From Candidatus Latescibacterota bacterium (GTDB lineage Bacteria > Latescibacterota > UBA2968 > GCA-2709665): 64,000 nt of DNA. The position numbers and the translations under genes were made by a program. The first letter of the stretch is position 1. Every line of letters begins with the position of its first letter. The notes beneath the pieces were generated by a model. That model was given only the letters and a program-made list of their open reading frames with translations. It did not search any database and was not told where the DNA came from. Below, one piece after another: positions 1 through 64,000 of the stretch. Location: contig CAXXJS010000037.1 in assembly GCA_963662665.2 (NCBI GenBank), positions 47,860-111,859 on the forward strand, given 5' to 3'.

Positions 1-1073
1 AGCGCTTCATTACGGGTAAGACTCCCCAATTCATGTGGAATGGGACCGGAAATGCCATTCCGTTGAAGGTAGAGCCGTCTGAGATGCGAAAGGCTGCCCA
101 GTTCAGAGGGGATTTCACCGGTCAGATTGTTCTCGCTCAGGCTTACTACCGAAACGCGACCGTCGAATGTGATGACGCCATGCCACGTGGAAACGTGTTT
201 GTCGGTCAGCCAGTTGGTCCGTTCATTCCAGCTGTCTCCACCCGTCGACCTGTATAGCGCCACCAGGGCGTCACGTTCCGCTGGGTCCACAAGCGGGGCG
301 GGCGGCGGGAGTTCCTTTCCGAACTGAGCGGCGAATTCGAGAAAATCGCCGAGACCGACCGTCCCGTCGCCATCCAGGTCGAACCGTCCGTCGAAGGAAT
401 CCTCCTCCCGCTGAGCGCCGAAATTGCTCGCGAGCAGCAGAAAGTCGGAAAATAAGACAGTACCGTCGCCGTCGAAGTCGGCACGGTGTACGTCAAGGCC
501 GGGAGACGGGGCCGCCGTACTGTCCTGCAGGGAAAGATCGACGTCGAACGACGCGGTTTTCTCCCGGTATCGCCCGAGTTGAATGTCACCCCGGGCCAAA
601 CGGATCGTTGTGCTCGAAAAAGACTCGGACGTTCGAAAACGTATGGTGCCCACAAGGCCGTCTCTGGGCGTGGTGCGGCTCGCAAACGGCCAGACCGAAA
701 CCTCCACGGACTTCGGATGCGTTTCTTCCTTCGTCGTCGCCACGGCATGGGTCATGATTCCGCCAACGTCGAACCTGTCGAAGAGGACCTGCCGAGCGTC
801 GTATTCGAAGCGCATGGACACGACGGTCGCCCCCTGGATGTCATCGCCGAAGACCTGTATGGAAACGACGTCCCCGGCGGAGACTTCAAGTGACGTCGCG
901 CCCTGATCGCCCTCCGCGCCATCCAGATCGGGAGAAAGCGAAAACAGACTCTGGGAAGAAACCGGCTGCGGGCCAATCCACAGGGCAATGGAAATGGTGA
1001 CAGAGATCAGCAGCGCCGCCCCGCGGAAGTATCGGGCGGACCAAAGCGATGGAGGAGTTCTCGATTCAGGCAT
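1..1073 (-). CDS. Secreted cohesin-like + dockerin/EF-hand-like + plant-type leucine-rich-repeat protein (runs off window start; not in ORF track)
   Basis: Manual translation from ATG at 1073 (GGAG RBS upstream): MPESRTPPSLW..., ADFDGDGTVLFSDFLLLASNF / FDLDGDGTVGLGDFLEFAAQFG repeats, LRR N-cap ERDALVALYRSTGGDSW..NW, LRRs LSENNLTGEIPSELGSLSHLRRLYLQRNGISGPIPHELGSL; open to position 1. Confidence 0.9.
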   Translation of the reverse strand, partial: MPESRTPPSLWSARYFRGAALLISVTISIALWIGPQPVSSQSLFSLSPDLDGAEGDQGATSLEVSAGDVVSIQVFGDDIQGATVVSMRFEYDARQVLFDRFDVGGIMTHAVATTKEETHPKSVEVSVWPFASRTTPRDGLVGTIRFRTSESFSSTTIRLARGDIQLGRYREKTASFDVDLSLQDSTAAPSPGLDVHRADFDGDGTVLFSDFLLLASNFGAQREEDSFDGRFDLDGDGTVGLGDFLEFAAQFGKELPPPAPLVDPAERDALVALYRSTGGDSWNERTNWLTDKHVSTWHGVITFDGRVSVVSLSENNLTGEIPSELGSLSHLRRLYLQRNGISGPIPHELGSLTRNEA

Positions 1074-1328
1074 CGGGTTCTTTCTCCCTATTTGGTGCAG
1101 GAGTTCTCATTTTCCAGATATTATAAAACATAATTAAATACTCTGATTTCAACAAGGGTATCGCGGGTCGTATTTATGTATCCCAGGTTTGCGCATGTGC
1201 GGCGCACAATTGACGGCCGTCAGCCAACTTTAGGACAATAGAAGGCCGCTCCATCGTCGCATTCATCGCGGAGACCCACACGTCCCTTCGACTTCCAGCG
1301 GTCTCAGTATTCACTGCTTAGTCGAATT

Positions 1329-1371
1329 ATACAACATAAACGTTGACAACAGAATTGTTGTATGATATATT
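1329..1371 (+). promoter_or_regulatory. Sigma70 promoter with extended -10, overlapped by two CAAC-N6-GTTG palindromes
   Basis: TTGACA 1343-1348, 17-nt spacer, TG at 1363-1364, TATATT 1366-1371; ACAACataaacGTTGA and ACAACagaattGTTGT overlap the -35 and spacer. Confidence 0.75.
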
Positions 1372-1403
1372 TGCCTCCTATTCATCAAAAAAGGAGCGTA
1401 CTA

Positions 1404-2645
1404 ATGAACTCATCCACGGGCCGCTGGGTTTGCGGCGATGACTTTTTCAACCGTGATCGTGAATTGAAGATTCTGGAAACACTGGTCCGAGACGGAAACC
1501 ACGTGCTGTTGACCGGACAGCGGAGGATGGGAAAGACCAGTATCGTCAGGGAACTCGGTCGCCTACTCGAAGCCGACGGTTGGATCTTTCTCTTTGCCGA
1601 TGTTGAAGGAGCGGCATCTCCAGAGGATGCGATTACTGAGATTGCGAGGGCCGTGCTCCCCGTTCGTCCGGTAGCTGCCCGTTTTGCCGTTGGAATGAAG
1701 CGTTTCTTGACTGAAAGCTTAGAGGAAATCAACGCGCTCGAATTTGCCGTGAAAATCCGTGCAGGGCTGAACGCCGGCAATTGGAAGCATCATGGTGAGC
1801 AGATGTTTAGTGTATGCGCCGAGCAGGACAGGCCGGTGCTCCTGGTCGTCGACGAACTACCCATATTTCTCAAACGAATGCTCCAAGCCGACGGCAACGC
1901 ACGTCGTGTGGACGAATTCCTGAGTTGGATGCGCGGAGAATTACAGATTCTTGAAGAAGGCGCTCCAGTTCTCATTGTGTCCGGCAGTATCGGTCTCGAA
2001 CCACTCGTGCGGAGGCTCGGAATACCCGACCGCATCAACCATTTCTATCCGTATCGGCTCGCGCCATGGGACCGTGCAACAAGCGTGAAGTGCTTCAACC
2101 GCCTTGCGGAAAGTTACAAGTTACCCCTGGAGGACGGAGTGGCCGATGCAGTGTATACTGCACTCGGGATCGGCATCCCCCACCACGTTCAATCATTCTT
2201 CACGCGTCTGCGGGAATTCGCCACCATGCACGAACGTAAAAGGGTGACGGTGAAAGACGTGGACCAGGTCTATCATAACTCACTCCTGGGACCTTCCGGC
2301 CAAAGCGACCTCGTGCACTACGAGACGCGCCTCATGGATGTGCTGGAAGATGAGAGCTACTCTATTGCGATGGAGATTCTCGCCGAAGCGGCGGTTGAGG
2401 GAGTGTTCACACCAGACGCGTATAGCTGTCTTGGCCAAATGTATTCCAGGCTCGTAAATGATGCACCTGCACGCATCGCCGATGTTCTTGATGTCCTGGA
2501 ACACGACGGGTATCTCAAAGGCAGTGCCGACGGCCACCGTTTTGAGTCGCGTGTGCTCAAGGACTGGTGGGCATCCCGATTCAGAGATCACCATATCCCG
2601 ATCCTGCGCCGCGAAGACAAAAGAGATTCAAAGGAGGCAGTGTAA
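1404..2645 (+). CDS. STAND-like / archaeal-type P-loop ATPase
   Basis: AGGAG RBS then ATG 1404; FFNRDREL motif, Walker A GQRRMGKTS, Walker B LLVVDE, GIPHHVQ post-NTPase motif, C-terminal wHTH-like LDVLEHDGYL. Confidence 0.85.
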   Translation: MNSSTGRWVCGDDFFNRDRELKILETLVRDGNHVLLTGQRRMGKTSIVRELGRLLEADGWIFLFADVEGAASPEDAITEIARAVLPVRPVAARFAVGMKRFLTESLEEINALEFAVKIRAGLNAGNWKHHGEQMFSVCAEQDRPVLLVVDELPIFLKRMLQADGNARRVDEFLSWMRGELQILEEGAPVLIVSGSIGLEPLVRRLGIPDRINHFYPYRLAPWDRATSVKCFNRLAESYKLPLEDGVADAVYTALGIGIPHHVQSFFTRLREFATMHERKRVTVKDVDQVYHNSLLGPSGQSDLVHYETRLMDVLEDESYSIAMEILAEAAVEGVFTPDAYSCLGQMYSRLVNDAPARIADVLDVLEHDGYLKGSADGHRFESRVLKDWWASRFRDHHIPILRREDKRDSKEAV

Positions 2646-5416
2646 TGACAGCTTCCAAACCATCGCCGCTGAGCCCCAATCGCAGGATAAGGAAGTTCAA
2701 CCCCGGCACGCATCAATCTGACGAAGAGATTGTCGAGCAGTTTGTCGTTCGCAAACGCGAACTGGATGCCGTACTCGAGGTTCTCCGTGAAAACGTGAAT
2801 TCACCCTCCTGCCAGCACATAATGATCGTTGGCCCTCGCGGTCGGGGAAAAACCATTCTCCTGGTTCGGGTCGCCGCGGAGTTGCGGACCGACAAGCAAC
2901 TCTCAGAAAGCCTGTTTCCAGTCCGGTTCATGGAAGAGAGCCAGGAGATCTTCAATCTGGCCGACTTCTGGCTCGAGGCGCTGTTTCATCTCGCAAGGGA
3001 GACCGAGGAGCAGAATCCTGTCCTTTCGCGGAATCTGCGTGAAACGCATGGCGACCTTTCCTCGCGGTGGCGTGAACAGTCGCTCGAAGCGCTCGCCCGA
3101 GCCGCGGTTCTGGAAGCGGCGGACCGGCTGGACCGAAAACTCGTGCTTATGGTTGAGAACCTGCAATCGCTATGCGAAAACGTGGATGACAACTTCGGCT
3201 GGAAGCTTAGAGAGGCACTTCAGTCCGAACCTCAGGTCATGCTGCTTGCGTCCGCAACAAGTCGATTCGAGGGTCTTGACGACGTGGAGCAGCCCTTTTT
3301 CGAACTGTTTCGAAACATCAACTTGCAACCGCTGGACACAGATGAGTGTCGCCGCCTGTGGCTGGTCGTGAGCGGAGATAAAGTGAGTTCGCGGGAGATC
3401 AGGCCGATCCAGATCCTGACCGGCGGAAACCCGCGCCTTCTGGTCATCGTCGCGGAGTTTGCGAGACACCGCTCCCTGCGCAGGCTGATGGAAGAACTGG
3501 TAACGCTGATCGACGAGCACACGGAGTATTTTCGCGGACATCTGGAGGTCTTGGCGAAGACTGAGCGACGGGTGTACGTCTCGGTGATAGACCTCTGGAA
3601 GCCGTCGAGTCCCGGCGAAATCGCGGCGCGCGCTCGTACAGACGTGCGCATCGTATCGACGATGCTGGGGAGATTGGTCGAGCGGGGGGCTGTCACCGTG
3701 GAAGGCCGGGGACGAAAGAGACTATATGCCCCCGCGGAACCTCTCTACAGCATCTATTACAAGCTGCGGCGCGAGCGCGATGCGGCGGCCGTCGTGGAGA
3801 ATCTGATACACTTTATGGTGGCGTTCTACGACATTGGCGAGTTGGACGGAATTCGTGAACAGTTATATTCCGAGGCAATCGGTTCAGATATCATCCGCGC
3901 CGGATTAGACCGCGCGCTAGCGAAAATTCCACCTGCCAACGACAGTTACACGAAAAAAAAGTGGGATTTCGTCAAAGACGCTGCGGTTAAGGTTGAAGTC
4001 TATCATCAAGGAGTGGCTGAAAGACGGCTTGACAAAGATATCGAGGACGCGTTTCAGGTACATGCGTGGCAGAAAGTCATCGGAATCATCGATGAGGTGT
4101 TCACGTCCAGGAACATGGAATCTCGGAAATTGTCAGAAGCATTCATTGCCCGAATTATGCATGCGAAGGCCTTTGCGTACGAGCAACTTCGAGATTTTCA
4201 CGCGGTGATCACAGCGTGCGACGAGCTGGTCAAGCGCTTTGGCGAAAGCAGTAAGCCGGAAACTCAGACGAGGGTCGCTGCTGCGTTGTTGGATAAGGGC
4301 AGAGCGAAACAACAGATGAATGATCTGGAGGGAGCCACGTCAATCTACGATGAGGTCGTTGAGCGCGGTAGGGAAGGCGACATATCAAGTCTTCTGTGGT
4401 TGGCCGTCGCTGCATTACATTACACGGGAGAAGCCAGAAGGGAACAGGGTGATCTGAGGGGAGCCATTGTGGCGTTCGACGAAGTGGTCGAACTCTATAG
4501 CGAAAACAAACCACCAGATCTTCAGTTCTGGGTTGCAGCGTCGTTGGTTCGCAAAGCAGAAGCATTCAAGGAACAGGGCGATTTTGAGGAGGCCCTTTCG
4601 TTATGCGAGGAAGCAGTCAGGCGATTTGGCGAAAGCGTCGCGCCGGATGTTCAAAGCTGGATTGCCGGGGCACTGATCGATAAGGGAAGATTGAGAAAGG
4701 ATCAGGGCCATCTGGAGAAAGCCCTTGTAAACTTCCAGGATGTGGTCGAGCGTTACGGCGACGACGATGAGCCTGAACTCCGGAGGTATGTCGCTGGGGC
4801 GTTGATCGACATTGGAAGAACGAAAGAGGAACTGGGTGATCTTGTAGGAGCTATGGCATCATGGGATGAGATGGTCTCGCGCTATGGCAATAGCGACGAG
4901 ACCATTGTTCAAAGGCTTGTCACCGGTGCGTTGCTGGAAAAGGGCCGATGTCAGTCCGAAATGGGACATGCAGATGAAGCGCTACTGTTGTGTAAGGACC
5001 TCGAAAAAAGGGTTCGTGCTCTGGCCGGAAATGGAAATTGCCAATTCGCGTGGCAGATTTTGTGTATACGAACTCTGGCGCTGGCGGTCCGAGATGAGAA
5101 TGTAGCTGCTATGAATGTGTTTTGCTCGGTGTATGCCTCATTGCCTTCTGACAGCGAAGTTGGAATGAACTGGATGATAAGGCTCGTGCCCAACCTGCTC
5201 GCAGCCGGGGCCTCAGAACAGGAGCTCGTTGCAGTTCTTCTGACCGATCCCTCGAAATCCAGTACGCTGGCGCCTCTTGTCGTCGCGCTTCGCGAACGGC
5301 AGGGCGAGAGGGTTTATGCACCAGCGGAGGTTCGCGAGGTCGCTGCGGATGTGCGCAAGCTAATCGTCGACCGTGTGAAGAGTCGGGCGAATGCGACAGC
5401 AGATTCTCCGGCTTGA
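2645..5416 (+). CDS. STAND-like ATPase + winged-helix + TPR-like repeat protein
   Basis: Start overlaps the upstream stop (TAATG), GGAGG RBS; Walker A GPRGRGKT, atypical Walker B VLMVEN, GGNPR motif, wHTH SPGEIAARARTDVRIVSTMLGRLVERGAV, about 7 TPR-like repeats of 43 aa. Confidence 0.85.
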   Translation: MTASKPSPLSPNRRIRKFNPGTHQSDEEIVEQFVVRKRELDAVLEVLRENVNSPSCQHIMIVGPRGRGKTILLVRVAAELRTDKQLSESLFPVRFMEESQEIFNLADFWLEALFHLARETEEQNPVLSRNLRETHGDLSSRWREQSLEALARAAVLEAADRLDRKLVLMVENLQSLCENVDDNFGWKLREALQSEPQVMLLASATSRFEGLDDVEQPFFELFRNINLQPLDTDECRRLWLVVSGDKVSSREIRPIQILTGGNPRLLVIVAEFARHRSLRRLMEELVTLIDEHTEYFRGHLEVLAKTERRVYVSVIDLWKPSSPGEIAARARTDVRIVSTMLGRLVERGAVTVEGRGRKRLYAPAEPLYSIYYKLRRERDAAAVVENLIHFMVAFYDIGELDGIREQLYSEAIGSDIIRAGLDRALAKIPPANDSYTKKKWDFVKDAAVKVEVYHQGVAERRLDKDIEDAFQVHAWQKVIGIIDEVFTSRNMESRKLSEAFIARIMHAKAFAYEQLRDFHAVITACDELVKRFGESSKPETQTRVAAALLDKGRAKQQMNDLEGATSIYDEVVERGREGDISSLLWLAVAALHYTGEARREQGDLRGAIVAFDEVVELYSENKPPDLQFWVAASLVRKAEAFKEQGDFEEALSLCEEAVRRFGESVAPDVQSWIAGALIDKGRLRKDQGHLEKALVNFQDVVERYGDDDEPELRRYVAGALIDIGRTKEELGDLVGAMASWDEMVSRYGNSDETIVQRLVTGALLEKGRCQSEMGHADEALLLCKDLEKRVRALAGNGNCQFAWQILCIRTLALAVRDENVAAMNVFCSVYASLPSDSEVGMNWMIRLVPNLLAAGASEQELVAVLLTDPSKSSTLAPLVVALRERQGERVYAPAEVREVAADVRKLIVDRVKSRANATADSPA

Positions 5417-5783
5417 GCAACTTCAGCACGGGCAACTGATTTCGGTTTGTCTACGCCCAATGGGGTTGACAGTTGTGGATTTATGCAATAGATTTCGGAT
5501 ATGAATATCCGTTGTGACGCGAAGCGAGGCATTCGAAGTGGATTATTCACGAAAGCCAGTGCTTTTTGTTGAATAATTGGCTGTTTTTCGACAATGAACC
5601 GGCAGTTCTTGCAGCTGTGGGATCGAGTTGGTCGTCGCTGTGTCGCGCGGTAAATGGTCGAAGGTTCATTGCCGTCGTTCATATCCGGGAGCACTATTCC
5701 CGCATTTGGTCTTTATCCTGTTTATCCTGTCCATCCATGTAAGGTCTGTATTCTGAATTTAACGGTGTTTAAGGAGTGTCGGT

Positions 5784-6866
5784 ATGCGGAAGATAATCCT
5801 CCCGGCCGTCTGCGGGGCGCTGGTTTCAATCGGACCGGCCCTTGCCGATGAACTGACCACGGACAACGGGAAGCGCGCTATTGCCAATCCGAAGGCGCGG
5901 CAGCTAAGTGTCCTGGATGCGGGCAAGAGTTCACTACAGAAGCCCACGCCGATGTCGGGGGAAGGGACGTTGAAGGGATACGGGCTTTCGCTGGAACACG
6001 TTCCCTCCAGGTACGAAATGGTAAACGGTCGCGCGTTGAGCGGGAACCCGCTGGAAGCCGGGGACGGCAAACGGCCGCTGCCCTTGCCGACATCGGATTT
6101 CGGGGACGGAAGATCCAACGGAAGACTGACGAGGGGATTGAACATAACCGGGGGCCGGAACGCGTTTGCCACGCTCAGGCTGGAAAAGGTTGAAGACTCG
6201 AGCGCAGACAACGGGCTCCTGAAACTCCACGTCTCACTGGCCCGCGTGAAGGACCTGAAAGGGTACGGGTTTTCACTGCACTACGACCCGACGAAGTACG
6301 AGCTGATGGATGCCACGGAATTGGAAGAGAACCTGCTCAAATCCGGCTTGGGGCGGCAGACGCTGTTCGTATCGGCAAACCACACACCGGGCAGGCTGGA
6401 TGTGGGCGCGGTGAAGGTGGATGGTCAGGCGGTCAGCGGCGACGGAAGGCTTGTAGAACTCACCTTTAAGACAGTCGGTACGCCAGCTTCCGGCGATTTC
6501 AGAATTTCGGAGGGTGTGCTGGTCGGCCTCGATGGCGCCATCGACCGGCTGGCGAATGTTGATTTCGCCCGCCTGACGCCACAACCCGGCAAATATAGCC
6601 TGGACCAGAATATGCCGAATCCGTTCAACCCCTCCACCGTTATCGGATACACCCTTCCCGAGGCCGGCCCGGTACGGCTGGCCATCTACAACCTTCTGGG
6701 CCAGGAGGTCCGCGTTCTGGTCGACCGTCATATGGAGGCAGGTTCCTTCTCGGCGACCTGGAATGGGAAGGACGAAATGGAGCGGCCGGTGTCCAGCGGA
6801 ATCTATCTCTATCGGATACAGGCCGCCGATTTTACGGCGTCCAAACGGATGATGTTCCTGAAATGA
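5784..6866 (+). CDS. Secreted cohesin-domain protein with C-terminal FlgD-Ig / T9SS type A-like sorting domain
   Basis: Signal peptide; cohesin-like LKGYGFSLHYDP...GDGRLVELTFK; C-terminal LDQNMPNPFNPSTVIGYTLP..IYNLLGQEVRVL..SGIYLYRI. Confidence 0.85.
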   Translation: MRKIILPAVCGALVSIGPALADELTTDNGKRAIANPKARQLSVLDAGKSSLQKPTPMSGEGTLKGYGLSLEHVPSRYEMVNGRALSGNPLEAGDGKRPLPLPTSDFGDGRSNGRLTRGLNITGGRNAFATLRLEKVEDSSADNGLLKLHVSLARVKDLKGYGFSLHYDPTKYELMDATELEENLLKSGLGRQTLFVSANHTPGRLDVGAVKVDGQAVSGDGRLVELTFKTVGTPASGDFRISEGVLVGLDGAIDRLANVDFARLTPQPGKYSLDQNMPNPFNPSTVIGYTLPEAGPVRLAIYNLLGQEVRVLVDRHMEAGSFSATWNGKDEMERPVSSGIYLYRIQAADFTASKRMMFLK

Positions 6867-6892
6867 ACCAGGCTGGACGTCGCAGCGGGATA

Positions 6893-6924
6893 GAAGGGCC
6901 GCCCCGAACGTGAGGCGGCCCTTT
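6893..6924 (+). terminator. GC-rich hairpin, probable terminator or mRNA-stabilising stem
   Basis: gaagggccgcc ... ggcggcccttt downstream of the stop at 6866; weak U tract. Confidence 0.5.
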
Positions 6925-6960
6925 CCATTCCAGTCGATCACCCAATGGAAGGAAGGAAAC

Positions 6961-7866
6961 ATGCCCCGATTTTGCGCAATCGCCCTGGCGGCCCTTACTG
7001 CGCTCGGATTCGTCCAGAAGGTTGTCGCGGAGACGCCGGACTTCTACGCGCACTGGGCGGACGGCAAGGCGGAGATCTCCAGCTATCGCGTGGCGCAGCC
7101 TCGTTACGGAGAGTCACGCGAGGGATACGGCGTCCTCATTTTCGTCACCGAAGACGTGAATCGAAATACCTACATTAAAGTCGAGTCGCCAACGCCACCG
7201 GACGAGAAGGTCTACGTTCTCAAACTGAACAACGTGTTGAAGTTCACCACCGGCATCTACGACTATTCGGTAATGACATCCGTCTTCAGCGCCGTTGAGG
7301 GTCTGGACGGTTCAAACCCGTTTGAACTGATGAAAGTGAATCTGAGTTCGCAGGAGTGGTGCGGACATATTTTCGATGAAATTCGCGTGAATGGAGGCAA
7401 ACTGCGCGGCACCCTGAACAGTTACTTCGAACGCGAAGGCCTGCGTACATACAGTCTGGACAAGCCCGAAGGCTTTCAGAGCGAAGACCATCTTCTCATA
7501 CAAATCCGGGAGCTCAAAGGACCCATGATGCAGACGGGCGAATCGCGGCCGGTCCGGCTTCTGCGCAGCCTCTGGTCATTCCGGACGCGCCACCGTCCCC
7601 ACGCCCTGGTGGACGCACGGTTGAGCAAAGGACTGCCTGAGACGATCACCGTGTCGAACGAGAGCCACAACGCCATTCCATGGCGCTGGGAAACAGACGG
7701 GTGGAACACAACCGTGTGGGTGGAAACGGCGTACCCTCGCCGCATTCTGAAATGGGAGGACACGTTGGGCGGCAGTGCGGAACTGATGGTGACCGTACGC
7801 GAACCCTATTGGCAGCAGAAAGCATCGCGGGACGAAATCTACCGGCAGCGGCTGGGGATACCCTGA
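6961..7866 (+). CDS. Secreted hypothetical protein
   Basis: GGAAGG RBS, signal peptide; conserved-looking motifs W.DGKAEISSY, IFVTED, KFTTGIYDYSVMTSVF, SSQEWCGH. Confidence 0.75.
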   Translation: MPRFCAIALAALTALGFVQKVVAETPDFYAHWADGKAEISSYRVAQPRYGESREGYGVLIFVTEDVNRNTYIKVESPTPPDEKVYVLKLNNVLKFTTGIYDYSVMTSVFSAVEGLDGSNPFELMKVNLSSQEWCGHIFDEIRVNGGKLRGTLNSYFEREGLRTYSLDKPEGFQSEDHLLIQIRELKGPMMQTGESRPVRLLRSLWSFRTRHRPHALVDARLSKGLPETITVSNESHNAIPWRWETDGWNTTVWVETAYPRRILKWEDTLGGSAELMVTVREPYWQQKASRDEIYRQRLGIP

Positions 7867-7888
7867 AATATAAATTGGAGGACCGAGA

Positions 7889-8638
7889 GTGACGACAATC
7901 GAAAAGGCGCGAGAAGCCATAGAACAGAGCGACATCGGGAGGCTGGAGGGTTTAATCACATCCTTTCCCGATCTGCCCAATCTCAGATCGGGAGACAACG
8001 ATCGCACGCTTCTGCATACCATCGCAGATTACCCCGGGCACAAACCGAAGGGCGTGGAAATGGCCAGACTGGTCATCGACGCGGGAGGCGACGTTAACGG
8101 GCGTTTTCAACACGGGGAGGTTGAATCGGTAAAGGAGACGCCATTGCACTGGGCAGCCAGCAACGATGACGTCGATCTGGCGGACCTCCTGCTCGACGCT
8201 GACGCGGACATAGATATCGATTGCGGCGTCATCGCGAATGGGACGCCGATATGGAATGCCGTTATTTTTCGATGTGTGAACGCCGCACGGCTGTTGATCG
8301 ACCGTGGCGCGGCATCGAACCTCATGACGGCCGCCGGCGCAGGGCGACGGGACCTCGTGGATCGGTTCTTTGACGACGACGGAAACGTGACGGAAAACGC
8401 CGGGGCCCTGCCATGCTGGGATGAACCGAGGCCGCCGCAGACGGCCCTGGACAGCGCTTTCGGCCTGGCGTGTCGAAACGGCCATACGACGATCGCCAAA
8501 ATTCTTTACGAACGGGGCGCCGATCCGGATTGGGTCAACCCGGCCGGCGAATCCGCGTTTCTTCAGGCACGGAGAGGCAATCACAGGATCGTCATGGACT
8601 GGATGAAGGCGCGCGGCCTCGCACCGGATGACGCTTGA
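7889..8638 (+). CDS. Ankyrin repeat protein
   Basis: RTLLH, ETPLHWAASNDDVDLADLLLDADADID, GTPIWNAV, LACRNGHTTIAKILYERGADPD. Confidence 0.9.
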   Translation: MTTIEKAREAIEQSDIGRLEGLITSFPDLPNLRSGDNDRTLLHTIADYPGHKPKGVEMARLVIDAGGDVNGRFQHGEVESVKETPLHWAASNDDVDLADLLLDADADIDIDCGVIANGTPIWNAVIFRCVNAARLLIDRGAASNLMTAAGAGRRDLVDRFFDDDGNVTENAGALPCWDEPRPPQTALDSAFGLACRNGHTTIAKILYERGADPDWVNPAGESAFLQARRGNHRIVMDWMKARGLAPDDA

Positions 8639-9218
8639 CGTGAATCCGGACGCATCTTCTCTCGTAATTCTGGGTAGTGAATCGCAGGGCGGGTCGTATA
8701 TATTGAGGATTCGCCTGGCGGAGCCTACCCCGCTCTCGTTCGGCGGATTCAAGCGCGGAAAGATCATATCGCTGCCTGCGGGAGAGTACGTCTACGTCGG
8801 GTCGGCGACGTCGAAGAAAGGCGCCGCGTCGCTGGCCAACCGCCTGGTCCGCCATGCCACCCGAAGCGGCAGGAAGGAACCTCACGGAATCCGGTGCGAA
8901 TTACTCCGGCGATTCAACCCCATCGGTCTGGGAAACGAAAACCTCGAGCCAGCAACCCAAAAGAACCTGCACTGGAATATCGACTATCTGCTGGACCTGC
9001 CGGCTGCCGAGCTGACCGGCGCCTGCATCCTTCGAACTCCGGAGTATCTCGAAGAACGTCTGGGTAAATTCCTGGAGCGCGATCCCCAAACCATCGTTGT
9101 TGAAAAAGGCCTGGGCGCAAACGATGCGCCCGGCAACACCCACGTTCTACGCCTCGCGGCCGGAGAGGCGTGGTGGACGTCCCTTCCTGAACGGCTCAGA
9201 GGCCATTTTAGCATTTAA
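8628..9218 (+). CDS. GIY-YIG superfamily nuclease (DUF123-like)
   Basis: GSYIL...GEYVYVGSA...LANRLVRH...LHWNIDYLL...GLGAND. Confidence 0.8.
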   Translation: MTLDVNPDASSLVILGSESQGGSYILRIRLAEPTPLSFGGFKRGKIISLPAGEYVYVGSATSKKGAASLANRLVRHATRSGRKEPHGIRCELLRRFNPIGLGNENLEPATQKNLHWNIDYLLDLPAAELTGACILRTPEYLEERLGKFLERDPQTIVVEKGLGANDAPGNTHVLRLAAGEAWWTSLPERLRGHFSI

Positions 9219-10248
9219 ACCCCGCACCGCCCTCCCCCGAGACTTCCTCAAACCGTTGCAGCACCTGGTCGGGTGACGCGGTGCCCGTCGTACCGATCTG
9301 CTGGATGGTGATGGACGACACCAGAACGCCGACCCGTGCGGCATCGACGTACGAGGCACCCGCGCAAAGCGCCGAGACAATCCCCGCGGAAACGCTGTCC
9401 CCCGCGCCCACAATATCGATGGGATCGGGCACCGGGATACCGGGAACCTGGTCTGTTGCCTCGCCGTCGGCGCAGAGGATACCCTCGGGACCAAGTGTAA
9501 CGTAGACGGGCCGCCCGGTGCGCTCCAGGAAAGACCGAACGGCGGCGTTCAGACACGTCGCCCCTTCCGTCCCGGAATCCCGGGAAGCCGCCTCGAACGC
9601 CTCTTCGCGGTTGACCTTGACAATCACATTGCGGAAAAGGCCGATGTGCGAACGGGAATCGGCAAGAAACACGACGTCGGGATTCTCAGCGGCGAGCCGC
9701 GCGATACCCGCCCGTACGTGATCCGTGATGACGCCGCAATTACGTTCCTGGACCTGGTCGAGTACAATCACACCGTGAACCTCGCCCGACAGATTCTCCA
9801 TGGCGGCGAGGATATGGTCTTCAACGTCTCGCGGGAGTGGCGCACGATTCTTAATATCCAATCGTTCCATCTCCTGACCGGTCGTGCTGAGAACAGGTTT
9901 TGTATAAGTTGGCGTAACGCGGTCCGAAACCTCAATCAGATGCTCCGTTCCCACGCCCGTCGCACGAAGGCCGACCTTCAGATCGTATCCCTCTCCATCT
10001 TTGCCAATCGCCCCGAGCGCACGGATTTGCCCCACGCCCAGGGCATTCAGGTTGCCGGTCACCGTTCCCGCCGCACCCGGCCGGTTTCGGACCTGTACGA
10101 CCTGCCGGGCCTCCATCCCGGTCTCCAGAGATCGTTCAGCGAGGCCAGGATCGACTATGAGATAGCGATCCAGGAAAAAGTCCCCGACAACCAGGATAAC
10201 AAGGTCCGAAAACCTTCCCAGCAGATTTTGAAGATCGGAATGGGTCAT
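9208..10248 (-). CDS. PfkB-family sugar kinase (RfaE/HldE kinase-like)
   Basis: ILVVGDFFLDRY, PGAAGTV, KVNREEA, VTLGPEG, DIVGAGDS anion-hole motif. Confidence 0.9.
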   Translation of the reverse strand: MTHSDLQNLLGRFSDLVILVVGDFFLDRYLIVDPGLAERSLETGMEARQVVQVRNRPGAAGTVTGNLNALGVGQIRALGAIGKDGEGYDLKVGLRATGVGTEHLIEVSDRVTPTYTKPVLSTTGQEMERLDIKNRAPLPRDVEDHILAAMENLSGEVHGVIVLDQVQERNCGVITDHVRAGIARLAAENPDVVFLADSRSHIGLFRNVIVKVNREEAFEAASRDSGTEGATCLNAAVRSFLERTGRPVYVTLGPEGILCADGEATDQVPGIPVPDPIDIVGAGDSVSAGIVSALCAGASYVDAARVGVLVSSITIQQIGTTGTASPDQVLQRFEEVSGEGGAGFKC

Positions 10249-10290
10249 GGAGAAATCGGGCCACCCCGGATTGCGGGCGGCGACCGGATT

Positions 10291-11103
10291 TTACGTATTC
10301 AGGAGAAAGTCCACGAGTAACTCCTGACGCCGAAAATCCGGTACTATCAGATCCGCTCCCGCTTGAATCAGACGTTCGCGTTTCCAGGCATTCACGCCCC
10401 GCCGGCGAGCCTCATCCGACGCGACGCCCACGGCCGTACCGCCCGCCGACTTGACGTTCTCAATTTCCACGTATCCATCGCCAAAGCCCAGCAACTCCCC
10501 GCCCTCGATCTCCTGCGAGGCGATAAGATCCCGGATTACCCGTTCTTTGGAGAAGTCCTGATATTGGTCCAGTGCGCCGTAGATACGTTCTTCAAAGAAG
10601 GGCGTCAGCCCCAGCAGGGCGGCCTCTTCTTTAACGTACATCTCGTCTGTACCACTTGCCAGATAAAGCGTAAGTCCACGGCGTTGCAGGTTGCGAAGAA
10701 GATCCAACGACTTCGGCACCATCAGTTCTTCCGCGTTGACCGCTCTGGAACGGAGGCTTTGAACGCGATCCCGTATATGACCATTGAGCCGTTCGTGATA
10801 GCTGTGTTTGTAGGCGACCGGATCCGGTGGCGTCCCTCCGCGTTTTCGCACTTCCTCGGCAAGCTGGATCATCTGGTAGATGGTCTGTTTTCCGGTAAGC
10901 CGGTCGACAAAGTCAGCTACAACATGTTCAAGTTGGGTTTCGGTTTCGCCGGTCTTGCACTCGCCAAGCGTTTCAACCATCATCGGCACCATGATTTCCC
11001 GCCAGCCCTGGCGAATCAGCGAGAGGGTTCCGTCGAAATCGAAAAGCACCGAGCGGAAACGACCCCGGGTCATTCCGTGGTTCACGCATTCTATTTCAGC
11101 CAT
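10291..11103 (-). CDS. HAD-superfamily phosphatase
   Basis: Motif I LFDFDGTL, motif II LASGT, motif IV GFGDGYVEI. Confidence 0.88.
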   Translation of the reverse strand: MAEIECVNHGMTRGRFRSVLFDFDGTLSLIRQGWREIMVPMMVETLGECKTGETETQLEHVVADFVDRLTGKQTIYQMIQLAEEVRKRGGTPPDPVAYKHSYHERLNGHIRDRVQSLRSRAVNAEELMVPKSLDLLRNLQRRGLTLYLASGTDEMYVKEEAALLGLTPFFEERIYGALDQYQDFSKERVIRDLIASQEIEGGELLGFGDGYVEIENVKSAGGTAVGVASDEARRRGVNAWKRERLIQAGADLIVPDFRRQELLVDFLLNT

Positions 11104-11351
11104 TCGCAGGCAATCGGAGCTATTTGGAGCGACCACTGATTACCTCATTTTCGAGAAAAACCGAACATTTGTCCGGCTGCACCGCGCAATCTAATTGTGC
11201 AACTGAAATTGTCAAGACGTTTAACCTTTCTGAACCATATGGTTTTGGATTTAAATCTGCTTGTGAAATTTTAATTCTACATTATCTTAATATTGTATCT
11301 GTTTTGTCATCGATAGTGAGGGAGGCTGAACGGACGTTTCAGGGTCCGGAT

Positions 11352-12020
11352 ATGGATCGGCGAGTTGTGCAGCGTTCAACCACCCGTAAGGGTGAATTGC
11401 AGCTTGCGTCCGTTCAAGACGGCACGGTCACCCATTTCGAACTCATTGTCAACGATGTCTTCCTGATGGCAACGTACAATGCCTCGTCCAACCGGGCATT
11501 GGCGGACACCGTTATGGAAACATCGAAGTCCCGCAAGCACATCAACCTTCTCATTGGCGGGTTGGGGTTGGGAATCTCGCTTCGGCAGGCGCTCGGCTAT
11601 TCCAACGTGGATTCCGTGTGTGTCGTGGAACTGGAATCGCGGATTGTAAACTGGAATCGCGAATACCTGGGCAATACCGATATTCTGGACGATGCCCGCA
11701 CAGAAGTGGTGGTGGGCGATTTTTTCGATTACATTCAGGGGAATCCCCGAAGCTATCACGGCATCGCATTGGATATCGACAATGGTCCCGACCGGGTCGT
11801 GCATTCGGAAAATCGCCGCGCGTATAGCGTTTCCGCACTGCATACGCTCAGGACACGGTTGCGTCCCGGTGGAACCCTTGCGATCTGGAGCCACGCCGTC
11901 AACAGTTCGTATGAACGCGCGCTGGAGAGAGTCTTCGGGGGGATGACTAGACGGCAAACGTGCGACCACAACCTGACCGGGAAACCGCTCGATAGTGTGA
12001 TATACGCGGTTCGGGCCTGA
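11352..12020 (+). CDS. Spermidine-synthase-like SAM-dependent transferase
   Basis: LLIGGLGLG, VVELE, LDIDNGP, LRPGGTLAIWS; start taken at ATG 11352. Confidence 0.8.
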   Translation: MDRRVVQRSTTRKGELQLASVQDGTVTHFELIVNDVFLMATYNASSNRALADTVMETSKSRKHINLLIGGLGLGISLRQALGYSNVDSVCVVELESRIVNWNREYLGNTDILDDARTEVVVGDFFDYIQGNPRSYHGIALDIDNGPDRVVHSENRRAYSVSALHTLRTRLRPGGTLAIWSHAVNSSYERALERVFGGMTRRQTCDHNLTGKPLDSVIYAVRA

Positions 12021-12056
12021 CCGGCTGGTAAAGACGACCTGAAAGGAATTGTCTGG

Positions 12057-13361
12057 ATGAACAAAGACTCACTCACGATTACGGATAACCGCACCGGCAA
12101 CACTTACCATGTTCCGATTCTGTACGGAACGTACCCTGAATACGGCGCCGCCGTTCGGACGGCCGACTTGAAGGAGATCAAGGTTTCCGAAGACGATTTC
12201 GGGTTGCTCGGATACGATCCATCGTATCTGAATACCGGCTCCTGCCAGAGTTCAGTGACATTTATCGACGGTGAGAAGGGAATCCTCAGGTACCGAGGAT
12301 ATCCGATCGAGCAACTCGCTGAGCACAGCACCTATCTGGAGACCTCGTATCTGCTGTTATATGGAGAGTTGCCCGGACAGGCGGAACTGGATGCCTGGAA
12401 CGAGTCGGTGATGACGTACGTGAGGACCGAACCGAAGTTGAACGAATTGGTGAACGGTTTCCGCAAGGGTTCCCACGCAATGGGTATGATGGTGGGCGCG
12501 TTGGGATCTTTGTCCACGTTCTACGAAAACGCGAGAGAAATCGGTTCCGAAGAAGCTCAGGAACAGCACATCCGCCGGTTGATCGGAATGGCTTTAATGG
12601 CGGCGGCAGCGGTGTACCGCCGAAGCCAGGGGCTGGATTTTGTGGAACCCGATCCGTCATTGGGGTTTTGCGGCAACTATTTGAAAATGCTGTTTGGCGG
12701 AACGACCGCATATACGCCCGATCCGGCGCTGGAACGGGCGCTCGAAGTCCTTTTGATTCTGCACGCCGACCATGAACAGAATTGCAGCGCCAGCACGATG
12801 CGCGGCGTTGGCAGCAGCGGGGCAGACCCCTATTCAGCCGCCGCCGGGGCCGCCGCCGCACTGTACGGACCGGCGCACGGGGGCGCAAATGAAGCCGTGC
12901 TGAAGATGCTGAACGAGATCGGGTCAGTTGACAATATCCCGTCCTACATCGAGCGGGTCTATAACAGGGAAGTACTCCTGCAGGGCTTTGGGCACAGGGT
13001 ATACAAGAACTACGATCCCAGAGCAGCGATCATCAAGAAGACCGCCGAGGAGGTGTTCGAAGTTACCGGAAAGAATCCGCTCATCGACATCGCGGTGGAA
13101 CTTGAGCGCATCGCGCTCGAAGAAGAATTTTTCGTATCTCGCAGACTCTATCCGAACGTCGATTTCTATTCGGGCATTATCTACCAGGCGATGGGCCTTC
13201 CAACGGACATGATGACGGTAATGTTCGCGGTGGGCAGAATGCCTGGCTGGCTGGCGCAATGGAAAGAGTTGATGCACGATTCGGAGCAACGCATCGCGCG
13301 TCCGCGGCAGATCTACATAGGTGAAGACATCCGGGACTATACGCCGATGGGAGAGAGGTAG
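12057..13361 (+). CDS. gltA: Citrate synthase (type II-like)
   Basis: IDGEKGILRYRGYPIEQLA, LHADHEQNCS, GPAHGGANE, GFGHRVYKNYDPRA, YPNVDFYSG, RIARPRQIY. Confidence 0.97.
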   Translation: MNKDSLTITDNRTGNTYHVPILYGTYPEYGAAVRTADLKEIKVSEDDFGLLGYDPSYLNTGSCQSSVTFIDGEKGILRYRGYPIEQLAEHSTYLETSYLLLYGELPGQAELDAWNESVMTYVRTEPKLNELVNGFRKGSHAMGMMVGALGSLSTFYENAREIGSEEAQEQHIRRLIGMALMAAAAVYRRSQGLDFVEPDPSLGFCGNYLKMLFGGTTAYTPDPALERALEVLLILHADHEQNCSASTMRGVGSSGADPYSAAAGAAAALYGPAHGGANEAVLKMLNEIGSVDNIPSYIERVYNREVLLQGFGHRVYKNYDPRAAIIKKTAEEVFEVTGKNPLIDIAVELERIALEEEFFVSRRLYPNVDFYSGIIYQAMGLPTDMMTVMFAVGRMPGWLAQWKELMHDSEQRIARPRQIYIGEDIRDYTPMGER

Positions 13362-13391
13362 GAGACGGATCCCAAGCGACAAGGTTCTGAG

Positions 13392-13440
13392 AAGACAAGC
13401 GCGCAAAAGCCGCCGGCTTTTGCGCGCTTGTCTTTCTTTG
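13392..13440. terminator. Long hairpin, probable bidirectional intrinsic terminator
   Basis: aagacaagcgcgcaaaagcc-gcc-ggcttttgcgcgcttgtctt followed by tctttg, between convergent genes. Confidence 0.8.
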
Positions 13441-13484
13441 GCTGTTGGCAGGGAAGTTGAGAAGGGTAAGAACCCCTTATATTG

Positions 13485-13775
13485 CTAATTCAATGGATGT
13501 GCATCCATGTACTCGCGCACGGCATTCTTGATGACTGTCTGAATCCCTCCACCGTGTTTCCTGCAGTATTCAAAGGTTTCCCGGTCAATTGGAATCTGCG
13601 CCAGCATGTCGGTCTTTTTCCAATCTTCACCGCTCATGAAAGGTGGCGCGTCCGGGTCGGAAAGCGCGGCCGCGTTCAAGTCAGCTTCCGACAACCCCTT
13701 GACCCGACCCCAGTCTGTCCGTGAATCTATTGGCAGGTCATCACGGGAATATCTCACGATATTTTCTTCGTTCAT
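13485..13775 (-). CDS. BrnA-family antitoxin (RHH-type)
   Basis: MNEENIVRYS...SRTDWGRVKGLSEADLNAAALSDPDAPP...IPIDRETFEYCRKHGGGIQTVIKNAVREYM; start overlaps the BrnT remnant. Confidence 0.75.
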   Translation of the reverse strand: MNEENIVRYSRDDLPIDSRTDWGRVKGLSEADLNAAALSDPDAPPFMSGEDWKKTDMLAQIPIDRETFEYCRKHGGGIQTVIKNAVREYMDAHPLN

Positions 13776-13821
13776 TTCGATTGGCTCTCCGTGCGGAAAT
13801 GATTCGAAGGCGTCTGTTGCG
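13741..13821 (-). pseudogene. BrnT-family toxin, 3' remnant only
   Basis: Alternative frame reads RNRRLRIISARRANRNERRKYREIFP*, the canonical BrnT C-terminal RIISAR motif; the 5' part is missing. Confidence 0.75.
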
Positions 13822-13985
13822 CCCACGGCGTCCAATGCGCCGTCGATGACGGTTTCGGCGCCGCCCTCAACGAATCCGAATCTCTTGAGGGAACTGTGAA
13901 AGAGAAGGGCATCGCCTTTCCGGAGGCCGAGAGCGGCGAAGCCTTGAAGGACGTCGTCCTTGTGAATGGAATTCCGGTTTGCCAT
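13815..13985 (-). pseudogene. AAC(3)-family aminoglycoside N-acetyltransferase, 5' fragment
   Basis: MANRNSIHKDDVLQGFAALGLRKGDALLFHSSLKRFGFVEGGAETVIDGALDAVG matches the AAC(3)/YokD N-terminus, then similarity ends. Confidence 0.75.
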
Positions 13986-14184
13986 TGAATTTGGTGGAAT
14001 CCGATCGACGACCATTGCTTCGCCAGACCTAAAAGAAAAAATAAACCGGCGATATTACTTCAAACCGCCGAGGCTGAAAGACACTTATAAGCCTTCACGA
14101 ACTACAGAATACAGAAACTTTCTGTCTGATCAGCCTCCGGCGTGAATTGTTGGCGGGTCATATCAATGAATATGAGATTTCAAA

Positions 14185-14400
14185 TCAGAGCTTGGACTGT
14201 ATGCGCACTTTCTTGATCTCATTGACGATCTCGTCCAATGTCATATCCTCGAAGATCCGCTCCCGCTCCTGGGTATAATCTCCGTAACCCATCGTAAATT
14301 GATTGATGAAACGTATCGTGTTCGCGATACCGATCTCTTTGGAAAGCACTTCGAGGGCTTCTTTGGTTATTTCGCTTAAAGCTTTCTCCTGAACTGTCAT
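14185..14400 (-). CDS. Small putative antitoxin partner of the PIN toxin
   Basis: 71 aa, ATGA overlap with the upstream PIN gene; ALEVLSKEIGIANTIRFINQFTMGYGDYTQER; AT-rich. Confidence 0.7.
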   Translation of the reverse strand: MTVQEKALSEITKEALEVLSKEIGIANTIRFINQFTMGYGDYTQERERIFEDMTLDEIVNEIKKVRIQSKL

Positions 14401-14837
14401 TCGCTAATCTCCGAAATGAGTTCGGTGGGTGAAACTATCCGCACTCGAAGACTTCCCAATGCCTCCGATCGGCTCAGAATTCTATCATCACAAGTACAAA
14501 AATAATCAGTTCCTGCTACTTCTGCGCTTGCCAAATGCAATGCATCCATTGGTTTGAAACCTGATTCAACCAGGTCGCGTGATCTGTCCTCAACCCGGTC
14601 GTTTATTTCAACCGAAATTGACGCCTTTGACATTACTCTGAATGCAAACAACCTTCGAAGAATATTTGGATTTCTAAATGCCTCGTAAAGAAGCGTTTCA
14701 GATCCTACCAGTTCAAGTTCGCCCGATTCACAAAGGCCGATCAATCCCAATACCGCCTCCGATTCAATAGTTATACGAATCTGAGTCTTACTGTCCAGGG
14801 GACGTTGCAAGCTACAATTATCAAGATATATCTTCAT
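14397..14837 (-). CDS. PIN-domain (VapC-like) ribonuclease toxin
   Basis: MKIYLDNC...MDALHLASAE...YFCTCDD; AT-rich relative to flanks. Confidence 0.85.
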   Translation of the reverse strand: MKIYLDNCSLQRPLDSKTQIRITIESEAVLGLIGLCESGELELVGSETLLYEAFRNPNILRRLFAFRVMSKASISVEINDRVEDRSRDLVESGFKPMDALHLASAEVAGTDYFCTCDDRILSRSEALGSLRVRIVSPTELISEISE

Positions 14838-14969
14838 AGTTTACAATATCATATCGGATATAACCGGGTCTTCTCCACCAAAAATACCGCTAACAAGGTC
14901 AATAATCAAGGCAAAACATCCAACAAAGCAGGAGCGGAGAGAAAATGATGATCTTGCAGCGTGCCTTAG

Positions 14970-15129
14970 CAGTCCGTTGAAAAAGTCGCTCTGCAGGCGA
15001 GGCCGAGTCATTGTGGCCGAAGACAAGGCGCGCGACCGCGTCGAATCGGGGGATTCGGGGAGGGAGCGCAACGCAGTCATTCGGCCACAAGGGCCGGACG
15101 CAGCCCGGATGGACTTTTCCAACGGGCTG
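14970..15129. mobile_element. 160-bp MITE (IS5/IS1182-like ends) with TTAG target duplication
   Basis: Left end cagtccgttgaaaaagtc, right end gacttttccaacgggctg (16/18 inverted match); ttag at 14966-14969 and 15130-15133; no transposase. Confidence 0.8.
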
Positions 15130-15293
15130 TTAGATCTTCAAGAGTGTCAGGTACACGTTTCCCGGTTCCCCCGACATGCGCTCACGGCCCTTCAGTTCTA
15201 CGAAATCCTTTCAATAGACAACTTTCTTCTCCGTGCGACAGTACTTGTCAGCGGCTTTCGCTTTTTGGGTGCCGCTGTCGAAATCGTCGTTCG

Positions 15294-16790
15294 TCAACCC
15301 TTCGATTCCGCCAAATAGCCGGCAACCTTGTCTTGTCCTGCAAAACGCGCCCAGTCTTCTGCGGTGCCATCGTATCGATGGTCTCTTATAGTCACGTCGA
15401 TTCCTTTGTCAACGAGATATACAACCTGTTCCATGCGGCCGGCGAAGGCGCACTCGTGCAGGACGCTGGCCGGTTCGTGGGTACTCCATCTCGTGTTGAT
15501 ATCGGCGCCGTGATCCAGGAGATAATCCGCTATTCGGAAATTGCCGTTCCGGACGGCCCAGGCAAGCGCACGATCGACGACCTCCTGAATGGTTGTCAGA
15601 GATGATTGCCCCGGCTGAGAGAGGTACACGGATGGATCGTCCAACCGCGGATAGCCGTTGGCGAACCTCTTTGCGATCGCTTCCAGGTCGCCCAGACCGG
15701 CAGCATGGGGGAGATCGTCCGGCACCTGCCAGACCTGCGACAGTGCCGGAACGTAGTCGGCATGCCCGTATTCGAGAGCATACGAGATAGCGCAAGACGA
15801 CGGCGGTTCAGCCGCGGATGCAATGGCAGCGCCACTGCCGATCACGACCTCGATCACCGGCAGCGTTCCCTCGGAGTAGGCAGCGACCTCAAGCAGCCTT
15901 TTCTGGGTATCGAGATAACGAGGGCCCAGGAAAAAGGGTTCGGCAGATAGCAGATCACCGATGGCCTCTGCGTCGCCCTCGTCCAGTGCGGCGAGCAGGC
16001 GCAACTCCACGGCCCGGCTCCAGATCAGACCGTGGGCGTCGCCTGCCTCCCGGTAGGAGCGAACGCGCCTTCTGGACTCGGGCTGTTTCTCCAGCAGGAA
16101 ATCGATGAACGCTGCTTCCCCCTGCCAGGCCTCGACGCGGATCCGGAGATCTCCGTCGAACTGAAAACAACGGTGCAGCAGGTATTGGGCGACGTCGCGA
16201 TGAGCCAGCCTGCAGGCGTAGAGAAAGGCATCGGCCACGATCAGCCGATCGTCCGCGGGATCGGGCCAGTCCTCCTCGGCGCCGGCGTACCCGGAGCGGA
16301 GTTCCGCTTCCGGGCGCCCTGTGCCGAGCAGAGCGCCGGCAGCGTCGAAACATTTCCGCACCTTGTCGAGATCGCCCCGCGCGGCGAAGATACGCAGGTT
16401 GTCGGGCAGCACACCCATCTCGTCGAACAGCGCGAGCATGCCGTGGGCGCCGGTGTCGATCGTCCTGAGGTAGACCCGGGGGTGCATGACCGCGCCGGCG
16501 TCGAGCAGCAGGCGCGCGCAGTCGGGCCGGTTGTAGACCGCTTCGTTCTCCGCGCCGGGGAAATTGGCGTACGAGGTCGTGGCATGGAGCAGGGCGGGAC
16601 CTTCGTCGTGCTCGCTCCGGATGAGCAGGCCCGGGTGCTTTGCAATAAGGCTGCCCAGGCGCGCGGTGTCATTGGCGTGGATCGCATTCACCGCCGCTTT
16701 GGCGGCTCTCTGCATTCTACCGGAGCATTCGCAGTTGGCATCGCTTCTCATTGAAACCTGCCTCCCTTTCACCATCGCCGCCTCCAGCAT
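15294..16790 (-). CDS. Ankyrin repeat protein
   Basis: ARLLLDAGA, LYACRLAHRDVAQYLL, ALAWAVRNGNFRIADYLLDHGADIN, SVLHECAFAGRMEQVVYLVDKGIDVT. Confidence 0.85.
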   Translation of the reverse strand: MLEAAMVKGRQVSMRSDANCECSGRMQRAAKAAVNAIHANDTARLGSLIAKHPGLLIRSEHDEGPALLHATTSYANFPGAENEAVYNRPDCARLLLDAGAVMHPRVYLRTIDTGAHGMLALFDEMGVLPDNLRIFAARGDLDKVRKCFDAAGALLGTGRPEAELRSGYAGAEEDWPDPADDRLIVADAFLYACRLAHRDVAQYLLHRCFQFDGDLRIRVEAWQGEAAFIDFLLEKQPESRRRVRSYREAGDAHGLIWSRAVELRLLAALDEGDAEAIGDLLSAEPFFLGPRYLDTQKRLLEVAAYSEGTLPVIEVVIGSGAAIASAAEPPSSCAISYALEYGHADYVPALSQVWQVPDDLPHAAGLGDLEAIAKRFANGYPRLDDPSVYLSQPGQSSLTTIQEVVDRALAWAVRNGNFRIADYLLDHGADINTRWSTHEPASVLHECAFAGRMEQVVYLVDKGIDVTIRDHRYDGTAEDWARFAGQDKVAGYLAESKG

Positions 16791-16877
16791 ATGCGCCCAT
16801 GAACCAAGGAATGGGACGAGAATATGGCCGAACGGAATATGTGCTTCATTGAGACATGAACTATCGGATCGTTATTT

Positions 16878-18224
16878 TCACTTCCGCGTTCGAAGCGCGT
16901 CGTCGACGGCCGAGGCCAGTTGATCGACGTGCTGTTCATCCATTGGCAATGAGACGTTGCCGCCGAGTTTCCAGTAGATCCCGCGGTTGAGCAGGGCGAA
17001 GAAGAGCCATCGGTGCAGAAGCTGGTTCTCTCGGGCTGCTTCGCGGTAATTTCGCGGCCTCTCGGTAAGGAAGTGGATCCGGAACAGGGAGCCCGACGTT
17101 GTGACCTGCGCATCGACGCCGGCATCCTGGAAAACGCATATGAGCCTGCCGGCAAGGCGCCTTGTCAGGTTATCCAGCCTTTCGTAGGCTTCCGGCGTGA
17201 GCAGGCGAAGGGTCGTTAGGCCCGCGACGATGGCGATGGGGTTGGCGTTATACGTGCCGGAGTGAGGGATTTCCGGCGCGCCTCCGGCGGGGTTGTAGAG
17301 GTCCAGGACGTCGGAGCGGCCGCCAATCACGGCGCCAGGGGTGCCGCCCGCCACGACTTTGCCCAGACACGTGAGGTCGGGGCGGACGCCGTAGGCTTCC
17401 TGTGCGCCGCCGCGGGAGATGCGGAAGCTGACGATTTCATCGAAGATGAGCAGGACGCCGGCGTGTTCGGTGATTTCGCTCAGTCGCGACAGAAAGCCGT
17501 TTACCGGAAGGGTAAAGCCCGCGGCAGTGGAAAGCGGATCGACAATCACCGCGGCCAGATCGTTCCGGTGTTCGTTGATGATGGCATCGCAGGCGTCGGC
17601 GTCATTGAACGGGAGGACGACCACATTCTCGATGGCCTGCGGGGTGAGGCCGCGTGACGAAGGCACGGATTCGGGCCTTTCGGCCGGTCCCAGGTTCCCT
17701 TCGAGCGGAGGGACGTGGCTGACCATAACGTATTCATCCATCCCGTGGTACGCCCCTTCGAATTTCGCGATTTTGGTTTTGCCGGTGAAGGCGCGTGCGG
17801 CGCGGATGGCATTGAGAATGGCTTCGGTACCGGAACTGCAGAAACGCACCTTTTCGAAGGAGCCGACGCGGTTCTTCAGGAATTCGGCCATTTCGACCTC
17901 AAGGGCAAGCGGCCGTGAGAAGCCGGTGCCGAGGGTTATCCGTTCCTGCAGGGCGGCGACAATATCGGGGTGGGCGTGGCCCAGGATGAGGGCGGTGTTA
18001 TTATTCACGAAATCGAGAAGGCGATGGCCGTCCAGGTCGAAGAGATGGACGCCTGCGCCGCGGTCGGCGTAGACCGGGTACGGGTCGAAGTGGACGCCGG
18101 TTCGCGTGTTTCCGCCGGGAAGAGATGCCTGGGCGCGTCTGAACATCTCACGGGAACGCGGGTGGCTGTCCATGTATTCGGCAATCTGCCGATCCAGCGA
18201 TGCCCGGAGATTTTCTGAATCCAT
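16878..18224 (-). CDS. Class III PLP aminotransferase (glutamate-1-semialdehyde aminomutase-like)
   Basis: LPGGNTR, DLDGHRLLDF, SSGTEA, KFEGAYHG, LIFDEIVSFR, LGKVVAGG, HSGTYNANP. Confidence 0.9.
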   Translation of the reverse strand: MDSENLRASLDRQIAEYMDSHPRSREMFRRAQASLPGGNTRTGVHFDPYPVYADRGAGVHLFDLDGHRLLDFVNNNTALILGHAHPDIVAALQERITLGTGFSRPLALEVEMAEFLKNRVGSFEKVRFCSSGTEAILNAIRAARAFTGKTKIAKFEGAYHGMDEYVMVSHVPPLEGNLGPAERPESVPSSRGLTPQAIENVVVLPFNDADACDAIINEHRNDLAAVIVDPLSTAAGFTLPVNGFLSRLSEITEHAGVLLIFDEIVSFRISRGGAQEAYGVRPDLTCLGKVVAGGTPGAVIGGRSDVLDLYNPAGGAPEIPHSGTYNANPIAIVAGLTTLRLLTPEAYERLDNLTRRLAGRLICVFQDAGVDAQVTTSGSLFRIHFLTERPRNYREAARENQLLHRWLFFALLNRGIYWKLGGNVSLPMDEQHVDQLASAVDDALRTRK

Positions 18225-18500
18225 GTATTCCTCACCACGACAGGGCCGGCGCCGAAGACGGAGAAGGTGAAGTGTCCCGGCATTCGGCAATGTATAATTG
18301 GATTCAAAATATCGAAAAATCGTAAGAGATTCCAAAGGTTGTTTGAAGCCTCGGGCAATGGATACGACTCAGCAGTCCCTATGGACGCTTCCAACGGGCT
18401 GGCGGGCGGAAGAGGTTGACTTGCCCGGGATACGGGCGTAGCATATAGCGGGTGTTTCCGACAGGCTGACGTGATATCGACGTATGGCGGAGGTATCGTT

Positions 18501-19487
18501 ATGACGGGCTTCGAAGTCAACGAGTTGCCGCGGCTTACCGGCGACCTGGCGGTGGCGAAGTCAAATATCGAGCGGTTCGGATATTGTCTGCTGAAGGACG
18601 CGTTGAGCCGGGACCAGGTGGCGGCCATGCGTCAAAGGCTGGTGGAACAGGCGGAGGCGGAGAGGCAACTGGGCGCGGCATATGAAGACGGAGGGCCCGA
18701 TCAGAACTGGGGATCGTTTCGGGACGAAAGCGGTCGGGTGCGACCGGAGGCGTTCACCGAGGCACACGGGGGCGTCAATCAGCGGCTGTGGATGTTGATC
18801 AACAAGGGTCGTGTGTTTCACCAGGTGTTGTTTCAGGAACGGGTGCGGGAGGTGATAAGCCATGTTCTGGGCGAGGAGTACCTGCTGTCGAGCTTTACCG
18901 CGAATATCGCCAGGCCAGGCGGGGTGGAGATGGACCTGCATACCGATCAGTGGTGGATGCCCTCGCCCACGCGTCCTGGCCGAAAGGCATTGCCGGTGGG
19001 CTCGATCACCCGGGAGCGGTTTGATACGGACGTGGACGACGCATCGCCGATGATCGCACCGGCGGCCGCGGTGAACGTGCTCTGGATGCTCGTGGATTTC
19101 ACCGCCGGAAACGGTGGGACGCGCGTCGTTCCCGGCAGCCATTTGTTCGGTCGGCATCCCGAAAAGGCGGCTGACGTAGAGGCGGTGGCCGCGGAGGGCC
19201 CGGCGGGTACGGCGCTGATCATCGATGCGCGGATCTGGCATGGAACGGGGGCCAACGTGACCGGCGGCCAACGGCTGGCGCTGCTCACGACCTTCTGCGG
19301 CCCGCAGTTCCGGCCGCAGGAGAATTTCACCGTTGGCACATCGCCCGAAGTTCTGAACGATGCCCCTCCCGAGTTGCTGGCGCTGCTCGGTTTCAAGGTG
19401 TGGAACGCGTACGGCCGTGTTGAAAACCCTGCGGTGGAGTTCATTTCTCCGGGCGAATCGTCGCTGGGGGAACTGCGGCCGGAGTAG
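18501..19487 (+). CDS. Phytanoyl-CoA dioxygenase family (Fe/2OG) protein
   Basis: LHTDQ (HxD), DFTAGNGGTRVVPGSH, IWHGTGAN..R. Confidence 0.9.
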   Translation: MTGFEVNELPRLTGDLAVAKSNIERFGYCLLKDALSRDQVAAMRQRLVEQAEAERQLGAAYEDGGPDQNWGSFRDESGRVRPEAFTEAHGGVNQRLWMLINKGRVFHQVLFQERVREVISHVLGEEYLLSSFTANIARPGGVEMDLHTDQWWMPSPTRPGRKALPVGSITRERFDTDVDDASPMIAPAAAVNVLWMLVDFTAGNGGTRVVPGSHLFGRHPEKAADVEAVAAEGPAGTALIIDARIWHGTGANVTGGQRLALLTTFCGPQFRPQENFTVGTSPEVLNDAPPELLALLGFKVWNAYGRVENPAVEFISPGESSLGELRPE

Positions 19488-19491
19488 AGTT

Positions 19492-19755
19492 ATGGCGCGC
19501 AACGATAGGGTTGATCGACGGACCATTTCCATCCACTGCGCCAGGTGCCGGACGTTGCTCTACAAGTACCGGAAAGGCGGCAGGGGCGGCCTGGTCAAGT
19601 GTCTGGTGGAACGAATTGCAGAGGACTTCACCAACGGAGACCTGAAGTGCCCCGAATGCGGGCAGGCATTTGCGCGAGACCGCATGATGGGCGGGCGACC
19701 CGCGCACAAGATCATCCAGGGCAAGGTATATACCAGGGGGATGTCGAGAAAGTAA
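19492..19755 (+). CDS. Small zinc-ribbon protein
   Basis: CARC...LYKYRKGGRGGLVKC...CPECG...AHKIIQGKV. Confidence 0.7.
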   Translation: MARNDRVDRRTISIHCARCRTLLYKYRKGGRGGLVKCLVERIAEDFTNGDLKCPECGQAFARDRMMGGRPAHKIIQGKVYTRGMSRK

Positions 19756-19970
19756 CCTTGATTCGGTATTTTTCCGGGACGCAAAATCGAATATAGGCAA
19801 GTGGATAAAGGCGATTTGACGGCTGATTACCAGGATACACCAGGTCACTGGACGTGAACTGAAAGCGTGTCCTTTTTGACGACCGCTTCGCCCCGTTTCA
19901 GGGATTTTCGTTGCGTTGCCGAGTTGCTGTTGTTTATCGAATTGGGGGTAATATCAGTCAGGAGACGATA

Positions 19971-20510
19971 ATGGCAGAAGAACGCGCGACGTTCGGAGGG
20001 GGATGCTTCTGGTGCGTGGAGGCGTTTTATCAGGACCTGAAAGGGGTGCTGGAAGTGGTATCGGGATATGCGGGCGGCTCGGGTACGAATCCGACGTACC
20101 GGGAGGTGTGCGAGGGGACCACGGGGCATGCCGAGGTGGTGCAGATCCGATTCGATCGGGAGACGATTTCCTATCGGGACCTGCTGGACGTGTTCTGGCG
20201 CACCCACGATCCCACAACGCTTAACCGCCAGGGTGCGGACGTGGGTACGCAGTACCGCTCTGTGGTTTTCTATCACGACGAGCAACAGCGGGCTAAGGCG
20301 ACACAATCCATGGCCGAGACGGATGCATCGGAGCTGTGGAAGGATCCGATCGTGACCGAGATTTCGCCGCTGACCGAATTCTACAGGGCCGAGGATTACC
20401 ATCAGAACTACTATCGCTCGAATCGCGCTCAGCCGTATTGCATATTCGTGATCGACCCGAAGATGAAATGGTTCAGGGAGGCGTTTCAGGACCGGTTGAA
20501 AGCAGAGTGA
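19971..20510 (+). CDS. msrA: Peptide methionine sulfoxide reductase A
   Basis: GGGCFWCVE, SGYAGG, TGHAEVV, HDPTTLNRQGADVGTQYRS, AEDYHQNYY. Confidence 0.96.
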   Translation: MAEERATFGGGCFWCVEAFYQDLKGVLEVVSGYAGGSGTNPTYREVCEGTTGHAEVVQIRFDRETISYRDLLDVFWRTHDPTTLNRQGADVGTQYRSVVFYHDEQQRAKATQSMAETDASELWKDPIVTEISPLTEFYRAEDYHQNYYRSNRAQPYCIFVIDPKMKWFREAFQDRLKAE

Positions 20511-20514
20511 CGGC

Positions 20515-22740
20515 ATGGACGGTTGGCGATACGGATTCAGGCTGGAGGTGACGTCGTCGCTACGGCGAGATCTGGGACGCATTCCGATGTCAGTGGACCT
20601 GGATTTCGGCGGCATGGCGCGGGAGATCGAGGCCCCGGGCGTGTTCGATCCGAATTCAATAGAAGTCGTGGACGTGGCGTCGGGTGAGCCGATCGCGTAC
20701 GCCCGTTCCGAGGATTTCGCGTACGGCGATCGTGGAAGAATAGAGTGGGTGATTGAGGATCCCACCCATACGGAGTATCAGATCCGGTTTCGCACCGCTC
20801 CTGAAAGGCCGCTGTTGCAGCCGCAGGAGTACACGCCCCTGATCGGGGTCGGAGATCTCCTGCGATACAACGCCGGGGTCCCGCGGCCGATTGTACTCGC
20901 GCATTCGATGCGGCTCGTGGACATCAACGGCGACGGCCGCGGCGATCTGGCGGGATGCTGGAATTATTACTATCGACCGGGGTCGCCCGTCAGCGGGATT
21001 GTATGTCATCCTCGTGTGGGACCGGAAGAGGACTTCACGTTTGGAGATCTTGCCCGGTTGCGTTACGTGGAAGAGCACGGATCTCGCGAACTCAAGCATT
21101 TCCCGGACGTGTACGCCGAAGCGGATTTCGCCGATCTGAACGGGGACGGGTTGCCCGATATCGTGTACGCCGGGATGCTCGACAAAGGAGTGACGGCCTA
21201 CCTGAATTCGGGGGAACGCGACGGGGGCGGGTTGCCCGTGTTCGTTAAGGACATTGAGATTCCGGCGCCTGTTGCTCAGAACGCGGGGATCCGGATTGTG
21301 GATCTGAGCGGGAATGGCGCGCCGGACCTCGTGGTCAACGGTCATTATATCCGGAATCTGAATCCGGACGGCTGGCCGTTCATAGCCGCGGATGCGGTCG
21401 ATCTTGGGGTTGGGAAACAGCTCGCTTTCCTGGATCTCGACGGCGACGGACTGCCGGACGTGATGGCGATGCCGGTTGGCGGGTACGATCATCCACTGAC
21501 GTGGCGGAGGAATCTGGGCGGGGACCCGCCCCGGTTCGGACCGCAACAGATGCTGGGCGTCACGGAGCCGGAATTCTGCAGCCGGCTCAGTCCGGTATCG
21601 GACGGAAAAAGGAATGGGATTCTCGTGCAGCACAATATGCACCAGAATCTCACGTACTTCGAACACGCCGGAACGAGTCGCGGCCAGCCGCGTTTCGTAC
21701 GCCGGGGAATGGCGCGTTCGGTTTCGGCCGTGATGTCATTCAGCGATCAGGCGTGGGCGTGTTCGTGCGACTGGAACGGCGACGGCGTCAACGATCTCGT
21801 TATCGGAGGCGGTTACGGGTGGCCGCGCGTGGTCATCAATCGTGGGAGCAATGAGCGACCGGCCTGGAAAGAGCCGGAATTGATCTTTTCCGAAGGAGAG
21901 CCGATCCGGGTATTGCGCGACGAGATCCTGCACAGCAGCCACTGGCACAATATGGGGTACCCCTATCCCGTATTTGTGGATTGGGACGGGGACGGCCTGC
22001 CGGACCTGATGCTCCCCAATGAAACGAACCGGATTGTATGGTATCGAAATATCGGTACGCTCGAAGAACCGAAGTTCGGGTATCGCAGATTCCTCGAAGT
22101 GGATGGATTCCCGGATTCCGATAATTTGAGGGCTGAAACGGGCCGGGCGGCCTCCGACGAGACCCGGCCCAACAGTCCCTACCCCTGCGATGCGCGATCC
22201 CCTTTTTTCTGGCGGATCGGCGCGGCGTTTGCGGACTGGAACGGCGACGGAATGATGGATTTTATCGCGCACGACCATACGCGAAAGGCAACGCTTTTCC
22301 TTCAATACAGGGATGGCGAGGGCCGCCGCAGACTCAAACACCGCCACCACGTGCGGCTGGTGGACGGCCGTGAAATCGACGATTCAATTGTGGGCCGGGA
22401 AAAGCACTGGACCGAGTCGTTCCGCGCCGTGGATTGGGACGGGGATGGGTTGATCGACCTGGTATACAACGTCGCGGGGACGGGAAAGATCTATCTGCTG
22501 CGCAACGTGGGTTCGTCGGATGCGCCTGTTTTCGACCTGCCGAGAGAGTTCAGGTGTTACGGTGAGGAGATCGCGTTTACGGTTCACGGACCGAACGCGT
22601 GGCCGGGTGATTTCAATGGTGATGGGAAGCCCGATCTGCTGGGGTGTGTGGAGTGGAGCGTATACCCGTTCTACTGTTACGCGGCCCTGGAAATGGAAAG
22701 TCACCCAACCTACAGGATCGGAACGGCGACGAGATTATAG
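20515..22740 (+). CDS. FG-GAP/VCBS repeat protein
   Basis: Multiple DxNGDGxxDL calcium-blade motifs (DINGDGRGDL, DLNGDGLPDI, DWNGDGVNDL, DWDGDGLIDL, DFNGDGKPDL). Confidence 0.88.
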   Translation: MDGWRYGFRLEVTSSLRRDLGRIPMSVDLDFGGMAREIEAPGVFDPNSIEVVDVASGEPIAYARSEDFAYGDRGRIEWVIEDPTHTEYQIRFRTAPERPLLQPQEYTPLIGVGDLLRYNAGVPRPIVLAHSMRLVDINGDGRGDLAGCWNYYYRPGSPVSGIVCHPRVGPEEDFTFGDLARLRYVEEHGSRELKHFPDVYAEADFADLNGDGLPDIVYAGMLDKGVTAYLNSGERDGGGLPVFVKDIEIPAPVAQNAGIRIVDLSGNGAPDLVVNGHYIRNLNPDGWPFIAADAVDLGVGKQLAFLDLDGDGLPDVMAMPVGGYDHPLTWRRNLGGDPPRFGPQQMLGVTEPEFCSRLSPVSDGKRNGILVQHNMHQNLTYFEHAGTSRGQPRFVRRGMARSVSAVMSFSDQAWACSCDWNGDGVNDLVIGGGYGWPRVVINRGSNERPAWKEPELIFSEGEPIRVLRDEILHSSHWHNMGYPYPVFVDWDGDGLPDLMLPNETNRIVWYRNIGTLEEPKFGYRRFLEVDGFPDSDNLRAETGRAASDETRPNSPYPCDARSPFFWRIGAAFADWNGDGMMDFIAHDHTRKATLFLQYRDGEGRRRLKHRHHVRLVDGREIDDSIVGREKHWTESFRAVDWDGDGLIDLVYNVAGTGKIYLLRNVGSSDAPVFDLPREFRCYGEEIAFTVHGPNAWPGDFNGDGKPDLLGCVEWSVYPFYCYAALEMESHPTYRIGTATRL

Positions 22741-22786
22741 TTGTCCAGTCGCGCCAGCCTTTCGGAATCCGGGTTGTTTTCGCAGT

Positions 22787-23638
22787 TCAATCGGCCATTG
22801 CCGGTCCGGCGACGGCCTGCCGGCGGGCGGATGCAAGCGCGTGGTAGCAGAATTCCGCGGCCTGCCACGGGTCGTACCCGGGCCGGCTCCAGATCATGGC
22901 GCTGACTTCCGCGCCAACGGGTACTTCGGTTCCGGCTTCGAGCAGCGTCTTGAAGTATTCGATGAGGTCGAGGCTGCCTTCGCCGGGCAACAGGAAGGTG
23001 ACGGCGCCGTCTTTCATATACCCGTCTTTGACGTGGATGTGGACGGTGTCGGGCAGGCAGAGACCGGCGGCGCGCTTCAGATCGATGCCCTGCACGTGAA
23101 AGTGGCTGTGGTCGAAGTGGATTTTGAGGTTGGGATGGCGGGTGTGCGCCATGAGCCACGCCGCTTTTTCCGGCGTGTCCAGGACGGCGCCGACGTGCGG
23201 TTCCACGGCCAGGATGACGTGATGTTCGGCTGCGACGTCCGCGAGTTCGATCAGGTCGGCAGCGACGGCGTCCCTGTCGGTTTTCCATTTTGTGAGGGGG
23301 CCGCTTACCGTGGTGGTGATGATGCTGGGCGCATCCCCGTAATTCAGGTCGCGGGCGAGCACGCAGTTCCGGATAAAACGTTCCAGCATAGGCGGGCGGT
23401 CGGAGCCCTGGGCGCAGGTGGATACGGGCCCGAAGAGAGCCGGCGGCGGGAAGCCGAGATCTCGCAGGGCGTCCGCAAGTCTGCTCCGCGTGTTCCGGTC
23501 GAGCTTATGGGGCGCGGTTGGCCACGCGTCTCCGACGGCAATTTCGACGGCTTCGTAGCCGATCGCGCGGATTCTCGGCAAGGCTTCAAAGACGTCCACG
23601 TTCTGTGTGGCGTAGGTGCTGAACCCGATGGGGATCAT
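22787..23638 (-). CDS. Sugar phosphate isomerase/epimerase (xylose isomerase-like TIM barrel)
   Basis: IGYEAVEI, LAVEPH, HFDHSH, HIHVKDG, LLPGEG. Confidence 0.88.
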   Translation of the reverse strand: MIPIGFSTYATQNVDVFEALPRIRAIGYEAVEIAVGDAWPTAPHKLDRNTRSRLADALRDLGFPPPALFGPVSTCAQGSDRPPMLERFIRNCVLARDLNYGDAPSIITTTVSGPLTKWKTDRDAVAADLIELADVAAEHHVILAVEPHVGAVLDTPEKAAWLMAHTRHPNLKIHFDHSHFHVQGIDLKRAAGLCLPDTVHIHVKDGYMKDGAVTFLLPGEGSLDLIEYFKTLLEAGTEVPVGAEVSAMIWSRPGYDPWQAAEFCYHALASARRQAVAGPAMAD

Positions 23639-23704
23639 ATCAAATCCGGAAAAAGGAAGAAGGAAAAAGGAAGAAGGAAAAACCTTAAGGCGGGGAGCCG
23701 GGGA

Positions 23705-23780
23705 AAGACGTCCTTGCTTGATTGGTTCTGCCTCTTATGCCTCCGGTAAAAAATGAAACCGCACGGGACAGGCAGTCTCT
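23705..23780 (+). repeat. Dispersed ~75-bp intergenic element, copy 1
   Basis: aagacgtccttgcttgattggttctgcctcttatgcctccggtaaaaaatgaaaccgcacg... closely matches 40198-40272. Confidence 0.8.
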
Positions 23781-23952
23781 ACCATCTCCCGTCTAACGTC
23801 TATCCGTTCATCAGGCGCCCACATCATCTCCCGTCTAACGTCATTCCCTCTTCAAGACCCGCAACCCTGCGGTTCTCGAAGATAGAGAACATAATAAATG
23901 TGTCAAGCGGCGTCGGAGCAGGTAGGCAGTGAATTTCGAAAGAGATACTGAT

Positions 23953-25191
23953 ATGGAGCGGATCAATCTGGGACTGGTGGGATGCGGCGGCATGGGAACG
24001 CGGCACCTCTATGGCCTGCGGACGCTCGCGCAGACGCCGTTCAACCGGATCGATCTGCGGGCGTTGTGCGACATTAACCCGGACAATGCCAGGATGGCTG
24101 CTGCCGAGGCCGGAAAGCTGCTGGGGGTGGAGCCGGCGGTCTTTACGGATTTGGAGACAATGGCCGCTGCGATGCCGGAACTGGATGCCGTCGACGTGGT
24201 AACCGATCCTGCTGTACACCACGAGGTTTCCTGCAAGGCACTGGATCTCGGGCTGCACGTGATGGTGGAAAAACCGATGGCGATTACCGTTCGTGCATGT
24301 TTGCAGATGATCCAGGCGGCCCGGCGGAACGGACGCGTGTTATCCGTGGCGGAGAACTACCGGCGTGACCCCTCGGCCCGGCTGGCGCACCACATGGTAA
24401 CCAGCGGCGGGATAGGGACGCCGTACATGGGTCTGTTTCACGAGGTAAGCGAAGGGGACAGAATCTTCATTACCCCATGGCGCCATCTCAAGAATCGTGG
24501 CGGGCCCCTGGTGGACATGGGGGTGCACTTTGCCGATCTGATCCGCTATCAGCTGGGGGACATCCACGAGGTGTACGGCGACGTGAGGCTGGTGGAGCCG
24601 GTGCGGCGAAAGGCCGATACGATGTGGAGACCCTATGAGTATTACCAAAGGCAATACGAAGACATGGCGCCCGTTGTCCCTGCAGACGCAGAGGATTCGT
24701 CCGTGGCGGTGTTTCGCATGGTTGGCGGCGCCACGGTGAGCTGGGTGGTTGGACTGGGAGGACACGGGGGTTGCAGTACGCAGATGATTCTGGGCACGGA
24801 GGGGTGCATCGAGGGTTTTGGAACCCGTGGCGGCCGGGTTCGGATGCGTCGGGGGCGCGGCGATTTCCAGGAACAGGAAGAAATGCTGGCACAGGCTGAG
24901 GGTTTCGAGCAGGATCCCATGTCGTCGCATTTCTTCCCGGCCGGGCTGACGTCGGCCGATCGCGAGGTGGACTGGAAGCTTCTCGCCATGGAGTATCACG
25001 AGTTGGGCGAGGCCATTGTCGAGGGCAAGGCCGTGGAGGTCGACGGGGTGGAGGGGATGAAGGACGTCGCGGCGGTATATGCGGTGTTCGAGTCCGCGAC
25101 CGCAGGATGTACGGTGCGAATGGCGGACGTGGAAAGCGGCGAATTTGACGCCTATCAGGCGGACATTGACGCGGCGCTGGGTATTTCGTGA
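23953..25191 (+). CDS. Gfo/Idh/MocA family oxidoreductase
   Basis: LGLVGCGGMG, HVMVEKPMA, VAENYR, GGPLVDMGVHFAD. Confidence 0.92.
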   Translation: MERINLGLVGCGGMGTRHLYGLRTLAQTPFNRIDLRALCDINPDNARMAAAEAGKLLGVEPAVFTDLETMAAAMPELDAVDVVTDPAVHHEVSCKALDLGLHVMVEKPMAITVRACLQMIQAARRNGRVLSVAENYRRDPSARLAHHMVTSGGIGTPYMGLFHEVSEGDRIFITPWRHLKNRGGPLVDMGVHFADLIRYQLGDIHEVYGDVRLVEPVRRKADTMWRPYEYYQRQYEDMAPVVPADAEDSSVAVFRMVGGATVSWVVGLGGHGGCSTQMILGTEGCIEGFGTRGGRVRMRRGRGDFQEQEEMLAQAEGFEQDPMSSHFFPAGLTSADREVDWKLLAMEYHELGEAIVEGKAVEVDGVEGMKDVAAVYAVFESATAGCTVRMADVESGEFDAYQADIDAALGIS

Positions 25192-25203
25192 AAGGAGTGT
25201 GAA

Positions 25204-26652
25204 ATGCCGGAAGATCGACCGAACGTAATATTGATTGTAACGGATCAGCAGCGGGGGGATTGCGTGGGGCTGGACCCGAACGCGCCGGACGTCCTGCAAA
25301 CGCCCAATCTCGATTGGCTGGGCGGTACGGGGGCGCATTTTGGTCGCGGGTATTCGGAGTGTCCCAGCTGTATTCCTGCAAGGCGTTCCCTGATGACCGG
25401 CACGGCGCCGGCGGCGAACGGTGTTGTCGGATTTCAGGGAACGGAGTGGGACCCGCCTCACACGCTTGCGGGAGAATTGTCCGGGGCGGGCTATCAGACC
25501 GAAATGATCGGGAAGTTGCATCTATCGCCTCTGCGGAAGCGGTACGGATTCGATCATTTGCAGCTTGCGGACGGCACGCGCGGGAAGGAGAATGACTACG
25601 TGGACTGGCTGCGCGACCGCCATGGACGCGAGGAGGTGGACCCGGGGATGGCGCACGGAGTCTCGTCCAACGGCTGGGTGGGGCGGCCGCACAACCTGCC
25701 CGAAGAGCAGATGCATACGTTCTGGTGCGTGGATCGAGCGATGGAATTTCTGCTGAAACGAGACCCGTCGGCGCCGTTTTTCCTGAATCTGTCGTTTATC
25801 GATCCCCATCCGCCCCTGACGCCCCCAAAGTTCTACTACGACCGGTATATCAATCGTGAGTTGCCCGATACCGTTGTGGGAGACTGGGCGCCTCAGTTTG
25901 ACGAACCCCGGAAGGGGCTGGATCCGAATGCGTCGGAGATCTCTCTAACGGCGCAGGATATGCAGTGTGCGCGTGCGGCCTACTACGGGATGGTGAATTT
26001 CATCGACGACCAGATTGGAAGATTGATTCAGTTCGCTCGGGGTCTGCTGAATGAGAGTCTCATCATTTTTACGTCTGACCACGGAGAGATGCTCGGGGAC
26101 CATCATCTATTCCGGAAAACGTGGCCCTACGAGGCGTCGGCGCGGGTGCCGTATCTCATTAGAGCGCCGCGGAGTTGGGGGGCGCCGGAGTCGGTAACGT
26201 GCCAAACGCCGGTGGGACTCCAGGATATCATGCCGACGATTCTGGATGCGTGCGGCCTGGAGGTTCCCGAGACGTGTACGGGAAGGAGTCTGGTACCGGT
26301 GCTGCGCGGCGAATCGGAGGGCGTACGCGATATCTTGCACGGCGAGCACTCCGGGTGCTATGCGTACGAACAAGGGAATCACTATGTGACGGATGGTCGT
26401 CACAAATACATCTGGTACACGCAGACGGGCCGCGAGCACCTGTTCGGCCTGGATGAAGATCCGCTGGAATTGAAAGATCTGGCGATGGGCGACGGCGCGG
26501 AGGACCGGTTGGGTCCGTGGCGAAAGCGGTTGGTTGGGTTCCTCAGGGACAGACCGGAGGGGTTCACGGACGGAGAGACGTTGATTGCCGGCCGGAAACA
26601 TCGGTCGGTGATGCCGGGATACGAACCGGCGAGGATGTTTCCGTTCCTGTAG
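25204..26652 (+). CDS. Formylglycine-dependent (Cys-type) sulfatase
   Basis: PNVILIVTDQQR, CPSCIPARRSLMTG (CxPxR), IGKLH, DPHPP, FTSDHGEMLG. Confidence 0.93.
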   Translation: MPEDRPNVILIVTDQQRGDCVGLDPNAPDVLQTPNLDWLGGTGAHFGRGYSECPSCIPARRSLMTGTAPAANGVVGFQGTEWDPPHTLAGELSGAGYQTEMIGKLHLSPLRKRYGFDHLQLADGTRGKENDYVDWLRDRHGREEVDPGMAHGVSSNGWVGRPHNLPEEQMHTFWCVDRAMEFLLKRDPSAPFFLNLSFIDPHPPLTPPKFYYDRYINRELPDTVVGDWAPQFDEPRKGLDPNASEISLTAQDMQCARAAYYGMVNFIDDQIGRLIQFARGLLNESLIIFTSDHGEMLGDHHLFRKTWPYEASARVPYLIRAPRSWGAPESVTCQTPVGLQDIMPTILDACGLEVPETCTGRSLVPVLRGESEGVRDILHGEHSGCYAYEQGNHYVTDGRHKYIWYTQTGREHLFGLDEDPLELKDLAMGDGAEDRLGPWRKRLVGFLRDRPEGFTDGETLIAGRKHRSVMPGYEPARMFPFL

Positions 26653-26851
26653 GATGAATCCCCCGCCGCTGGCGCAATCCCACGCCGACCGGACCGTTCA
26701 CCGTCGCGGGTGGTTTCGATTGCCGGGGCCGGTCACGCCCGCTATATTTCAGCGATGGATCCTGCGCGATGGTCGGCCTGATGTATCGCGTATACGGCAA
26801 TTGCGCCGAACTCGGGAAACCTTTTCGGACCAGAAAAAGGAGAAGCAACGT

Positions 26852-27283
26852 ATGGATTCGTTCAAACGCATCGTTGGTGTCTATCTGATCCTCGTGGCTG
26901 CCGTGGTTGCCATCCACACGGTCGTCGAACCGCTGTATTATACGTCCACCGAAGCCAGTCCGTACAGCCCGCACTGGAGCAAGATTAACGCGCTTATGGT
27001 GCTGGCGATCGTATTGGGTCTGGTTTTCGGCTGCATGCGCAAGCGGGGCATTGGCGGCGACGATGGAAGCGCGGTTACCCGGGAGTACCTGGAAGCACAT
27101 GTCCTGTTCTACGGTCTTCTGTTTGTGGGCATCCTGTTTTTCTGGAATTTCTTCAACCTGCACAGTCCCGGCTTTACGGCAATTGCGCCGGAGACCGTAT
27201 CGGCAGTGTGGATTGTGATCGATGCCGCCCTGCCGTTAATCCTGGGTGCAATGGGCGCCTCACTGCTCAGATCCCGGGGGTAA
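26852..27283 (+). CDS. Four-TM membrane protein
   Basis: AGGAG RBS; four hydrophobic segments. Confidence 0.7.
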   Translation: MDSFKRIVGVYLILVAAVVAIHTVVEPLYYTSTEASPYSPHWSKINALMVLAIVLGLVFGCMRKRGIGGDDGSAVTREYLEAHVLFYGLLFVGILFFWNFFNLHSPGFTAIAPETVSAVWIVIDAALPLILGAMGASLLRSRG

Positions 27284-27412
27284 ATCCGGGTCATTCCAGG
27301 GCACATGCCCGGTGAATCGGCGAGGTGGATGACAAAGCCGTCAGTTGGTCTGAAGCACAGTCTGACGGCTTTACCGTTTCAGATTTCGCTATCGCGCAGG
27401 TCGATCGCAGGT

Positions 27413-27808
27413 TCAACGCTTTCTGTCATGCGCGATCAGCAAATCCGCAGGAATTCCCAGGTTCTTGGTAAGCGACGCAATCTGGCGAATGGACAGGCTT
27501 CGCCTGCCGTTGAAGAATTCGGAGACGCGGCTTCTGCCACCGAGCCACTCGGCTAGATCGGATCGCGAGAGCCCTTTCTGTTCCAGCATAAACGCCACGA
27601 TCTCCCGGGGATCCATGGTATCATCCAAGGGAAACCTGACGTCCTCGTACGCCTGTACCAGAACGGATAGAAACTCCAGCCGTTCGAAAGCTTCCGAACC
27701 CGGTTCAGGGTCGGCGTCCAGCAGACTATCGATTTCGCTCACGGCCGCGTCGTATTCCGCTTCGTTTCGTAAGACGTGAGGTCTCGTGAAGTCCAGCAAT
27801 CTGGTCAT
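27413..27808 (-). CDS. higA: HigA-type antitoxin (HTH)
   Basis: LRNEAEYDAAV...LEFLSVLVQAYE...MLEQKGLSRSDLAEWLGGRSRVSEFFNGRRSLS. Confidence 0.88.
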   Translation of the reverse strand: MTRLLDFTRPHVLRNEAEYDAAVSEIDSLLDADPEPGSEAFERLEFLSVLVQAYEDVRFPLDDTMDPREIVAFMLEQKGLSRSDLAEWLGGRSRVSEFFNGRRSLSIRQIASLTKNLGIPADLLIAHDRKR

Positions 27809-27830
27809 ATTAAATGCCTTTGCAGATTGT

Positions 27831-28127
27831 TCATAAGTCGCCGCTTCGAGTACGTCTGTTGTATTCTTTGTGGGTAAGCACGTGTCGGATGTAAATCCTT
27901 CCAAGGTCGTACCGCATATCGACAATCAGCCTGTATTTGTTGCCTCCAATGTTGAAAATCGTCCGCCATCTTCCGAGGAAACTCGCAGAGGGAAAATCAC
28001 GTCGAACTTCGTAGGGGCTGAAATAGCTTCTTGATCTTACGATGGCCAGCCAGGCTCTAAGGGGCCGCTGGGAATCCGAATGCTTTCGCCAGAATTCCAG
28101 TAGTCTCTTACGGGTAATTACGTGCAT
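27831..28127 (-). CDS. higB: HigB-type mRNA interferase toxin
   Basis: MHVITRKRLLEFW...FPSAS...IFNIGGNKYRLI...HVLTHKEY. Confidence 0.9.
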   Translation of the reverse strand: MHVITRKRLLEFWRKHSDSQRPLRAWLAIVRSRSYFSPYEVRRDFPSASFLGRWRTIFNIGGNKYRLIVDMRYDLGRIYIRHVLTHKEYNRRTRSGDL

Positions 28128-28156
28128 AGGGAATTACCTGAATTTGCAAGGCTTGC

Positions 28157-28191
28157 GTTCCCAATATGGTAACTCTATGATGAAATGTCAA
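28157..28191 (-). promoter_or_regulatory. higBA promoter with palindromic operator
   Basis: Minus strand TTGACA (28191-28186), 17 nt, CATATT (28168-28163); imperfect palindrome gttcccaatatggtaac 28157-28173 over the -10. Confidence 0.7.
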
Positions 28192-28210
28192 GGGATCATT
28201 CCTGATTTTT

Positions 28211-29095
28211 TCACTTCGATCGCGAACCTGGGCGCTGGATTAGCAGGCCGGCGACAATGAGGACAAGGCCGATCGGGGTGGAGGGTAGAATTTCTTCGCC
28301 AACCAGAAAGTGGATGAAAAACAGGGAGACGAACGGAGAGATGAAGATCAGGTTCGCAACCCTGGCCGTTGTTTCCGAAAGGCGTAGAGCGATGAGCCAG
28401 AAAACGAAGGCGATACCCATTTCAACAAGGCCGACGTAAGCGGCGCCGATCAGGCCGTACAGACTGGAAATTCGGACATCCGAAAAAACCAGGCAGAGTA
28501 CGAACATAAACGGCAGTGCAAACGTGAAGTTGAGAAAAAGGCCGACAACGGCGTCCCGGTCATCTCGCGTATTGTAGATCCAGTACAGCGCCCATACGAT
28601 CGTGCTGACCAGGGCCAGGGATACGCCGAGGGGGTCCGAGAGCCGAAAGTCCAGGACGTTGCCGCGCGTTGAGATCACCAGGACACCGGCGTAACACACG
28701 AACCCGGCGAGGATTTCTTGCGGCTTGACGCGTTGTTTCAATAATGGAATGGAAAGGAGCGAGAGCGTAATGGCCCAGGTGTAGTTCAGGGGCTGAGCTT
28801 CCTGAGCGGGCAGGAGATCGTACGCTTTGAAGAGGATCAGGTAGTAGACGCACGGGTTGAGCAGGCCCAGAAGGAGGGACTTCAGGTATTGTGGTTTTGA
28901 GTACGAGAGGATGAGACTTCGTTTGCCCTGGATAACGATAATCAGCGCCAGGGTGCATGCGGAAGCCAGGCTTGCATAGAAGAGAAGCTGCAGGGGGTCC
29001 AGGTATCGGAGGGAAATCTTGAAGGCGGAGGCAACGGTCGACCAGAGAAGAACCGTGGCTATGGCGTAGAGGTAGGCTTTATTCTGGTCTCGCAT
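28211..29095 (-). CDS. DMT/EamA family transporter
   Basis: About 10 TM segments in two EamA repeats; LLWSTVASAFK, QPLNYTW, LIFISPF. Confidence 0.9.
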   Translation of the reverse strand: MRDQNKAYLYAIATVLLWSTVASAFKISLRYLDPLQLLFYASLASACTLALIIVIQGKRSLILSYSKPQYLKSLLLGLLNPCVYYLILFKAYDLLPAQEAQPLNYTWAITLSLLSIPLLKQRVKPQEILAGFVCYAGVLVISTRGNVLDFRLSDPLGVSLALVSTIVWALYWIYNTRDDRDAVVGLFLNFTFALPFMFVLCLVFSDVRISSLYGLIGAAYVGLVEMGIAFVFWLIALRLSETTARVANLIFISPFVSLFFIHFLVGEEILPSTPIGLVLIVAGLLIQRPGSRSK

Positions 29096-29156
29096 CAAGG
29101 ATTGGGGGATTTATAGCCACTCCCTGACCGTTCGGTTAAATGCGACATTGTATCTT

Positions 29157-29265
29157 GTAAGGGCGACCCTTGTGGTCTCCCGCCTTGCCGGTGTTTCTCC
29201 CCCTTTCCTTTAGGAGAGGTGGCCCGGGGGGAGAGGTCCCGCTCTTAGCTGACAGCTAAAGGCTG
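29157..29265. repeat. Composite repeat: GTAGGGGCG-type REP + CTCCCCC/GGAGAGG hairpin arm + GCTGACA heptamers
   Basis: gtaagggcgacccttgtggtctccc; ctccccctttcctttaggagaggtggcccggggggagaggtc; ttagctgacagctaaaggctg. Confidence 0.7.
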
Positions 29266-29270
29266 CCTTT

Positions 29271-30206
29271 TTATTCCTTTTCCACCTTGTCCAGCTTCCG
29301 TTCGTAGGAAAGGTCGATTTCGGCGCGGATATTGTCCACGGGCTTCCGATGGTCTACTCGCCGTACCGCAGGGCGTGTAAGGTTCGTCCGTACTTTGTGG
29401 GAGACTACGAAGCCGCGTGTGGCGTCGACGACCCAGGTACCCTTACCTTTTCCGGTCCCGTCGACGACCAGCTGCAGGGAGCCAACGTTGACGGGCGCTC
29501 TGAAACGGACCGTTCTGTCTTCCTCGAATGTGACGATTTTATTTCCCTTCTTGGTGGAAACATTCTTCACCTTGTATGTACTCTTGATTTCAACAATGGC
29601 ATGGTCATCGAGCATCATTACCGGGGTTTTGAAATTCACTTCGCCGGACCAGGTGTCGCCGGGGCCAACCGGGTTTTCAGGAAGGAACGGCTTAAGTTCG
29701 GGAGTCCAGATCTGCCATAGATCCGTCAGTATGTCAGGACGGTTGAGGTCTCGCGCGGAATTGTTGCTTGATTGGCGCTGAACCGTTCCGTCTGACGAGA
29801 GAAACCATGTAAGTTCCCAATCGTCCAACTGCTCGAGGGTATAGGGAAACTGGTCGTGCGTAAGGCGTTTGTTCTCGAAGAAAAAGCCATTGACGGCCTT
29901 GTTTACGGTTGCGACGAGGCGCGTGGCATTATCGTCGGATTCACCGTTCGTGCCCGCATGGACGACTTCCCGGCTTCGCCATTCGCCCCTGATCTCGCCC
30001 GACGTAAATCCGCGCTGCGTGCGTCCGGGCACGATGACTTCCGCGCGGTCGCTTTTGAAGGCGAATGAATATTTATGTTTATACTTGATGGTACGACCGT
30101 CCGGATAGGTGAGCCGAAGGGTGACTTTCTCCCTGGCATGGATGGAAGCGCCGAATGACAACAGCAAAACAAGACACGGGACCAGGTATCCGGTAGCAGA
30201 TTTCAT
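29271..30206 (-). CDS. Secreted hypothetical protein
   Basis: AGGAGG RBS before ATG 30206; signal peptide MKSATGYLVPCLVLLLSFGASIHA; LPENPVGPGDTW motif; beta-rich. Confidence 0.75.
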   Translation of the reverse strand: MKSATGYLVPCLVLLLSFGASIHAREKVTLRLTYPDGRTIKYKHKYSFAFKSDRAEVIVPGRTQRGFTSGEIRGEWRSREVVHAGTNGESDDNATRLVATVNKAVNGFFFENKRLTHDQFPYTLEQLDDWELTWFLSSDGTVQRQSSNNSARDLNRPDILTDLWQIWTPELKPFLPENPVGPGDTWSGEVNFKTPVMMLDDHAIVEIKSTYKVKNVSTKKGNKIVTFEEDRTVRFRAPVNVGSLQLVVDGTGKGKGTWVVDATRGFVVSHKVRTNLTRPAVRRVDHRKPVDNIRAEIDLSYERKLDKVEKE

Positions 30207-30235
30207 AGAACAATCCTCCTGTGTAACAATCCGGC

Positions 30236-31489
30236 TTATTTGAAAAGAAGCCCGAGATAAAAGACGGGGCTGAAGAGTTTCTTCTTTGGAACCGCGTTGG
30301 CGATCATTCCGGTAATAAGATCGCTGATCTGTGGATTTCGTGCCGCCTTTTGAATGACCAGATTGAGCAGGGGCCGCCAGCGGCCCAGGTCCTGCAGGCG
30401 CTTGCTGGTTCTGAGTTCGTCGCCAATGGCGTCCCAGAGACGGTCTTCGTAACGGCTCAAAAAGCGGTCGCTGAAGTCGTTCGCCGTTTTGGCTTCGGCG
30501 GCCACCTGCGCGGCGAAACGCGCGGCGTACAGGGCGTTGCCGATGCCTTCCCCGGTGAAGGGGTCGATCAGCCCCGCGGCGTCGCCAAGAAGCATGTAAC
30601 CGTTGCCATAGCTTTTCCTGCGGATGCTGCCGATGGGCAGGTTCCATCCGATGGGTTCTTCCAGGGCGCGTGCATTGGCAAAACGCCGGTCGAAGGGCGG
30701 GCGGCTGATCACTTTCTGAAGCGCATCCTTCAGATTGACTCTACGGCGCTTGAGGCTGCTGTGCAGCATGCCGATGCCGACGTTCGCATAGCCGTTCTCG
30801 AGGGGAAAGGCCCAGAAGTATCCCGGCAGGACTTCATTGACGAAGTGCAGTTCGATCTGGTCCTTCAGTCCCGTCACGTTCTCGTAGTAACAACGCAGCG
30901 CCACAACCCAGTGCCGGCCGTCGTGGCGATATTGCCCGGTTCGGCGGGCGACGATGGAGTTGAAGCCGTCGCAGCCCAGGACCAGGTTGGCACGATAAGT
31001 GCGCTGCTGTCCATTGGTGCTGCCGGTTACGCCCGTGACGGTTCCGTTTTCCCGGACAAGATCCTTAACCGTAAACCCCTCGATGCAGGAATCGACGGAT
31101 TCTCGGGCCTCGCCGAACAGAAAGGCGTCGAAAACCGTCCGGCGGATGACAAACCCCTCCATGGGGAGATCCCGCCCGGTACCGACGTCGTGAAGGGTAT
31201 GCCGCTCCAGGTCGATCCAGGCATCCACGTGATTCGGGCTGCTGAAGACGATTTTATTGATGAACGCGCCGGGCAAATGCCGGATCTTTTCAAGCAGGCC
31301 GAGTTCGAGCAGTATGGCAACTGCTTTTCCCGACAGGGCGTCGCCGCAGACTTTGTCTCGCGGGAAGGTGGACTTGTCCAGCAACAGTGTCTTGAGACCG
31401 TGTCGGGCAGCGTACAGGGCGGCTGCCGATCCCGCGGGGCCTGCGCCCACGATGATCAAATCATAGGTCGTTCGTTGAGGGTCCGACAT
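30236..31489 (-). CDS. Geranylgeranyl reductase family FAD-dependent oxidoreductase
   Basis: DLIIVGAGPAGS, FPRDKVCGD, GYFWAFP, LLGDAAGLIDPFTGEGIGNA. Confidence 0.92.
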   Translation of the reverse strand: MSDPQRTTYDLIIVGAGPAGSAAALYAARHGLKTLLLDKSTFPRDKVCGDALSGKAVAILLELGLLEKIRHLPGAFINKIVFSSPNHVDAWIDLERHTLHDVGTGRDLPMEGFVIRRTVFDAFLFGEARESVDSCIEGFTVKDLVRENGTVTGVTGSTNGQQRTYRANLVLGCDGFNSIVARRTGQYRHDGRHWVVALRCYYENVTGLKDQIELHFVNEVLPGYFWAFPLENGYANVGIGMLHSSLKRRRVNLKDALQKVISRPPFDRRFANARALEEPIGWNLPIGSIRRKSYGNGYMLLGDAAGLIDPFTGEGIGNALYAARFAAQVAAEAKTANDFSDRFLSRYEDRLWDAIGDELRTSKRLQDLGRWRPLLNLVIQKAARNPQISDLITGMIANAVPKKKLFSPVFYLGLLFK

Positions 31490-31551
31490 AGAGTCTCTGG
31501 ATCACGACGGCGAAAGATTCAAACTGCGGTACCTGTTAACATATCCTTATC

Positions 31552-33780
31552 GTGCGGATGCGTCAAGCGAGAAAACCTGCCGACGAGGGCCGGGAGAACG
31601 GGGCATTGAGCAAAAAACGTTCGCGACATTCGAAACGGCAACGATCAGCCGGTTTCCGCAACCCCGCCAGCGTCGCTGCCGTGTTTCTGGGGCTTCACGT
31701 CCTTCTCGCCTTCTGGCGTCCCAACCCCTTCTGGGGCGCAGATTTCCTTTACTACCATTCCAATTCAGTCCGGGCAACTTTCGTAATGCTTGCCGTACTC
31801 GTTTTCGTCCCGCGGGTGCGTGCCCGGGTCCACGCATTGCTCGCGACGCTTCCTGTTGCCCTCTGGGGTAGCGGCGCCCGCGCCTGGCTGGCGCGCTCTC
31901 TGGTGATCCTCCTTGCGCTCGCGGGTTTTTATTGGTTGCAATCCGCGCGGCACCTTCTGGGCGACGGGTACCTTTACCTGCGGGAATTGGACGCCGGAAT
32001 CTGGCAACGCGTGGATCGTGCGCCCCTCACCTTCGCGCTGATTCGAGTCCTGCATCGTGCCGGCGCCGATGTGTGGCATACCGCCGAGAACACGTACCGT
32101 GTCTACAGCTATGCCTCGGGTCTCCTGTACGTCCTGCTCGCTTTCGCCACGGCCGGCGCTCTTGGCAGGAATGACCGCGAAAAATCCATTGTGTTCGCCT
32201 TCCTCGTTACCGCCGGATACGTACAACTCTTCTTCGGTTACGTGGAAAATTACGCTTTCTACATGCCGGCCAGTCTGCTCTATCTGCTGGCCGGCCTTCG
32301 ATACCTGGCTAACCGTGCGCCACTTTTTGTACCTGCGCTGGTGCTGGGACTGCTCGTCCCGTTCCACTTCCTGTTTATTCTCTTCGCGCCTTCCCTTCTA
32401 ATCCTCGCCTGCTACGGGTATCGGCGCAGGGAGACCTCAACGCGGCGATGGAGCAATGTCGCGGCAAATCTGGCGGCGTTGTGCTCGGCTCCGCTCGCCG
32501 CCGTGCTGGTCTTCTGGTTGGCCGGCTTTGACTTCGGCGCTTTTATGGAGCGGACCGGCGGAAAACACCACATCCTCCCCTTTATTTCGAAACCGGGTTT
32601 TTACGTGCCCTACCGCATCTTCTCCATCTCACATTTATTGGATTTCGTCAACCTGCAAATCCTCTCGGCCCCCGCGGCGTTGATGGCGCTGTTCGTGTTC
32701 GGCAGGAAAGACTTTCAATACCATCCCTTTCTCCTGGCCGCGGCCGCCGTCCCGCTCGTCTTTACGTTCATTGCCAACCCCGAGATCGGCGCTTTCAGGG
32801 ACTGGGACATTCTGGCGCTACCTGCCCTTCCCCTCACCCTCTGGGCCGCAGCGGCGCTACTGAAATTCCGCGAACGGGCGGAACCCCGTTCGCGTAACGT
32901 ATCCTTGATTTGCGCAGCAGCCGCACTGCACACCGTGTTATGGATTGGCGTAAACGCCAACCCCGTGACCGCAGAGGCGCGATACACACACCTCACGGGC
33001 CGGCTGAGCGGCCATGCCGCCTCATACGGTTGGGAAACGCTCGGTACCTATCACAGGCTTCAGGGAAAAACGGTACCGGCGTTGAACGCCTACAGGCGCG
33101 CGCTCGACGCGAATCCAAAGAACCCCAGACACTGGCTGTCGGTGGGGATCAGCTACTGCGACCTCGGCCATGCGGAGCGCGGGATCGACTACCTCAGAAA
33201 AGCAATTGAGATACAACCGGACCTCGCGGATGCGCATATCAATCTGGGCGCCGCCTATCTGGGAACCGGGCGCCACGGGTCTGCGATCGACCACCTTGAG
33301 AGAGCCGTTGAACTCCAACCCGGCGCCGCGATTACATATGTCAACCTCGGCGCCGCCTACAACGAGACGGGCAGGCACGGCGAAGCCCTTAAACCTCTCA
33401 AAAAGGCTCTTGAAATACGACCCGGACACGCAGGGGCGCATGTCAATCTCGGCGCGGCCTACCATGGTCTCCGCCGGCACGAGGAAGCCGTTGAACACCT
33501 CAAGAAAGCACTGGAACTCCAGCCCGCACTGGCCACCGCGCAAACCTACCTGAACATCGGCGGTACGTACCACAGCATGGGTCAGTTCGAAAAGGCGATT
33601 CCATATCTTCAGAAAGCCATTCAAATCAACCCCCGGCTCCCAAACGCCTACTTCAACCTGGGCCTGGCCTACGGCGCTCTGAATCGCATGGAGGAAGCCA
33701 GGGCCAACCTGCGAAAAGTCCTGGAACTGAATCCCGACGATCCCCAGGCGCCAATGATCAGGCAATTGCTAAAAGAGTAA
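31552..33780 (+). CDS. Multi-pass membrane protein with C-terminal TPR array (GT-C/TMTC-like architecture)
   Basis: About 12 TM segments with LLGDG, FFGYVENY and RDWD motifs, then about 7 canonical TPRs; start uncertain. Confidence 0.8.
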   Translation: MRMRQARKPADEGRENGALSKKRSRHSKRQRSAGFRNPASVAAVFLGLHVLLAFWRPNPFWGADFLYYHSNSVRATFVMLAVLVFVPRVRARVHALLATLPVALWGSGARAWLARSLVILLALAGFYWLQSARHLLGDGYLYLRELDAGIWQRVDRAPLTFALIRVLHRAGADVWHTAENTYRVYSYASGLLYVLLAFATAGALGRNDREKSIVFAFLVTAGYVQLFFGYVENYAFYMPASLLYLLAGLRYLANRAPLFVPALVLGLLVPFHFLFILFAPSLLILACYGYRRRETSTRRWSNVAANLAALCSAPLAAVLVFWLAGFDFGAFMERTGGKHHILPFISKPGFYVPYRIFSISHLLDFVNLQILSAPAALMALFVFGRKDFQYHPFLLAAAAVPLVFTFIANPEIGAFRDWDILALPALPLTLWAAAALLKFRERAEPRSRNVSLICAAAALHTVLWIGVNANPVTAEARYTHLTGRLSGHAASYGWETLGTYHRLQGKTVPALNAYRRALDANPKNPRHWLSVGISYCDLGHAERGIDYLRKAIEIQPDLADAHINLGAAYLGTGRHGSAIDHLERAVELQPGAAITYVNLGAAYNETGRHGEALKPLKKALEIRPGHAGAHVNLGAAYHGLRRHEEAVEHLKKALELQPALATAQTYLNIGGTYHSMGQFEKAIPYLQKAIQINPRLPNAYFNLGLAYGALNRMEEARANLRKVLELNPDDPQAPMIRQLLKE

Positions 33781-34032
33781 GCTGTCAGCCTTCAGCTAAG
33801 AGCAAAAGGCGAGACCTACCCCCTGGCCCCCTTCCCAGGGGAAGGGGGGAACTGTCATCAAGTGAAGACATCTCGCTTTGCTCCCCCGCTCCCTTGGGAG
33901 AGGGGGCCGGGGAGAGAGGTCTGCGCCACCGGTGCAAATGTTGGGGCAGACATTGTGGTTGCCCTCATAGTGGCGCAGAATTCGATCGCCATTGCACATC
34001 GTTTGTAGGGGCGGCCGGCCGGTCGCCCCTAC
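33781..34032. repeat. Composite repeat: heptamers + paired hairpin element (33811-33922) + REPs
   Basis: gctgtcagccttcagctaag; gagacctaccccc...ggggagagaggtct; degenerate REP 33940-33966; REP gtaggggcggccggccggtcgcccctac 34005-34032. Confidence 0.75.
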
Positions 34033-34193
34033 GAAAACGGGCATCCGTGAAGTGATGTCGTCAGGCCGTATCGTAGACCGGGTTTAGCCGATAGCCGACA
34101 GCAGTTTTGATGTTATTCCTTTGTGTCCTTGTGTCTCCGTGTGAGCCGAACTTCGTTTTCGCTGACGGCTAACAGCTGTTTATCCTGACACTG

Positions 34194-35033
34194 GTGGTTT
34201 TCTTGGACCGAATCTATTTCATCTCCGACGTCCATATCGGCGCGCCCGACATCGGGGACGGCGCCCGAGAGCGGGAAGACGTCCTTATTGACTTCCTCAA
34301 GTCCATCCGCCCCTGTGCACGAGCGCTTTATATCGTCGGCGACCTGTTTGACTTCTGGTTTGAATACCGCACGACGGTCCCGTCGAACGGCGCCCGGGTC
34401 CTTTTCGAACTCTACAACCTGGTTGAGTCCGGCGCGCGTGTGATCTACCTGCCAGGTAATCACGACCTCTGGCCCGGCGAATACTTCTCCGGACAGCTCG
34501 GCGTTGAACTGCCGGGCGGGCCGATTACCGTGAGTCATCAGGGACTCAAGATCCACATTGCCCACGGAGACGAAATCCGGACCGACTGGCGGTTCCGCAT
34601 GAGTCGCGGCATCCTGAAAAACCGATTCTGCATGAGCCTGTTCCGCCTGATCCACCCGGACCTTGGGGCTGTCCTTGCCAGGTATACGTCCCGCCTCTCC
34701 GAGTACCGAATCCGGAGGCGCGGTTCAGGTAACCGGGATATTCTCTATAAGGCCGCGCGAGAGAAAATCGCACAGGGCGTCGACGTCGTGATCCATGGCC
34801 ACTACCACTTCTCTCTGCACGCCCGCGTGGGCGGTCCGGCAGACGGTCAGGCAGATCCGACGATGCGTCCCCGGGATGATGCCCGAGCCGAACGCAGCGG
34901 CGAACTCGTCGTCCTGGGCGACTGGATTCAGAAATGCACGTATGCGGTATTGGAAAACGGGAAAATCCGGCTTGAGAAATGGGAAAAGCGTGTACTTTCC
35001 GAGCCGGTGACCGGGCCGGAGGAAACAGATTAG
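34194..35033 (+). CDS. lpxH: UDP-2,3-diacylglucosamine diphosphatase (LpxH-like metallophosphoesterase)
   Basis: FISDVHIG, VGDLFDFWFEY, PGNHD, AHGD, HGHYH, LGDW. Confidence 0.85.
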   Translation: MVFLDRIYFISDVHIGAPDIGDGAREREDVLIDFLKSIRPCARALYIVGDLFDFWFEYRTTVPSNGARVLFELYNLVESGARVIYLPGNHDLWPGEYFSGQLGVELPGGPITVSHQGLKIHIAHGDEIRTDWRFRMSRGILKNRFCMSLFRLIHPDLGAVLARYTSRLSEYRIRRRGSGNRDILYKAAREKIAQGVDVVIHGHYHFSLHARVGGPADGQADPTMRPRDDARAERSGELVVLGDWIQKCTYAVLENGKIRLEKWEKRVLSEPVTGPEETD

Positions 35034-35096
35034 GGAGATGGCGATGCGCCAGCGACCCATCCAAACACAATTGCACCATCCGCACCGGGCGTCTCA

Positions 35097-36587
35097 ATGA
35101 TTCTATCCATCGACCAGGGCACCACGGGCACAACCGTGCTCGTTATCAATCGTGAAGGTGACGTTGCCGGCCGCGCTTATGCGGAATTCAGGCAGATTTA
35201 CCCCCAACCCGGTTGGGTTTCTCACGATGCGGAGGAGATCTGGCGCTCCACCGCTGGCGTGATTGCCGAGGCGATCCGCAACGCGGGCGTGCGCCTGACA
35301 TGTATTGCGGGTGTCGGGATAACCAACCAGCGGGAAACCACCGTCATATGGGACCGCCGCACAGGTGAACCGGTGCACGACGCCATTGTGTGGCAATGTC
35401 GCCGGACCGCCGACATTTGCAGGCGCTACCAGGAACGGGGTCTTGAAGAAGTGGTCCGCGAAAAGACCGGCCTCGTCATAGACGCCTACTTTTCCGCCAC
35501 CAAAATCGTCTGGCTCCTGGAAAACGTCCCCGGACTCCGTCGCCGGGCCGAAGCCGGCGACCTATGCTTCGGCACCATCGACACCTACCTCCTCCACCGT
35601 CTCACGAACGGCAAGGTTCACGCGACGGACCATACCAACGCCTCCCGCACCATGTGTTTCAATATCCACACGAAAGCGTGGGACGCGGACCTGCTGGACG
35701 TGTTCAACGTTCCGCGGGCGATCCTCCCGGAGGTCCACCCCTCCGCTCATGTGTTCGGCAATACCGCAGGCGCCGGTCCGCTTCCGGAAGGCATCCCCAT
35801 CGCGGGTATCGCTGGAGACCAGCAGGCTGCACTCTTCGGGCAGCGCGGCGTATCCGAGGGCGACGTCAAGAACACCTACGGTACCGGCTGCTTCGCCCTT
35901 TTCCACACGGGCCCGAACGCGTTTCCTTCCAGGAACGGCCTGCTCACCACGATAGCATGCGACAGCCGGGGCGGTCCCGCCTTCGCCCTGGAAGGATCGG
36001 TTTTCAGCGCCGGCTCAGCCGTTCAGTGGTTGCGCGACGGCCTCGGCCTGATCGCGCGTGCGGCCGAAACCGAAGCCCTTGCCAGATCCGTGCCGGACAA
36101 TGGCGGCGTCTACCTGGTGCCCGCATTTACGGGCCTCGGCGCGCCGTACTGGGACCCTGATGCCCGCGGGACGATCGTTGGCGTCAACCGCGGCACAGGA
36201 CGCGCCCACCTCGCGCGCGCCGCCCTGGAGTCCATCGCCTATCAAAGCGCCGCTCTCGTGGATGCGATGGCCGCCGATACGGGGCGTCCGGTCGCCGGAT
36301 TGCGCGTTGACGGCGGCGCTTCGGCGAACGATTTCCTGATGCAGTTCCAGGCAGACATCCTCGATACGCCGGTGATCCGGCCCCGCCACACGGAGACAAC
36401 CGCCCTGGGCGCCGCCATGCTGGCGGGCCTCGCGACCGGTTTCTGGACGGGACCGGACGCGCTTTCGGACCTGAACCCTCCCGAACGCACTTTCGAACCC
36501 TCCATGCCGGGAAAAAAGCGCGACGTCCTGCTCAAACGTTGGCGCCGTGCCGTACAAACCGCCAGGTACCACGGTAATCAGGAATAA
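35097..36587 (+). CDS. glpK: Glycerol kinase
   Basis: [67 protein letters not shown]. Confidence 0.97.
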
Positions 36588-36683
36588 AAAAAGCGATCAC
36601 ATGGATCGCTAATCGAGATAACAAAGGTCGAAAGTAGTGGTCACGTAGAATTTCCCCCACCCCCTAACTTCCCGAATTCCCTT

Positions 36684-36979
36684 GCCCTTTTTCTTTTTCG
36701 CCAAAGAAAAAGGGCCAAAAAGAACGGCGCCGCTCAGACGCCGCGGGGCTGCTTTTCCACGAATCGTCTCAAGGGAACTAAGGGACGGCATTGCCCTGAG
36801 AACGATGGGAGCGATACCGTACCAAGCTGCCGAACGGAATTACGCGGAAAAGCCCCTACCGCCCGGACCGTGCGCTTGAAGGGACCGCACGAGTTTGGAT
36901 ACGATGGTGATGTTGTACGTTAAAGCGCGGAACGCCTGGTTCTGGCCTTCGAGGTTGATGGTGAGCGGCGCGTTTTTTG
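36684..36979. other. ~300-nt highly base-paired non-coding element
   Basis: 13-bp perfect hairpin 36684-36715; long-range stem gcgccgctca 36727-36736 / tgagcggcgc 36962-36971; nested stems 36745-36758/36846-36856 and 36763-36775/36794-36806. Confidence 0.55.
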
Positions 36980-37051
36980 CCGCGAACAAAAGCCCCAACA
37001 CCACCCCCGGATGGCCATGAGGTATACTGCGAAGGCGTTTTGAACGTGTAT

Positions 37052-37414
37052 TCATGATATCAACCGAAAACTCCCGAGTTCGTTGGCCAGATTGAAGTAT
37101 TCTCGATCGTCCACGGCGTGGAGCGTTATTGCAGTAACGACACTCTTTCTCTTCAACGGGAAGAGAACGAAGTACCAAACCAGAAGACCAACAATGCCAA
37201 ATGGCCATGCGCCGGTGAGAGTCAGATAAACGGCCACGGCCATCGCGAACAATTCGAGCTTTCGAACAAACAGATTTAAAAGCAGAAAGCTCCAGGGCAG
37301 CTTCAACTCCAGCGCGCACCTGTTTCTCCACGTTACGTCGAATGCTACCTTTCCGCTATCACTCACGTGCCGGCGAAATGAATCCCAATCGAAAGAAGAC
37401 AATTGACCATCCAT
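37052..37414 (-). CDS. Small membrane hypothetical protein
   Basis: 120 aa with a central hydrophobic hairpin; starts 6 nt after the NYN stop; lower GC. Confidence 0.55.
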   Translation of the reverse strand: MDGQLSSFDWDSFRRHVSDSGKVAFDVTWRNRCALELKLPWSFLLLNLFVRKLELFAMAVAVYLTLTGAWPFGIVGLLVWYFVLFPLKRKSVVTAITLHAVDDREYFNLANELGSFRLIS

Positions 37415-37420
37415 TGCAAG

Positions 37421-38053
37421 TCAGTTTCCCCACCTTTTCGGACAACGCTGGATATGACCATCCTGCTTTTTTACTTCCAGTGGCAACCTACTCTTCCGAA
37501 ATCTGCTTTCTCTGATCGTAAATGCGTTCGTTGAAACCGTAGATAATTCGCTTGAATGTCTGCCGGGTGGGAAGGCAACAATGACTCGTTTTTGTGGATG
37601 GCGCGCAATTACTGCCGTTACCGGGGGAGAAAGATCACTGTCACCTGAGACCACTATTGCGGTGTCAAACCTGTCATCTTGCGCGTCACAGAGCAATTCA
37701 ACCGCGATCGTCACATCAGTCTTCTTTTCTTCGGCGCCGTACCACTCTGCTCCACACCGCCGGCAACGAACGGACTTATCTATATAATGGCCAAAATAAA
37801 ACTCGATACCCCCAATTGCTTCCAACGCTTCAAGGAATGTATTTTGGCGTTTCCATTTTCCCGAGTTTCCGGGTCTCTGAGATACACGTAAAGTGAAATA
37901 CTAGACCGCCTCCAACTGTTGAGAACCTTTCAGCAGGGATTGCGACAATCGCTTTAAATCAAGCCAGAGATAGCGATTATTCCACTTTTCCTTTATTCCA
38001 TAATAAAGGTTGAATCCGTCGATATATACAATAACCCGATTATTGTAACTCAT
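37421..38053 (-). pseudogene. NYN-domain (LabA/DUF88, PIN fold) RNase with one in-frame TAG
   Basis: MSYNNRVIVYIDGFNLYYG...WLDL...EAV*YFT (TAG at 37903-37901)...EEKKTDVTIA...IVVSGDSDL; the frame is otherwise intact over 211 codons. Confidence 0.85.
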
Positions 38054-38074
38054 TTTCCCTGTCATCGTTTCTTC

Positions 38075-38104
38075 TTGACAATTAGCCGGAAAGAGGTGTA
38101 TTTT
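38075..38104 (+). promoter_or_regulatory. Sigma70-like promoter divergent from the NYN gene
   Basis: TTGACA 38075-38080, 18-nt spacer, TATTTT 38099-38104. Confidence 0.6.
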
Positions 38105-38107
38105 TCA

Positions 38108-38189
38108 CGTGCTACGGCATATGTGCCCCCCGGAGGATAGTATTCTCCGGCCCGACGCCCACTGTCTTTGACGTGGGCGTTTCTTTTTT
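38108..38189 (+). ncRNA. Candidate ~80-nt structured small RNA
   Basis: Follows the promoter; gc-UACG-gc hairpin, ccggaggat/attctccgg stem 38130-38150, terminator acgcccac/gtgggcgt + ttctttttt; no + strand gene explains the terminator. Confidence 0.5.
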
Positions 38190-38324
38190 GGTTTTGACGC
38201 CTTCCGCTGCAGGCAGGCCGGAGGAGAGGTCCCCTCGACCGCGAATTGATATCGCTTGGCCATATCGAATACCGGTGGACGGGGTGTGGTCCTCTCCCTT
38301 CTAACGTCTCCCCTCTCCCCGCTT

Positions 38325-39998
38325 TTATTCGTCCGTCACGCAACCCTCGGAAGCCGTTGTCACGGTCTTGATATATTTGTAGAGCGTTCCCTGCGTGGCT
38401 TTGTATGGCGGGGCCTCCCATGCCGCACGTCGATTCGCCAGTTCCTCATTGCTCAGGTCAACGTTGATCTCGTTGGACTCGGCGTCGATTGTAATCACGT
38501 CCCCGTTCTCGACAAGGGCGACCGTGCCGCCCACCTGCGCTTCGGGCGTGATGTGTCCCACGACAAATCCGTGCGAGCCTCCGGAGAACCGTCCGTCCGT
38601 AATCAGCGCCACGTCATTGCCCAGGCCCGCTCCCATAATCACCGACGTGGGCGTGAGCATCTCAGGCATGCCAGGCCCGCCCGTAGGCCCCTCATAACGG
38701 ATAACCACCACACATCCCTTCTTCACCTCGTTTCGCTCCACTGCGCCGAGGAGATCCTCCTCGCGATCGAACACCATCGCGGGCCCTGAGAACCGCACCC
38801 CTTCCTTTCCCGTGATCTTGGCGACCGCGCCTTCCGCCGCCAGGTTTCCCCTCAGAATCCGAAGATGCCCCGTGGCCTTGATCGGCCGGTCCATCGGTCG
38901 AACGACCTGCTGTCCCTCGTCAAGCCCGGGCAACGCCGCGAGGTTTTCCCCAATCGTCTTTCCAGTTACCGTAAGACAGTCTCCATACAGAAGGCCGTTT
39001 TCCAGCAGAAGCTTCATCGCGCCCGGCGTTCCGCCCACGTTGTGCAGATCTTCCATCACATAGAGCCCGCTTGGCTTGAAGTCCGCCAACAACGGCACCC
39101 GGTCGCTCACTGCTTGAAAATCGTCGATCGAGAGCGCAACGCCCACAGACTTTGCAATCGCAACCAGATGCAGCACTGCGTTGGTCGATCCGCCGAGGGC
39201 CATCACGACCACCATCGCGTTCTCGAACGCCTCGCGGGTCATAATGTCCCGGGGTTTGATGTCCTTCTCGAGCAGGTTACGGATGGCCGCGCCGGACTGG
39301 AAGCACTCCTCCAGCTTTCCCTTGTCCACGGCCGGCGTCGAAGAACTATAAGGCAGCGACATACCCATCGCTTCGATGGCGGACGCCATCGTGTTCGCGG
39401 TGTACATACCGCCGCACGCGCCGGCCCCCGGACAGGCGTGCTGCACGACGCCCTTCCTGGCTTCCTCGTCCAGATCGCCGGCCAGGTACTCACCGTAACT
39501 CTGGAAGGCGGACACGATGTCGAGCTTCTTGTGGTCGCGGAAACCCGGTTTGATCGTACCTCCATAAATCATCAATGACGGCCGGTTCAATCGCCCCATG
39601 GCCATCACGCAGCCCGGCATGTTCTTGTCGCAACCGGGCAGGGATATATTGGCGTCGTACCACTGGGCACCCATCACCGTCTCAATCGAATCGGCGATGA
39701 GGTCCCGCGACTGAAGCGAAAAGCTCATGCCCTCCGTGCCCATGGAAATCCCGTCGCTCACGCCAATGGTGTTGAATCGCATGCCCAGCAGACCCGCCGC
39801 ATCCACGCCCTGCTTCACCTTTGCGGCGAGGTCCAGCAGGTGCATATTACAGGTGTTTCCCTCGTACCACATGCTGGCGATGCCCACCTGCGCCTTGTCC
39901 ATATCCGCTTCGGTCATTCCCGTTCCGTACAACATCGCCTGGGACGCGCCCTGGGATTTCACCTGCGTAATCCGGGAGCTGTACTTGTTCAATGCCAT
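38325..39998 (-). CDS. ilvD: Dihydroxy-acid dehydratase
   Basis: [68 protein letters not shown]. Confidence 0.97.
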
Positions 39999-40130
39999 GG
40001 GGTTCCTTTCCTGGTTGTCGCCCTGAAACCGTATTGTCCGCGGTTCCGTGTCAATTCCATTTTGTATTCGTTCAATCGAGATTTAATTTAATTGAATGCG
40101 GGACACCAGTCAACTGCCGGAAAATCGGGT

Positions 40131-40480
40131 AGAGGGGAGCCGGGAGACGGGAGAGGAAAAACCTGAAAGCGGGGAGAGGGTAGAGGTGAGACGGGAGAAG
40201 ACGTCTTTGCCCGATTGGTTCTTCCTTTATGCCTCCGGCAAGAAATGAAACCGCACGAGGCAGGAAATCTCTCACGTCTTACGTCTCCCATCTCCCCCGG
40301 GGCATGGGTTCGGGTGGAGAAACGACCAGGCACTCATATCGTCTCACGTCTCCCCTATCACCGCTTCTGAGGGGCCGGGAGAGAGGTTCCGTCCGTATCG
40401 CCGACAGATTTCGCCAGTCCGTATCGATATCCGGTGAGCGACGGGTGATCATCTCCCCTCTCCCGTCTCACGTCTCCCCG
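40131..40480. repeat. Dispersed ~75-bp element copy 2 (40198-40272) embedded in inverted GAGACG/CGTCTC short repeats
   Basis: Core matches 23705-23780; gggagacgggagagg/gtgagacgggag upstream, ctcacgtcttacgtctccc and ctcccgtctcacgtctcccc downstream. Confidence 0.75.
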
Positions 40481-40544
40481 AATCAATTGACCGTGAAAAA
40501 CGAGAAGGGCGAATCAAGACGGTAGAAGAAGGACGAGACAAACC

Positions 40545-41141
40545 TTGACGGATTTTTCTCTTCAGATCCGCATGAATATCTCCGCCGGGGCGATTGGGAA
40601 GTTGCCCGACAACCCGTGTCCGGAGGGCTACTGTCTGCGTACGCTGAGACCCGGTGACGTGGATCATCTGCCCGAACTAATGGTGTCGGCCGGCGTGGGA
40701 TGGACCCCTTTCGACGCGCCGGGAATGGCGGAATACCTCGAGATGCCGGACCGGATCGACGGGTCGCACGTGGTAGAGGCCGGCGGGCAACTGACGGCGC
40801 TATGCTTCGCTACGCGTCGTGAGGACGTCGATCCGCCGTGGGGTCAACTCGACTACGTTTGCGTTCGTCCCGGCCACCGGGGCGCGGGACTCGGATTCAG
40901 GGTATGCGCCGCCGTTTTACAATATCAATATCGGCGCGGGTATCCCGAATCCACGTTGACAACGCTCCGGGTGACTCCCGACAATCTCCAACTCGCGGCT
41001 ATCAAAACGTACCTCAGCCTCGGTTTCCTTCCTGTGAAGGCCGAGCGCAATCAGAAGGTCTGTGAGACGGTGTACCGGGCGCTCGGTTTGCCGCTGCCGG
41101 TTGGCTGGTGGCCGTTCGCGTCGCCTTTTCCGCCCGTCTGA
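40545..41141 (+). CDS. GNAT family N-acetyltransferase
   Basis: LDYVCVRPGHRGAGLG acetyl-CoA motif; AAIKTYLSLGF. Confidence 0.82.
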   Translation: MTDFSLQIRMNISAGAIGKLPDNPCPEGYCLRTLRPGDVDHLPELMVSAGVGWTPFDAPGMAEYLEMPDRIDGSHVVEAGGQLTALCFATRREDVDPPWGQLDYVCVRPGHRGAGLGFRVCAAVLQYQYRRGYPESTLTTLRVTPDNLQLAAIKTYLSLGFLPVKAERNQKVCETVYRALGLPLPVGWWPFASPFPPV

Positions 41142-41379
41142 CAGAGATACGTGGGCGATGTCCCGTCCCATAACGATTCACGCAACGTCACGCCTTTCCG
41201 GATCTGCAATCCGGTCAGGCGTTTTCTGTTGTTGGAAACTGCGTTTCCCGCATCACGCCCGCTGCATTACCAACCCTCTCATACATGAGGGAAGGGAACG
41301 GAAAACACGGCGTCTCAATCTAACAGAACAGCCGCCAAGACTCTCAATCGTCGGACGCCGGGGGAAAACGGAGGCCCAT

Positions 41380-43812
41380 GTGAGACTAATTGTGTTTTTG
41401 GTTTTGTGCGTGTTGGCCGTGAATGTCAGCACACAGGTTCATGGAAAGGGTACGGTCCGGGGAACCGTGCGCGATGCGACGAACGGTGAGACGTTACCGA
41501 ACGCCAACGTTGTTGTCGACAGTTTGCGCATTGGCGTATCTACGGACAAGACCGGCTATTTTGTCATCGGGAATCTGCCGCCGGGTTCGCACACGGTTAC
41601 AGCCAGCTACATCGGATACGACAGTCGATCTCTCCCTGTCACGATCGAGTCGGTTGAGACAAGGCGAATCGTCATTGAACTCGATCCCGTTGAATTGACG
41701 GGCGAAGCGATCGAGGTTATAGGCGATCCGGTTGCGCCGACTGAAGTGACGCCGGTGAGCGCGTTCGGCACGCGCGTAACCGAACTGGCGCGCATTCCAA
41801 CCGTGGGACAGCCCGATCTTCTGCGGGGCATTCAACTCCTCCCGGGCGTTCAGGCGGGGAGTGAGAATTCCGCGGGGTTGTACGTGCGGGGTGGCACGCC
41901 CGGACAGAATCTGATTCTGCTGGACGACGTGGTTGTATATGACCCGAATCACCTGTTCGGGTTCTTCAGTACGTTCAATCCCGATGCATTGAAGGACGTG
42001 ACACTGATCAAGGGGACGTTTCCCGCGCGGTACGGCGACCGCCTGTCGAGTGTGCTGGATATAACAAACCTGGACGGCAACCGGAAAGCTCTGGATGCGC
42101 GAGCTTCCATGGATCTGATCAGCGCGGGGCTGACGGTTGGCGGGCCGGTGGGCGATCGCGGGTCCTGGATGCTGTCGGGGCGACGTACGTATCAGGAGGT
42201 ATTGGAATCGCCCCTTTTCAGTCACCTTGTTGACGAGATGTTCAGCACCCGAATCGGAACCATTGCCGCCAGCCCCGGCGCCGGCGGAGGTCCGGCCGGA
42301 TTCGGGGGACGGTTGGGCGGGGGACGGTTCGGAGGGACGCGATTCAATTTCCAGCAACAGACCGGCGACTTCGATCAGGACTACGGATTCTACGACGCGA
42401 ATTTCAAGCTGAACCTGGATGCGTCTGAAAACGACCGGATTTCGATTAGCGGATACTTTGGCAGCGATGCACTCGATCTATCCCTGCCCTCGTTCCGGGA
42501 GCAGACCCGCGATCAACTCATGGATTGGGGCAATCAGATCGCGCGGTTCAAGTGGATGCGCATCCATACCGACAATCTTATTGGCAACGTGCAGATATCG
42601 GCAAGCCGGTACAGATCGAACTTCGACGTCGCCACCAATCAGAACGCAGATGGGAGCGGGCAGGGCGGTGAGGGCCGGCCGGGCCGTGGATTCGGACTGA
42701 ATCGCAACAACGAGCTGAACGATCTGACGGCAAAGGCGACATTGGACTTTTATTCCGGACCGTATCACACCACGCGAATGGGCGCCCAGCTTACGGCCTA
42801 CGACGCATTCTACAGGCAGGGGGTGGGCGATTCCGTCCGTACGGGAATCAATACCTCGTCGCTGTATCAGACGGGTTTCCTGGAGCACGCGATGCGCCTG
42901 GGTCGTCTTGAACTGACGCCGGGAATCCGCGTGAGTCACTTCAATAGCGGCAGCTACACCCGGTGGTCGCCTCGCGCGACGGGCCTGTTCCAGGTGGATG
43001 AGAGAGTCGCGTTCAAGGGGGGTTGGGGCATTTACCACCAGTTCGTCAACCTGATTTCAATAGAAGCCAACACGTATACGACGGATATGTGGCTGCCGGT
43101 GGATGAGACCCTCACACCCGGCAAAGCCGTACACAGCGCGTTCGGTCTCATGTTGACGCCCAGCGACGCGTGGCAGGTCGATCTGGAGTTTTACCAAAAG
43201 GGCCTGGAGGACCTCGTGGAGTTTCAGTCGCAGGTGCGTCTGGACGATTCAACCCCTCTCTCAGACCTGTTTGCAACCGGAACGGGTAAGTCCTACGGCG
43301 GTGAGGTCCTGCTTCGGAAGACGGAAGGGCGTTTGACGGGATGGATTGGATATACGTTGAGCAAGACGGAACACACCTTTCCAGAATTGAACCAGGGCGA
43401 CCCGTTTCCGCCGAAGTACGATCGGCGTCATGACGTGTCCCTGGTGACCGACCTTTACCTGGGCAAAGGCTGGAACCTGAACGCAAACTGGGTGTATGGT
43501 ACGGGACAGGCATACACGATTCCGGAGGCGCGTTATGAGGTGCAGCAGCCCACGGGCCAGACCATTCCCTACGTCCATGTTTCGGAAAAGAACGCGTACC
43601 GCCTGCCGGCCTATCATCGGATGGATCTGGGCGTCACGCGCGCGCTGAATCTGGGCGGCGTGGAAGGGAAACTGGTATTCAGCGTATTCAACGTCTACAA
43701 CCGGCGTAACGTATGGTACCGCTCGTTTGACGCGACCGAGCCGGAGATCCTGGTACAGGATGTGTTATTGCAGCCCATATTGCCGAGTGTCGGTCTACGA
43801 TTCAATATGTAA
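41380..43812 (+). CDS. TonB-dependent outer membrane receptor with N-terminal carboxypeptidase-regulatory-like domain
   Basis: GGAGG RBS + GTG; VRGTVRDATNGETLP, LLPGVQ, YVRGG..QNLILLD, YDRRH, RLPAYHRMD, C-terminal RFNM. Confidence 0.92.
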   Translation: MRLIVFLVLCVLAVNVSTQVHGKGTVRGTVRDATNGETLPNANVVVDSLRIGVSTDKTGYFVIGNLPPGSHTVTASYIGYDSRSLPVTIESVETRRIVIELDPVELTGEAIEVIGDPVAPTEVTPVSAFGTRVTELARIPTVGQPDLLRGIQLLPGVQAGSENSAGLYVRGGTPGQNLILLDDVVVYDPNHLFGFFSTFNPDALKDVTLIKGTFPARYGDRLSSVLDITNLDGNRKALDARASMDLISAGLTVGGPVGDRGSWMLSGRRTYQEVLESPLFSHLVDEMFSTRIGTIAASPGAGGGPAGFGGRLGGGRFGGTRFNFQQQTGDFDQDYGFYDANFKLNLDASENDRISISGYFGSDALDLSLPSFREQTRDQLMDWGNQIARFKWMRIHTDNLIGNVQISASRYRSNFDVATNQNADGSGQGGEGRPGRGFGLNRNNELNDLTAKATLDFYSGPYHTTRMGAQLTAYDAFYRQGVGDSVRTGINTSSLYQTGFLEHAMRLGRLELTPGIRVSHFNSGSYTRWSPRATGLFQVDERVAFKGGWGIYHQFVNLISIEANTYTTDMWLPVDETLTPGKAVHSAFGLMLTPSDAWQVDLEFYQKGLEDLVEFQSQVRLDDSTPLSDLFATGTGKSYGGEVLLRKTEGRLTGWIGYTLSKTEHTFPELNQGDPFPPKYDRRHDVSLVTDLYLGKGWNLNANWVYGTGQAYTIPEARYEVQQPTGQTIPYVHVSEKNAYRLPAYHRMDLGVTRALNLGGVEGKLVFSVFNVYNRRNVWYRSFDATEPEILVQDVLLQPILPSVGLRFNM

Positions 43813-43835
43813 GACTGCCGGCGGAGGAATTCCAC

Positions 43836-44672
43836 ATGATCAAATTGCGATTGATTCAATGTCTGGCCATTGTTATTGGGTCCGGTGCGTGCAGTACGGC
43901 GCCGACGGAGTCGCTGGGAGAGTTTCGTGAGACGGTTCTCATCGAAGGTTATCTTCAAGCGGGAAGCAGCGTCTCCGGATTATTCGTGGGCACCACGATG
44001 CCGCTTTCGAGCGAATACGATCGTGACGCCAGCGCGCTTTCCGATGCAAACGTTGCGATAACGGTGGATGGTGCGACGCATTTACTATCTCCGGTGGCGG
44101 ACAAGCCCGGTACGTACCATCAACCGGACCTGATCGTCGAATCCGGCAAGACATACCATCTGTCGGTTACGACAGGATTGGGGACGGTGACCGCGCAGAC
44201 ATCCGTTCCGCACCCGCCCCGGGCTTTGGGGCCGCCCGCGTTGTATATCGGCGGTGATCCGTATCGGGTGACGTGGGAGGGCGAGACAAACGGCGGTTAC
44301 GTTACCTCCAGGCAGGTCGTGGAACTTCTGGAGCGAATTCCGCCGGAGAACCAGTTCGGCGGCGGGCGATTTGGCGGCGGCTTTGGCGGGACGATTGACA
44401 CCACTGGATTTGGCGCGCTTAGGGACAGCATCGCACGGGCGGACCAGTGGCGGTTCCTGCAAGGGCAATCCCAGACCCTGAATCCCATTCAGTTTTCATA
44501 TTATGGAACCTACTCGCTTCTTGTCTTTGCCCTCGACGAGAACTACGGGGATTTTCTGATCTCGAGCCAGCAGGATGAGGCAACCCTGGACGAGCCCCGA
44601 TTTCACGTGAAGGGCGGAATCGGGGTGTTTGCTTCCATGGCCGCGGATTCCGTCGAGTTCAAGGTGGAATGA
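43836..44672 (+). CDS. Lipoprotein partner of the TonB receptor (DUF4249-like)
   Basis: Lipobox GSGAC, VLIEGYL, GKTYHLSV, HVKGGIGVFAS. Confidence 0.78.
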   Translation: MIKLRLIQCLAIVIGSGACSTAPTESLGEFRETVLIEGYLQAGSSVSGLFVGTTMPLSSEYDRDASALSDANVAITVDGATHLLSPVADKPGTYHQPDLIVESGKTYHLSVTTGLGTVTAQTSVPHPPRALGPPALYIGGDPYRVTWEGETNGGYVTSRQVVELLERIPPENQFGGGRFGGGFGGTIDTTGFGALRDSIARADQWRFLQGQSQTLNPIQFSYYGTYSLLVFALDENYGDFLISSQQDEATLDEPRFHVKGGIGVFASMAADSVEFKVE

Positions 44673-44746
44673 CCCTGCGGGCGATCGTCAAGCCCTTGAG
44701 ATTCCTTCAACGATCCACGCCGAGTAGCCCGGAAACGCCACCCCGC

Positions 44747-44775
44747 TTGACAGGGACAGGCTGCCGGGCTATATT
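44747..44775 (+). promoter_or_regulatory. ssrA promoter
   Basis: TTGACA 44747-44752, 17 nt, TATATT 44770-44775. Confidence 0.75.
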
Positions 44776-44823
44776 TTCAACGGCTCGGGCGACCAGGCGG
44801 CCCGGGACAGAGCACTACCGTGT

Positions 44824-45183
44824 GGGGGCGACCTGGATTCGACGGGGGTGGAGAGGCGATGGCTGCGTGTCGAGGTCCCATGTCCTCGTTAAACTGTGGG
44901 AACACTATATAATTGCGGACGATACGTACGCAATGGCTGCGTAACTAAAACGCAGTCCGTTCTGACGGGCTTCGCCTGCAGGGCCCGACCGGAGCGCCGA
45001 CTTATGCGGGCTGGCTCGTGGACCTCCGTTCGAGGGTCCGTGAGCGAGAGCTTATCGAACTGGCGCGTTGGCAACCCCGTTTACCGGGGCGCCCGCGCGT
45101 GAGATTCAAAAGGTAAACTACACACGTAGACGCTGTCGTTGATTTGCTTTCGGACGCGGGTTCGATTCCCGCCGCCTCCACCA
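44824..45183 (+). ncRNA. ssrA: tmRNA, tag peptide (A)ADDTYAMAA*
   Basis: 5' GGGGGCGACCTGGATTCGAC; 3' GGGTTCGATTCCCGCCGCCTCCACCA; G3.U acceptor pair; ATAATT upstream of the resume codon GCG 44915, stop at 44944. Confidence 0.96.
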
Positions 45184-45508
45184 TATAATCCGCTCCATCA
45201 ATTGCCTGCAAACTATCGATCAGATAGACAATAGAGGCTCCCGATTGATTCGCGCAAATTGCGAATCGTCTGCCGTACCAGGCAGAACCCCCCGAGTTGA
45301 GACGGGTAGCCGTCCAGCACACTCCCCCGCCCCGCCGCGCGAATCTCTACCAGACACGCTTACCTGTCGCAGTCTTGAATTTACGACTTCCGTACCGGGA
45401 AGACGCAGTTGGACTGCGGAAATCCGCATACCGCGGCAGCGAAACGCCGTCCCACGACTGGCAACTCGTTCGAGTGAGGAACAGCAAAGCCAGTACGGAT
45501 ACGATCTC

Positions 45509-46885
45509 ATGAGAACGCTCTTACCGAAGACGCCGCGGGTCACCCGCGTCATTTTCTCGAGACGCGGGCGCAGCGACCTCCGCAGTCTGGGGGCTTTGCG
45601 GCGGCTTCGAACGTGTGGATGGGTGGTGCTGGCCCTCGCTACCGTTAGCGGGTGCCGCACCGAGGAAAACGCGTCCGTAGCCACCACGTCCGAATGCGTG
45701 TCCTGCCATCGGGAAGTGACGCCAAGTATCGTCAAGGACTGGGAATTGAGCCAGCACAGGGTAAGGGGCGTGGACTGCGCGATGTGTCACGGATCCGGGC
45801 ATCGTTCTGCAGAGGACGTCGCGCTTGTCAAGACCGCCACGCCCGAGGTCTGCGGGACCTGCCACCCGGTGCAGACCGACCAGTTCAAGGCAGGCAAGCA
45901 CGCGTTGGCCTGGGCCAGCATGGTGGCCATGCCCACGACCCACTGGCTACCCATGGCGCTTACCGGCGGCATGAAGGGCTGTGGAGGTTGCCATCAGGTC
46001 GGGATAAAGAGCGAGGAGGAGATTCGCCAGTTGAAGGATGAAGGCATCCGGTTTGGTCTGGCTTCCTGCGACGCCTGTCACACCAGGCACCTCTTCTCCG
46101 TCAAGGAAGCGCGAGAGCCTCAAGCTTGTCGAACCTGCCATATGGGAATGGACCATCCCCAGTGGGAGATGTATTCTTCGTCGAAGCACGGTGTCAGGCA
46201 TGCCCTCAAACAGAGCGGAACGTTGCCCGCAGAAGCCGCGGCGCCAACCTGCCAGACGTGTCACATGCCCAAAGGGGACCACGAAGTGCGGACGGCCTGG
46301 GGGTTCCTCGCCGTCCGGCTGCCCTTGCCGGAGGACGAACAGTGGGCGGCCGACCGCGCGACCATTCTAACGGCCCTTGGCGTGTTGGACCCGCAGGGGA
46401 ATCCAACGGCGCGGCTCGACGTTGTGAGGAAGGCCGACGTCGCCCGGCTCACCCAGGAGGACTGGCAACGGGAGAGGGACCGGATGGCCAGGATCTGTGA
46501 GCAGTGTCACTCTGCCAATCTCGTCAAGGCCGAGTTGAAGAAGGGCGACGAGATGATCCGCGAGTCGGACCGGCTGCTTGCCGAGGCCATTCGCATCATC
46601 GCAGGTTTGTACAGGGACGGGATCCTGCGCAAGCCGGGCCACTACGCGTTCGACTATCCGGACCTGCTGGCATTCCATGACGCGCCAACGGTCATTGAAC
46701 AGAGACTTTTCAAGATGCACCTGGAACACCGGATGAGGGCATTTCAGGGGACGTTCCACAACAACCCCGATTACGCGCTCTGGTACGGCTGGAGCGAGAT
46801 GCTTCAGGATCTGACCGAGATCAGGACGCTGGCGGAAGAGATGCGCAGAAACCACCATCGGATGCCCCGGGACCCATACGAGTGA
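45509..46885 (+). CDS. Octaheme c-type cytochrome, hydroxylamine oxidoreductase (HAO) family
   Basis: Eight CxxCH motifs (CVSCH, CAMCH, CGTCH, CGGCH, CDACH, CRTCH, CQTCH, CEQCH); HTRHLFS, HMGMDHPQWEMY..SKHG, FHNNPDY; start uncertain. Confidence 0.88.
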   Translation: MRTLLPKTPRVTRVIFSRRGRSDLRSLGALRRLRTCGWVVLALATVSGCRTEENASVATTSECVSCHREVTPSIVKDWELSQHRVRGVDCAMCHGSGHRSAEDVALVKTATPEVCGTCHPVQTDQFKAGKHALAWASMVAMPTTHWLPMALTGGMKGCGGCHQVGIKSEEEIRQLKDEGIRFGLASCDACHTRHLFSVKEAREPQACRTCHMGMDHPQWEMYSSSKHGVRHALKQSGTLPAEAAAPTCQTCHMPKGDHEVRTAWGFLAVRLPLPEDEQWAADRATILTALGVLDPQGNPTARLDVVRKADVARLTQEDWQRERDRMARICEQCHSANLVKAELKKGDEMIRESDRLLAEAIRIIAGLYRDGILRKPGHYAFDYPDLLAFHDAPTVIEQRLFKMHLEHRMRAFQGTFHNNPDYALWYGWSEMLQDLTEIRTLAEEMRRNHHRMPRDPYE

Positions 46886-47499
46886 CCGATTTCGCCATCA
46901 TCCTGAGTATCCTGGCTCTCGCAACCCTCGGCGTGATCGGCTTTCTCGTTCGACGTCCCGGATTGACGTCCAATCTGGGGGGAAAGGTCCTCGCGTTCCT
47001 CGCGCTTTGCCTCCTGCCGGGGCTCCTGTTGCTTGGGGGCGCCGACCGCCATTACGAGCAGGCCAAGACGACGACGTTCTGTGTTTCCTGTCACGTGATC
47101 GAGCCCTACGCCGAAAGTCTCCTGATAGACCATCCGCGCTTCGTTCCCGCGGCGCATTTTCAGAACAGGCGGATACCCGCCGAACGGGCATGTTATACCT
47201 GCCACACCAACTACACGATGTTCGGCGACGTGGATGACAAGATCAGAGGCGTGCGGCACGTATGGCACGCCGTGTTGGGTACAGGGTCCGACCCGGTCAG
47301 GATCTACAGTCCGTTCAAGAATCTCGCCTGTCTGACGTGCCACAACGGCGCCCGCTCCTACGAGGAGCATGTTGCCCATATCCCGTTCCTGAAGCAAATG
47401 ACGGAAGGCAAGACGTCATGCCTGATGTGCCACAACCTGATTCACGAGGTCGACAAACTGGACCGGTTCCCAAGGTGGGATCCGGTGTCGGCACGATGA
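46882..47499 (+). CDS. NapC/NirT-family membrane-anchored tetraheme cytochrome c
   Basis: Two N-terminal TM helices; TTTFCVSCH, CYTCH, CLTCH, CLMCH; GTGA overlap with the upstream stop. Confidence 0.85.
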   Translation: MTDFAIILSILALATLGVIGFLVRRPGLTSNLGGKVLAFLALCLLPGLLLLGGADRHYEQAKTTTFCVSCHVIEPYAESLLIDHPRFVPAAHFQNRRIPAERACYTCHTNYTMFGDVDDKIRGVRHVWHAVLGTGSDPVRIYSPFKNLACLTCHNGARSYEEHVAHIPFLKQMTEGKTSCLMCHNLIHEVDKLDRFPRWDPVSAR

Positions 47500-47750
47500 G
47501 CCGGCTTCGGATACCGGGCTTGCGGGCCGGATTCGAGGGACGCCTGCAGGTGTCGGGGCTCCTGATCGCTACGGGTCTGGTTGTAGAACTCGTCACGCTG
47601 TTCTGGAACCATCCGGTTTCGCTGTTCCTTTTCCTGTTCCCGGGATCGGTTCTGTTGGGCGCCGGCATACTGCTTTTCCTGTGGTCGGTCGTAACTAGGA
47701 CCGAGGGTACGCGTTCGAAGGAATCCAGCCGAAAGCAAGACGCGCGTTGA
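47496..47750 (+). CDS. Small two-TM membrane protein
   Basis: ATGA overlap with the NapC-like stop; two hydrophobic segments. Confidence 0.65.
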   Translation: MSRLRIPGLRAGFEGRLQVSGLLIATGLVVELVTLFWNHPVSLFLFLFPGSVLLGAGILLFLWSVVTRTEGTRSKESSRKQDAR

Positions 47751-47764
47751 CCGAAGGGACGATG

Positions 47765-47785
47765 GGGTTCGATTCCCGCCGCCTC
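47765..47785 (+). repeat. Copy of the tmRNA 3' end (att-site scar 1)
   Basis: gggttcgattcccgccgcctc is identical to 45158-45178. Confidence 0.85.
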
Positions 47786-47895
47786 AGACAGAGCTATCAG
47801 CTATAAGCTTTCAGTTGTCAGCTAAAACCGATTGGCGATATGGCCAGGCGAGATCAATTGCCGATAACAACGCCATTATGTGGGCGACTCTGAGA

Positions 47896-47980
47896 GTTCC
47901 CCCTTCCTCTCAGGAAGGGGGGTAGGTCTCGCAGGTGTTGCCAGAGCTGTTTTTCTTCTTCTGTCATCTGATATCGCATA
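47896..47980 (-). pseudogene. DUF559/Vsr-like endonuclease N-terminal remnant fused to a hairpin-repeat arm
   Basis: MRYQMTEEEKQLWQHLR runs directly into gagacctacccccc...ggaagggggaac, the same arm as at 33811 and 59632. Confidence 0.6.
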
Positions 47981-48050
47981 CCCGGAGGAATTATTCTGAT
48001 GCATTTCAAAGCCGTTATTGGACAGGTGTGATATAAAGTAATTCCTTTAA

Positions 48051-48158
48051 TTCGCAAAATTTGTGAAAATTCCGCATTATATTATATCAAAATCCCCTTG
48101 AAGTTTCGAACTCTCGTCAGTATACTATATTTACAGAATTTCGTAAATTACGTGAAAA
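48051..48158 (+). promoter_or_regulatory. abiE promoter with two related palindromes
   Basis: TTGAAG 48098-48103, 17 nt, TATACT 48121-48126; ttcgcaaaatttgtgaa (48051-48067) and tttcgtaaattacgtgaaa (48139-48157). Confidence 0.65.
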
Positions 48159-48177
48159 ATAGACATTAGAATATACC

Positions 48178-48990
48178 ATGAACCCCATCGAATCCACGCT
48201 CCCCGCACCACGCCGCCGTCTTGTCGCCGTTCTGAACAAGGCGGGCGATATCGTGCGCATTGATGATGCCGAAACCGTTCTGGATATCTCACGTAGCGAA
48301 GCCGCGAAACTGCTATGGCGTTGGATGAAGCAGGGCTGGCTACGCCGGGTCGGACGCGGTGTCTATCTTCCCGTGCCAGTTGAAATGCTCGCCAGCACCC
48401 ATGTTCTTGACGATCCGTGGATACTGGTACCTGGCCTGTTTGGTCCTGCCTACATTGGGGGGCGCAGCGCCGCAGAGCATTGGGACCTCACCGAGCAGAT
48501 TTTCAACGACGTCGTTGTCCTGTCGGCACGGCCGGTGCGTCGAAAGTTTCCGCGGCACCACGGCGTGCGGTTCAGTCTCAAACACATCAGGGAAGACAGA
48601 ATCTTTGGCACCAGGGCTATCTGGCGCGGTAACAGCAAGATCCTGATCTCCGACGTTCATCGCACGATAATTGACATGCTGGATGATACGGCCCTGGGCG
48701 GCGGAATCCAGCATGTTGCCGATTGCCTGTCGGTCTATCTCACATCCGCAAACCGAGACGATGACACGCTTCTCAGCTATGCTTCGCGTCTCGGCAACGG
48801 CGCGGTATTCAAGCGCCTTGGTTTTCTTGCAGAACGTCATCCCGATTGCGCCGCGCTGGTCGAGCCTTGCCGGGAACGCCTCACCAAAGGTCATGCCAAA
48901 CTGGATCCGGCCCTTGAGTCGCCGCGCCTGATCACCAGGTGGAAACTCCGGGTTCCCGACACCTGGATCAAGGCGAACGCCGGTGATTGA
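48178..48990 (+). CDS. Type IV TA AbiEi-family antitoxin (wHTH)
   Basis: WMKQGWLRRVGRGVY, AYIGGRSAAEHWDLTEQI, ISDVHRTIIDMLD, AVFKRLGFL. Confidence 0.85.
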   Translation: MNPIESTLPAPRRRLVAVLNKAGDIVRIDDAETVLDISRSEAAKLLWRWMKQGWLRRVGRGVYLPVPVEMLASTHVLDDPWILVPGLFGPAYIGGRSAAEHWDLTEQIFNDVVVLSARPVRRKFPRHHGVRFSLKHIREDRIFGTRAIWRGNSKILISDVHRTIIDMLDDTALGGGIQHVADCLSVYLTSANRDDDTLLSYASRLGNGAVFKRLGFLAERHPDCAALVEPCRERLTKGHAKLDPALESPRLITRWKLRVPDTWIKANAGD

Positions 48991-49380
48991 TCGCCGTGAA
49001 ATCATCCGTATTGCGGGTAACAAATTGCCGCCGGTGAATCCGTGCTTCGCACGCGTACACTACATCTGCCCGTATCGTAGAAATCACAGGCGTACCTTGA
49101 AGTCATCCGATTCGCTGCCGCGAATCGCCTTTGCATGGATCTACTTTATCAGGACGAGACCCGAGGAATCGAACCCTATTCGCTCAGGTCCACCGAGGAC
49201 GGCGATATCATCCTGCATGCCTCCGACATTCGAAAATCCGGCCACCGCAGCTATCGGATTGACCGCATTCAGGACGCCAGAGCCACCCGTGAGACATTCG
49301 TCCCACGCTACTCGGCGGAGCTCGCGCCTCAGGTCCCCTCGATTCCCAGACCATCGCAAAAGGATAAACTACACACGTAA
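48983..49380 (+). pseudogene. AbiEii toxin-WYL fusion remnant (nucleotidyltransferase core deleted)
   Basis: AbiEii-like start MIDRREII overlapping the antitoxin stop; about 40 nt later, in another frame with a TAG at 49078, a WYL domain LEVIRFAAANRLCMDLLYQ..RGIEPYSLR...RSYRIDRI. Confidence 0.72.
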
Positions 49381-49427
49381 ACGATGTGGTTGATCTGCTT
49401 TCGGATGCGGGTTTGATTCTGGCCGCC
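49357..49427 (+). repeat. Degenerate ~70-nt copy of the tmRNA 3' end (att-site scar 2)
   Basis: Aligns to 45107-45176 with 8 substitutions and 1 insertion by manual count. Confidence 0.85.
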
Positions 49428-49595
49428 GCGACAGTTCTTTTTCAATGAATGATTAAAATAAGGGAACGTATCTTTTCATCAATCACATAACGTAACGAAT
49501 GAAACGTGTTTTCTTCAATTCGAAACTGTGTCTCAAATTGCAATCTGCCGTACGACGTGTCATCTTTCTATTAATCGGTAATTCTTGGCAAATGG

Positions 49596-49621
49596 GTGTC
49601 CACCAAATCGAACCAGCTCCA
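49596..49621. mobile_element. Orphan IS3-family-like terminal inverted repeat
   Basis: gtgtccaccaaatcgaaccagctcca resembles IS3-type ends (TGTCC...CA terminus); no transposase nearby. Confidence 0.4.
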
Positions 49622-49657
49622 CAACTGCCGCATAGACTGAGCCCTACGGAGAGACAC

Positions 49658-50333
49658 ATGACCGCAGACAACAAACCTTCCATCAGACTCACGGATGACG
49701 ACTCCGGCAAGCGGAAAATCCGACTCTGGAACTTTCCTGAACTTGACAAGGCAATGGGACGTCTTGAATGCTTTCTGTCGATGTTTTGTTCAATCAGACC
49801 GCCTAACAAGCATCATCAGATGCACCCTTGCGAGTGAGCAGCATCACGGTCGTGACTCCACGGCCTGCGGACGCGATCACATCTCGATGGTCTGGTTCAC
49901 TACCGGTACGCTTCGTGAGTTAGCCCGTGCGATTCGAGACGCTCGCGCTGCCCTCGCCAAGCGCGGATGGCTTGAGCCGGAGAGCGAACATTGGGTTGCT
50001 CTTCGGAAGATAGAAGACCGCTGGGAGAAGGACGAGTTCTTCAGGAAGATGCGAAATGTCGCAGCCTTCCACGTTGACACGGAGATCATTGACAAAGGGT
50101 TGAACGAACTCGTCAATTACAACGTAATCGATGTCGTGGAGGTTCAGGGTGAAAAGGACATTGACAGCACTCTATCGCTTGGTGCTATAGTCCTTTTCAA
50201 TGGGTTGGGAATGAGCCTCGATGAATATGGGGCCTTTGTCGCGAAGGTAACTGACGATAACGTTGCTGTGTCCAAACCAATTCAGACTGCGTTTCTCCGC
50301 GCTGCGGAAGCGGCTGGCGTGTTGTACGAGTGA
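49658..50333 (+). pseudogene. Putative HEPN-like protein with a frameshift near 49755-49765
   Basis: GGAGAG RBS, MTADNKPSI...ELDKAMGR, then continues in another frame DVLNAFCRCF...KMRNVAAFH (R-N-x4-H). Confidence 0.55.
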
Positions 50334-50602
50334 AGTTCGACGAGCCGATCGCCTCCTCCACTCTGGCTACGCGCTGTTAGTGTTCTGCCCGTGGCGAGGC
50401 TGCGCGAACGCGGCAGGTACCAACGTGGATTAGCTGCAAAAACCCCTCCGCTGCCAAGATTGGTTCGGAGCGAGTGGGAACAGAGTTTCGAATATAGCGG
50501 GACCATACCCGGATGTCGGTGTATCGGTCGGTCCTGACAGCGTAAGAGAAGGCATCAGACATCGAACAGACCGCAATTGTCCTCGACAGCGTGGAATAAT
50601 TC

Positions 50603-51337
50603 ATGAGTGAATGCAACCCCAATCGAGCAACGCTTGACCAGAGCACGCGCAAAAACGGTTGGGGGATGCCGGCCGGGCTGTTTACGGCGCTGGTGATCGC
50701 GCTGCTGACGCTTCTCGGCATTGGTACTCGCTACTACCTCCGGTGTGATTTTAGCGTCATCCATTGTCTGCTGAGTCTGTTTTTCGCGAGCAATCTGCTG
50801 ATTTGCTATTGGGAGATCTGTCTATTCCTGAGGCGTGAGGACATTGAAACGCGCGCCGGGTATTGGCGCAGCCGGCAGCGTGAAACCGGCCGTACACCTG
50901 CAGTCGAGTTCCTCTGCGCCAAAGTGCCGCTGAGGCGAATACTGTCCCCTACGGTCTGGGCGGATGTCTGGGCCACGTATTCGCTATTCGATGGATCCTT
51001 TTCGGATCGTCGTACATGGGGTTTCAATGCCGATATCGCCAACGGTTTCGTGACGCCGGTTCCGACCCTTATCTTTTACGCGGCCTGTACAGTCGATTTC
51101 CTGCCGGCCGTCCTTACCGGCATTGTAGGGCTGGCGTTGTCCTGGCAGTGGATCTACGTGACGTCGGTCTACTGGGTCAGTTTCTTTATGGCCAGGCGGC
51201 AGCGTCATATCACCCGGGGCGAGCTGTACGCCTGCATCGGCGCGTTGAATGCCCCATGGGTGCTGTTCGCGTTGCTGGGAGTGTACGTGTCCGTTCGCCT
51301 GATTCTGGACGCAAATTACAGCGTTCTGGCTTTTTGA
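50603..51337 (+). CDS. Multi-pass membrane protein, EXPERA/emopamil-binding-like
   Basis: About 5 TM segments; CYWEI, VWATYSLFDGSF, YWVSF, LNAPW pattern resembles the EBP/TM6SF EXPERA domain. Confidence 0.6.
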   Translation: MSECNPNRATLDQSTRKNGWGMPAGLFTALVIALLTLLGIGTRYYLRCDFSVIHCLLSLFFASNLLICYWEICLFLRREDIETRAGYWRSRQRETGRTPAVEFLCAKVPLRRILSPTVWADVWATYSLFDGSFSDRRTWGFNADIANGFVTPVPTLIFYAACTVDFLPAVLTGIVGLALSWQWIYVTSVYWVSFFMARRQRHITRGELYACIGALNAPWVLFALLGVYVSVRLILDANYSVLAF

Positions 51338-51384
51338 TCACCGGTTTTCGCCGTGGATCGAAACATATCAGTCTCATGGGGAAA

Positions 51385-51418
51385 GAGTCCGGACGAAGTG
51401 ATTTCCGGGCTTTTTTTT
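51385..51418 (+). terminator. Intrinsic terminator
   Basis: gagtccgga ... tccgggctt + T run. Confidence 0.65.
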
Positions 51419-51561
51419 GAACTCATCGTGTCTGGCCTGTGTCTTTAGGGAGGGACGGGCGTGGCGGACGGCAGAGCCCGTGGGTTCCCGGTTACGCAGG
51501 TCTTCTAGCTTGTTCCGTGATTCTGTGTTTGGCGGTCTCCTTCGCTTGTTAGGGTCTACGT

Positions 51562-54003
51562 ATGAAGCCAGTCATGACGTCGCTGCCCGCGTTCGCCGTC
51601 GTTGTTGTCCTGTGTACAACCAATGCGCCGTTGGATGCTTTGTCCAAAGAATATTCCGGCCGAGTGGATTCCCTTTACCAGGTGGGAATGCGCCTGGCGG
51701 AAAGGGACTCATTGGCCGCAGCGACGAGGCAATTTGAGGATGCGTTAAAGTTGGACGGGAATCACGCGCCTTCGTACGTGGCATTAGGTCATGTCCACCT
51801 GAAGAGCGGCAATCTGAAGCAGGCTGAGAAGGCTTTTCGCCAGGCTCTTCGAAAGCGGAAGAACTACGCGCCCGCTCTGAACGGGTTGGGTCTGGTGTTT
51901 CGCAACACCGACAAGATGCTGGATTGGGCAATCAAGTATTTTCGGAGCGCGTACCAGGCGGACCGCGGCTATATCGAAGCTTATATAAGCCTCGCGGAGG
52001 TGTACCGGGAGATCGGCGACACGAAAGAATTGGACACTTACGAGAAACTCGTGAAGGTCGATCCCGATCATCCAGATGCCTGGTTCCAGATTGGGAGGAT
52101 CTATACGCATGGCGAGGCCGGTCGTTATAGGAATGCTCGAAGGGCGGAGGAAGCATACAGGCGGCAGCTTGAGGTGTATCCACAACATTTCGGTGCACGA
52201 ACGTATCTCGGGCAGATAATGAAAGAATCCGGAAGGACGGATGAAGCGTTGGATATGCTCAAAACCGTTGTAGGTACACCGAATGTCTATCAGCGGCGCG
52301 CACTTCTGGAACTGGCGGAGGTACATCAGACCGCCAGGGATCATGATTTCGCGGACGCGCCGCTGGACGCGTACGTGGAGGGTCTGGAACCGGAGGAACG
52401 GTCAGTCTACTATGATTTGAGCCTGGTGGCAATCGGGGAAGAATTGACGCGTTTTCAGGCGGCGCCCGAAGAGGAGCGGAAGGCGTTGTCTGAGGCGTTC
52501 TGGGCTGGGCGGGACCCTGCCCCCGCGACCGTGTCCAATGAACGGTGGATAGAGCACTGCCGGCGTGTGGCGTATGCCCGTGAGCATTTTGGAGAACACG
52601 AGTTTCCCTGGGACGCGCGTGGAGAGGTATATGTGCGTTACGGAAGGCCGGATCATATCAGCTCATCCGAAGACATCCGATTTGAGACCCATTCAGGTGT
52701 CCTGGCTGTGAAGGACCGATTGATGAACCAGGCGGGTGAAGCCTTGCCACACCTTTTATTGAGTCGGCGTATGATTAACTTTTATGGCTCTGGGAAAGAA
52801 AAGGGCATGGATGACGAGCAGACGTTATCCACGATTTTGGGTTATCCGGTATACCCTGTGCGAGGCGTTTGGGAATACTGGATTTACACAAATGTCGGTC
52901 GCGGCGTGGAAGTGACGTTCGCACAGGAATACACGCCAGGCCCATACAAGTACGCGGAGATGCCGCATGCGGGCGCCGATGTCTGGGTGGATGAGATCAC
53001 AGGCCGACATCCCGTTAAGAACCGGGCACTTCCCACCCACGACGAACCAGGGGGTAACAAACCTCGGACTGCTATTCAGTTCAGGTCGAATCTGATCTGG
53101 CAACATTTGAATCCCGGTATCGTGATGCATCGCGTCGCGCGCAAAACGCCGGAGATCTATGTGCAGGATTTCGCCACCGCACCCCTTGATTTCTTCTATG
53201 ACTCAGCCCGATTCAAGGCAGACGAAGATTCGGTTAGACTGGAGGTGTATTATGGTATACCCACTGGAGACCTCGACTACGTAGAGGGTGCAGACGGAAG
53301 GCCGACAGCATATGTGAAACGGGGCCTGGCGTTGTACGACGAGGAAAACAGGCCGGTGTATCGGTCGAGCGAGGATATGGAGTTGTACACGTCGGAACCG
53401 GTGGATACCACCCAACTCGCATTTGTTCCGGAGATGGACCGGATTTCGGTAGCGCCAGGCACCTATCGGCTGTCTGTGCAGATTCTGGACACGTCTTCTG
53501 ACAAGTCCCAGGTGTACAACCGCGAGGTGGTCCTCTCTCCTTTTGGTCGTGACTCATTGAGGCTGAGTGATATCGAAATGGCGGCGTTGATTCGCCCCAG
53601 CCGGGGCAGCAAATTCACGAAAGGGAAGATCGAGGTGGTGCCCAATCCGAGTCTGTTCTATTTGCCGGGACAGCCGGTGTTCGTCTATTACGAGGTATAC
53701 AACCTGAAGAAAGATGAATTCGGTGCGACAGATTACCGGGTATCGTACGAACTGCATTCGCTAAATAAGGGAAATATCGCGGTAAGGACGTTGAAGGCGC
53801 TTGGGAGGTTGGTCGGCATCGATCATAAGGCGGAGGTTGTCACCGTGGAATATGCACACGAAGGCGACAGATCGGACGAGTACGGATACCTGGAACTGGA
53901 TATGTCGAATACGGATCCGGGGCACCAGTTGTTGATCGTCAAGGCTTCGGATGAGAATGCAGATAGCCGCGCAACGTCGGCCGTATCGTTTGCTATTCGA
54001 TAA
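51562..54003 (+). CDS. Secreted TPR + GWxTD-domain protein
   Basis: Signal peptide, TPRs, FWAGRDPAPATVSNERWIEHCRRVAYA...PWDARGEVYVRYGRPD, WEYWIY, Ig-like C-terminal domains. Confidence 0.88.
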   Translation: MKPVMTSLPAFAVVVVLCTTNAPLDALSKEYSGRVDSLYQVGMRLAERDSLAAATRQFEDALKLDGNHAPSYVALGHVHLKSGNLKQAEKAFRQALRKRKNYAPALNGLGLVFRNTDKMLDWAIKYFRSAYQADRGYIEAYISLAEVYREIGDTKELDTYEKLVKVDPDHPDAWFQIGRIYTHGEAGRYRNARRAEEAYRRQLEVYPQHFGARTYLGQIMKESGRTDEALDMLKTVVGTPNVYQRRALLELAEVHQTARDHDFADAPLDAYVEGLEPEERSVYYDLSLVAIGEELTRFQAAPEEERKALSEAFWAGRDPAPATVSNERWIEHCRRVAYAREHFGEHEFPWDARGEVYVRYGRPDHISSSEDIRFETHSGVLAVKDRLMNQAGEALPHLLLSRRMINFYGSGKEKGMDDEQTLSTILGYPVYPVRGVWEYWIYTNVGRGVEVTFAQEYTPGPYKYAEMPHAGADVWVDEITGRHPVKNRALPTHDEPGGNKPRTAIQFRSNLIWQHLNPGIVMHRVARKTPEIYVQDFATAPLDFFYDSARFKADEDSVRLEVYYGIPTGDLDYVEGADGRPTAYVKRGLALYDEENRPVYRSSEDMELYTSEPVDTTQLAFVPEMDRISVAPGTYRLSVQILDTSSDKSQVYNREVVLSPFGRDSLRLSDIEMAALIRPSRGSKFTKGKIEVVPNPSLFYLPGQPVFVYYEVYNLKKDEFGATDYRVSYELHSLNKGNIAVRTLKALGRLVGIDHKAEVVTVEYAHEGDRSDEYGYLELDMSNTDPGHQLLIVKASDENADSRATSAVSFAIR

Positions 54004-54043
54004 AACACTCTGTCAGGCATATTGAAGCATCAGAAATTAGAAG

Positions 54044-54196
54044 CGGTATGAGGGGAGCCGAGAAGATGACTATACCCATCTACAGATCGATCTAGGCCAC
54101 GTGCCCGCCGGCGTGCATCGTTTATCGGTTAGGGTCAGAGATGTGCATAACGACCACGTGGTGTCACGCGATATGTTGTTCCGTGTGATTGATTGA
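54044..54196 (+). pseudogene. Orphan C-terminal 50 aa of another GWxTD-family paralogue
   Basis: RYEGSREDDYTHLQIDLGHVPAGVHRLSVRVRDVHNDHVVSRDMLFRVID* aligns with the C-termini of both neighbouring GWxTD proteins; no start codon, in-frame TAG at 54038. Confidence 0.75.
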
Positions 54197-54284
54197 AATC
54201 CTGGCATCCGGAGAAGTCGCCACGACCGGATGTTGAACGAACATTGATGGATGTCGCAGTTCGAAATCAGACGAGGAACATAAC

Positions 54285-54593
54285 ATGCCAGCCAGATCTG
54301 CAACTATAAAATTTTTTGTCTTGAGCTTCTGCGCCTGCGGCGGAATTCCGCCTACACCCTCGGAACCACCCGCCGACCTGAACGGTTTCGAATTCGCCGG
54401 AACCATGACCACGACCCGTTTTTTTCACACGTCGACGTCGCTGAAAGACGGTCGCGTCCTGATCACGGGCGGTTTCGAAACGGACCGGCCGGGTCATTCA
54501 TCCCCTGAGTTCAAGCACGCAACAGCGGAGTTGTTCGATCCGGCAAAGGGGACGTCGTCGGTAACGGGAGACATGTCACGGTCCCTGACCTGA
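54285..54593 (+). pseudogene. Truncated Kelch/galactose-oxidase-repeat lipoprotein
   Basis: GAGGA RBS, lipobox FCAC, one Kelch blade (RFFHTSTSLKDGRVLITGG), stops at 102 aa versus 360 aa for the paralogue at 58324. Confidence 0.75.
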
Positions 54594-54753
54594 CGCCAAC
54601 CGGTTACAAAATTGATAATATGCCCCATTAGACATCCGCAATTCGCTTGCTCTGGAGCGAAAAATCGTATAACATGCTGGATCGGAATGGGGTACGGTGA
54701 AGAATGAGGTAGTACACTGAACGCGACCTTCCGGTTCGGATGAGGCGGATAAC

Positions 54754-57700
54754 ATGACACCAGTTGGCGAATTCGTGCTTGCGAAACAGCGGACGTTGAT
54801 TCTGTTTTCGGCTCTGACTATTTCCGCACTCTGTCCTGTTGAGGATCTCAATGCGGAAGTTCGTCAGACCGCGAGGTCTACAACCAGCGGAGGGCGTACC
54901 GCCTGGGCGATCGGGCTGGAAACCGGTTCCTCCGCCATTACCGAAATCTGGGTGGAAGCCAACGGTCGCCAGCCTCGCCATCTCGGCACCTTTCCCGGCC
55001 AGCCCGGACCCCTCGAGTGGATTGCGCGGGGGAAGCGCCTTCGCTATCGGGAAACGCCCTTAAGTGTCCCCCTGCATACGCTGACCATGCTCCCGAAGCG
55101 GTCCGTACCGCTGGTCCCACCCACTGTATGGGAAATCTCCATCCGCGATGGTTCCATCGTACGGTCGAAGGAGAAGGTTGACGGGAAACCGGAAACGCCG
55201 CCTTATACGGCGACGGGCGGCGCGCCAGGCCCGAGTCCGCCGGCTAAAGCGGTGCTGTGGGGCGTTGCGACCGCATTCAACGCCTCGGCACTGGCCTACA
55301 CGACCGTGCACCGGTGGGATTTCCGATCGACAGCAGACCGCTACCGCAAGGCCTCCCGAACGTGGAAGGCCCTGCCTTTGCGATTCAAAAAGCACGGGCT
55401 TTTCGAGGCGCCAATCCTTTCCTACGCAAAGGCCCTTGCTGCAACGGCCCCGAAAGCCACGGCGACGCCCGGCGCCCGGTGGGTCTGCCGGGACCATTTG
55501 ACCGTAATCGGTGACGCTCTCCATGCCTATGAACAGGCCCACGAAAACCAGCGGCCGACCGACCTGGTGACCCTCAAGAAGTGGATTGAAACCCATACGC
55601 TGACGCCGGCGGACTCGACAGTTCTGAAGACGCTGTTTCGCTCGGCGGTGGACCCTGAAAAAGGCCGCAAGATCAGCTACACGCACGGCTATCGCCCGGA
55701 AGCCGAAGGCGGCGAGGCCGTTGTCACCAGTTTCTTCCACGACGGTTACCTGGTTGAATCCGTCCGCAGCGGCGTGGGCTACCGTACGGTCGACCGGCGC
55801 GCGGGCAGGACGCAGGTCGACTCACTGCGCAACCTTGGCACTGAACTAACTGCAAATGATCCGCTCAGGGCAATCTCCACCCTGGAAATCCTGGCCGGCG
55901 TGGCTCAGGATTATGCACCTGGGCACAGCAGGCTCGGGTTTGCCTACCTGGAGGTCAGGAGGCTGGTCCGCGCCATCAAAGCCTTCGAACGCGCGATCGA
56001 ATGCGACCACAAGCTGGCCGAGGCCTACTACGGCCTGGGTCTCACCTTCCGGAAATGGCCCCGAGGATCGTACGACGCCATCCGCTATTTCCAGAAGGCC
56101 CTTCAGTACGACCGGTACCACGTGGATGCGCGATACAATATTGCCGAAATACGGCACGAACTGGACGAGCACGACGTACGTCGGGAAATAAAAAAAGTGC
56201 TGGCTATAGACTCCCGCTATTCCCCCGCCTATCTGCTGATGGGGAAGTGGGTTGAGGAATTCGAGAAAGACTACGAGAAAGCCGCGCTCTATTATGCTCA
56301 GTACATGGGCTTGCGGCCCGACGATCCGGAGGGGCGGAAGCGGCTGGGAGCGATCTACCTGCGAACGAAGAACTACGGCCGCATCCTGGAGGTATTGGAG
56401 GATTACGCCGTGCAGAATCCGGACGACGACGAGGTCTTGCCGATTCTCGCACAGGCCTGCATGAGACTGGAGGCCTACGACAGGGCCGCCGCCTATTTCA
56501 GAAACTATCTCGAGCGTGCCGATGAGGCCGAGCGGACCCACTATGAGGATATCCGGCTGGTCACCTCTGGCGACGTTCTCGTTGCATTTGACGAGACCTC
56601 GTCGCCAGACAGACGGGGATTCGTGGAAGCGTTCTGGGCGGAACAAGACCCGGATCTGACCACGGCCGCCAATGAACGCCGCCTGGAACACTATCGACGC
56701 GTGTGGTACGCCCTGCAGAATTTCTCGGAGGGAAAGCAGCCGTGGGACCAGCGCGGCGAAGTCTACATCCGGTTCGGCGAGCCCGATCACAGGTCCCGCT
56801 CTGACGACATGAATTTCCAGCAATCCCTTGCGGTTCAGCGCGTAAAGGAACGCCTTTCCAGGGCGCTGTACGGGACTGCCGTGCCGCCACACGTGTTGAT
56901 GAAGCCCTCAACCGACGTCGACGGCGTAGGGCACCTGTGGGGCGATGAACCTATCCGGTCCTCCAGTCCCGGCGCCACCTACGTCGGCCCGGTCTATCCG
57001 GTACGCAGCATGCGCGGCGGCGTGGGCGAGGCTCCGGGGTTTCGCGCGCAAGTCTACAACGGAGATACGGAGACGCAAGGGAATGACCCGTCATTTGCAG
57101 GGAACGCGCAGGGCAGCGGAAGATTAGGGGGATTCAGCCCGGTCACCGCCGCGGAGGACGCCTCAATGGTCCCATGGGAGACCTGGACCTACGTAAACGT
57201 AGGGGGCGGCATCGAGATGACCTTCACCGACGAATTCCACAACGGTACCTACAACTATGCGCCTGCACCTCTGGATGCCGGTATTCCCGTCCGCCAGCAG
57301 GCTATGTTGACCCGCTATAACCCCCGCAACGTGTACCGCATGGCCGTTGCCGCACAGCCGAATTACTACGTGCCACCGAAAAACACGTTGCCCATGGAAT
57401 TCTACTTCAACTCGGCCGATTTCAGGAGCGAAAGGGATTTCCAGACGGCGCTGGAAGTCTACGTGGGGATACCGCGTCACCAGGGTCACTATCTGAACGA
57501 TGGCAACCGGACGGAGATAAAGGTCGACAGGACCGTGGCGCTGCGGAATCCGACAACCGGAGCGGTCTACCGGAGCGAGGATAAGATACACTTCGCGGCG
57601 AAAGGGGACGTGACGGGGGAACGCAGCGCGTTCGTGCCGGACCTCGCGCGCATGGACGTGCCCCCCGGGCGCTATCGGATGGAAGTGAAAATAAAAGATA

Positions 57701-58209
57701 ACCTGTCCGTACAGCACGGGCGGTACCGGCAGGACGTTGAGATCGAGTCCTATGAAGGGAAGCGCCTGCAGGTGAGCGACCTGGAACTGGCATGGCGGAT
57801 ATCCAAGAGCAAGAACGAGGATAAATTCAACAAGGGCACGCTCTGGGTCATCCCGATGCCCACGAGGACCTACCGGGTTGGCCAGAACGTATTCGTCTAT
57901 TACGAAATCTACAACCTGACAATGGACGAGTTCGGGCAGGCGAACTATCAGGTATCCTACACCGTCACGAAGGAGGACAACCTCAGCGCCCTGGGTATCA
58001 TCACCAGCCTTATAAGGTGGAAGAAGGGCAAACGTGAAGAACTGGCAGTTACGTACGAGATGGAAGGTGAGGACGCCACGGAAATCGAATACGTGGAACT
58101 CAAACTGGAAAACCGCCCCGCCGGTAAATACTTCCTGAACGTCACCGTTATCGATATGAAAAGCGGTGAAATGGCTCAGAAAAAGGCCAGCTTTATCCTC
58201 GCGCAGTAG
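54754..58209 (+). CDS. Secreted TPR + GWxTD-domain protein with a long N-terminal extension
   Basis: Signal peptide; TPRs; FWAEQDPDLTTAANERRLEHYRRVWYA...PWDQRGEVYIRFGEPD; WETWTY; Ig-like C-terminus. Confidence 0.88.
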   Translation: MTPVGEFVLAKQRTLILFSALTISALCPVEDLNAEVRQTARSTTSGGRTAWAIGLETGSSAITEIWVEANGRQPRHLGTFPGQPGPLEWIARGKRLRYRETPLSVPLHTLTMLPKRSVPLVPPTVWEISIRDGSIVRSKEKVDGKPETPPYTATGGAPGPSPPAKAVLWGVATAFNASALAYTTVHRWDFRSTADRYRKASRTWKALPLRFKKHGLFEAPILSYAKALAATAPKATATPGARWVCRDHLTVIGDALHAYEQAHENQRPTDLVTLKKWIETHTLTPADSTVLKTLFRSAVDPEKGRKISYTHGYRPEAEGGEAVVTSFFHDGYLVESVRSGVGYRTVDRRAGRTQVDSLRNLGTELTANDPLRAISTLEILAGVAQDYAPGHSRLGFAYLEVRRLVRAIKAFERAIECDHKLAEAYYGLGLTFRKWPRGSYDAIRYFQKALQYDRYHVDARYNIAEIRHELDEHDVRREIKKVLAIDSRYSPAYLLMGKWVEEFEKDYEKAALYYAQYMGLRPDDPEGRKRLGAIYLRTKNYGRILEVLEDYAVQNPDDDEVLPILAQACMRLEAYDRAAAYFRNYLERADEAERTHYEDIRLVTSGDVLVAFDETSSPDRRGFVEAFWAEQDPDLTTAANERRLEHYRRVWYALQNFSEGKQPWDQRGEVYIRFGEPDHRSRSDDMNFQQSLAVQRVKERLSRALYGTAVPPHVLMKPSTDVDGVGHLWGDEPIRSSSPGATYVGPVYPVRSMRGGVGEAPGFRAQVYNGDTETQGNDPSFAGNAQGSGRLGGFSPVTAAEDASMVPWETWTYVNVGGGIEMTFTDEFHNGTYNYAPAPLDAGIPVRQQAMLTRYNPRNVYRMAVAAQPNYYVPPKNTLPMEFYFNSADFRSERDFQTALEVYVGIPRHQGHYLNDGNRTEIKVDRTVALRNPTTGAVYRSEDKIHFAAKGDVTGERSAFVPDLARMDVPPGRYRMEVKIKDNLSVQHGRYRQDVEIESYEGKRLQVSDLELAWRISKSKNEDKFNKGTLWVIPMPTRTYRVGQNVFVYYEIYNLTMDEFGQANYQVSYTVTKEDNLSALGIITSLIRWKKGKREELAVTYEMEGEDATEIEYVELKLENRPAGKYFLNVTVIDMKSGEMAQKKASFILAQ

Positions 58210-58323
58210 TGTTTCGCCCCGGACGGCGTCCGGATACCGTCGCCGGCGCACGTCCAGTTTTCCGCCCCCTCTCCCCTGGGAGAGGCCGGGGGGAGAGGTA
58301 GTGACGCCGGGAAAGGACAACAT

Positions 58324-59406
58324 ATGTCCGTCAGGATGATTTCCGCACTGGCAATTGTCACCACGATTATAGGGTGCGGGAAAGGCGTACCGACGTCACC
58401 TGAGCCTTCTAGCGAAATGAGGGGTTTTGAGGTCGCCGGAAGGATGACGGAAAGGCGGTTCCTGCACGCGGCTGTATTGTTGCAGGACGGCAAGGTTCTG
58501 ATTGCCGGGGGCGCCGCAACGGAGAGCCCGGGCTATGTGCCTTCGTCCATGTTTCGTGCGAGTACGGAAGTATTCGATCCCGGCACAGGGGCCTCAAGCA
58601 GCAGGGGCGACATGTCGGGCGCCCGAACGGGCGACGCGGGAATACTGCTGGCGGACGGCAAGGTGCTGATTGCGGGCGCTTACCAGGCCCCGCTGGAGTT
58701 CTTCAATCCGAATACCGGGCGATTTACGCCCGCACCCTTCGATCCTGCGTACGCAAGAATTTCGTCGATGACGTTACTGTCCAATGGGAAGATCCTTACA
58801 TACTACTCGTTGGGCGTTGCCACCTACGACTCAGACGCGGGGAAATTCACGTCACTTCCCGGGACGGTCGTGATTCGCGCGGGGCATACGGCGACCCTGC
58901 TACGGGACGGACGGGTACTCATCGTGGGCGGCGAAAATGCAGAGGGTATGGTTAATACATCCGAAATCTACGATCCGCCGTCCAATACGTTTACCCGCAC
59001 AGGCGACCTGAGATACGAACGGAGAGAACACAGAGCAATTCTCCTTCAGGACGGCACGGTGTTGGTCATTGGCGGGAACACCGGCGACGAGGGGTCTGAA
59101 GCGTCGGTTACGGCCGCCGAGCGATATGATCCCGCGACGGGGACGTTTTCATCGGAAGGGGATCCCGGAATCGAACCGATTAACGCGGCCGCGTTGTTGC
59201 CATCGGGCGAAGTGTTTATCATTGGACATAGCGGCGAGGTCATTCTTTACGATCCCGCCACTGGCGCGTTCGGTCCTACAGGGGACAGCATTGGCGAGAA
59301 TCGCGCGTTATACACGACAACGCTCCTTCGAGACGGCCGTGTGCTGATTGTTGGCGGCCTGAAGGACCTTGAGGCAACGGATCATATCCTGATTTACAAC
59401 CCCTAG
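58324..59406 (+). CDS. Kelch/galactose-oxidase-repeat beta-propeller lipoprotein
   Basis: Lipobox IIGC; repeats RFLHAAVLLQDGKVLIAGG, RAGHTATLLRDGRVLIVGG, RREHRAILLQDGTVLVIGG. Confidence 0.9.
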   Translation: MSVRMISALAIVTTIIGCGKGVPTSPEPSSEMRGFEVAGRMTERRFLHAAVLLQDGKVLIAGGAATESPGYVPSSMFRASTEVFDPGTGASSSRGDMSGARTGDAGILLADGKVLIAGAYQAPLEFFNPNTGRFTPAPFDPAYARISSMTLLSNGKILTYYSLGVATYDSDAGKFTSLPGTVVIRAGHTATLLRDGRVLIVGGENAEGMVNTSEIYDPPSNTFTRTGDLRYERREHRAILLQDGTVLVIGGNTGDEGSEASVTAAERYDPATGTFSSEGDPGIEPINAAALLPSGEVFIIGHSGEVILYDPATGAFGPTGDSIGENRALYTTTLLRDGRVLIVGGLKDLEATDHILIYNP

Positions 59407-59631
59407 CGTCCTGGCGGGTCGCCTAAATGCGGGAAGACGGAAGAGGTGAGCCGGTAGATGAAATACCCTGGCGCCTTATGCGGCGCCAGGTCCAAAGAGG
59501 GATAGAGCCAAAACCCTGAGATTGACAAAACGCGTATCCACGCAACCGGTACTTTTTTTTACCCTTATCGCGATGACAAGAAAAACTATCGGGCATTCAT
59601 ATCCTCTCGCGTCTTACGACTCATCGCCTTC

Positions 59632-59743
59632 GAGACCTACCCCCAAGCCCCCTTCCTGAAGGAAGGGGGAACTGTGATCCGCTCAGGGCCTCCTGGTTTT
59701 CTCCCCCTTTCCTTTAGGAGAGGGGGGCCGGGGGGAGAGGTCT
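59632..59743. repeat. Paired hairpin (REPIN-like) element
   Basis: gagacctaccccc...ggaaggggg + ctccccctttcctttaggagagggggg...gagaggtct; same layout and length as 33811-33922; half copies at 29197-29238, 47896-47931, 58265-58299. Confidence 0.75.
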
Positions 59744-59845
59744 GCGCATCCGCGAGGTAATGTCGGAGGGCCCTATCGATGTCCCGTGGAGGCGGGTTGT
59801 CGTCTCACGTCTTCCCTCTCCCGTCACCGCCCGCGGAGTTGTTCG

Positions 59846-61438
59846 ATGGGATATTCACGACATACCCCGATAGCCCTTCCGTTACGTCTCTTTCTCTGCG
59901 CTTTCTTTCCCGTTGTGTTCGGGTGGATAGACGTCCCCTGCGCGTCTGAAAAGAAACCCCCGGCCGTACCATTCGAAGGCCCCACGAGTACCGACTGGCA
60001 CACGACTTTTTCAACGTGGGATCAGACATTCGGCGACAACTATCTGGACGGCCGCGATGGCGGGTCGTTCGCCTGGGGTCCGTCCGCCTACGTTCAGCGG
60101 ATGTACCTGAACCTGTACCGGACGTTCGAAGAAACAGTCTGGCTCGACAAACTCGCAGGCCATATCGATCGCATTCTGATCGCCCGTTCCGACGTGCCGC
60201 CGTATGAAGTCTACGATCACAAGTACGTGGACGGATACAGGGGCTGGGGGCAGAACCGGTACGGCCAGTACAGCCCCGAATACACCGAATGGTTCTCCGA
60301 CGACGGATTGATTATCAGCCCCATCCTGGCATTTGTGGAACTGGTCTGGGAGGACCCGACGTTGCACGCGGCGTACAGGGCAAAAGCGGATGATTTCCTG
60401 CGCGTTGTGGAAGCGGATGTGATTGCGAAGTGGTACGACAACTGGGCGCCGGATCCGGGGTGGACGACAGATGACAGCAGCCGCTACGGCGAGGACGCGG
60501 GATACCACGTATACGAGTGGTCCGGGTGGAAGCGCCAACCTCTGAATATGTACCTGTCGTTTGCGGACGCGCTGGTCACGCTCCGTCGACTCTCAGGATC
60601 GCCGTATTACAGGCCCCACAAAGTGGAGTTCATACCGTTCTACGCTGAACAGAGCGAGCAGATGATGCGGTTCTTTCGCCGTCAACTGTCGTACGATGTG
60701 GAAACCGACGCCTATACCTGGAAATACGGTCCCGAGAGCCGCTGGCCGGAATTGATGGAGGATGTAGGGCATGCCTTCATCGACATTCAGGCGGCGCTTC
60801 AGGGGGTACAAAGCGGGCTGAGTTTCGACCCGAGAGATCTTGCGAGGATGGCCAATACGTTTGTACGCCATGTCTGGAATGGAAGTCTGGAAGCGCCGCA
60901 ATTCAAGTATTATATAGGCGGCCCGCCCGATAAGCTCGACGCGGAACGGGGCTTCAGGGGGTGGGGTTTTCTCTACCTGGCCGGTTACGACTACGAGATC
61001 TGGGAATCGATGGCCGCGTACTTCGAAGCGCAGGTTTCAATGCAGGGCGCACCGTCGCATATTGCGGCTACGGCAGCGATGCTTGCCATATCCACGCAGG
61101 CGCACGACAGGTGGCCGCCCGGCGCGCCGCTGCATGTGGAAGTGGAACTAAGCGGACGGGACGCGCGGATTTCGTGGCGCCGTCCGGAAACCGATGCCGA
61201 CGGCACGGCGCTTACCGGGCTTAGAGGATACATCGTACACAGGGCACCCGGGCCGGATGGGCCCTTCGACCGGCTGAATGAGGTCCCCCTGGCCACAACG
61301 CGATTCGTGGATCGAGGCGCGGCATCCGGGCCCTTTTGCTATCGGATCACGGCCGTGGACTACCGGCGCCCCCCTAATGAGGGTCCGCCTTCCGCGACCG
61401 TGACTAATTCGAACAGTCTTCCCTATCCTGGGCCCTGA
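59846..61438 (+). CDS. Secreted aromatic-rich helical protein with a C-terminal fibronectin type III-like domain
   Basis: Signal-like N-terminus; W/Y/D-rich body; C-terminal PPGAPLHVEV...ISW...GYIVHR...YRITAVD..NEG. Confidence 0.75.
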   Translation: MGYSRHTPIALPLRLFLCAFFPVVFGWIDVPCASEKKPPAVPFEGPTSTDWHTTFSTWDQTFGDNYLDGRDGGSFAWGPSAYVQRMYLNLYRTFEETVWLDKLAGHIDRILIARSDVPPYEVYDHKYVDGYRGWGQNRYGQYSPEYTEWFSDDGLIISPILAFVELVWEDPTLHAAYRAKADDFLRVVEADVIAKWYDNWAPDPGWTTDDSSRYGEDAGYHVYEWSGWKRQPLNMYLSFADALVTLRRLSGSPYYRPHKVEFIPFYAEQSEQMMRFFRRQLSYDVETDAYTWKYGPESRWPELMEDVGHAFIDIQAALQGVQSGLSFDPRDLARMANTFVRHVWNGSLEAPQFKYYIGGPPDKLDAERGFRGWGFLYLAGYDYEIWESMAAYFEAQVSMQGAPSHIAATAAMLAISTQAHDRWPPGAPLHVEVELSGRDARISWRRPETDADGTALTGLRGYIVHRAPGPDGPFDRLNEVPLATTRFVDRGAASGPFCYRITAVDYRRPPNEGPPSATVTNSNSLPYPGP

Positions 61439-61764
61439 TGCCAGTCAGCGCAATGGGCGGTCGGTCCGGGAATTCCGCGTTTCATCTGTCGGATAGTTTT
61501 CCGGGGACAGACGGCCAAATCTATACCCTGATCCGTACCTCTGCCCCCCCCAACAACGATTGCGAGATCAGTAAATTATCCTATATTTGCATATTCATAT
61601 CTTATATCGGGGAAATTTATTGTGATTTCGGATAAAATCGCATCGCGAACTGGCAGTTCGCGGTACGGATAACCTCACCTCACGGTTTTCGGTATCCAGG
61701 ATATTTGAAAAGAAATCAGCATACCTGCCGTCACGGTTCGACAGCCTTCGGAGGGAGCAAGAAA

Positions 61765-62421
61765 ATGGAAAAGCGGGTTACATCGGGCTTGGAAATGGTT
61801 CGGGACACCGCCCCGGATGAAAATTTCCAGGACAAATCGGATGGGCATCCTGCAGACGATGGTGTGTCCCGGGCTTTGACCGCGTTGCGTTGTTCTCAGG
61901 ATGTGACGCAGGCCGAACTTGCGAAACGGGCGGGTTGTACACAGAGTAAGATCTCGAGAATCGAGAACAGCCCGAACGATCGGCTCAAATTGGAAGATCT
62001 GACGATATACGCACGGGCATTCAATATGCGAGTCTCCATTGATTTCGGACATTCGTCGACCGTTGCGGACGCCATCGGAGGCCTGGCGCGCCAGATCAGG
62101 AACGGTCTCGGCGAAGTGGCAGATAGGGTGCGGCACGAAGAGACCACGGACGAAGGTACGAAGAAGCCTTACGAAGCATTCCTGTTCGATATGCTCGATC
62201 TATTCATGGATAACCTTGAGGGGCTTCGGGCGCGCCAAAACGGCTCGCGGGATTCGGGAGAGACGACGAGGGCGGGCAACGGCAGACCGATGGATACGAT
62301 AGGTCGGAGCGAAACGTTTAACCCTGAGAGACGGAAGAACGGCTCTACAGGAATCAGAATACACACGCCTATCGACATCGGTGAAGGCAACGGCAGGACT
62401 GAATCCCCATCCCGCCAGTGA
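61765..62421 (+). CDS. XRE-family HTH protein (orphan antitoxin-like regulator)
   Basis: GGAGGGAG RBS; ALRCSQDVTQAELAKRAGCTQSKISRIEN. Confidence 0.75.
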   Translation: MEKRVTSGLEMVRDTAPDENFQDKSDGHPADDGVSRALTALRCSQDVTQAELAKRAGCTQSKISRIENSPNDRLKLEDLTIYARAFNMRVSIDFGHSSTVADAIGGLARQIRNGLGEVADRVRHEETTDEGTKKPYEAFLFDMLDLFMDNLEGLRARQNGSRDSGETTRAGNGRPMDTIGRSETFNPERRKNGSTGIRIHTPIDIGEGNGRTESPSRQ

Positions 62422-62530
62422 AGACGCCTGTCTGCCGTTTCGCCAATGTTCTGAGTAGGCCTTGAGGCTTGCGAAGCGTCCGCGCAAATGTGTTTGCCGC
62501 GTTTCTGCGTTTGGGCAATCGAATAGACGG

Positions 62531-62860
62531 GAGATTCTTCGCTGCGCTCAGAATGACATGCTTTGCAATTACCATCGTGAAGATGTATCCGTCATACGTC
62601 GGCGTAAACCGTTATGCAGAGGAAGCCGATGTGAGGGTGGGGCAGACATTCCTGTCTGCCGCTTCGCTCAGAATGACATCGGGCCGATCATTATTCGCAA
62701 AGTGCGGAATTCATTCGACGTTTTTATCACTCCCCCCTTGAGGGGGAGTCGCAGAAGCCGAGCCGGCCCCCGGAGCACATGCCTGGATCCTGTCGATGGG
62801 TCGAAGGCGCTGCCCTGAGCCTGTCGAAGGGGCAGGCGACGGCTGATGCGGTGGGGGGCG
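62531..62860. repeat. Cluster of short palindromic repeats of several families
   Basis: cgctcagaatgaca twice; gtggggcagacattcctgtctgcc; actccccccttgagggggagt; cctgtcga(a/t)ggg twice. Confidence 0.65.
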
Positions 62861-62891
62861 CCTGTTCATTCCTCAACGAAGAGGAAAGAAA

Positions 62892-64000
62892 GTGACCACC
62901 AGACTCCTTAAAGCACTGTTTGTCGTCACGAGCCTCTGCGCTTGCGGAAGCGATTCAGTGATGATGCCGGACCTTCAACGGGGTCTCCACGAGGTTGGAA
63001 ATTTGACTCGCCCCCGGAATCTGCATGTCGCGGCACTATTGCAGAATGGCAAGGTCCTGATTGCCGGCGGCAACGCGGCACTACCTCCTGCCGGAGGAGG
63101 TATTGTGGAGCAGGATCTTCTTGTCAGCGCGGAGATTTTCGATCCTGAAACCGGCATCTCAACGCGAACCGGAAACATGAACGCCAGTCGCAGCAAAGAC
63201 CACGGAATATTGCTTCCCGACGGTCGGGTTCTGATTATATCCAGCTTTTCTCCTAGACACCCCATTGAGATGTACTATCCTCATTCCGGCGGATTCGACG
63301 CCGTTGCAGACGCGCCCTTTACATTCGGGACCAGATCTGCCACCCTGTTGCCTAACGGAGAGGTCCTTTTAATCGGCGCGTCACCCGCTGGTGGACGATG
63401 GCGCGTTTTCGATCCCACTGCAGGCACATTGTCCGACGCAATTGCGATGGACCATCCCGGATATGGCCATACGGCGACTTTGTTGAAGGCCGGCCGCGTG
63501 CTGATCGTTGGAGGAAAACTTTTCGGAGGGGAATGGTTGCCGGGACGGAATTTCATCTATGATCCCTCGACCGAAGCCTTTTCAGAAGCGGGCAGCCTGC
63601 AGGTCGACCGCATACTCCATAGGGCGGTGCTCCTTCAGGACGGCAGGGTAATGATCGTCGGCGGCTACAGGCGAGACGGGCGTCGCGCACAGACGCCCGA
63701 GATTTACAACCCCGAAACAAACACCTTCTCGCCCGCCGGAACTTCCGTAATGGATCCCTTGGCCGCCCTGCTGCTGCCGTCCGGCAGGGTGTTTTTCATC
63801 CACCGGGACAACGGCAATATCGCACTGTACAATCCGGACACCCAGGTATTTTCGCCTACGGGACACAGCATAGGACCGTGGCGATCCGGGTTGACGGTTA
63901 CGCTCCTCGATGACGGCCGCGTCCTTATCGCCGGCGGATTGAAGACGACGGATGGCGGTCATTCTCCTGAGTCGATTACGGAACAGATTTTCATTTTCAC
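62892..64000 (+). CDS. Kelch/galactose-oxidase-repeat lipoprotein (runs off window end; not in ORF track)
   Basis: GAGGA RBS + GTG; MTTRLLKALFVVTSLCAC lipobox; RNLHVAALLQNGKVLIAGG, GHTATLLKAGRVLIVGG, HRAVLLQDGRVMIVGG. Confidence 0.88.
   Translation, partial: MTTRLLKALFVVTSLCACGSDSVMMPDLQRGLHEVGNLTRPRNLHVAALLQNGKVLIAGGNAALPPAGGGIVEQDLLVSAEIFDPETGISTRTGNMNASRSKDHGILLPDGRVLIISSFSPRHPIEMYYPHSGGFDAVADAPFTFGTRSATLLPNGEVLLIGASPAGGRWRVFDPTAGTLSDAIAMDHPGYGHTATLLKAGRVLIVGGKLFGGEWLPGRNFIYDPSTEAFSEAGSLQVDRILHRAVLLQDGRVMIVGGYRRDGRRAQTPEIYNPETNTFSPAGTSVMDPLAALLLPSGRVFFIHRDNGNIALYNPDTQVFSPTGHSIGPWRSGLTVTLLDDGRVLIAGGLKTTDGGHSPESITEQIFIF

Follow-up and report, generated by a model that had tools for sequence, protein, structure and literature searches.

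Type III toxin-antitoxin systems (ToxIN, CptIN, TenpIN, AbiQ/antiQ) combine an endoribonuclease with an adjacent, dedicated small structured RNA, while PrrC, an anticodon nuclease made up of an ABC ATPase and a nuclease domain, sits in the EcoprrI type I restriction-modification locus and is restrained by the restriction-modification proteins. Among proteins of the NYN fold, the family at issue here is HEC-09, which the available part of the study by Payne et al. describes as an NYN protein embedded in Hma systems and of MARF1-like structure (bioRxiv 10.1101/2024.01.29.577857). In that part HEC-09 is treated as a single-gene candidate, gave no protection against the phages tested, is absent from the toxic constructs named and was cloned together with the about 150 bp preceding it "where possible", and the main text as available contains the word "non-coding" 0 times (bioRxiv 10.1101/2024.01.29.577857). 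On this description, the RNA that we report below could have been either present in the clone or missing from it. The CRISPR-associated NYN of Bacteroides fragilis is likewise a bacterial NYN in an immune locus; compared by description only, and as given in the accessible portion of its article, it is a non-specific Mn-dependent single-strand RNase with a proposed role in crRNA trimming, and it comes without a dedicated small RNA gene of the kind found here (PMC11346440).

Within the window (the whole 64-kb stretch of DNA that was analysed), a gene of the HEC-09 family lies head-to-head with a small RNA gene, and the parts of the two genes are as follows:

37421..38053, minus strand: NYN RNase gene (LabA/DUF88-type, PADLOC HEC-09), 210 codons with one premature stop
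37901..37903, minus strand: in-frame TAG at codon 51 of the NYN gene, seen in translation
38075..38104, plus strand: sigma-70-type promoter, TTGACA (38075-38080), 18-nt spacer and TATTTT (38099-38104), scan score 10/12
38105..38119, plus strand: lineage-specific 5' leader, unconserved in relatives, comprising most of the first hairpin (38106-38125) described in an earlier reading
38120..38190, plus strand: conserved core of the RNA (5' tail, P1, linker CCCGA, P2 with terminator), 53.4 bits and E 1e-12 in cmsearch with model R1 (below)
38130..38150, plus strand: P1 hairpin, CCGGAG/CUCCGG plus G.U and A-U pairs, loop UAGUA, from fold and alignment
38155..38189, plus strand: P2 hairpin (38155-38180) and U tract (38180-38189), an intrinsic terminator, from fold and covariation

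An earlier interpretation, made from the letters of this locus (hereafter the sequence-only reading), had called the minus-strand gene an NYN RNase, and Pfam PF01936 (NYN) agrees, matching residues 6-174 at 55.3 bits (cut-off 24.2, E 1.4e-14). The gene starts with an ATG at 38053, and its reading frame in the window is not intact, being interrupted at codon 51, a position held by Lys in P0001 (an intact 210-aa homologue, 98% identical to the window protein) and in the next two closest homologues, and by Arg, His or Cys in others. A sense reading of the TAG was considered and rejected: TAG is a normal stop in the window, where it terminates 7 of 37 long ORFs, so the one at codon 51 is an ordinary nonsense mutation. 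Because the RNase gene is broken by a premature stop beside an intact RNA gene, the window module is, as a single case, a decaying remnant.

Full-length matches to the PADLOC HEC-09 profile (PDLC04163) place the protein in that family, with E 2.5e-82 for P0001 (residues 5-208 on profile positions 2-202 of 203) and E 5.5e-92 for the homologue from locus L001; NCBIfam holds no model for the NYN/HEC-09 protein. The predicted model of P0001 (pLDDT 89.9, pTM 0.86) has a MARF1-like NYN fold, its best PDB matches being 2qip (E 5.8e-11) and the MARF1 NYN domain (6fdl/5yaa), and residues D12, N15, E109, D113, D130, D138 and D140 are invariant across 42 sequences. Judged by its modelled fold and its invariant residues, and with the CRISPR-associated NYN described as an RNase, the HEC-09 protein looks like an active RNase.

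The opposite strand carries, at positions 38075-38190 and pointing away from NYN, a sequence that resembles a promoter, then two strong hairpins and a terminator with a U tract. The TTGACA-18-TATTTT promoter noted in the sequence-only reading was recovered by our scan, beginning 22 nt from the NYN ATG and facing away from NYN, and the 2 kb around the locus contained 3 promoter-like sites vs. 1.2 +/- 1.1 in shuffles. For positions 38105-38192, the predicted fold consists of three hairpins, with a free energy of -35.9 kcal/mol (z = -3.24) that was equalled by 1 of 200 shuffles. The third hairpin (38155-38180), capped by a UUU loop, is built of 11 pairs interrupted by a single bulge, and UUUCUUUUUU comes after it; this hairpin was overlooked by the terminator scan, whose loop rule disallows the bulge. 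The P2 base GACGC/GCGU is conserved, the consensus of the P1 loop in the family is (G)AUAGCAU(C), and the P1 stem of the window is longer by one pair.

All parts of the RNA fold put forward in the sequence-only reading are present in the window, but the cUACGg-capped hairpin 1 (38106-38125) is unconserved in relatives. In those relatives the -10 box usually ends 1-7 nt before position 1 of the family model, which puts the 5' end of the RNA near the conserved AAC, and the promoter is ~10-12 nt nearer to the conserved core than it is in the window. The corresponding distance from -10 box to position 1 in the window is 15 nt, and the first hairpin is therefore a local 5' extension outside the family.

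Using the NYN protein as query, we retrieved 1356 relatives at E <= 0.001 with a typical length of about 206 aa, and a locus scan with one genome per species confirmed 520 NYN loci, of which the best 80 were examined. NYN identity in these 80 is 42-52%, and they span more than 10 phyla, including Proteobacteria, Chloroflexota, Bacteroidota, Planctomycetota, Actinomycetota, Ignavibacteriota, Acidobacteriota, Verrucomicrobiota and KSB1. Short-word blastn with the intergenic region of the window matched the same two stretches in many of the loci, on the opposite strand and ~100-180 nt upstream of NYN, and nearly everywhere the sequence upstream of NYN proved to hold a common element composed of a promoter, AACCCCGCC, a hairpin (e.g., CCGGAGAUAGCAUCUCCGG), CCCGAC, a GC hairpin and UUUCUUUU.

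We aligned 46 instances with MAFFT (seed alignment A2), from which covariance model R1 (65 positions, 16 pairs) was derived, and searched the window plus the 80 loci (680,826 bases, both strands). This yielded 89 matches at E <= 0.01, 88 of which have E < 2e-8; they fall in the window, which has no second R1 match anywhere in its 64 kb, and in 79 of the 80 NYN loci, with 34 of the positive loci absent from the seed. All R1 matches lie no more than ~2.3 kb from the NYN gene. In the single locus that was missed (L070), the contig ends 115 nt upstream of the NYN match, with a TTGACA promoter visible at the edge. The sequence-only reading had pointed to the region upstream of NYN homologues as the place where its RNA could be checked, and it is there that we find a conserved RNA in 79/80 loci, with covariation, promoters and terminators.

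In the model-fitted alignment A3, 97.9% of 1394 cells are standard pairs, two-sided changes (283 cells) occur in 16 of 16 pairs, and the covariation score of 0.596 vs. 0.204 in shuffles was reached by 0 of 500 of them; an alignment fitted to the model, as this one is, favours the structure, but the margin is wide, and the MAFFT seed shows the same compensations. Sliding the partner by 1-3 columns brings pairing down to 35-52%. Both stems contribute, with 8/8 modelled pairs covarying and 96.3% of cells paired in P1, and 8/8 and 99.6% in P2. Among the pairs, G.U or U.G occurs 67 times vs. 8 times for A.C or C.A, which indicates that the fold is selected on the strand opposite NYN, the same strand that bears the promoter and the U tract. 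Beyond the stems, the P1 loop, the 5' tail (AAC..C.C), the linker (YYGAC) and unpaired segments are conserved across phyla. By eye, P1 was also compared with a tRNA anticodon-loop, an RNase P minihelix and a GNRA-like pentaloop, and none of these likenesses holds across the loop variants.

The RNA lies outside Rfam 15. Positions 36500-39500 of the window gave only a chance RefA5 match elsewhere at E <= 10, the whole window gave tmRNA alone, and in L003 and L072, the relatives with the best scores, no hit exceeded 18.5 bits and each was far below the gathering score of its family (37-100 bits); the match to an existing Rfam family that the sequence-only reading had allowed for thus did not appear, and the RNA would be a new family relative to Rfam 15. 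Annotated records likewise carry no feature at its position.

In annotated records, R1 with search filters off recovered additional copies of the RNA beside NYN genes on mobile elements. On the Thermus oshimai plasmid pTHEOS01 (61 bits; L081, 2882-2942) RNA and NYN diverge, and a helicase-related gene lies upstream, whereas a Streptomyces plasmid (41.5 bits) and a phage contig (30.6 bits) have the RNA in NYN orientation, immediately before the gene; a Mycobacterium prophage gave a weak R1 match only (11.7 bits, E 0.27). R1 found no RNA beside the NYN genes of E. coli plasmids L082, L083 and L087 (33-35% identity to the query), of Methylobacterium L086 (38%), or of Leptospira L088 and Granulicella L090 (about 32-33%), so the RNA marks the HEC-09 clade and not all NYN genes. 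Short-query blastn with the 71-nt RNA at E <= 0.1 gave no match in E. coli genomes and plasmids, in a search that also missed the Thermus plasmid copy. We regard it as close to certain that the RNA gene family is real and NYN-linked: the small RNA gene and the NYN RNase gene travel as one unit.

Most copies of the RNA are preceded by a promoter. A sigma-70-like promoter scoring at least 9/12 within 50 nt upstream was found in 57/89 copies vs. 27/1780 random segments of the same loci, and one scoring at least 10/12 in 39/89 vs. 4/1780. The motif TAnnTTTG, which we take to be the Bacteroidota -7 box, lies close upstream in 19 copies, and the type of promoter fits the host in both Proteobacteria and Bacteroidota. 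At the other end, a U tract follows P2 in the aligned copies, on one strand only. These features bear on a reading in which the element acts as DNA, either as a cassette boundary or recombination site, or as a promoter-plus-terminator insulator carried along with a mobile NYN. The module does occur among very different operons and phyla, and mobile cassettes commonly have hairpin-forming ends; yet host-type promoters would be unexpected for a DNA site or a bare terminator, and the one-sided U tracts, the excess of G.U over A.C and the conserved loop all speak for a transcribed RNA, which leaves the DNA-level account very improbable.

The arrangement of the two genes is largely but not strictly fixed. 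Divergent copies upstream of NYN make up 82/89, and the ATG is separated from the model 5' end by a median gap of 63 nt (range 35-191, with an outlier of 2281 nt in L047). Six of the 89 are found past the 3' end of NYN, in opposite orientation to it; L010 contributes four of these, all preceded by separate TTGACA promoters, and L016 and L055 contribute one apiece. The remaining copy (1/89, L052) is on the NYN strand directly upstream of the gene, and in L052, L085 and L089, where RNA and NYN share a strand, the order is promoter, RNA, terminator, RNase. The neighbouring gene is on the NYN strand upstream in 60/77 loci and downstream in 51/76.

Such a layout could be explained by regulation in cis, in which NYN would be transcribed mostly by read-through from the gene before it, and a convergent promoter and a complementary RNA would limit its expression by a type I logic, close to the antisense control of the NYN leader that the sequence-only reading had offered as one option. 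Most copies diverge from NYN at so short a distance that a promoter for NYN alone could not be fitted in between, the gene before NYN shares its strand in most loci, and any transcript reading through would contain the exact complement of the RNA. Antisense pairing needs no sequence conservation, however, and the loop and tails are conserved across phyla; the G.U vs. A.C bias marks a selected fold of the RNA itself; and the 6 downstream copies, the 3 same-strand copies and the one 2.3 kb away are poorly placed for it. Trans pairing with the NYN translation start was also tried with RNAduplex and rejected, as the cognate start was not preferred, its median rank being 33 (5' tail) and 42 (whole RNA) of 79. 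The antisense option is weakened by the displaced copies and by the conserved loop and single-stranded sequence, and we consider it unlikely as the main function, though promoter competition or an antisense effect on read-through transcripts may form an added layer.

The same observations argue that the RNA acts in trans on the protein, since the sequence of its loop, 5' tail and linker is conserved across phyla beyond what pairing requires, its position and orientation relative to NYN vary (downstream, same-strand and 2.3-kb copies) without loss of the RNA, the RNA is not predicted to pair better with its own NYN start region than with those of other loci, and the fold is selected on the RNA strand. 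Near-consensus promoters, 2-4 copies in some loci and the lack of room for an NYN promoter imply that the RNA is made in large excess over NYN. By cmsearch, the RNA is single-copy in 73/80 sources with a match and present in 2-4 copies in at least 7 loci; second copies in L013, L015 and L034 and a third in L008 were recognised by eye or regex.

What the RNA does to the protein can be read in two ways. It may be an activating cofactor or scaffold, such that NYN would work only as a ribonucleoprotein and the RNA would help it to recognise its substrate, to assemble or to sense a phage cue. Near-obligate co-occurrence would suit an essential cofactor as well as an antitoxin, conserved loop and single-stranded segments would suit specific protein contacts, and HEC-09, supposing that its clone included the upstream sequence, showed neither toxicity nor protection as far as the available part of the preprint tells, which would suit a trigger-dependent system. 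However, the unpaired parts are conserved and not variable, so a programmable guide, the other role raised in the sequence-only reading, is unlikely; arrays of up to four RNA genes with promoters of their own, and promoters of near-consensus sequence, suggest a large RNA excess, more usual for an antitoxin than for a 1:1 cofactor; and in the window the RNA was kept after the RNase was lost. We accordingly see a cofactor as a minority possibility, and the role of inhibitor is favoured, given the RNA excess, the ToxIN-like order in three loci and the fact that the RNase is the broken part in the window.

The inhibitor reading can be set out as a mechanism. The locus would be a two-part mobile module, made up of a small RNA gene (~60-80 nt, with its own strong promoter) and a gene for a HEC-09-family, NYN-fold, metal-dependent endoribonuclease. 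The RNA, present in excess, would act in trans by binding the NYN protein and holding the RNase inactive in the manner of a type III antitoxin; a halt in RNA synthesis or degradation of the RNA, for example on phage infection or loss of the element, would free the RNase, which would then cleave cellular or phage RNA and arrest growth, and within restriction-modification, Hma and BREX loci the module would serve as a backstop. We advance this whole statement tentatively, at slightly less than an even chance, with binding, inhibition, toxicity and trigger all inferred.

Compared with type III systems, the module is alike in pairing an RNase with an adjacent structured RNA, in the RNA excess (a strong promoter and sometimes tandem copies), in the promoter-RNA-terminator-RNase order of L052, L085 and L089, and in its defence or abortive infection context. 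The protein, however, matches Pfam NYN alone and only the HEC-09 and NYN models of PADLOC, with no match to the ToxN/AbiQ/CptN/TenpN toxin family. Moreover, type III RNAs form a processed repeat array, whereas here there is usually one unit with its own terminator in divergent orientation, and a same-strand repeat array is not seen (single copy in most sources, same-strand upstream placement in one of the 89 copies and two further cases). The single units, own terminators and divergent orientation are a departure from known type III systems and count against the antitoxin reading. A type I assignment does not fit either, as the protein is a 210-aa enzyme vs. a small hydrophobic peptide, and the RNA lies beyond its own promoter as seen from the ATG.

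Next to the module, defence genes are frequent: in a PADLOC scan that covered upstream neighbours, 28/77 matched a PADLOC family at E <= 1e-10. The families were the following:

HmaA 11, Type I RM 4, Type IIG RM 2, Type III RM 1
PD-Lambda-4_A 2, PDC-S01 2, BrxC 1, Cas3 1
Cas9 1, Dsr1 1, HKD+Snf2 1, HTH_VI 1

On the 3' side of NYN, HmaB is present in 12 loci, and some relatives are nested between hmaA and hmaB. In L065, L071 and L072 the module lies between hsdM, hsdS and hsdR. An RNase gene nested in this way in a restriction-modification operon and in Hma loci recalls PrrC, and by analogy suggests a latent backstop role for NYN, although PrrC is restrained by restriction-modification proteins and not by RNA, and its fold differs from NYN. 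We put at an even chance the broader proposition that this is an undescribed, widespread RNA-controlled immune or addiction module, in which the small RNA would govern the NYN RNase directly through its conserved hairpin loop, as a ~0.9 kb unit found in more than 10 phyla and nested as a backstop in restriction-modification, Hma, BREX and CRISPR loci.

The sequence-only reading had recognised no named system in this pairing. For the protein this has to be amended, as it is already known as the PADLOC candidate HEC-09; for the RNA partner it holds, in that the literature found, with subscription journals mostly outside its coverage, contains no description of an NYN-linked small RNA. HEC-09 is published, in the part of the source available, as a single gene, to which the partner RNA is an addition, and the window copy differs further in being broken and outside Hma. 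Defence surveys list HEC-09 as a one-gene candidate, an orphan with no activity; should the actual unit consist of RNase and RNA together, then annotation, testing and mechanism all change, and the negative results of HEC-09 tested as a "single gene", as far as they are given in the available text, could be accounted for. If the mechanism is true, type III-like RNA-antitoxin control would reach the PIN/NYN superfamily, exercised there by an RNA that is transcribed independently and not arranged in repeats, and the RNA-based control of toxins would gain both a toxin fold and an RNA architecture new to it. The module is also a compact RNA-protein pair of wide phylogenetic range, for which a covariance model already exists, and it supplies a testable hypothesis for how RNases nested in restriction-modification, BREX and Hma operons are silenced.

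The immediate surroundings of the window copy are of a different kind:

36600..38200, no strand: low-GC island (GC 0.44-0.55) bounded by a glpK-like gene and ilvD, in which the module is accompanied by two small ORFs unrelated to it
38325..39998, minus strand: ilvD, 5' of NYN on the NYN strand, from neighbour gene identification

As the sequence-only reading had stated, the locus is lower in GC than its flanks (0.44-0.50 over 37000-38200 vs. 0.60-0.68), and both genes flanking the RNA, NYN and ilvD, are on the minus strand. On the 3' side of NYN are the two small ORFs, followed by a convergent FGGY (glpK-like) kinase gene. The two ORFs have no Pfam, PADLOC or NCBIfam match and no homologues in the 80 loci, and were treated as unrelated to the module; the 120-aa ORF has only 4 close clusters. 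With ilvD, the glpK-like kinase and these ORFs as neighbours, the window copy is not embedded in Hma, and it lies outside any defence system. The possibility of a dispersed repeat, which the sequence-only reading had named, was also rejected, as blastn of the intergenic region against the window gave no further copy of the RNA part. The distal intergenic stretch (38289-38325) is a member of a separate short repeat family.

Within the low-GC island (window 36600-38200), which lies between the glpK-like gene and ilvD (38325-39998), and in the sequence beyond it, we annotated the following features in addition to the NYN pseudogene and its divergent small RNA:

~36684-36716 and ~36588-36612, minus strand: A/T-rich palindrome, and hairpin with T tract
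36840-37055, minus strand: small ORF
37052-37414, minus strand: small ORF
~23785-23842, 38289-38325, 40122-40202, 40277-40301, 40342-40366 and 40457-40483: copies of a CT-rich repeat
44824-45183, plus strand: tmRNA gene (Rfam RF00023, 208.9 bits)

The two small ORFs, which lie directly 3' of the pseudogene and inside the island, had no match in Pfam, PADLOC or NCBIfam, and neither was found again among the best 80 of the 520 confirmed NYN loci. The product of the 120-aa ORF looks membrane-spanning by eye, and only 4 clusters of homologues share 60-90% identity with it. At the island edge, the stop of the glpK-like gene is adjoined by a hairpin and then a T tract, and the palindrome is long, A/T-rich and perfect (GGCCCTTTTTCTTT ... 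AAAGAAAAAGGGC); together these elements are probably the terminators that close the island. The palindrome's match to RefA5 (E 2.7) was taken as chance.

Using the small-RNA covariance model to search annotated records with NYN homologues, we identified an intact module of small RNA and NYN gene in a cultured strain, Thermus oshimai JL-2, on plasmid pTHEOS01 (2882-3618). The RNA scores 61 bits, the NYN protein shows 54.6% identity, the upstream gene is helicase-related, and the record has no annotation at the small-RNA position. This module provides a handy experimental handle. Four tandem small-RNA genes, spaced ~103-106 nt apart, occupy 4656-5035 of L010 (one of the 80 loci), downstream rather than upstream of the NYN gene; every one of the four has a separate TTGACA/-10 promoter and a separate terminator.

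More distant NYN genes (33-35% identity to the query) occur on small plasmids (3.4-4.3 kb) from E. coli and Salmonella (NZ_CP091701.1, NZ_CP080176.1 and L082), where the covariance-model search did not find the small RNA at the NYN gene, which faces a divergent helix-turn-helix gene ~320-330 nt away. This pair may be a protein-controlled counterpart of the RNA-linked module. Gene 6 of Mycobacterium phage prophiGD43A-1 is also an NYN homologue (37% identity), flanked by the integrase and immunity repressor of the prophage; the only sequence resembling the small RNA lies just 3' of it and scores weakly (11.7 bits, E 0.27).

The CT-rich repeat (~25-37 nt, e.g., TCTCCCGTCTCACGTCTCCCC) is dispersed in the window, looks REP-like and is distinct from the small RNA; copies in inverted orientation bracket ilvD (38289-38325 vs. 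40166-40202, 86% complementarity).
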